Sequence record: DQ372055.1
Length of the DNA stretch: 757 nt
Strand: one strand, 5' to 3'
DNA from: a phage
Shown: one piece after another, positions 1 through 757 of the stretch
How positions within the stretch are numbered: the stretch's first letter is position 1
Layout: the number at the start of each line of letters is the position of its first letter
Made by a program: the position numbers and the translations under genes
Notes under the pieces: generated by a model
Seen by the model: only the letters and a program-made list of their open reading frames with translations
The model's database searches: none
What the model was told of the DNA's origin: nothing

Positions 1-106
1 TGACGACGACATGGCTCGATTGGCGCGACAAGTTGCTGCGATTCTCACCAATAAAAAACGCCCGGCGGCAACCGAGCGTTCTGAACAAATCCAGATGGAG
101 TTCTGA
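1..106 (+). CDS. cII: cII transcriptional activator, C-terminal fragment (5' end outside window; codon phase starts at nt 2; stop TGA 104-106)
   Basis: Frame starting at nt 2 translates to [34 protein letters not shown], which matches the C-terminus of phage lambda CII as I recall it. Not in the ORF track because it is truncated by the window edge. Identity is recalled, not computed. Confidence 0.88.
52..78 (-). terminator. Rho-independent terminator of the oop-type antisense RNA (minus strand)
   Basis: Read on the minus strand: 5'-CGCUCGG-UUGCCG-CCGGGCG-UUUUUUAU. A 7-bp GC-rich stem (six Watson-Crick pairs plus one G-U) formed by nt 72-78 and 59-65, loop 66-71, then a U6 tract (plus-strand A6 at 53-58). 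On the plus strand the run of A precedes the hairpin, so it terminates only leftward transcription. Position within the cII 3' end matches the lambda oop terminator. Confidence 0.6.
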
Positions 107-129
107 GGTCATTACTGGATCAATCCACA
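52..129 (-). ncRNA. oop: oop-like antisense RNA (about 78 nt), antisense to the cII 3' end and the cII-O spacer
   Basis: Terminator at 52-78 on the minus strand, and a candidate promoter on the minus strand that places the transcription start near nt 129. Length and position relative to the cII stop match lambda oop. The 5' end is inferred, not observed. Confidence 0.5.
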
Positions 130-135
130 GGAGTA

Positions 136-164
136 ATTATGCCAAAACAACTCAGTCCTGACCA
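136..164 (-). promoter_or_regulatory. Candidate po-like sigma70 promoter for oop (minus strand)
   Basis: Minus strand reads TGGTCA (plus 159-164; 4/6 to TTGACA), a 17-nt spacer, then CATAAT (plus 136-141; 5/6 to TATAAT). Predicted start is about 7 nt downstream, near plus nt 129. The -10 overlaps the ATG of the small ORF on the opposite strand. Confidence 0.4.
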
Positions 165-285
165 GGACAAATTACACAAAAACATACTACGTGATCGGTT
201 CTTATCCAGCTTCAAACAGCCTGGTCGATTTCGGGCTGAGTTGGAGAAAGTGAAGCTAATACTGAAGAGGAAAGGTCATGAGTAA
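139..285 (+). CDS. Hypothetical small basic protein, 48 aa: [48 protein letters not shown]
   Basis: ATG at 139-141 is preceded by AGGAG (129-133) with a 5-nt spacer. This is the same initiation context that lambda uses for O, about 32 nt after the cII stop. Open for 48 codons to TAA 283-285; the other two + frames are closed across this stretch (stops at 134-136, 159-161, 251-253, 257-259). Composition is 8 K + 5 R against 3 D + 3 E. The stop overlaps the O start codon. No homologue recognised. Caveat: a 48-codon open frame arises by chance about 10% of the time. Confidence 0.45.
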
Positions 286-757
286 TCTTGCAACAGTTAC
301 ACCGATAAAACCTCATCTGGAGGTTGTGGAGCATCGCGTGGCAGAACTCGACGATGGCTACACCCGGACTGCAAATACACTGCTGGAAGCTGTCATGCTT
401 TCTGGGCTTACTCAACATCAGCTACTGATTGTTATGGCTGTGTGGCGCAAGACATACGGTTATAACAAAAAAATAGATTGGATCGGAAATGAACAGTTCG
501 CTGAACTCACTGGCATGGCGCCAACCAAATGTTCTACCGCCAAAAACGAGCTTATCAGAATGGGGGTTCTCACTCAGGTGGGGCGTCAGGTTGGTATGAA
601 TAAAAATATTTCCGAGTGGAAGACGAAGGTTAACGGATTCGGTAAAACATTTACCAGATCGGTAAAACTAACCTTCACCAAATCGGTAAAAACCAATTTA
701 CCGAATCAGTCAAACACAAAAGACAATATACAAAAGACAATAAATACAAATACCCCC
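278..757 (+). CDS. O: Replication initiation protein O (lambda O family), N-terminal iteron-binding domain; 3' end outside window
   Basis: ATG 278-280 is preceded by GAGG (267-270) with a 7-nt spacer. It is the first ATG after in-frame stops at 251-253 and 257-259, and the frame stays open to the window end (160 codons). Translation [65 protein letters not shown]...NELIRMGVL...GMNKNISEW...TKDNIQKT aligns with lambda O from residue 1 as recalled (MTNTAKI..., DLDDGYARLSNMLLEA, LRKTYGWNKP, NEAKLELVRM, GPNKNISEW, TKDTITKE). Iterons lie inside the gene, as in lambda. Confidence 0.88.
637..706. repeat. Origin iteron array: three dyad-symmetric O-binding sites built on TCGGTAAA / TTTACC half-sites
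   Basis: Forward half-site (A)TCGGTAAA at 639-646, 659-666 and 683-690. Inverted half-site TTTACC at 650-655 and 697-702, and a degenerate TTCACC at 674-679. The outermost 10-mers, ATTCGGTAAA (637-646) and TTTACCGAAT (697-706), are perfect reverse complements. Forward half-sites are spaced 20 and 24 bp apart. Position inside the O N-terminal-domain coding sequence mirrors lambda ori. A possible degenerate fourth site, GGTTAACGG, lies at 628-636. Confidence 0.7.
716..742 (+). repeat. Perfect 13-bp direct repeat ACAAAAGACAATA (716-728 and 730-742) in the A-rich tract right of the iterons
   Basis: Identical 13-mers one nucleotide apart (period 14). They sit in a strongly A-rich, strand-asymmetric tract (707-757) in the same place as the A/T-rich unwinding region next to the lambda iterons, which as I recall has the related motif ACACAAAAGACAC...ACAAAAGAAAAAAG. 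Confidence 0.6.

Follow-up and report, generated by a model that had tools for sequence, protein, structure and literature searches.

The stretch of DNA analysed here, which we call the window, comprises 757 nt of a phage sequence record (DQ372055.1) and, judged from its alignment, is a mosaic of phages lambda and P22 whose joint lies within the oop promoter pO. Positions 1–121 are identical to lambda (NC_001416), positions 114–757 are 100% identical to P22 (orf48, gene 18 and part of the origin), and the two parts overlap in ACTGGATC (114–121). Full departure from lambda occurs at lambda base 38694 (window 147); before this point the window differs from lambda at four positions, namely 122, 126, 135 and 142 (lambda coordinates 38669, 38673, 38682 and 38689). 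No copy of the exact 75-nt joint turned up in 185,579 species genomes, 2.9 million viral contigs or 241 million metagenome records, and BLAST searches of phage, plasmid and E. coli complete-genome sets likewise returned no identical joint, with best matches that were 94–95% identical. The plus strand carries the following features:

1–106, plus strand: 3′ end of cII (last 34 codons, TGA stop at 104–106), identical to lambda; Pfam Phage_CII, E = 2e-9.
129–133, plus strand: Shine–Dalgarno (SD) sequence AGGAG of orf48, also used by lambda O (sequence and alignment).
139–285, plus strand: orf48 (DUF2740), 48 codons, the first gene of the P22 replication module, 100% identical to P22; Pfam DUF2740, E = 2e-28.
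278–757, plus strand: 5′ part of gene 18, an O-like replication initiator overlapping the orf48 stop, with part of the annotated ori, 100% identical to P22; Pfam Phage_rep_O, E = 2.7e-38.

The spacer between cII and orf48 is 32 nt long. Lambda has no orf48, and its O gene begins where orf48 begins in the window. Gene 18 starts at an ATG (278) inside the end of orf48, the two genes sharing 8 nt (278–285), which suggests translational coupling, and the rep_origin feature of the P22 record maps to window 630–774. At 626–717, Rfam gave a weak match to the plant microRNA precursor MIR774 (E = 0.3); it coincides with the ATCGGTAAAA-type iterons that recur in the P22 origin within gene 18 and is regarded as an artefact of these repeats. 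In several recent phage records (loci L003 and L086–L089), the 48-aa DUF2740 protein encoded by orf48 is labelled 'tail protein'; given that orf48 belongs to a replication module and stands beside an O-like gene, this label looks like a propagated annotation error.

A second set of features lies on the minus strand or spans the joint itself:

52–128, minus strand: predicted oop antisense RNA, 77 nt, collinear with lambda oop and differing from it only at RNA nt 3 and 7.
52–82, minus strand: intrinsic terminator tO, a 12-pair hairpin (82–55) and a U-tract (plus-strand A-run 53–58), with the 3′ end near 52 (terminator scan and fold).
136–144, minus strand: extended −10 element of pO, made up of TG (144–143), one base and CATAAT (141–136); it overlaps the orf48 ATG at 139–141 (promoter scan).
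159–164, minus strand: −35 hexamer TGGTCA of pO, P22 type, with a 17-nt spacer (promoter scan); it lies within the annotated P22 oop promoter and is identical in BTP1.
114–141, no strand assigned: conserved 28-bp core ACTGGATCAATCCACAGGAGTAATTATG at the lambda/P22 joint, holding the oop +1, the SD sequence, the ATG and the pO −10 (alignment).
113–132, no strand assigned: LexA-like box TACTGGATCAATCCACAGGA (CTG-N10-CAG) spanning the oop +1; no other site in the region matches the LexA consensus as well.

The coordinates of the predicted RNA follow those of lambda oop, which we take to run from lambda base 38675 to 38599, equivalent to window 128 to 52. A preliminary description had proposed that an oop-type antisense unit is retained here, and this was borne out: pO, the 77-nt RNA body and tO are all present, and 75 of the 77 nt of the RNA are as in lambda. 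The predicted RNA is complementary to the last 52 nt and the stop codon of cII (55 nt) as well as to the cII–orf48 spacer. The published lambda oop is 77 nt long, and the same overlap between oop and cII is given by Hayes 2012 (PMC3349717).

Folding of the predicted RNA yielded two hairpins with a minimum free energy of −28.4 kcal/mol (z = −3.57), and the same two hairpins were obtained for lambda oop (−28.5 kcal/mol, z = −4.27). In the terminator stem, 8 of the 19 distinct natural variants of lambda-like type show two compensatory changes, one from CG to UA and one from GC to CG; these changes probably stem from a single lineage. Among these variants, RNAalifold retained only the terminator stem, while the 5′ hairpin of oop was not kept. 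A GC-rich hairpin followed by a U-tract was found in the window 60–80 nt downstream of +1. A permissive Rfam search returned no oop family and no family at its gathering threshold. The best overlapping matches, STnc310 with 17.7 bits against a threshold of 40 and AgvB with 17.3 bits against one of 56, each had E > 1 and were discarded as terminator-like chance matches. Furthermore, a natural viral contig of 41.6 kb (L134) is identical to window 1–134 and then continues into a lambda-type O gene; it encodes the identical RNA, and the same oop RNA thus exists in nature.

The plus strand reads ATTATG at 136–141 and TGACCA at 159–164, so that the hexamers CATAAT and TGGTCA named in the preliminary description are both found at these positions of the minus strand. 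Its placement of the promoter in the divergent segment holds for the −35 and the spacer, which lie in the P22 part, but not for the −10, which belongs to the 28-bp core common to lambda and P22. Its further observation that the −10 overlaps the start of the small ORF proved correct, as CATAAT (136–141) covers the ATG of orf48 (139–141). This overlap is not new but ancestral: in lambda, CATAAT of pO is the reverse complement of the ATG region of O, which uses the same AGGAG. Our promoter scan detected one site in the window, compared with 1.1 ± 1.3 in shuffled sequences, so the hexamer match alone is at chance level. What makes the pO site credible is homology, conservation and published annotation rather than its consensus score. 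In the P22 records BK000583 and AF527608, the minus strand at 32346–32374, corresponding to window 136–164, bears the annotation "oop promoter; similar to phage lambda". For lambda, swapping the ATTAT of the −10 was reported to inactivate pO and to abolish the oop-dependent phenotype (Hayes et al. 2012, PMC3349717).

The palindrome GTCCTG-AC-CAGGAC (window 155–168) overlaps the −35 hexamer of pO. The terminator scan also matched it as a possible second terminator on the minus strand (168–155), a candidate that we rejected, as the palindrome is short, covers the −35 and has a poor T-run. The palindrome is not conserved, one arm being altered in the E. coli orf48 class (GTCCTTACCAGGAC).

At the oop 5′ end and the pO −10, the core ACTGGATCaATCcACAGGAGTaATTATG matches window 114–141 exactly. 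A homology of 33 bp at the lambda/P22 joint was presented by Hayes 2012 (Fig. S1/S2; PMC3349717). The putative LexA-like box is retained in the window, where positions 113–132 score 14/20 against the LexA consensus, compared with 15/20 at the same place in lambda. A LexA box in the lambda-specific spacer (TGCTGTATTTGTCATAATGA) was also considered; at 11/20 it was passed over for the higher-scoring box in the core. Hayes 2018, citing Lewis et al. 1994, places a LexA site in oop-pO, and we infer that the CTG-N10-CAG box of the core is this published site. A LexA-like box spanning +1 may help to explain why the core is conserved.

Scanning viral contigs for the core ACTGGATCWATCMACAGGAGTMATTATG yielded at least 120 loci, of which 119 usable natural loci were analysed. 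TGn-CATAAT was present in all 119 loci listed, even though codon 2 of the overlapped gene is ACA, CCA or GCA. With the sole exception of L206, these loci carry a hairpin of −15.5 to −20 kcal/mol with a T-run that ends 62–63 or 75–79 nt from +1. In the window, the hairpin (82–55) and T-run are identical to lambda, which, together with their near-universal presence among these loci, agrees with the earlier suggestion that the terminator inside the cII 3′ end is conserved. The oop bodies and terminators to the left of the core fall into four classes among the 119 loci listed, namely the lambda, Stx/21, ST64T and P22 types. To the right of it, five classes can be told apart by gene and −35 hexamer:

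Lambda O: −35 TTGAGT.
orf48-P22: −35 TGGTCA.
orf48-E. coli: −35 TGGTAA.
HK97 gp53 type: −35 TGGTAT.
One other class: −35 TGGAAT.

These left and right classes occur in 14 combinations among the 119 loci listed. The combination seen in the window, a lambda-type oop body with an orf48-type module, is found in nature, for example in UPF_BP1, in Stx1 phages and in 8 of the 119 loci listed. The many combinations mark the core as the boundary at which immunity and replication modules are exchanged, and module exchange at the core had already been shown by Hayes et al. 2012 (Figures S1 and S2; PMC3349717). Free reshuffling affects the −35 hexamer and the body of oop, while the core, TGn-CATAAT and the placement of the terminator stay constant. 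That the −35 drifts while TGn-CATAAT is fixed suggests that the −35 contributes little. The 80 orf48 loci are near-identical, with the same promoter segment in 65 of 71, and the more distant classes may share ancestry, which makes them poorly suited to a synonymous-site test of the −35 inside orf48.

The oop terminator stems of the P22 and ST64T types differ at the same place (GCCTCAA...TTGAGGC versus GCCCCGAAGAA...TTCTTCGAGGC; locus L001 554–615 and 40+ loci of the P22/ST64T class), and the oop RNA is ∼62–63 nt long in both types. Here, within the coding end of c1, one stem has clearly been replaced by another.

From these data, we consider it very probable that 52–164 is the oop transcription unit (pO, oop RNA and tO) of a lambda/P22 mosaic phage. 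Sigma-70 RNA polymerase would start leftward at ∼128 from the extended −10 promoter TGgCATAAT in the core that all lambdoid phages share, with P22 contributing the −35 TGGTCA, which lies inside orf48. Transcription would end at the lambda hairpin and U-tract inside cII, yielding a 77-nt RNA that should pair perfectly with the cII 3′ end and the following spacer on the rightward pR message. For lambda, it is known that pairing of oop with cII makes RNase III cut the cII message and lowers CII (Krinke and Wulff 1987 and 1990), shifting the phage towards lytic growth. By analogy, initiation, RNA formation and the RNase III effect would be the same in this exact hybrid. What matters here is convergent transcription with pR, together with RNA pairing that stops one base short of the SD sequence; lambda is no different in either respect.

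The preliminary description had raised the possibility of a different outcome, in which the foreign −35 would lead to different oop output and a retuned control of cII, and leftward initiation would in addition disturb the start of orf48 translation. We judge this improbable, although several differences speak for it: the −35 and the spacer are not those of lambda (TGGTCA versus TTGAGT), the base just downstream of the −10 (window 135) also differs, and the two −35 regions are described as distinct by Hayes 2012 (PMC3349717). However, the window and lambda promoters each match the consensus at 9 of 12 positions, and both have a 17-nt spacer and an extended −10. Five natural −35 hexamers accompany one fixed TGn-CATAAT among the 119 loci listed, again suggesting that the −35 matters little, and the LexA-like box is kept. 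Moreover, the hybrid itself forms turbid plaques at 30 °C, and its own oop thus does not abolish CII function (PMC3349717). As for a collision of leftward transcription with translation initiation on the small ORF, we found no support for it: ribosomes load on mRNA and not on promoter DNA, so that no clash of promoter use with translation initiation is expected, and the overlap of −10 and start codon has the identical geometry in lambda.

A further reading concerns the DNA of the promoter itself. A CCAGG Dcm site (CCWGG) lies over the pO −35 on the plus strand (window 162–166). Among the loci listed, all four right-hand classes other than lambda O have CCAGG equally far from the ATG, as does an Erwinia phage, in differing codon contexts (GAC CAG GAC, TAC CAG GAC, TAC CAG GAA and TTC CAG GTT); lambda O does not have it. 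Its retention could reflect either shared protein ancestry (Y/F/D-Q) or a constraint at the DNA level. On the latter side, the core, a single block that holds +1, the LexA-like box, the SD sequence, the ATG and the extended −10 and serves as the site of module exchange, might be more than a promoter piece held in common and, together with the CCAGG at the −35, might place pO under the control of DNA methylation or an unknown protein instead of −35 recognition, which we hold to be a distinctly unlikely arrangement. The odds are longer still that TGGTCA and CATAAT match the consensus by chance, with processing of a longer leftward transcript, not a promoter at 136–164, giving rise to the short RNA of P22-type phages. 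In favour of this, the scan returns no more promoter sites than shuffled sequence does, and 10 nt separate the −10 from the 5′ end of the P22 RNA at window 125, a somewhat long distance for a start; but the site is homologous to the lambda pO that the ATTAT mutation of the −10 inactivates (PMC3349717), TG and CATAAT are invariant in the 119 loci listed despite the change of codon 2, and the scan finds no other leftward promoter-like site upstream within the window.

Taken as an oop unit, the locus is an ordinary one, since oop is a well-known gene of lambda-like phages and the annotation and publication of the hybrid promoter predate this analysis. Like the oop unit, both the P22-type promoter and the lambda/P22 hybrid promoter are already known, from the annotation of P22 and from Hayes et al. 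2012, and as a discovery the locus matters little. The overlap between promoter and start codon that had looked unusual is how lambdoid phages are normally laid out. Within this promoter the −35 is exchanged freely and the extended −10 core stays fixed, which argues against a large regulatory effect of the −35 swap.

Among the known systems most like the window is the oop unit of lambda. In both, oop lies between cII and the replication genes, with 75 of 77 RNA positions identical and the same terminator. The promoters have in common TG and CATAAT, a spacer length of 17 nt, a −10 that overlaps the start codon of the next rightward gene, and the CTG-N10-CAG box around +1. They differ in spacer sequence and −35 (TTGAGT in lambda, TGGTCA in the window), in RNA nt 3 and 7, in one base between −10 and +1, and in the gene whose start codon lies under the −10, which is O in lambda and orf48 in the window.

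P22 is identical from window 114 rightward and hence has the same promoter and the same first transcript bases. Its oop differs in that it runs into c1 and ends at another, closer hairpin, giving ∼62–63 nt versus 77 nt in the window; the P22 records also annotate the oop terminator in c1. In line with this, small-RNA-seq of P22 detected an oop RNA of 63 nt (PMC13397905). The 5′ end of the P22 RNA maps to window 125, 3 nt downstream of the lambda-homologous +1; the true +1 could lie at 125–128, or the P22 reads could have been trimmed. The Salmonella prophage BTP1 matches the window at every base from −35 to −10, whereas its oop body and terminator belong to the ST64T type, and the BTP1 transcriptome includes an ncRNA, OOP-BTP1, at the corresponding position (Owen et al. 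2020, PMC7067206).

A further close system is the laboratory hybrid phage lambda cI857(18,12)P22 (lambda hy106, DQ372055.1), sequenced by Hayes et al. 2012 (PMC3349717). They describe hy106 as carrying lambda cII, an essentially intact oop and a hybrid pO made of the lambda −10 and the P22 −35; hy106 departs fully from lambda at base 38694, and orf48-18-12 takes the position of O-P (PMC3349717). All of these features match the window. Each half of the window also agrees base for base with its laboratory reference phage and the joint did not turn up in the collections searched, so the source is most probably this laboratory hybrid or a phage of like construction. A natural prophage is a less likely source, although lambda-type oop bodies also meet orf48-type modules in nature and L134 matches window 1–134. 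The text of that paper gives one change within oop and one beside the −10 (38673 and 38689), whereas the window has two within oop (122 and 126), one between +1 and −10 (135) and one beside the −10 (142); the differences at 38669 and 38682 are absent from the paper's text, a discrepancy that counts in favour of the natural source. Finally, cII of hy106 responds to OOP made from a plasmid: the phage, turbid at 30 °C, forms clear plaques on OOP-overproducing cells (PMC3349717), and its cII is thus still a target of the antisense RNA.

Follow-up and report, generated by a model that had tools for sequence, protein, structure and literature searches.

The closest described counterpart of the DNA analysed here is a laboratory phage, the sequenced hybrid lambda cI857(18,12)P22, i.e., lambda hy106 of S. 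Hilliker (immlambda repP22, DQ372055.1), which, according to PMC3349717 (Hayes et al. 2012), combines lambda cII and an almost intact oop with a P22-type pO -35 and P22 orf48-18-12. Its divergence from lambda is stated there to start at 38694, the single-base hy106/lambda differences given ahead of that point being 38673 and 38689; natural lambda is described as having no orf48, and the sequencing primer L22 of that study as ending at lambda 38534. In the same paper, a 33-bp pO/oop patch is printed that 23 lambdoid phages have in common (see also its Fig. S1 and S2), this patch being, by its account, “sequence 5” of Clark et al. 2001, and the native P22 c1-oop-orf48-18 region, credited to Pedulla et al. 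2003, is likewise considered here as relayed in PMC3349717.

The window, i.e., the whole 757-nt stretch of DNA that was analysed, is made up of two segments, each of which is indistinguishable from a reference phage (Table 1): positions 1-121 are identical to lambda NC_001416 38548-38668 (121/121, 100%, by local alignment, with which the global alignment agrees), and positions 114-757 to P22 NC_002371.2 32324-32967 (644/644, 100%, by megablast on phage records and by direct alignment). Because these perfect matches overlap nowhere else, the lambda-to-P22 crossover is placed in the octamer 114-121, 5' of the ATG at 139, the final lambda-specific base being 113 and the earliest P22-specific one 122. 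Left of 114, sliding alignment with P22 gives ~40-65% identity, and a P22-identical viral contig is 52% identical to the window left of the patch. The first-pass annotation of this DNA, working from a lambda string that proves to be exact (GGATCTATCAACAGGAGTCATTATGACAAATACAGC, which alignment places at lambda 38664-38698), had called the cII end and the spacer lambda-like, which, given the identity over 1-121, was if anything an understatement, and the donor of the downstream part, whose search it had set as a check, turns out to be P22 (100% identical over 114-757).

To the right of the crossover, the comparison with lambda passes through four substitutions (122, 126, 135 and 142) and one 1-nt gap over 122-149, becomes undetectable from 150 to ~327 (20-nt windows at 0-35%, with one chance window at 65%), and restarts at gene 18 codon ~17, the start of the O/gp18 core, with 40-90% identity over ~328-757; the last lambda base aligned before the divergence is 38693. 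Sliding identity accordingly falls sharply within 140-155, as had been anticipated, uniform divergence across the window being refuted, and lambda similarity is indeed lost soon after the ATG at 139 (gone from ~150). The mosaic boundary that had been proposed just past this ATG is a genuine edge of similarity, but the junction of the molecule itself is the upstream one at 114-121: the stretch 122-149 resembles lambda because P22 has its own copy of a patch conserved in essentially all lambdoids, to whose 33 nt the lambda/P22 homology in the cII-replication junction region is confined, and at ~146-150, where the breakpoint had seemed to lie, this patch (114-146) has its right edge. The window thus holds two boundaries, of which that at 114-121 is recent and absolute and that at ~146-150 is older. 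The lambda-P22 join is located inside a stretch common to lambda-like phages between cII and the replication genes, and this arrangement, the patch and the absence of orf48 from lambda are already published (PMC3349717), as, very probably, is this very hybrid.

Table 1. Features of the 757-nt window (positions within the window; strand given where one applies).
Feature	Position	Strand	Basis
Lambda-identical segment	1-121	+	121/121 in local alignment
Lambda cII 3' end, final 34 codons and TGA (104-106)	1-106	+	Lambda annotation of cII (38360-38653); Pfam Phage_CII
oop gene, 77-nt OOP antisense RNA, 5' end at 128	52-128	-	Hairpin, fold, placement in PMC3349717
P22-identical segment	114-757	+	644/644 identity
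Crossover interval ACTGGATC	114-121		Sole overlap of lambda-identical 1-121 and P22-identical 114-757
Conserved lambdoid patch ACTGGATCaATCcACAGGAGTaATTATGcCAAA	114-146		11 phages and the window aligned on the ATG; same 33-mer in PMC3349717
pO, promoter of oop	136-164	-	Promoter scan; P22 oop promoter annotation (32346-32374 = window 136-164)
orf48, 48-aa DUF2740 protein	139-285	+	ORF list; P22 annotation; Pfam
Cassette without lambda counterpart, orf48 and ~16 first gene 18 codons	150-327	+	Alignments
P22 gene 18, first 160 codons, lambda-O-type replication initiator, cut by the window end	278-757	+	P22 annotation; Pfam
P22 ori iterons within gene 18, four of ~22 nt each, core ...ACCnnATCGGTAAAA	626-714		Repeat family D1; inverted repeats I1, I2
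Tandem pair ACAAAAGACAATA, start of the A+T-rich part of ori	716-743		Repeat family D3; alignments

When set against the published description of hy106, the window agrees in its cII allele, in an oop that is essentially that of lambda, in the P22-type -35, in orf48-18 standing in for O, in the divergence at 38694 and in the bases at 38673/38689. The cII 3' end and the oop body are the lambda alleles throughout (121/121), O is replaced by P22 orf48-18 (644/644 identical to P22) with lambda being alignable up to 38693, and a start at lambda 38548 together with a length of 757 nt is consistent with a Sanger read from primer L22. P22-type bases are, however, present in the window not only at 38673 (126) and 38689 (142), but also at 38669 (122) and 38682 (135), two differences that the text of PMC3349717 does not mention; either they were left out there, or the window and the hybrid as deposited are not the same. 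The cI857 allele and P22 gene 12 of the hybrid belong to parts of its genome beyond the 757 nt of the window. Neither natural parent accounts for the whole window: native P22 is identical over 114-757 (orf48, the gene 18 start, the iterons and the A+T-rich ori flank), but has its own c1 3' end, oop body and terminator left of the patch (~52% vs window 1-113), and native lambda, which is identical over 1-121 and homologous in the patch and in the O/gp18 core (~328 on), has no small ORF, starts O at the patch ATG and carries iterons that differ from those of the window. The window quite probably represents the laboratory hybrid lambda cI857(18,12)P22/hy106 as read from primer L22 and deposited under GenBank DQ372055.1, and the explanation that we find best for the locus as a whole, and hold to be highly probable, is an imm-lambda rep-P22 hybrid made in the laboratory and joined in 114-121 of a conserved patch acting as the junction.

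That the window should stem from a lambdoid phage or prophage that recombined in nature, with a lambda-identical cII/oop end and P22-identical orf48-18, seems unlikely, even though a lambda-type cII followed by orf48 does exist in nature (UPF_BP1, HK022, PhiR12_2 and E. coli prophages), the cII-lambda left flank being combined with orf48 in 8/120 viral contigs among the matches listed, and even though window 50-141 is matched without a difference by an E. coli prophage, FDAARGOS_1280, so that the junction sequence itself also occurs in nature. UPF_BP1, however, is 98.9% identical and covers just 44-757, the E. coli prophages have three differing sites within 1-49 and ~85-94% identity in orf48/gene 18, and perfect identity to two laboratory reference strains of different host genera is what a laboratory cross predicts. 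None of the 111 full-flank viral contigs among the matches listed had both flanks at least 95% identical to the window, the exact 49-nt junction (window 94-142) was matched in 0 genome contigs and 0 viral contigs, the plasmid collection yielded just natural P22-like elements (at most 97.5% identical, starting at window 45), and no locus in the E. coli genomes covered at least 80% of the window, while in EC556, the best E. coli match, cII is of the lambda type and gene 18 is P22-like (~94%), together with a gp53-like ORF. A chimera arisen in vitro or in silico, i.e., through PCR template switching or mis-assembly of lambda and P22 at the patch, would agree with a join placed exactly in a short shared sequence, with both halves being identical to common laboratory phages and with lambda DNA being a frequent contaminant of assemblies; we nevertheless regard it as barely credible, as there is a viable phage with exactly such a gene order, which was isolated and propagated, formed lysogens and was sequenced (PMC3349717), and the window start fits the primer L22 of that paper.

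The patch in which the laboratory hybrid would have been joined (ACTGGATCaATCcACAGGAGTaATTATGaCAAA, located between a cII-like stop codon and the ATG that comes next, at 114-146 of the window) is like the published 33-bp patch in sequence, position and boundary role, without any substantive difference, and is invariant among 11 phages and the window, when these are anchored on the ATG, except for positions 122, 126, 135 and 142, where the window has the P22 variant (A, C, A and C) beside a lambda left flank. Its minus strand contains the oop +1/5' end and the pO -10, and its plus strand the Shine-Dalgarno sequence and the ATG. As a 33-mer degenerate at the four sites, it is present in at least 120 IMG/VR viral contigs. 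The left flanks are of three unrelated types in the 11 phages and the window (cII-lambda, cII-HK022 and c1-P22), the right flanks are also of three unrelated types (O directly, as in lambda; orf48/DUF2740, as in P22 and HK022; and an HK97-gp53-like ORF), and all 9 left x right combinations occur among the 120 viral contigs of the matches listed (at least 120), the flank types being short of full equilibrium (chi-square p 3e-7 for the 120 matches listed, with relatedness ignored). In these comparisons, the patch is a module boundary on either side of which unrelated flanks assort, and its retention as ATCgACAGGAGTAATTATGACAAAA in an Erwinia phage despite diverged flanks points to the patch being held by functional constraint rather than by recent sharing alone.

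The patch is also seen in non-enteric assemblies, either on lambda-sized contigs (Shewanella canadensis, 48,542 bp at a coverage of 0.96; two Pseudomonas contigs of ~48.4 kb) or on tiny low-coverage ones (Bradyrhizobium, Pseudoxanthomonas, Kitasatospora, Ruminococcus and others), which likely represents lambda DNA contamination. Another border is annotated nearby in AJ237660 (“phage 21”), where positions 665-666, corresponding to ~window 70, are labelled “border lambda immunity” inside the cII/oop overlap; the sequence to the right of them is lambda-identical, and the join of this imm21 hybrid was therefore not made in the patch but ~45 nt farther left, in the region of the oop terminator.

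The cII end of the window matches Phage_CII (Pfam, E 2e-09, profile positions 64-91 of 91), and its final 55 nt are overlapped by the OOP RNA, the ends of which follow from what we take to be the coordinates of lambda oop, 38675-38599. On the minus strand, the terminator scan places the strong hairpin of tO, behind which comes a U run, at 82-55, and pO, the sole promoter-like site detected in the window, has a P22-type -35 (TGGTCA, 164-159) that is separated by 17 nt from an extended -10 (TG-CATAAT, 141-136); in position, both agree with the P22 annotation of an oop promoter and terminator and with the oop of lambda. Such a leftward sigma-70 promoter and intrinsic terminator would give a predicted RNA of ~77 nt over the cII end, of which 75/77 nt are identical to lambda OOP and whose predicted fold is equivalent to that of lambda OOP (-28.4 vs -28.5 kcal/mol, z ~-3.7). 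Since CATAAT is the complement of ATTATG, the orf48 start codon at 139 is inside the pO -10, and the Shine-Dalgarno sequence of orf48 (AGGAG, 129-133) sits between this -10 and the oop +1. An Rfam search at E up to 1 returned zero OOP-family matches at the locus, there apparently being no OOP family in Rfam.

The sole Rfam match at that threshold, MIR774, was spurious, lying over the iteron inverted repeats. A perfect palindrome, GTCCTGGTCAGGAC (window 155-168), overlaps the pO -35 and orf48 codons 6-10 and gives a weak hairpin in the terminator scan; it is broken in HK022-type alleles (GTCCTTACCAGGAC) and is, therefore, probably non-functional.

What the ATG at the patch opens differs between phages: among the 120 viral contigs of the matches listed, it is O directly in 48, a gp53-like ORF in 44 and orf48 in 28, a small ORF thus following the ATG in 72/120. 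The orf48 of the window covers the whole DUF2740 profile (Pfam, E 2e-28, 98.3 bits vs a gathering cut-off of 27), its TAA (283-285) overlaps the gene 18 start by 8 nt, and its homologues, found in 127 phage records from Escherichia, Salmonella, Shigella and Erwinia phages, are each directly upstream of an O-like gene, with the 8-nt overlap (ATGAGTAA) being kept as far as an Erwinia phage. It is from the Erwinia homologue (54% amino-acid identity, same position) that the conservation of orf48 is argued, because a crude synonymous/non-synonymous count for the P22 allele against that of HK022 yielded so few differences (7 and 9) that no firm dN/dS can be drawn from them. In the viral contigs among the matches listed, orf48 precedes four initiator cores (HK022, PhiR12, P22 gp18 and PM43 types) and the P22 gp18 core also stands behind the gp53-like ORF, which makes the small ORF and the replication module separate units; in front of the lambda O core there is either no small ORF or a gp53-like one, as in ES18. 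By its distribution, orf48 is a conserved gene that was carried in and that reassorts independently of initiator type. Of the two origins that had been offered for the small ORF, carried along with the module or created by the junction, the former stands and the latter does not, in view of a conserved family represented in 127 phage records, and the idea that small ORF and replication module came in as a single unit fails on their separability.

The label “tail protein” is attached to orf48/DUF2740 in RefSeq (P22 NC_002371.2, UPF_BP1, Sf101 and Erwinia phage Midgardsormr38, 701-847 of the locus examined), and PHROGs files the family (phrog_1913) under “tail”. A tail role is very unlikely for a 48-residue protein encoded in the early-right operon, with cII on one side and the replication initiator on the other, and the label looks like a propagated mis-annotation.

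Gene 18, with its ATG at 278 and a Shine-Dalgarno sequence of its own (GAGG, 267-270), scores well above the gathering threshold of Phage_rep_O (Pfam, E 2.7e-38, 130.8 bits vs a cut-off of 28.7, domain residues 20-114) and has iterons inside it, in keeping with the O-family gene that had been recognised at this position from the letters alone. The P22 rep_origin annotation (32840-32984) corresponds to window 630-774, and the iterons at 626-714 are unrelated in sequence to the annotated lambda iterons, so the supposition of a replication module with another iteron specificity is supported, the module being that of P22 gene 18 and ori. To the right of the iterons, the stretch 716-743 and the ori flank of lambda share 80-90% identity. 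Taken slightly wider, window 711-743 (ACAAAAGACAATAtACAAAAGA...) forms a third short conserved island, this one within ori (80-90%, P22 vs lambda).

The first 10-17 codons of the initiator genes go with whatever is upstream of them (MSN... with orf48, MGVVKLADYR... with gp53 and MTNTAKILNF... with the patch directly) and lie outside the Phage_rep_O domain, which starts at residue 20; the slot from the patch to this domain may, therefore, be an exchangeable cassette, with the lambda equivalent of window 150-327 measuring 44 nt (O codons 4-18). Going further, window 147 to ~330 could be a three-state cassette (none, DUF2740/orf48 or HK97-gp53-like ORF), each state with its own pO -35 and first 10-17 initiator codons, whose small ORFs are not passengers but, being translationally coupled, modulate either the synthesis of the initiator or the OOP/cII balance, which we put forward as a rather doubtful possibility. 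A second recurrent mosaic boundary is seen within the initiator gene, at codon ~12-20, ahead of the Phage_rep_O domain (window 278 to ~330; 1074-1130 of the ES18 locus; also in loci L008 and L011), at a motif, GTGGAGCRTnnnGTGGCAGA, that encodes ERxVA; ES18 gp59 is identical to lambda O past this boundary and has the gp53-linked leader before it. Between the starts of lambda O (MTNTA) and gp18 (MSNLA), 12/18 of the first nt match, which is suggestive, at the sequence level, of a deletion from the ATG of the patch to that of gene 18 having produced the lambda arrangement.

Another history, built on the one that the first-pass annotation had favoured, is that a junction within the 5' end of an ancestral O, past its ATG, brought in the P22 module in one piece and generated the small ORF. 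Lambda similarity does stop a few codons past the ATG, the variability of the first ~10-17 codons outside Phage_rep_O means that junctions do occur in the 5' ends of O-like genes, and the 12/18-nt match would fit a loss by lambda of an orf48-type cassette. The join of this molecule, however, is at 114-121 and not past the ATG, which is in any case no ancestral O start that was cut at 139, the same ATG opening O, a gp53-like ORF or orf48; moreover, orf48 is a conserved Pfam family across phages of four host genera, it is combined with four initiator types, a gp53-like ORF can likewise stand ahead of the gp18-type core, and a small ORF equivalent to the one behind the ATG at 139 is present in 72/120 viral contigs among the matches listed. 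All of this renders a junction inside an ancestral O highly improbable as compared with a join within the patch.

Under the mechanism of a join within the patch, the lambda parent would have contributed 1-121 and the P22 parent 114-757, with the exchange in the octamer 114-121, i.e., at the left end of the patch, past which lambda runs directly into O, and P22 into orf48 and then, with the 8-nt overlap, gene 18. We infer both the functional upkeep of the patch and the recombination through it: the patch would be preserved by four signals on two strands (oop +1, pO -10, Shine-Dalgarno sequence and ATG) and would act as a crossover site reshuffling the immunity/cII and replication modules of heterologous lambdoids, because the flanks are unrelated between phage types and the patch is the only homology available. 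In this, the mechanism is that of the classical “linker” view of how phages evolve by modules, which is said to go back to Susskind and Botstein. The current understanding is left unchanged by the window, as the patch, a lambda without orf48 and the hybrid have all been published; it does, however, make for a clean textbook case of lambdoid module exchange, in which immunity and replication regions that are otherwise unrelated have no homology but a 33-nt segment under constraint on both of its strands, the place where natural and laboratory hybrids alike are joined.

Follow-up and report, generated by a model that had tools for sequence, protein, structure and literature searches.

Gene Content and Regulatory Signals Between cII and the Replication Initiator Gene

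The stretch of DNA analyzed (757 nt of phage record DQ372055.1, hereafter referred to as the window) comprises the 3' end of a lambda-type cII gene, the oop antisense RNA gene with its promoter pO, a small open reading frame (ORF) encoding 48 amino acids and the 5' part of a replication initiator gene (Table 1). The small ORF was read directly from the sequence; it is located on the early rightward transcript and fills approximately 140 nt that are absent from lambda. Identity to lambda runs to about position 121, and identity to phage P22 (100%) covers positions 114 to 757. The window represents a lambda/P22 mosaic with its junction (114–121) just upstream of the small ORF.

Table 1. Features located or predicted in the 757-nt window.
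Feature	Position	Strand	Basis
cII, 3' end, lambda-type, last 34 codons; stop TGA 104–106	2..106	+	Pfam Phage_CII, E=2e-9
oop antisense RNA, approximate; terminator stem 82–55 followed by T-run, 5' end near 128; ends placed by homology	52..128	-	terminator-like site; colinear with lambda oop
Shine-Dalgarno sequence AGGAG of orf48, serving O in lambda	129..133	+	sequence, lambda alignment
pO promoter of oop; -35 TGGTCA 164–159, -10 CATAAT 141–136	136..164	-	sigma-70-like, 9/12 matches, upstream TG
orf48 CDS (48 aa, DUF2740; P22 Orf48 / YO48_BPP22); start ATG 139–141, stop TAA 283–285	139..285	+	identity, Pfam, dN/dS 0.27, AlphaFold2
Helix 5' arm, predicted; orf48 codons 16–22 (...L-R-D-R-F-L)	185..203	+	window MFE, covariation
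Helix 3' arm, predicted; initiator Shine-Dalgarno GAGGA 267–271, ATG 278–280 and codon 2, within last orf48 codons	267..284	+	window MFE
Replication initiator gene, 5' part (P22 gene 18, lambda O family), runs off window	278..757	+	Pfam Phage_rep_O, E=2.7e-38

The start codon of the small ORF follows the cII stop codon by 32 nt, a spacing equal to that between cII and O in lambda (cII end 38653, O start 38686), and the Shine-Dalgarno sequence is separated from the ATG by 5 nt. In a five-way alignment, the initiation site ACAGGAGT[A/C]ATTATG was common to the window and lambda O, including its distance from the cII stop and the pO -10 element on the opposite strand. In contrast to the window, lambda as well as modules encoding P- or DnaC-type loaders open the initiator gene directly, without a small ORF. 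The initial annotation had described the 48-codon frame, its AGGAG-N5-ATG site and a product with a net charge of about +7, and had equated its start with the site used by lambda O; the sequence and the lambda alignment agree with this description. The deduced protein contains 13 K/R as compared to 6 D/E residues, and AlphaFold2 predicted two helices (residues 7–25 and 28–44; mean pLDDT 81).

On the opposite strand, pO is the sole sigma-70-like site within the window. Its position matches the pO annotated for P22 (record positions 32346–32374), and its -10 element is the reverse complement of the start region of the small ORF. In the P22 record BK000583, the oop terminator and promoter are labelled 'similar to phage lambda'. 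Moreover, the motif ACCAGG (161–166) is almost invariant over all small-ORF families described below. A comparison with Rfam yielded one sub-threshold miRNA match only, which is regarded as a chance match.

The initiator gene part is 100% identical to P22 gene 18. Its product was initially described as aligning with lambda O from residue 1. Colinearity of both proteins was confirmed (residues 18–153 versus 19–152, 43% identity), but residues 1–17 are without similarity to lambda O.

The Small ORF Corresponds to orf48 of Phage P22

By sequence identity, the 48-codon ORF is the already annotated P22 gene orf48 and is not new. The deduced protein is 100% identical to P22 Orf48, and its exact sequence is deposited in Swiss-Prot as YO48_BPP22 ('Uncharacterized 5.8 kDa protein') and was found on at least 1000 contigs. 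It matches the Pfam family DUF2740 (PF10872) over model positions 1–43 of 43 (98.3 bits versus a cutoff of 27, E=2e-28) as well as PHROG 1913 (E=1.3e-26). Annotations of orf48 are present in the P22 records X78401, AF217253, BK000583 and NC_002371, where the gene is placed directly 5' of gene 18 and overlaps it; in P22 records, the oop promoter is drawn on the other strand and spans the orf48 start. Many other records list a DUF2740 protein, and some records of BTP1, ST64T and HK022 omit the gene. Annotated homologues include HK022 Orf48, VT2-Sakai H0097 ('bacteriophage HK022 Orf48'), Stx2 phage 86 orf66 and counterparts in HK630, mEp043, mEp235, Sf101 and Erwinia phage Midgardsormr38. As is typical of DUF2740 loci, the ORF of the window lies between a cII-like gene with oop and the initiator gene, comprises about 48 codons and ends on the initiator start. 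It shares with the P22 locus the protein, the DNA from window position 114 onwards and the place between cII/c1-oop and the initiator gene; the only difference concerns the upstream neighbour, since the cII end and oop of the window are of lambda type and P22 possesses c1.

The initial annotation had considered the ORF unannotated and without a recognizable homologue, which does not hold in view of these entries. The difference from lambda is likewise already in print: according to a 2012 paper, the orf48 located between oop and gene 18 of P22 is missing from lambda (Hayes et al., PMC3349717), and the composition of the window (lambda to about 121, P22 from 114) matches the lambda/P22 case of that study. 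The ORF itself adds nothing new; it has been listed in P22 records for decades and constitutes its own Pfam family. In the other literature, orf48 is named only within cloned fragments, and none of the papers found in a search that included the terms DUF2740 and hkaW assigns a function to it.

Relatives were sought by fold and by sequence. Foldseek comparison of the AlphaFold2 model with the PDB and BFVD returned no match, and a profile search of PDB sequences returned chance matches only (E≥0.67). DUF2740 represents a narrow family with 15 clusters among 1.84 billion representatives in a profile search, and no characterized relative was present among these 15 clusters.

Two names attached to the gene or its designation were rejected. 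PHROG 1913 carries the label 'tail protein', which was copied to RefSeq. The label seems to have been assigned in error, since members invariably map to the early part of the genome, where they lie between cII and the initiator gene, and no PDB or BFVD fold match was obtained; as it is spreading in RefSeq, it needs correction. Furthermore, the 'orf48' that equals gnarl1 in the accessory-gene screen of Silas et al. denotes the library number of a gene from lytic phages and refers to a different protein.

Conservation and Selective Constraint of Orf48

By chance, an open frame of 48 codons is expected in roughly one of ten such stretches, so the open frame alone represents weak evidence and conservation has to decide. 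This chance level, as well as the position of the mosaic junction (114–121) next to the frame, would suit a chance open frame or the non-functional recombination scar that had been considered initially. However, the 47–48-codon frame was kept at 149 of the 150 related loci that viral contigs and genomes provided, the sole exception being a 386-bp contig labelled Xanthomonas pisi, and it is conserved in phages of seven genera (Salmonella, Escherichia, Klebsiella, Cronobacter, Citrobacter, Enterobacter and Erwinia). The identical P22-type protein is encoded by nine different nucleotide versions. Based on 64 unique sequences, dN/dS (Nei-Gojobori) amounted to 0.27 in the orf48 frame as compared to 1.8 and 1.0 in the two other frames, so values well below 1 are confined to the orf48 frame. 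A diverged second subfamily (consensus MPKKTRFYQASVHKNIARDRFIKS.NP....KLRAILEELKRKE.GHE) showed a dN/dS of 0.22, and values over the two diverged subfamilies were in the range of 0.22–0.28. Moreover, members that are only 27–45% identical to the window protein keep its length and the core HKNxxRDRF.

These results rule out a scar, given the conserved frame and a dN/dS of about 0.25, and hardly any weight is left for a chance open frame. Judged by these patterns, orf48 is a genuine protein-coding gene. The initial annotation had asked whether homologues keep the frame and show a bias towards synonymous substitutions, and had proposed a real small gene on the early pR transcript within approximately 140 nt extra relative to lambda; frame conservation, dN/dS and the lambda alignment support this proposal.

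Among the database variants, P0050, P0055, P0060 and P0073 resemble compensated double frameshifts, a pattern that might have pointed to translation as the relevant feature and to an unimportant peptide. They are located at homopolymer runs, intact ORFs are called preferentially, and singly frameshifted fragments (P0072, P0076) also exist, so these variants were given no weight.

Small ORFs and the Type of Replication Module

Viral contigs were scanned for the conserved 15-nt Shine-Dalgarno motif, and the gene following the initiator gene was then classified. Three arrangements were observed downstream of the 15-nt site, namely an O-type initiator gene directly, a DUF2740-like ORF of 47–49 codons, or an unrelated ORF of 53–55 codons. 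Wherever a small ORF was present, the partner gene encoded a phage helicase, belonging either to one of two DnaB-like classes or to a Toprim-DnaB_C primase-helicase type (162 of 162 resolved loci, in 17 combinations of initiator cluster and partner). Loci lacking the small ORF encoded a helicase loader in all 28 cases (6 combinations); conversely, none of the 28 loader-type modules (lambda P, PF06992; DnaC/IstB-like, PF01695) contained a small ORF. All loci originate from lambdoid phages of Enterobacterales, part of the sample was conditioned on the 15-nt motif, and fewer events than the counts suggest are to be assumed because related sequences are not phylogenetically independent. An independent sample seeded on a further DnaB-like helicase, a divergent member of the DnaB-B class, and chosen irrespective of the small ORF, featured an overlapping small ORF in 73 of 73 usable loci. 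No published description of the link between small ORFs and helicase-type modules was found, and it may be new.

The 53–55-codon ORF is represented in ES18 (gp58), ST104 (orf27), Nil2 and Stx2 phage 1717, and the 162-nt ORF of HK97 is probably of this type; it matches no Pfam family. It resembles orf48 in occupying the same slot behind the same Shine-Dalgarno site, in being exclusive to helicase-type modules, in a stop codon overlapping the initiator start (here by 14 nt), and in an initiator ribosome-binding region that is predicted to be paired, in this case with codons 13–22. Unlike these positional features, the protein sequences show no detectable homology past the first 11 residues (hhalign probability 6.7%), and these alike residues overlap pO promoter DNA. 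Furthermore, the identical P22-type Orf48 precedes unrelated initiators, namely the O-family protein gp18 and a protein of about 300 amino acids without a Pfam family, and occurs together with different helicase families, which speaks against a partner-specific adaptor. Together with the second, unrelated family in the same slot, these combinations give no sign of partner-specific co-evolution.

According to these distributions, orf48 belongs invariably to one class of replication module and does not represent a variable 'moron' slot. The initial annotation had placed the gene in an accessory slot with anti-defence or host-takeover factors in mind. A 'moron'-like role of this kind, or one in the lysis-lysogeny decision, would suit a small basic protein which is expressed early from pR and whose gene adjoins cII and oop. 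However, the small ORF is present in every helicase-type module sampled and always overlaps the initiator gene, as is not expected of variable cargo. No match was obtained in NCBIfam or, at E≤0.1, in PADLOC, a library of defence and not of anti-defence genes. In addition, a lambda/P22 hybrid with orf48-18-12 still responded to OOP through cII, and no orf48 phenotype was assigned (Hayes et al., PMC3349717). An accessory gene of this type is considered very improbable.

Stop/Start Overlap and a Predicted RNA Helix over the Initiator Start

The initiator start codon and the orf48 stop codon of the window overlap in the sequence ATGAGTAA (8 nt). At every locus found, the stop of the small ORF lies on the initiator start, in the forms ATGAGTAA/G (8 nt), ATGA (4 nt) or ATGGGCGTCGTTAA (14 nt). 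Irrespective of the initiator that follows, the junction GGTCATGAGTAA is almost always present, and its retention accounts for the fact that unrelated initiators behind a DUF2740 ORF all begin with MSN.

In the minimum free energy (MFE) structure of the window, this start region is predicted to be engaged in a long-range helix with the interior of orf48. Predicted pairs comprise 185–188/281–284, 190–196/274–280 and 199–203/267–271. Within these, CGUGAUC (190–196) would pair with GGUCAUG (274–280), which places the gene 18 AUG opposite codon 18, and UUCUU (199–203) would pair with the gene 18 Shine-Dalgarno sequence GAGGA. An RNAalifold consensus of a 37-sequence alignment did not recover the long-range helix, so the helix was tested explicitly and by folding sequences independently alongside recoded versions. 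When 57 distinct variants were folded singly, the initiator start was located opposite the Arg codon of the conserved motif in 50 of them; the rate was 24% when the same proteins were synonymously recoded and 2% when the order of codons was shuffled. On the 37-sequence alignment, 78.9% of the cells were paired versus 35–54% with the partners slid by 1–3 columns, the former value being inflated because the tested helix was derived from the window itself. The covariation score was 0.21 versus 0.03–0.13 for slid partners, and none of 500 shuffles reached the observed score.

Individual substitutions are also consistent with pairing. Sequences with a GUG start carry CGC (4 sequences) or CGU (3 sequences, G-U wobble) as the paired Arg codon, and CGC was never found opposite an in-register AUG start in the 37-sequence alignment. 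In a register-shifted subfamily, UUGCCC pairs with GGGCAA at the same place. The unrelated 53–55-codon ORF showed the same predicted pairing in 13 of 16 native sequences, 28% of recoded and 7% of shuffled ones.

Regarding accessibility, the ribosome-binding region of the initiator gene was predicted to be less accessible than that of the small ORF in 53 of 57 variants (mean unpaired probability 0.26 versus 0.48). Compared with synonymous recoding, native accessibility fell short of the mean of the recoded versions in 11 of 12 sequences, with only 4 at ≤6/100, so that the individual comparisons are weak; in the P22-type case, 21 of 100 recoded sequences equalled or exceeded the native one in occlusion. 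Window positions 120–300 gave a fold z-score of only -1.72. No published description of a masked initiator start at such loci was found, and this predicted feature may likewise be new.

Since orf48 overlaps several nucleic-acid signals, it was considered that only these are conserved, i.e., pO in codons 1–9, RNA structure, and the initiator Shine-Dalgarno sequence and start in codons 43–48, and that the peptide is a by-product. This explanation would account for a dN/dS of about 1 in codons 2–9 of the P22-type group, where the frame overlaps pO, for the C-terminal KGHE, which is fixed by GGTCATGAG, and for the position of R-D-R-F, the residues of highest conservation, in the 5' helix arm. Moreover, the plasmid leaders tap and repR are described only as frames coupling rep translation. 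However, the substitution bias is frame-specific. It is strongest in codons 16–22 (dN/dS 0.07–0.13) in spite of high synonymous divergence (pS 0.37–0.50), and it persists between the RNA arms (0.22–0.24); the other two frames show values of at least 0.8. Subfamilies of 27–45% identity furthermore retain the residue pattern as well as the length. Conservation of signals alone is judged improbable.

Proposed Coupling of orf48 to Initiator Translation

Based on the overlap, the predicted helix and the distribution among modules, orf48 is interpreted, with somewhat more confidence than doubt, as a leader cistron that is translationally coupled to the initiator gene and, as first cistron, opens the replication operon of helicase-carrying lambdoid phages. 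In the proposed mechanism, ribosomes would initiate at the strong AGGAG-N5-AUG site, which is the O site of lambda, read 48 codons and terminate at the UAA overlapping the initiator AUG. On untranslated mRNA, the Shine-Dalgarno sequence and AUG of the initiator gene would be locked in the long-range helix with orf48 codons 16–22. Translation of orf48 would melt this helix and bring the terminating ribosome to the initiator start, so that synthesis of gp18 would be tied to translation of orf48. As the initiator gene has a good Shine-Dalgarno sequence of its own, it may in part be translated independently. Coupling in vivo, as well as the reason why helicase-type modules use it, is what we infer from the model.

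Purifying selection on the Orf48 peptide is unexpected for a pure coupling leader. Because of this selection, the peptide probably has a role of its own, be it in trans, as a small basic protein of two helices, or in the form of a nascent chain. A further explanation, compatible with coupling, is that Orf48 is mainly a trans-acting replication accessory of modules encoding their own helicase, the overlap then being ordinary operon packing. Orf48 might then, for instance, assist in loading the phage helicase as a minimal cofactor, or antagonize the host DnaB/DnaC pathway, an antagonism that only phages of this kind can afford. The perfect co-occurrence with phage helicases and the absence from loader-type modules point in this direction, as do the selection on amino acids also outside the RNA arms and the confident model of a small basic two-helix protein. 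Arguing against it, the same Orf48 accompanies unrelated initiators and different helicase families, a second, unrelated small-ORF family occupies the same slot with the same partners, and neither sequence nor fold matches any loader or inhibitor. In addition, P22 phagemids with cro-c1-orf48-O-P are stably maintained in Salmonella (PMC8585504), from which it follows that Orf48 is not grossly toxic; this also counts against a role in trans. A mainly trans-acting accessory is accordingly regarded as a possibility of lower probability.

Combining both aspects, helicase-encoding lambdoid modules might need a short first cistron, provided by either of two unrelated families and never present in loader-type modules, which would gate initiator translation by way of the masked ribosome-binding site and whose conserved basic two-helix peptide would also act in trans on replication, for instance in phage helicase loading or against the host DnaB/DnaC route. 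This broader proposal is rather unlikely as a whole, and no paper on such a helicase-module rule or on a trans function of Orf48 was found.

If both the module association and the masked initiator start hold, they would account for a feature that is conserved in P22, HK022, Stx-converting phages and many prophages of Salmonella, Klebsiella and Cronobacter, and the control exerted by leader cistrons of plasmid rep genes would extend to phage replication. For practical purposes, it is advisable to retain orf48 in P22-based replicons and phagemids.

Comparison with Leader Cistrons of Plasmid Replication Genes

Short leader cistrons coupled to initiator genes have been described for plasmids, namely tap-repA of R1, repR-repA of IncI2, repY-repZ of IncI1/IncB, and repB-repA. 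In these systems, the leader stop overlaps the initiator start, initiator translation needs translation of the leader, and an antisense RNA gene adjoins the leader (PMC5717011, PMC8053102). Loci of the orf48 type resemble them in having a short ORF just 5' of the initiator gene, a stop/start overlap (universal in orf48-type loci), an antisense gene nearby and an initiator ribosome-binding region that is predicted to be masked. By analogy, orf48 may be said to work like a coupling leader, and it is not classed as a member of this group.

Differences concern the peptide and the antisense RNA. Plasmid leaders encode about 19–24 amino acids, whereas Orf48, with 48 amino acids, is twice as long. 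The plasmid leader peptides (tap, repR) are dispensable in trans, and Orf48 differs from these leaders in that its sequence is under purifying selection in both subfamilies. Furthermore, oop does not correspond to an antisense RNA that blocks leader translation; placed at approximately 128 to 52, it stops 1 nt before the orf48 Shine-Dalgarno sequence, overlaps neither this element nor the ATG, and has cII as its target. Plasmids carrying oop and ori-lambda did not inhibit a published lambda/P22 hybrid with orf48-18-12 (Hayes et al., PMC3349717).

Mosaic Structure and Sequence Elements of the Window

Comparison with reference phages revealed that the window represents a lambda/P22 mosaic. Since the lambda-identical and the P22-identical portions meet in the common motif CTGGATC, the crossover was located within this motif. 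A junction of the same kind is present in the sequenced hybrid phage lambda-cI857(18,12)P22 (Hayes et al. 2012). Among the records retrieved for comparison, none spans the window in full.

Sequence features of the window and their coordinates
Feature	Position (nt)	Description
Lambda-identical portion	to ~121	cII end, oop
P22-identical portion	from 114	
Crossover	114-121	within CTGGATC
Perfect palindrome	155-168	GTCCTG-GT-CAGGAC; overlaps the -35 element of pO, the oop promoter
Iteron-like direct repeats	626-714	four repeats of ~22 nt with the core ATCGGTAAAA, spaced at 20-24 nt; within the initiator gene
Tandem repeat	716-743	ACAAAAGACAATA(T/A); within the initiator gene

Within the palindrome, the core ACCAGG was found to be near-invariant in all small-ORF families, and the full palindrome occurred in the P22-type subgroup only. 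Furthermore, both types of repeats located in the initiator gene correspond to the annotated internal origin of P22 gene 18.

Small ORFs Upstream of the Initiator Gene

Orf48 belongs to PHROG 1913, which carries the label 'tail protein', and this label now appears in the RefSeq annotations of P22, HK630, mEp043, Sf101 and others (NC_002371, NC_047875 and NC_019723 among the records). As the early replication region is invariably where genes of the orf48 family are located, this designation appears to be erroneous.

Among the database variants of Orf48, frameshifted forms were observed (P0050, P0055, P0060, P0073, P0072 and P0076), some of them representing double shifts that restore the frame and one being fused to c1. 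The shifts are located at homopolymer runs, and these variants may represent sequencing errors. Moreover, some DUF2740-like ORFs in loci seeded with the helicase gene (L385, L361, L404) can be read from upstream ATGs, resulting in N-terminally extended forms of 72-78 aa; forms of 76-77 aa are annotated in Cronobacter records. The conserved portion of the extended ORFs still corresponds to the last 48 codons.

The slot of the DUF2740 ORF is also filled by a second, unrelated small-ORF family of 53-55 aa (MTKRRKKYQEKEEIRHPDSPEGLVVAAANNRAFAERLVGVYRLAKAGVKHGRR), present in 97 phage records, e.g., at loci L241, L309, L360 and others, including phages ES18 (gp58), ST104 (orf27), Nil2 and Stx2 phage 1717. 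These ORFs, for which no Pfam family was found, share a 14-nt overlap with the start of the initiator gene.

Variation Downstream of the DUF2740 ORF

In many P22-like phages, the O-type initiator is replaced by a replication-initiator-like protein of ~300 aa (MSNISNLAEAREARR...), encoded downstream of the DUF2740 ORF in loci L010, L008 and L002, for which no Pfam family scored above threshold. In some phages (L088, ~3137-3740; L274), the DUF2740 ORF is separated from the initiator gene by a gene encoding a T5orf172/MUG113-domain protein. This inserted gene adopts the ATGAGTAA junction, its product likewise begins with MSN, and the initiator encoded 3' of it is of the DnaD/HTH_36 type.

Follow-up and report, generated by a model that had tools for sequence, protein, structure and literature searches.

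We found that the small gene orf48 and the replication-initiator gene that follows it are joined by an 8-nt start/stop overlap (ATGNNTAA; ATG-to-stop offset, -5) in 196/196 related loci, and we hold with moderate confidence that translation of the initiator, gene 18 of Salmonella phage P22 in the DNA studied here, probably depends to a substantial degree on translation of orf48, by termination-reinitiation aided by ribosome-driven unfolding. The stretch analysed, hereafter the window, comprises 757 nucleotides of a phage sequence record (DQ372055.1), and its features are collected in Table 1. The 8-nt overlap is already annotated in the P22 GenBank records; to this we add evidence that proves orf48 to be a coding gene, a junction that is strictly conserved before initiator families with unrelated N-terminal halves, and a candidate long-range helix over the initiator start.

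Make-up of the window and the start site of orf48

Alignment showed identity to phage lambda over bases 1 to ~121 of the window, which include the cII 3' end and the oop region, and 100% identity to P22 over positions 114-757, with the lambda/P22 crossover lying within ACTGGATC (114-121), common to both parents. Judged by these alignments, the window is a chimera of lambda cII followed by P22 orf48-18, and its sequence structure matches that given for the laboratory hybrid lambda cI857(18,12)P22 (hy106), which carries lambda cII, a near-intact oop, a hybrid pO and P22 orf48-18-12 (PMC3349717). The search for the full window (1-757) at full identity returned no match among the phage and E. coli collections searched. 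The P22 records (NC_002371, AF217253, AF527608 and BK000583) display the same ORF coordinates and the same 8-nt overlap as the window, and differ from it over positions 1-113, which correspond to the lambda cII/oop sequence.

The SD (Shine-Dalgarno) and ATG of orf48 (AGGAGTAATTATG, 121-141) are homologous to those of lambda O and lie in exactly the same position. In lambda this conserved start drives O directly, whereas phages of the P22 type use the ancestral O start for orf48, the start of their initiator having shifted 139 nt downstream. The oop terminator and the pO -10 are likewise shared between the lambda cII-oop-O region and the P22 type, and the -35 regions of their pO promoters differ (PMC3349717). 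The terminator is annotated in P22 too, but this part of the window is lambda sequence. The oop RNA runs on the minus strand from ~129 to ~50, its extent being given as -10 to -90 relative to the ATG (PMC3349717), and its 5' end (~129) abuts the orf48 SD. The pO -10 is the reverse complement of ATTATG and contains the orf48 start codon, and the -35 falls within orf48 codons 7-9; the very low synonymous variation in codons 5-11 is explained by these promoter elements.

The gene 18 product matched Pfam Phage_rep_O (E 2.7e-38, residues 20-114) and is 100% identical to that of P22. Gene 18 and lambda O are alike in bearing the origin inside the initiator and in a subsequent 4-nt overlap with the next replication gene; the annotated P22 rep_origin (32840..32984) corresponds to window positions 630-774, and its iteron-like repeats are ACCAGATCGGTAAAAC, CACCAAATCGGTAAAAAC and TTACCGAATCAGTCAAAC. 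An Rfam scan of the window gave nothing besides a sub-threshold match to MIR774, a plant microRNA (E 0.3, 626-717), which was rejected as a spurious match to the origin iteron repeats.

Table 1. Positions of the features discussed in the text, numbered along the window.
Feature	Position	Strand	Basis or remark
lambda cII 3' end	2..106	+	Stop TGA 104-106; lambda-identical; Pfam Phage_CII, E 2e-09
oop terminator tO	47..82	-	Stem 82-55 plus T run; terminator scan
orf48 SD, AGGAG	129..133	+	Homologous to lambda O SD; pairing -6.9 kcal/mol
pO, oop promoter	136..164	-	-35 TGGTCA 164-159, -10 CATAAT 141-136; promoter scan; P22 annotation gives the same bases
orf48 (48 aa, DUF2740, predicted two-helix hairpin)	139..285	+	Pfam, E 2e-28; P22 annotation
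Left arm of candidate helix, orf48 codons 16-22	185..203	+	Core CGUGAUC 190-196; folds, pair probabilities, duplex controls
Apical hairpin CAGCCUGG/UCGGGCUG in orf48	217..238	+	Almost no synonymous variation
Right arm of candidate helix	265..284	+	Gene 18 SD (GAGG 267-270), spacer, AUG and next 4 nt
Gene 18 start over orf48 stop, ATGAGTAA	278..285	+	ATG 278-280, TAA 283-285; -8 nt spacing
P22 gene 18, 5' 480 nt (lambda-O-like replication initiator)	278..757	+	Cut by window end
P22 replication origin inside gene 18	630..757	.	Iterons and A+T-rich stretch; cut by window end

Coding status of orf48 and conservation of the junction

In the annotations of P22, HK022 and an Erwinia phage, the orf48 family occupies a fixed place, with a cII-like gene/oop on one side of it and the replication initiator on the other. 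The P22 product scores 98.3 bits with Pfam DUF2740 (PF10872; cut-off, 27), over the full length of the profile (positions 1-43 of 43), and also matches PHROG 1913 (E 1.3e-26). The sample that we assembled from viral and genome contigs comprised 196 related loci, to which annotated phages were added; these loci span ~30 distinct 48-nt junction sequences and about a dozen enterobacterial genera, and include 54 distinct small proteins, 134 distinct downstream proteins and 82 distinct orf48 nucleotide versions. Across the 82 versions, third codon positions are two to three times more variable than first and second ones (entropy over codons 12-42 of 0.60, compared with 0.28 and 0.22). In the orf48 frame the pooled pN/pS amounts to 0.27, whereas the other two frames give 2.4 and 1.1, and pairwise omega between clades is mostly 0.05-0.4. 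Furthermore, K14, G29, R30 and E36 are invariant among 41 Orf48 proteins, and the ORF is intact across about a dozen enterobacterial genera. By these sequence measures, orf48 is a real protein-coding gene under purifying selection, and, given the selection and the frame-specific pN/pS, it is translated; codon periodicity and pN/pS thus uphold the claim of the original prediction that the upstream frame is used. In a peptide-independent leader the amino acid sequence would be free to vary, and this was not found, as shown by the pN/pS of 0.27 and the invariant residues.

The AlphaFold model of Orf48 is a two-helix hairpin (pLDDT 82), for which a Foldseek search against the PDB returned no match. 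In RefSeq NC_002371 the gene (P22gp50) bears the label 'tail protein', which stems from PHROG 1913; since orf48 is fixed between cII/oop and the initiator, in the early-right operon and replication module, this label is very unlikely to be correct. In the literature searched on orf48 function, DUF2740, hkaW and P22 gene 18 coupling, only map descriptions proved relevant. One segment of the gene, the apical hairpin CAGCCUGG-UCGAUU-UCGGGCUG, corresponds to codons 27-34 (peptide QPGRFRAE) and is nearly invariant at synonymous sites, the neighbouring codons being saturated. No covariation was detected in this hairpin in the orf48 alignment, and the low variation may reflect the peptide, an RNA structure, or both; the Erwinia phage has a different hairpin, beginning at the same CAGCCU.

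At the junction (window 271-290, aaaggtcATGAGTAAtcttg), the gene 18 ATG sits 5 nt 5' of the first base of the orf48 TAA, and the two genes lie in different frames (frame 1 for the ORF at 139-285, frame 2 for the ATG at 278). The gene 18 frame is shut by TGA 263-265, the first available start thereafter is this ATG, and the frame is then open through the window end. The SD, GAGG, is located within orf48, 7 nt 5' of the ATG. Against the 16S 3' end it has a predicted pairing energy of -7.3 kcal/mol, compared with -6.9 kcal/mol for the orf48 SD and a window background mean of -2.8. Every lineage retains this SD (-6.2 to -9.0 kcal/mol), although the amino acids encoded over it vary (KRK, KEK, RGK, KDK, KEN). 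A scan of the + strand between orf48 and gene 18 revealed neither a promoter-like nor a terminator-like site, and the two co-directional genes belong to the P22 early-right operon, where the annotation (NC_002371; orf48 32349..32495, gene 18 32488..33303) has identical geometry. The original prediction had described an overlap of stop and start in different frames, an SD for the second gene inside the first, and a classic coupling geometry, and all of this stood: the SD is usable, and the arrangement belongs to a recognised class of -8 nt overlaps (NTGNNTRA), which is the third most enriched overlap spacing in prokaryotes, behind -4 and -1 (PMC12548453). Its name for the second gene was right in so far as the gene is lambda-O-like and wrong as to lambda O itself, the gene being P22 gene 18; the small ORF corresponds to a gene already known, orf48 (DUF2740).

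The spacing is unchanged in the variants GCATCATGAGTAA, GATCATGAGTAA, ATGGGTAA and ATGGATAA, and at each locus with an intact downstream ORF a replication-initiator-type protein starts 5 nt before the stop of the orf48-family gene. The HK022 annotation keeps the -5 offset too, and homologous junctions are those of HK620 (hkaW-O), HK022 (gp53-O) and VT2-Sakai (H0097-O). Even the most distant homologue, in Erwinia phage Midgardsormr38 (54% identity), retains the overlap (AAGGAGAATGGTCATGAGTAA / GGTCATGAGTAA); when the Erwinia-type protein was used to scan for homologues more divergent still, the yield was limited to identical copies and a single Klebsiella-type locus. Conservation in related phages, the check proposed with the original prediction, was thus borne out, and no intact relative lacks the overlap; the conservation of the overlap in 196/196 loci indicates that it is more than a chance arrangement. 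The only overlap-free locus, in Salmonella phage PSP2-22 (ON886116, 20733-21203), was set aside as a deletion derivative from a record flagged UNVERIFIED_ORG: the deletion fuses a DUF4752 gene to an orf48 that ends at GGTCA, the replication genes are gone, and the locus may represent a misassembly or a defective element. Two double-frameshift orf48 variants (P0050 and P0055), considered as natural experiments, were likewise rejected as assembly errors or decaying prophages, and they allow no inference because the same loci have a broken rep gene.

Downstream of orf48 we identified two initiator families whose N-terminal halves are unrelated. One consists of O-like proteins of several specificities; the other, of HK022-type initiators (299-304 aa), lacks Phage_rep_O and, in BLASTP, resembles gene 18 only weakly and only at the C-terminal end (E 0.014). 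All downstream proteins begin with M-S-N or, rarely, M-G-N, M-D-N or M-S-K, since the overlap dictates the first codons. Codon 2 of the initiator always ends in T, and the synonymous AGC or TCN were never seen in the 196 loci, as expected under a dual constraint in which the orf48 frame needs a stop codon. The mosaic boundary lies immediately after ATGAGTAA in HK022-type genes and ~20 codons into the gene in O-like ones. For instance, IMGVR_UViG_3300011778_000001 carries behind orf48 a lambda-type O that is near-identical to lambda O from residue 21, its first 20 codons being different (MSKTATVIPIRPSLAVVEQR) and the lambda DNA homology beginning 59 nt after the ATG; the orf48 module of O-like genes therefore includes approximately the first 20 initiator codons.

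A candidate helix over the initiator start

The folding predictions pair orf48 codons 16-23 with the gene 18 SD and AUG, an interaction not previously noted. In the fold of window positions 120-400, CGUGAUC (190-196, codons 18-20) is placed opposite GGUCAUG (274-280), UUCUU (199-203) opposite the SD-containing GAAGAGG region (265-270), in a register that differs between predictions and lineages, and UACU (185-188) opposite AGUA (281-284). The helix is present in both the MFE and the centroid of the window, and predictions for all lineages tested agree on the partners. The core has a pairing probability of ~0.7 in P22 and 0.9 in the HK022 type, rising to 1.0 in the types of Cronobacter/RGK, Klebsiella and Erwinia. 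Furthermore, duplexes of -15 to -23 kcal/mol were obtained in 19/19 distinct arm combinations, in all of which (19/19) the true left arm beats the 71 other ORF windows as partner, and the observed codons rank within the top 0.5-16% of synonymous recodings (top 8% for the P22 type). An SD is purine-rich and pairs with any pyrimidine-rich stretch.

In the 82-sequence alignment, 97.5% of cells pair, compared with 32-44% when the partners are slid. Changes on both sides were found in 3/12 pairs (A-U/U-G, C-G/U-A and C-G/U-A), which amount to few independent events in related sequences, and the covariation score was 0.125 against 0.078 in shuffles (0/500 reach it), the structure having been derived from the same sequences. 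The 7-bp core never varies and hence says nothing about pairing, the register is shifted in one clade, and RNAalifold, run on the ORF-only alignment, picked the apical and middle helices only and not the basal one.

In the RGK-type and Erwinia lineages, opening the region from the SD through AUG+5 requires 12.7-17.5 kcal/mol, against 6.4-7.8 kcal/mol in their synonymous-randomised controls, of which 0 or 1/30 reach the observed value (3/30 for locus L102); removal of the orf48 RNA lowers it to 3-7 kcal/mol. For the P22 type it is 8.0 kcal/mol, not above the corresponding controls (7.7 +/- 2.3), and the HK022 type likewise shows no excess over its controls, so that an excess is confined to the RGK-type and Erwinia lineages. 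The helix is statistically convincing in some lineages and not in the P22-type sequence, and as a structure over the gene 18 start we regard it as plausible but unproven; where present, it would make coupling obligatory in at least some lineages. As a separate observation, GATC (Dam) sites occur at 193-196 and 117-120 of the window, one of them inside the invariant left arm CGTGATCG; this site is not universal, as the Erwinia phage and one other lineage have GACC instead.

Probable translational coupling and its alternatives

Under the proposed coupling, most ribosomes would arrive at the initiator gene via orf48, and in translating it they would melt an irregular hairpin of ~100 nt with, at its base, orf48 codons 16-23 paired with the initiator SD and AUG. 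The ribosome terminating at the TAA would cover the AUG and, once released, could start again 5 nt upstream with the SD holding it in place, or else a new 30S subunit might bind before the helix re-forms. Initiator synthesis would then be dependent on, and proportional to, orf48 translation; for the fixed ratio of the two products that had been suggested originally, analogy is the sole support. Unfolding and reinitiation models are both established for other pairs and are not exclusive (PMC12548453); as the stop and start overlap here, and a terminating ribosome covers the gene 18 start, unfolding alone could not be the whole mechanism. No published test of gene 18 coupling to orf48 was found in the literature searched, and the P22, P22-pbi and HK022 records inspected carry no note on coupling or RNA structure.

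Among the closest known systems are pairs with -8 nt overlaps (NTGNNTGA/TAA class) coupled by termination-reinitiation (PMC12548453), with which orf48/gene 18 shares the spacing, the co-directional order, an SD in the upstream ORF and a common operon. The products of coupled pairs are often subunits of the same complex; as the initiators behind orf48 have unrelated N-terminal halves, a stoichiometric Orf48-initiator complex is unlikely. Huber et al. are said to have described, in 2019 and 2023, the coupling of -8 nt overlapping pairs by termination-reinitiation. In E. coli rpmI-rplT, f1 VII-IX and MS2 coat-lysis, the start is sequestered by a segment of the upstream ORF (PMC12548453), as predicted for orf48/gene 18, which differs in that its stop and start also overlap and in that the predicted structure is weak in the P22 type.

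The overlap could instead reflect genome compaction only, gene 18 initiating independently at its own SD and the overlap persisting, with no regulatory role, since each gene constrains its own part of the junction, be it the ATG, the TAA or the codons beside them. We consider this unlikely, though it deserves to be taken seriously: a competent gene 18 SD at 7-nt spacing exists in all lineages, sequestration of the initiation site in the P22 type does not exceed that in randomised controls, lambda replicates with an O lacking any upstream small ORF, and the conservation of ATG and stop is partly explained by each gene's own needs. Moreover, overlap is the default packing of this operon; in P22 (32349-37809) all neighbouring genes between orf48 and gene 23, both included, overlap one another (by 8, 4, 4, 4, 4, 34, 4, 8, 8, 4, 4, 20 and 4 nt, in order), with the -8 class occurring thrice (orf48-18, ninX-ninF and ninF-ninG), and the orf48/gene 18 overlap is thus typical of the operon. 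Compaction accounts poorly, however, for a geometry that is invariant over ~30 junction variants, is kept when the overlap itself changes (GCATCATGAGTAA to ATGGATAA, that is, GCATCATGAGTAA, GATCATGAGTAA, ATGGGTAA and ATGGATAA), and stands before two initiator families with unrelated N-terminal halves; the predicted start-occluding helix is, in several lineages, stronger than expected, and tested overlapping pairs are generally coupled (PMC12548453).

Two further alternatives concern orf48 itself. It could be a translated leader only, ferrying ribosomes to the gene 18 start and encoding a functionless peptide, as DUF2740 has no known function and no PDB fold match, the opposite-strand pO sets the 5' end of the gene while the SD and the overlap set the 3' end, and an unrelated small ORF, gp53 of HK97, occupies the same slot and likewise overlaps O. 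We regard this as very improbable, because purifying selection on amino acids acts in codons 12-42, away from promoter and SD, and four residues are invariant in the 41 proteins, with a confident two-helix prediction. That the small ORF is an untranslated chance frame, and its overlap meaningless, is barely credible: it is short (48 codons) and was not annotated in early P22 records (M10074), but its Pfam match lies far above the cut-off (98 bits against 27), codon-position periodicity and pN/pS are specific to its frame, its strong SD and ATG are homologous to the lambda O start site, and it is intact in about a dozen genera.

Beyond the coupling we favour, the segment from pO to ATGAGTAA might be viewed as a portable 'translational gate' cassette, moved by recombination before initiators with unrelated N-terminal halves, and composed of a strong, conserved start abutting the 5' end of the antisense oop RNA, a conserved gene for a small peptide, a hairpin of ~100 nt with the next start hidden in its base, and the -8 overlap. 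Initiator synthesis would in that case be slaved to orf48 translation and thereby to the lysis-lysogeny events of the oop/cII region, and the Orf48 peptide itself might act on replication or on a host factor. Taken jointly, these proposals are a speculation that we think rather doubtful.

If coupling as such is true, the amount of initiator in P22-like, HK022-like and many Stx-converting phages would be set by orf48 translation, and there would be an extra control point between the lysogeny-decision region and replication, orf48 sitting atop the oop promoter. The travelling of orf48 with whichever initiator follows would be explained, and altered initiator expression would be expected upon deletion or recoding of orf48, or when gene 18 or O is cloned without it. 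Otherwise, the junction represents routine overlapping-gene organisation in a densely packed phage operon.

A partial parallel is found in HK97 (gp53 29720-29881, O 29868-30689), in which gp53 occupies the same slot with the same start site and relative frame, and AGGAG lies upstream of O; gp53 is, in contrast, an unrelated 53-aa peptide, and its overlap with O is 14 nt (ATGGGCGTCGTTAA), not 8. The MFE of gp53-O shows pairing, and with an opening energy of 7.7 against 7.76 in controls, and a duplex rank no better than controls, HK97 was rejected as independent support for start occlusion. The N-terminus of gp53 (MTKRRKKYQEK) resembles that of the Erwinia orf48 homologue, which is probably due to shared pO DNA.

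Follow-up and report, generated by a model that had tools for sequence, protein, structure and literature searches.

A repeat array in a lambda/P22 mosaic very probably represents part of the phage P22 origin in gene 18 and reads as four constant 17-bp dyads

Introduction

The replication origin of Salmonella phage P22 reportedly lies within gene 18, where Backhaus and Petri are said to have placed it in 1984 (Gene 32:289). Gene 18 carries four repeats of ~20 bp that are distinct from those of lambda (PMC8022706), and the orf48-18-12 module of P22 replaces lambda O-P in a viable hybrid, a swap that did not map the start site (PMC3349717). A lambda/P22 hybrid with repP22 is also insensitive to an inhibition that depends on the ori-lambda iterons (PMC3349717).

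In lambda, dimers of the O protein bind the iterons, an O-some is formed, and an AT-rich tract is needed for unwinding (PMC7466680). The lambda origin consists of four 18-19-bp iterons (ATCCCTCAAAACGAGGGA) and the AT-rich tract, all inside gene O, and the annotated O-binding sites start at positions 39034, 39054, 39078 and 39101 of J02459, a spacing of 20/24/23. The origins of theta plasmids of the Rep_3 group (pSC101 RepA, R6K pi, F RepE) also combine clustered repeats with a winged-helix initiator and an adjacent AT-rich unwinding element. Plasmid iterons, however, are asymmetric direct repeats that are bound by monomers and located outside the rep gene, whereas the repeats of the P22 type are dyads inside the reading frame of the initiator.

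Here, we analysed a 757-nt stretch of phage DNA (DQ372055.1), referred to as the window, in which an initial annotation had flagged positions 637-706 as a set of three inverted-repeat sites. The flagged interval was compared with P22, with lambda and with the origins of other initiators of the O family.

Results

Composition of the window

Base-by-base comparison gave 100% identity between window 1-121 and lambda 38548-38668 (cII/oop). Megablast against phage genomes gave 100% identity between window 114-757 and orf48 plus gene 18 of phage P22, with matches that include M10074.1, the P22 sequence of 1984, and BK000583.1, the curated P22 record; AF217253 is a further record of the P22 ori. Since bases 1-121 match lambda and bases 114-757 match P22, the window is a mosaic of lambda cII and the P22 replication region, and the alignments place the crossover within bases 114-121, which lambda and P22 have in common. 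P22 differs from the window upstream only, where bases 1-113 are lambda cII/oop and P22 has c1, and nothing differs within the origin. The arrangement resembles that of the laboratory hybrid lambda cI857(18,12)P22 (PMC3349717). The description of that hybrid gives fewer lambda differences in this region than were observed here (lambda positions 38669, 38673, 38682 and 38689). No record of the exact lambda-cII/P22-orf48 junction was found in the phage and E. coli collections searched.

The features of the window are collected in Table 1. The end of orf48 overlaps the start of gene 18 by 8 nt, and orf48 is found beside several O types (P22, Sf101 and an Erwinia phage). Because orf48 sits in the replication module, its RefSeq label 'tail protein' looks like an annotation error. 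The minus strand of window 55-164 carries signals of the oop antisense RNA: positions 164-136 resemble a promoter (TGGTCA-17-CATAAT) and positions 82-55 hold a terminator hairpin, in agreement with the BK000583.1 annotation of both oop elements. The 5' end of P22 oop (PMC13397905) corresponds to about window position 125. In the mosaic, P22 would supply the oop promoter and lambda the body of the RNA.

Table 1. Features of the window and of the sequence that closes the annotated origin
Feature	Positions	Strand	Details
cII 3' end	2-106		Pfam Phage_CII
orf48, 48 codons	139-285		Pfam DUF2740, E=2e-28
P22 gene 18, 5' part (truncated at the window end; codes for aa 1-160 of 271)	278-757	+	100% identity; Pfam Phage_rep_O, E=2.7e-38
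Phage_rep_O domain (PF04492) coding region, aa 20-114	335-619	+	Pfam match
Iteron 1, TTAACGGATTCGGTAAA, left (outer) arm degenerate	630-646		start is the start of the BK000583.1 rep_origin
Iteron 2, TTTACCAGATCGGTAAA	650-666		centre 20 nt past iteron 1 centre
Iteron 3, TTCACCAAATCGGTAAA	674-690		centre 24 nt past iteron 2 centre
Iteron 4, TTTACCGAATCAGTCAA, right (outer) arm degenerate	697-713		centre 23 nt past iteron 3 centre
A/T-rich region, directly after iteron 4	about 714-752		corresponding P22 positions: GC 0.20, AT skew 0.69
G/C-rich inverted repeat CCCCCTT...AAGGGGG, closes the annotated origin	about 753-774 (window holds 753-757 only)		P22 downstream sequence

Four iterons of constant length

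In the array, a 17-bp imperfect palindrome (consensus TTTACCGAWTCGGTAAA) is repeated four times in direct orientation (Table 1), and each copy has exactly 2 mismatches to the perfect palindrome. The iteron centres are located at 638, 658, 682 and 705. A repeat finder returned four direct copies of ~20 nt at 629, 649, 673 and 696, with spacings of 20, 24 and 23, and an independent, scripted and unsupervised repeat search returned copies at 630, 650, 674 and 697 with the consensus TTTACCGAATCGGTAAAAC. When at most 3 mismatches were allowed, the 17-mer TTTACCNNATCGGTAAA was found at 4 sites in the window versus 0.01 expected, a number reached in 0 of 200 shuffles. In the whole 41.7-kb genome of P22 the palindromic consensus, again with at most 3 mismatches, matches these four sites only (0.06 expected; 0 of 100 shuffles).

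The letters on which the initial annotation was built are correct. The half-site TCGGTAAA is exact at 639, 659 and 683, with TTTACC (650), TTCACC (674) and TTTACC (697) downstream of these copies across gaps of 3, 7 and 6 nt; the outer 10-mers ATTCGGTAAA (637-646) and TTTACCGAAT (697-706) are perfect reverse complements, and a check of the reading frame confirmed that the same nucleotides encode the 25-residue peptide that had been given. The division into three inverted-repeat sites did not survive, since both repeat finders resolve four iterons instead, and the flagged interval omits the degenerate outermost arms, those of iterons 1 and 4. The spacer that had been considered unusually variable is likewise an artefact of register: subtraction of 17 from 20/24/23 leaves 3/7/6 nt, which are the gaps between the iterons, and the oddity therefore vanishes. 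The lambda sites are also spaced 20/24/23.

The outermost units deviate in a regular way. GTCAA in place of GTAAA (C at +6) is a variant of the last iteron in all six loci of the P22 type that were examined (the window, L008 and L020-L023), and in the first iteron of P22-type arrays the left arm is always degenerate (TTAACGGA) and encodes a conserved N-G-F. These deviations are conserved imperfections and not random decay. No report of gp18 footprinting or EMSA on these repeats was found in the accessible literature.

Right part of the origin

The rep_origin of BK000583.1 (32840-32984, 'similar to phage lambda') corresponds to window 630-774, its left end being 7 nt upstream of the flagged interval and its right end 17 nt beyond the window. 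This GenBank annotation of the P22 origin rests on similarity to lambda, and in the same record the note on gene 18 assigns origin recognition through similarity to the phage lambda O protein. The A/T-rich region (714-752) is presumed to be the unwinding element. Inside it a repeat finder detected a tandem 14-nt repeat at 716-743 (ACAAAAGACAATAT / ACAAAAGACAATAA), and ACAAAAGACAAT repeats in tandem. Measured from the last iteron's centre, ACAAAAGAC starts at a distance of 11 nt to the right in 19 loci, namely the window, lambda and 17 others.

The sequence that closes the annotated origin was read from locus L001, in which positions 3140-3161 (window 753-774) hold the inverted repeats CCCCCTT-N8-AAGGGGG / CCCCCT-AA-AGGGGG. 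The arms of this G/C-rich repeat look like the arms of lambda-type iterons, more closely spaced, and the AT-rich tracts of Pectobacterium, Xenorhabdus ehlersii and lambda are likewise followed by G/C palindromes of a comparable kind.

The initiator gp18

An AlphaFold model of gp18 was built from 43 aligned homologues. Two parts of it are confident, namely aa ~31-118, where helices 33-41, 46-62, 71-78 and 82-94 precede a beta hairpin, and aa 180-271. The Phage_rep_O domain is predicted to be a winged-helix DNA-binding domain and is presumed to be the reader of the iterons, with helix 82-94 as the probable recognition helix. The top matches of the model in a Foldseek search of the PDB were winged-helix regulators (CAP, FixK, IclR and MarR); the assignment of the fold is tentative because these matches are weak (E=0.02-0.2, best 0.024). 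When gp18 was compared with PDB entries by sequence, no meaningful match and hence no homologue of solved structure emerged; the best hits were S1P receptors with an E of about 0.5.

Residues 120-171 of gp18 have a pLDDT below 50, and the segment encoded by the iterons (pLDDT 35-38) is predicted to be disordered. The array had been placed inside the coding region of an O N-terminal domain. That it lies inside a gene of the O family is correct, but it follows the Phage_rep_O domain and falls within the low-confidence residues, so that in the model it occupies a predicted inter-domain linker (aa 120-171).

Comparison across origins of the O family

A total of 27 O-family loci were compared: 15 phage loci chosen from across the N-domain tblastn ranking, 10 loci from bacterial genomes, lambda and the window. 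Three arrays were treated by eye. In Pectobacterium the automatic repeat finder chose AT-rich repeats and in X. ehlersii it chose the wrong register, and both were re-centred; the centre of the first SEN34 iteron was also set in this way. A dyad array with units of 16-19 bp is present directly behind the Phage_rep_O domain in all 27 loci. The last three spacings are 20/24/23 in 17 of the 27, with at least 8 different half-site sequences among the loci.

Half-sites were read outward from the dyad. The half-site of the window, TCGGTAAA, is shared by P22, Trabulsiella, Pectobacterium, Serratia, two Xenorhabdus and a Providencia phage. SEN34 and X. ehlersii have TCTGCTAA, Klebsiella GZ7, E. coli 4A7 and Arsenophonus have TCAGGTAA, and ST104, HK446 and Erwinia dacicola have TTGGCTAAT, while TTAGCTAAT was found in Kluyvera and TTGGTGACA in Sf101. 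The lambda half-site TTGAGGGAT recurs in g341c, VT1-Sakai and Leclercia, a TTGGTAACA-like half-site in Erwinia phages and a Citrobacter phage, and GGGAA / GGGAT types in a Mannheimia phage, HK225 and Gifsy-1. A shift of the P22-type half-sites by 1 bp towards the dyad relative to the GZ7/4A7 type (GGTAAA at 3-8 versus 4-9) was considered and dropped, as the difference could equally be due to two substitutions.

The half-site follows the DNA-binding domain of the initiator. At N-domain identities to the window of 68.8% or more, all six loci carry exactly the half-site of the window, and at identities of 62.4% or less all 20 loci deviate from it at no fewer than 2 of its 8 positions. Over the 27 loci, N-domain distance and half-site distance are correlated (Mantel Spearman r=0.565, p=0.0005), a p-value to be read as descriptive because the loci are related by descent. 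The check proposed with the initial annotation, a search for the half-site in other lambdoid replication modules and its comparison with the N-terminal type of O, has thereby been carried out and gave this correlation. Residues 84-88 of gp18, at the start of the predicted recognition helix, change with iteron type (KCSTA, HCSTA, KCSAA, HVCAA, RCNEA, KVNKA and KANIA). As judged from these sequences, the origin specificity of lambdoid replication modules can probably be predicted from the N-terminal domain of the initiator.

One may speculate further that a fixed O-some scaffold, made of the 20/24/23 phasing, the 11-nt ACAAAAGAC offset, the degenerate outer arms and the variant last iteron, is combined with a swappable and possibly readable recognition code at residues 84-88. 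We regard this generalization as unlikely to hold, and part or all of it may already be contained in the older lambdoid literature.

Discussion

The flagged stretch is best explained as the left and central part of the phage P22 ori inside gene 18, the homologue of lambda O, a reading to which we assign a probability of about 0.93. The similarity to lambda is evident at the level of architecture: in both phages the array lies directly after the Phage_rep_O domain, is made of four palindromic iterons and has a G/C-rich inverted repeat to its right. The window also displays the features of a lambdoid O-type origin in general, namely a site behind the Phage_rep_O domain, at least 4 dyad repeats of 17-19 bp, lambda-like phasing and an AT-rich tract. 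Differences from lambda are found in the recognition elements. The unit of the window is 17 bp and that of lambda 19 bp, its half-site TCGGTAAA differs from lambda TTGAGGGAT at 5 of 8 positions, the rep-lambda arms TCCCTC / GAGGGA are absent from its iterons, and its N-domain is about 44-48% identical to that of lambda. The helicase partner also differs, since P22 has the DnaB-type gp12 and lambda has the P loader instead. The proposal that these are non-lambda iterons of a distinct replicon type is thus well founded, as the half-site also co-varies with the N-domain and the repP22 hybrid escapes the ori-lambda-directed inhibition (PMC3349717). The element appears, by its sequence, to belong with ori-lambda in the way it works while representing another specificity type.

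Other lambdoid origins repeat this pattern. The types of HK97/ST104 (ATTAGCCAAGTCGGCTAAT), SEN34 (TTAGC-N7-GCTAA), GZ7/4A7 (TTACCCGAATCAGGTAA) and Sf101 (TGTCACCAAAACGGTGACA) have an architecture like that of the window and differ in the arms, and the phi80-like HK225 and Gifsy-1 are also similarly built but have periods of 21-22 nt. Most of these other types share the spacing of the window, and the copy number ranges from 4 to 7 or more.

The register of the array deserves attention, because the same letters can be read as three sites of the form TCGGTAAA-N(3,7,6)-TTYACC, in which the arms point apart and a flexible dimer tolerates the variable spacing. A plain palindrome score has peaks not only at the iteron centres but also at the gap mid-points 648 and 670, and a single-strand fold pairs exactly these neighbouring arms. 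The palindrome score cannot separate the two registers, however, because a dyad array is symmetric about its gaps too, and the register was decided instead by the constancy of the unit, the relatives, the information content and the homology to lambda. Each of these points to the four iterons. A unit length of 17 bp holds for the window and all relatives, whereas the gaps change; a Trabulsiella guamensis prophage with a 92% identical N-domain has seven copies with a 24-nt period, five of them the perfect TTTACCGAATCGGTAAA (L020, 1019-1180), and since its gaps are 7/7/7/7 against 3/7/6 here, the distance from arm to arm is fixed while the gaps vary. Among 27 pooled P22-type iterons from six loci, positions -8, -7, -4, +2, +4, +5, +7 and +8 are invariant, and the information content, high from -8 to +8 around the centre, falls to 0.25-0.7 bits at the majority of positions in the flanking gaps. 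The unsupervised search selected 630/650/674/697, and the homologous units of lambda, which are annotated O-binding iterons, have the same centre spacing. Three sites would also leave the arms at 630-637 and 706-713 unexplained, and we consider this parse very improbable.

Two further readings deny the repeats a role as protein sites in duplex DNA, and both seem very improbable as well. The repeats could be the by-product of selection for a repetitive peptide, TFTxSVK, and indeed iterons 2 and 3 share a frame and encode TFTRSVK and TFTKSVK. The four centres, though, are at offsets 360, 380, 404 and 427 from the start codon of gene 18, that is in frames 0, 2, 2 and 1, and iterons 1 and 4 encode NGFGK and NLPNQS and yet retain the DNA motif. 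Because the centres fall in different frames, the repeat must be kept at the level of DNA. Protein-level selection offers no rationale for dyad symmetry either, the segment concerned is predicted to be disordered, and among homologues the peptide changes wholesale with iteron type while the geometry of the array is fixed. Alternatively, the palindromes could act as hairpins of RNA or single-stranded DNA, for instance in the control of gene 18 translation or mRNA stability, and the fold of window 622-722 is strong (-29.1 kcal/mol, z=-6.6 versus shuffles). Any palindrome array folds strongly, automatically, and no Rfam family matched, the sole hit under a permissive threshold being MIR774 at chance level (20.9 bits versus a gathering score of 80). 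There is one arm sequence per genome, and it tracks the DNA-binding domain of the initiator, neither of which is needed by a constraint on structure only, and in lambda the corresponding iterons are known to be bound as duplex DNA (PMC7466680).

The suggestion of a dual constraint on these nucleotides is therefore to be modified. The DNA sites do overlap the coding sequence and the iterons encode gp18 aa 118-146, but the constraint is lopsided, with the DNA sites dictating the sequence of a tolerant linker. Across the 43 aligned homologues, the sequence of the linker varies with the iteron type (TFTxSVK, TLAKPAK or LPESGK), and the residues encoded from the AT-rich motif (T147, K148, D149 and N150) are invariant or nearly so.

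From the analogy with lambda we infer how the P22 origin could function, including gp18 binding, dimer stoichiometry, unwinding and helicase loading. A gp18 dimer would bind each iteron through the N-terminal winged-helix domain, with one TCGGTAAA half-site for each subunit. Four bound dimers may then assemble into an O-some-like complex, which would strain the neighbouring A/T-rich DNA and lead to its opening, and the C-terminal domain of gp18 could subsequently recruit the DnaB-type helicase gp12.

The element is already known, as the origin of a model phage that was sequenced in 1984 and is annotated in GenBank. The iteron set flagged as non-lambda is identical to P22, whose rep_origin is annotated at exactly this spot. 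The present analysis therefore carries little weight as a discovery, and its value is in the corrected reading of the array as four constant 17-bp dyads in an inter-domain linker. The prediction of origin specificity from the N-domain helps in the typing of prophage replication modules.

Two minor observations concern the evolution of these initiator genes. The extra iterons of longer arrays always add a multiple of 3 nt, since the reading frame of the initiator must be kept: 3x24=72 nt in Trabulsiella (L020), 20+19=39 nt in the Stx phage VT1-Sakai (L014) and 29+19=48 nt in GZ7/4A7. The first ~20 residues of gp18 (window 278-340), which are predicted to be disordered (pLDDT below 50), are near-identical in initiators with a different iteron type, such as that of Erwinia dacicola with HK97-type iterons, and this suggests a mosaic joint inside gene 18, upstream of the DNA-binding domain.

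Follow-up and report, generated by a model that had tools for sequence, protein, structure and literature searches.

The right end of the 757-nucleotide stretch of phage DNA analysed here (the window, from DQ372055.1) carries an A-rich tract with a tandem 13-bp repeat beside an array of iterons, all within the gene for a replication initiator. A sequence-only reading had proposed this tract as a candidate DNA unwinding element, and the locus raises the question of what the repeat contributes: whether it acts as DNA or as the peptide it encodes, and whether anything besides a high A+T content is involved.

A P22-type replication module in a mosaic lambdoid genome

Window positions 114–757 agree with phage P22 orf48 and gene 18 at every base (100% identity), whereas positions 1–140 match the cII/oop region of lambda (38548–38687) at 97.9% identity with three mismatches. 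Identity with P22 begins at 114, and the lambda-type left end is joined to the remainder near 114–140. The source genome is accordingly a lambdoid mosaic whose replication module is of the P22 type. The genes present are as follows.

1–106, plus strand: 3' end of a lambda-type cII gene (the ORF at 11–106 translates to the lambda cII C-terminus)
139–285, plus strand: orf48, a short reading frame lying between oop/cII and the gene for the initiator, annotated as a CDS in BK000583
278–757, plus strand: gene 18, an O-like replication initiator gene (codons 1–160 of 271), running past the window end

The architecture fits the lambda/P22 hybrid hy106 (PMC3349717), and the source may instead be a natural mosaic such as UPF_BP1, which is 98.9% identical across window 44–757. 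The orf48 gene is missing from lambda (PMC3349717) and present in P22, where its last 8 nt also lie within the start of gene 18. From the P22 annotation, the antisense oop RNA also lies within the window on the minus strand, with its promoter at 136–164 and its terminator at 67–109. The orf48-18-12 segment gives lambda hybrids P22-type replication (PMC3349717).

The gene 18 portion in the window is 100% identical to that of P22, and its product gp18 contains a Phage_rep_O domain (Pfam PF04492) at amino acids 20–114 (E 7e-38; window 335–619). The curated P22 record, BK000583, labels gene 18 as 'origin recognition by similarity with phage lambda O protein' and places a rep_origin at 32840–32984, which corresponds to window 630–774; the P22 origin annotation is thus one made 'by similarity'. 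A search of solved structures with gp18 returned nothing relevant, and we know of no structure of an O-type initiator.

Organization of the iterons and the A-rich tract

The iterons lie within the annotated P22 rep_origin and, together with the tract, occupy the inter-domain part of gene 18. The features of this region are listed here.

629–715: four iterons with dyad symmetry inside each, presumed to bind gp18 (repeat family D1, inverted repeats I1/I2)
630–646: iteron core TTAACGGATTCGGTAAA
650–666: iteron core TTTACCAGATCGGTAAA
674–690: iteron core TTCACCAAATCGGTAAA
697–713: iteron core TTTACCGAATCAGTCAA
711–752, plus strand: A-rich, low-stability tract, a predicted DNA unwinding element and homologue of the 38–40 bp high-AT region of lambda
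716–728, plus strand: repeat copy 1, ACAAAAGACAATA, with its core ACAAAAGA at 716–723 in codon phase 0 (Thr-Lys-Asp)
730–742, plus strand: repeat copy 2, ACAAAAGACAATA, with its core at 730–737 in codon phase 2 (Gln-Lys-Thr)
746–752, plus strand: degenerate third unit, ACAAATA, closing the tract, as read from the sequence
753–757: first C5 run (CCCCC) of the element CCCCCTTACCCCCTAAAGGGGG, the right boundary of the tract

The sequence at 707–757 reads CAGTCAAACACAAAAGACAATATACAAAAGACAATAAATACAAATACCCCC. The tract begins at 711–716, directly 3' of the fourth iteron, and encodes amino acids ~146–158 of the 271-residue gp18. Its 42 bp (711–752) comprise 28 A, 5 T, 7 C, and 2 G, for an A+T content of 79% and an A content of 67%, and A makes up 57% of the larger interval 707–757. 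The two ACAAAAGACAATA copies are identical and separated only by T729, giving a period of 14; they extend to 14 nt at 93% identity, and the same tandem array is reported by TRF. At the position of the degenerate third unit some relatives have AAAGACAAATA.

A close direct repeat of at least 13 nt did not appear in any of 2000 dinucleotide shuffles of the window, and when only the tract was shuffled it appeared in 13 of 20000 (707–757) or 54 of 20000 (711–752). The repeat is thus more than low-complexity noise. The perfect 13-bp repeat and the A bias beside the iterons, both described by the sequence-only reading, are borne out by these results; its further statement that the window ends inside the tract is not, since the identical P22 sequence continues rightward as the G/C-rich CCCCCTTACCCCCTAAAGGGGG. 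The tract therefore ends at 752 and has a full length of about 42 bp.

In most iteron types there is an A-run (CAAAA or GAAAA) at the centre, on the same strand as ACAAAAGA, with dyad arms that differ from one type to another; the ACAAAAGA motif resembles such an iteron centre without its arms.

Duplex stability and the comparison with lambda and oriC

We calculated duplex stability from nearest-neighbour energies for 40-mers over a 3.6-kb P22 locus. The 40-mer at 713–752 has a ΔG of -42.8 kcal/mol (z 2.74), and no coding 40-mer in the locus has a lower stability; the sole less stable stretches are intergenic, in the PL/OL and PR/OR control regions. By the same measure the experimentally defined lambda region has a z of 2.85. 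No self-structure was found for the tract as single-stranded DNA. A second low-stability 20-mer lies within gene 18 at window 460–479 (TTATAACAAAAAAATAGATT, z 2.87), where it encodes YNKKID after the conserved RKTYG motif, and its low stability is probably a coding coincidence.

The correspondence with lambda is extensive. The lambda ori A/T region (39119–39160), like the P22 tract, lies within the initiator gene and follows iteron 4 directly; both are about 40 bp with an A-rich coding strand (z 2.85 versus 2.7), and both open with ACACAAAAGACA followed by TACAAAAGA at the same position. Copy 1 of the P22 repeat is homologous to lambda 39121–39128, the site of the ti12 mutation considered below. 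The initiators, lambda O and P22 gp18, belong to the same family (PF04492). The iteron sequences, in contrast, are unrelated, the motif copies are spaced 15 nt apart and in frame in lambda but 14 nt apart and out of frame in P22, and the partner proteins differ, P22 gp12 being a phage DnaB-type helicase whereas lambda uses P and host DnaB.

Unwinding itself has been demonstrated for lambda, to which P22 is likened by sequence. When lambda O is bound to the iterons on supercoiled DNA, the adjoining 40-bp A+T-rich region opens (PMC5043065, which cites Dodson 1986 and Schnos 1988 for the O-dependent opening), and the minimal fragment for unwinding consists of two iterons and the AT-rich region (PMC5043065, PMC7466680). 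Replacing the lambda AT-rich region with DNA of 57% GC leaves O binding to the iterons unchanged (PMC7466680), and the motif is therefore not needed to form the O-some. The position in the gene, the shared opening sequence, and a comparable instability place the P22 tract where lambda has its A/T-rich region, as the sequence-only reading supposed; together with the stability minimum they support its interpretation as an unwinding element, in which melting at the P22 tract would occur by analogy with lambda.

A rival account of these data is that only low stability and A/T content count, and that the duplication and the ACAAAAGA sequence are incidental products of slippage and common descent. 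Unwinding elements generally require only easily melted DNA (PMC5043065), and the tract is a local stability minimum, as this account expects. A 14-bp slippage duplication, however, would shift the frame of gene 18, and the distribution of the motif described below bears on this account more directly.

The repeat had also been compared to the 13-mers of Escherichia coli oriC, and at the level of function the analogy stands: both are tandem short A/T-rich repeats beside an array of initiator sites, at the place where the duplex opens first or, for P22, would be expected to. It does not extend to sequence. The tract matches the oriC 13-mer consensus GATCTnTTnTTTT only with at least three mismatches, the total of such matches in the window being within the chance range; there is no GATC; and for the DnaA box TTATNCACA there is one single-mismatch site in the window (595–603), equal to the chance expectation, and no DnaA box proper. 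The P22 initiator is a winged-helix-type phage protein whereas that of oriC is the AAA+ protein DnaA, and the P22 tract, unlike the oriC 13-mers, is located within coding sequence. We reject a DnaA-dependent unwinding element of the oriC type for the lack of both the 13-mer consensus and the DnaA box.

Conservation among gp18 relatives

To compare phages of the same iteron type we collected 82 loci with gp18 relatives (80 from IMG/VR and two GenBank phage records), among which 34 origin segments and 60 gene sequences are distinct. The first 13-mer is invariant in all 34 distinct origins of the P22 iteron type, and the perfect 13-mer pair is kept at 76 of the 82 loci and in 28 of the 34 distinct origins, so that the repeat is indeed conserved among phages with the same iterons. 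Among the 60 distinct relatives, nucleotide diversity (π) reaches its minimum for the whole gene at window 701–740 (0.005–0.014), compared with 0.04–0.14 in the N-domain and 0.13–0.28 in the C-domain. Some of this close-relative conservation may come from recent recombination rather than from selection.

Copy number and spacing vary within one iteron type: Pectobacterium polonicum (L173) has P22-type iterons followed by three tandem copies with a 15-nt period, two of ACAAAAGACAATATT and then one of ACAAAAGACAATAAA.

Distant blastn matches to the P22 origin are of two kinds. Lambda-like phages (82%) and Klebsiella, Pasteurella, and Providencia phages match across the tract, and ST104, HK446, mEp213, Nil2, and several Stx phages match from the tract rightward only, at 92–95%; in ST104, HK446, Nil2, and the Stx phages the iterons and the N-domain are unrelated to those of P22. 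The mosaic joint is exactly at the iteron/tract boundary (window ~706–716; ~700–712 in L084–L086), which fits module exchange inside the origin. A 754-nt contig assigned to 'Bradyrhizobium sp.' (NZ_JBMHJM010000007.1) is identical to the lambda ori region and is most likely lambda DNA contamination.

The pattern in ST104 and its relatives could also be taken to mean that the tract is conserved mainly as a joint for homologous recombination, where iteron-specific N-terminal and helicase-specific C-terminal modules change partners, and that its sequence plays no specific part in initiation. Such recombination does take place at the iteron/tract boundary; whether it accounts for the motif is taken up below.

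A strand-specific motif in most Phage_rep_O origins

The tract start, ACACAAAAGA(A/C)A followed by ACAAAAGA repeated 14 or 15 nt on, is shared by origins with at least five unrelated iteron types: those of lambda, P22, ST104/HK446/Nil2, Providencia, Pasteurella, Klebsiella, and PhiR68_2. The partner genes of these origins vary, encoding a lambda P-like protein, a DnaB-like helicase, or an AAA ATPase.

Because scans that use the motif itself are circular, we assembled a sample that was blind to the tract. Loci were identified by alignment of N-terminal Phage_rep_O domains only, 80 viral loci being fetched at 35–65% identity to a Deltaproteobacterial query, and motif copies were counted in the 320 nt after the N-domain in 74 distinct loci, or in 56 after dereplication at <80% N-domain identity. 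An exact ACAAAAGA is present in 60 of the 74 loci, and 69 of the 74 have at least two copies with no more than one mismatch. The copies are located directly after the last iteron, even though the iteron sequences are completely different between loci. All 110 exact copies are on the coding strand and none is on the other strand, and the density is 4.65 per kb compared with 0.075 per kb in the flanks, an enrichment of ~60-fold. Most Phage_rep_O origins have two to four tandem copies, mostly 14–15 nt apart: of 50 distances from one exact copy to the next, 21 measure 15 nt and 14 measure 14 nt, with the remaining ones at 13 nt or 20–30 nt.

A de novo census of 8-mers ranks ACAAAAGA first, in 46 of the 56 dereplicated loci, whereas the best 8-mer in the conserved coding DNA of the N-domain is found in only 13 of the 56. 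The extended consensus is Y-ACAAAAGA-M-A, with the A at +9 invariant in 89 of 89 copies. Ten of the 56 loci have no exact copy within 300 nt; some of these have an insertion that shifts the origin downstream, and others have only variants with one mismatch.

Averaged over loci, the 40 nt that start at the first copy have an AT content of 0.74, a value that agrees with the account in which only ease of melting matters. That account does not explain why the conserved positions should be the C and G of the motif together with the +9 A, why the motif is confined to one strand (110 to 0), or why it persists where the flanks and iterons have diverged and the N-domains share only 35–65% protein identity. 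Exchange by recombination likewise leaves the strand specificity unexplained, and the distant loci keep only an 8–10-nt core with no other DNA similarity.

Scans for the motif itself covered viral and genome contigs. With the tandem motif as the only criterion, the first 120 matches in viral contigs included 58 just 3' of a Phage_rep_O domain and 55 outside origins. A scan of genome contigs (596 Gb) for the extended motif, which is biased by construction and which we used for examples only, gave 120 matches of which about 105 are chance, with ~70 expected under uniform composition.

Well beyond the enterobacterial lambdoid phages, O-like initiators with iterons and the tandem motif are also present in a Nitrospirota metagenome-assembled genome (L140 1632–2864), where the protein has an N-terminal extension of ~160 residues, and in a Deltaproteobacterial one (L149 1107–1886). 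In some O-like genes there is an extra insert of ~100 residues (...GYIYVFAESECGPVKIGFTTRK...) between the Phage_rep_O domain and the iterons (L186 2394–3515; L266 and L280, after the N-domain), and the origin is consequently moved further downstream.

We did not find the motif described in the searchable literature; comparisons of lambdoid origins from 1979–1984 may already note it.

DNA element or encoded peptide

Since the region is an inter-domain linker, the repeat could reflect a low-complexity peptide (TKD..TKD) joining the two domains of the initiator, with DNA conservation as a by-product, a possibility that the sequence-only reading had itself raised. Each of the ten annotated O-like genes examined reads its first copy as Thr-Lys-Asp/Glu, the peptide too is duplicated where the spacing is 15 nt, and in the tract-blind sample 70 of 109 exact copies are in the same phase. 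In P22 and ST104, however, the spacing is 14 nt and the second copy is read as Gln-Lys-Thr, so that in P22 the two peptides are TKDNI and QKTIN; the peptide repeat is lost and the DNA repeat is still perfect. More broadly, 36% of exact copies are out of phase (phases 0, 2, and 1 have 70, 32, and 7 copies respectively), copies in two or more phases occur in 25 of 36 multi-copy loci, and one gene reads the motif in all three. The four copies in the Deltaproteobacterial gene are read as HKR, TKE, QKK, and QKK. The codons for invariant residues such as those of RKTYG are also conserved as 8-mers in at most 13 of the 56 loci, far fewer than the 46 that contain ACAAAAGA.

The genetics of lambda bears on the same question. 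Three mutations, ti12, r95, and r96, are listed as lambda origin mutations (PMC6022878). ti12 is a C>A change at lambda 39122, the C of the first ACAAAAGA (39121–39128), four bases past annotated iteron 4, and each of the deletions r95 (39123–39134, 12 bp) and r96 (39139–39153, 15 bp) removes one motif copy. O proteins carrying these changes, including the Thr>Lys substitution of ti12, complement O amber mutants in trans (PMC6022878). These observations indicate that the DNA is needed in cis, that the peptide is dispensable, and that base composition alone is insufficient, as ti12 raises the A+T content and is nonetheless an origin mutation. The cis requirement has been shown genetically for lambda only.

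We conclude that the repeat is a DNA element and not a protein linker repeat, and we regard an origin in the peptide as very improbable. The lambda mutations weigh on the other accounts too. An unwinding element defined solely by composition is unlikely given the behaviour of ti12 and the constancy of the motif, and a recombination joint without a role in initiation is quite improbable, because cis-acting origin mutations within the motif would have no explanation; the conserved sequence more plausibly gives rise to the recombination at the boundary.

The right-hand boundary element

To the right the tract is bounded by a C5-TTA-C5-TAAA-G5 element (CCCCCTTACCCCCTAAAGGGGG) at window 753–~776 (P22 locus 2140–2163), which is predicted to form a hairpin of -6.9 kcal/mol (z -3.3). 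A related arrangement, C4-6 N3-6 C4-6, follows the last motif copy in 9 of 46 tract-blind loci, compared with two occurrences in 131 kb elsewhere. In P22 the element is read as TPLPP and in Providencia as IPLTP, in a different frame, with the first Providencia motif copy in phase 0 and its C5TTAC5 element in another frame; because the frames differ between P22 and Providencia, this may be a second DNA-level origin element. Lambda has a different sequence at this flank and is without the C5/G5 element.

A G/C-rich hairpin next to the T-rich complement of the tract also resembles an intrinsic terminator on the minus strand, which would stop leftward transcription, and there is one such minus-strand site, with its stem at P22 locus 2160–2140 and the tail TATTTGTATT. 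One site found against 0.8 expected is a chance count, though, and the T-run is interrupted; no leftward promoter is annotated downstream, and in lambda and several relatives the tract is present but the C5/G5 hairpin is not. We find this explanation of the tract scarcely credible.

A model for the P22-type origin

None of the five rival readings (composition alone, peptide linker, recombination joint, terminator, and oriC-type element) fits the data as well as the following explanation. We propose, with a probability of about 0.85, that window 711–752 forms the A/T-rich half of an origin of the P22 type (lambda-like, Phage_rep_O), and that the tandem 13-mers are copies of a conserved, strand-specific DNA motif. 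By comparison with lambda, gp18 dimers on the iterons would shape the DNA, by bending or wrapping, into a complex like the O-some, and the stress of negative supercoiling would be relieved by melting of the adjacent tract, the least stable DNA nearby. Replication as established for P22 and lambda suggests the next step, in which gp18 would use its C-terminal domain to bring the P22 gp12 DnaB-type helicase to the opened strands. Most probably, the motif would serve a conserved part of the initiator as a site of contact or positioning on DNA that is open or opening.

The presence of Y-ACAAAAGA-M-A after the last iteron in most Phage_rep_O origins implies that the sequence of the tract matters besides its A+T content, and since the motif tracks the Phage_rep_O domain and neither the iterons nor the C-domain nor the helicase partner, the leading candidate for its reader is the conserved core of this domain. 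We therefore suggest tentatively, at rather less than even odds, that the tandem units constitute a family-wide, sequence-specific initiation element recognised by a conserved surface of O/gp18, probably as single-stranded DNA of one strand, which captures or positions the opened duplex for helicase loading. O proteins do bind single-stranded DNA, but the oligonucleotide used was non-native (PMC7466680), and this binding therefore is not usable as evidence for recognition of the motif.

There are precedents in layout. In the unwinding elements of iteron plasmids (RK2, F) and in the DnaA-trio, short repeats adjoin the last initiator site and, once the duplex has opened, one of the strands is recognised by its sequence (PMC10797057). 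The ACAAAAGA repeats have the same layout, strand-specific and fixed in position; the RK2 and F Rep proteins and DnaA are unrelated to gp18 and O. Were recognition of this kind to operate in Phage_rep_O origins, it would parallel that of the DnaA-trio and of Rep with single-stranded unwinding elements, and it would explain both the constancy of the motif despite changing iterons, C-terminal domains, and helicase partners and the inactivation of the lambda origin by ti12.

The A/T-rich part of lambdoid origins is already known and is annotated in the P22 genome. What this analysis adds is the DNA-level ACAAAAGA motif across Phage_rep_O origins, which coincides with lambda ti12, r95, and r96 and ranges from enterobacterial phages to prophages of Deltaproteobacteria and Nitrospirota. 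As a defined motif of 8–10 nt, it provides a handle for binding tests with single- and double-stranded DNA and for mutagenesis, and for spotting origins of this kind in phage genomes.
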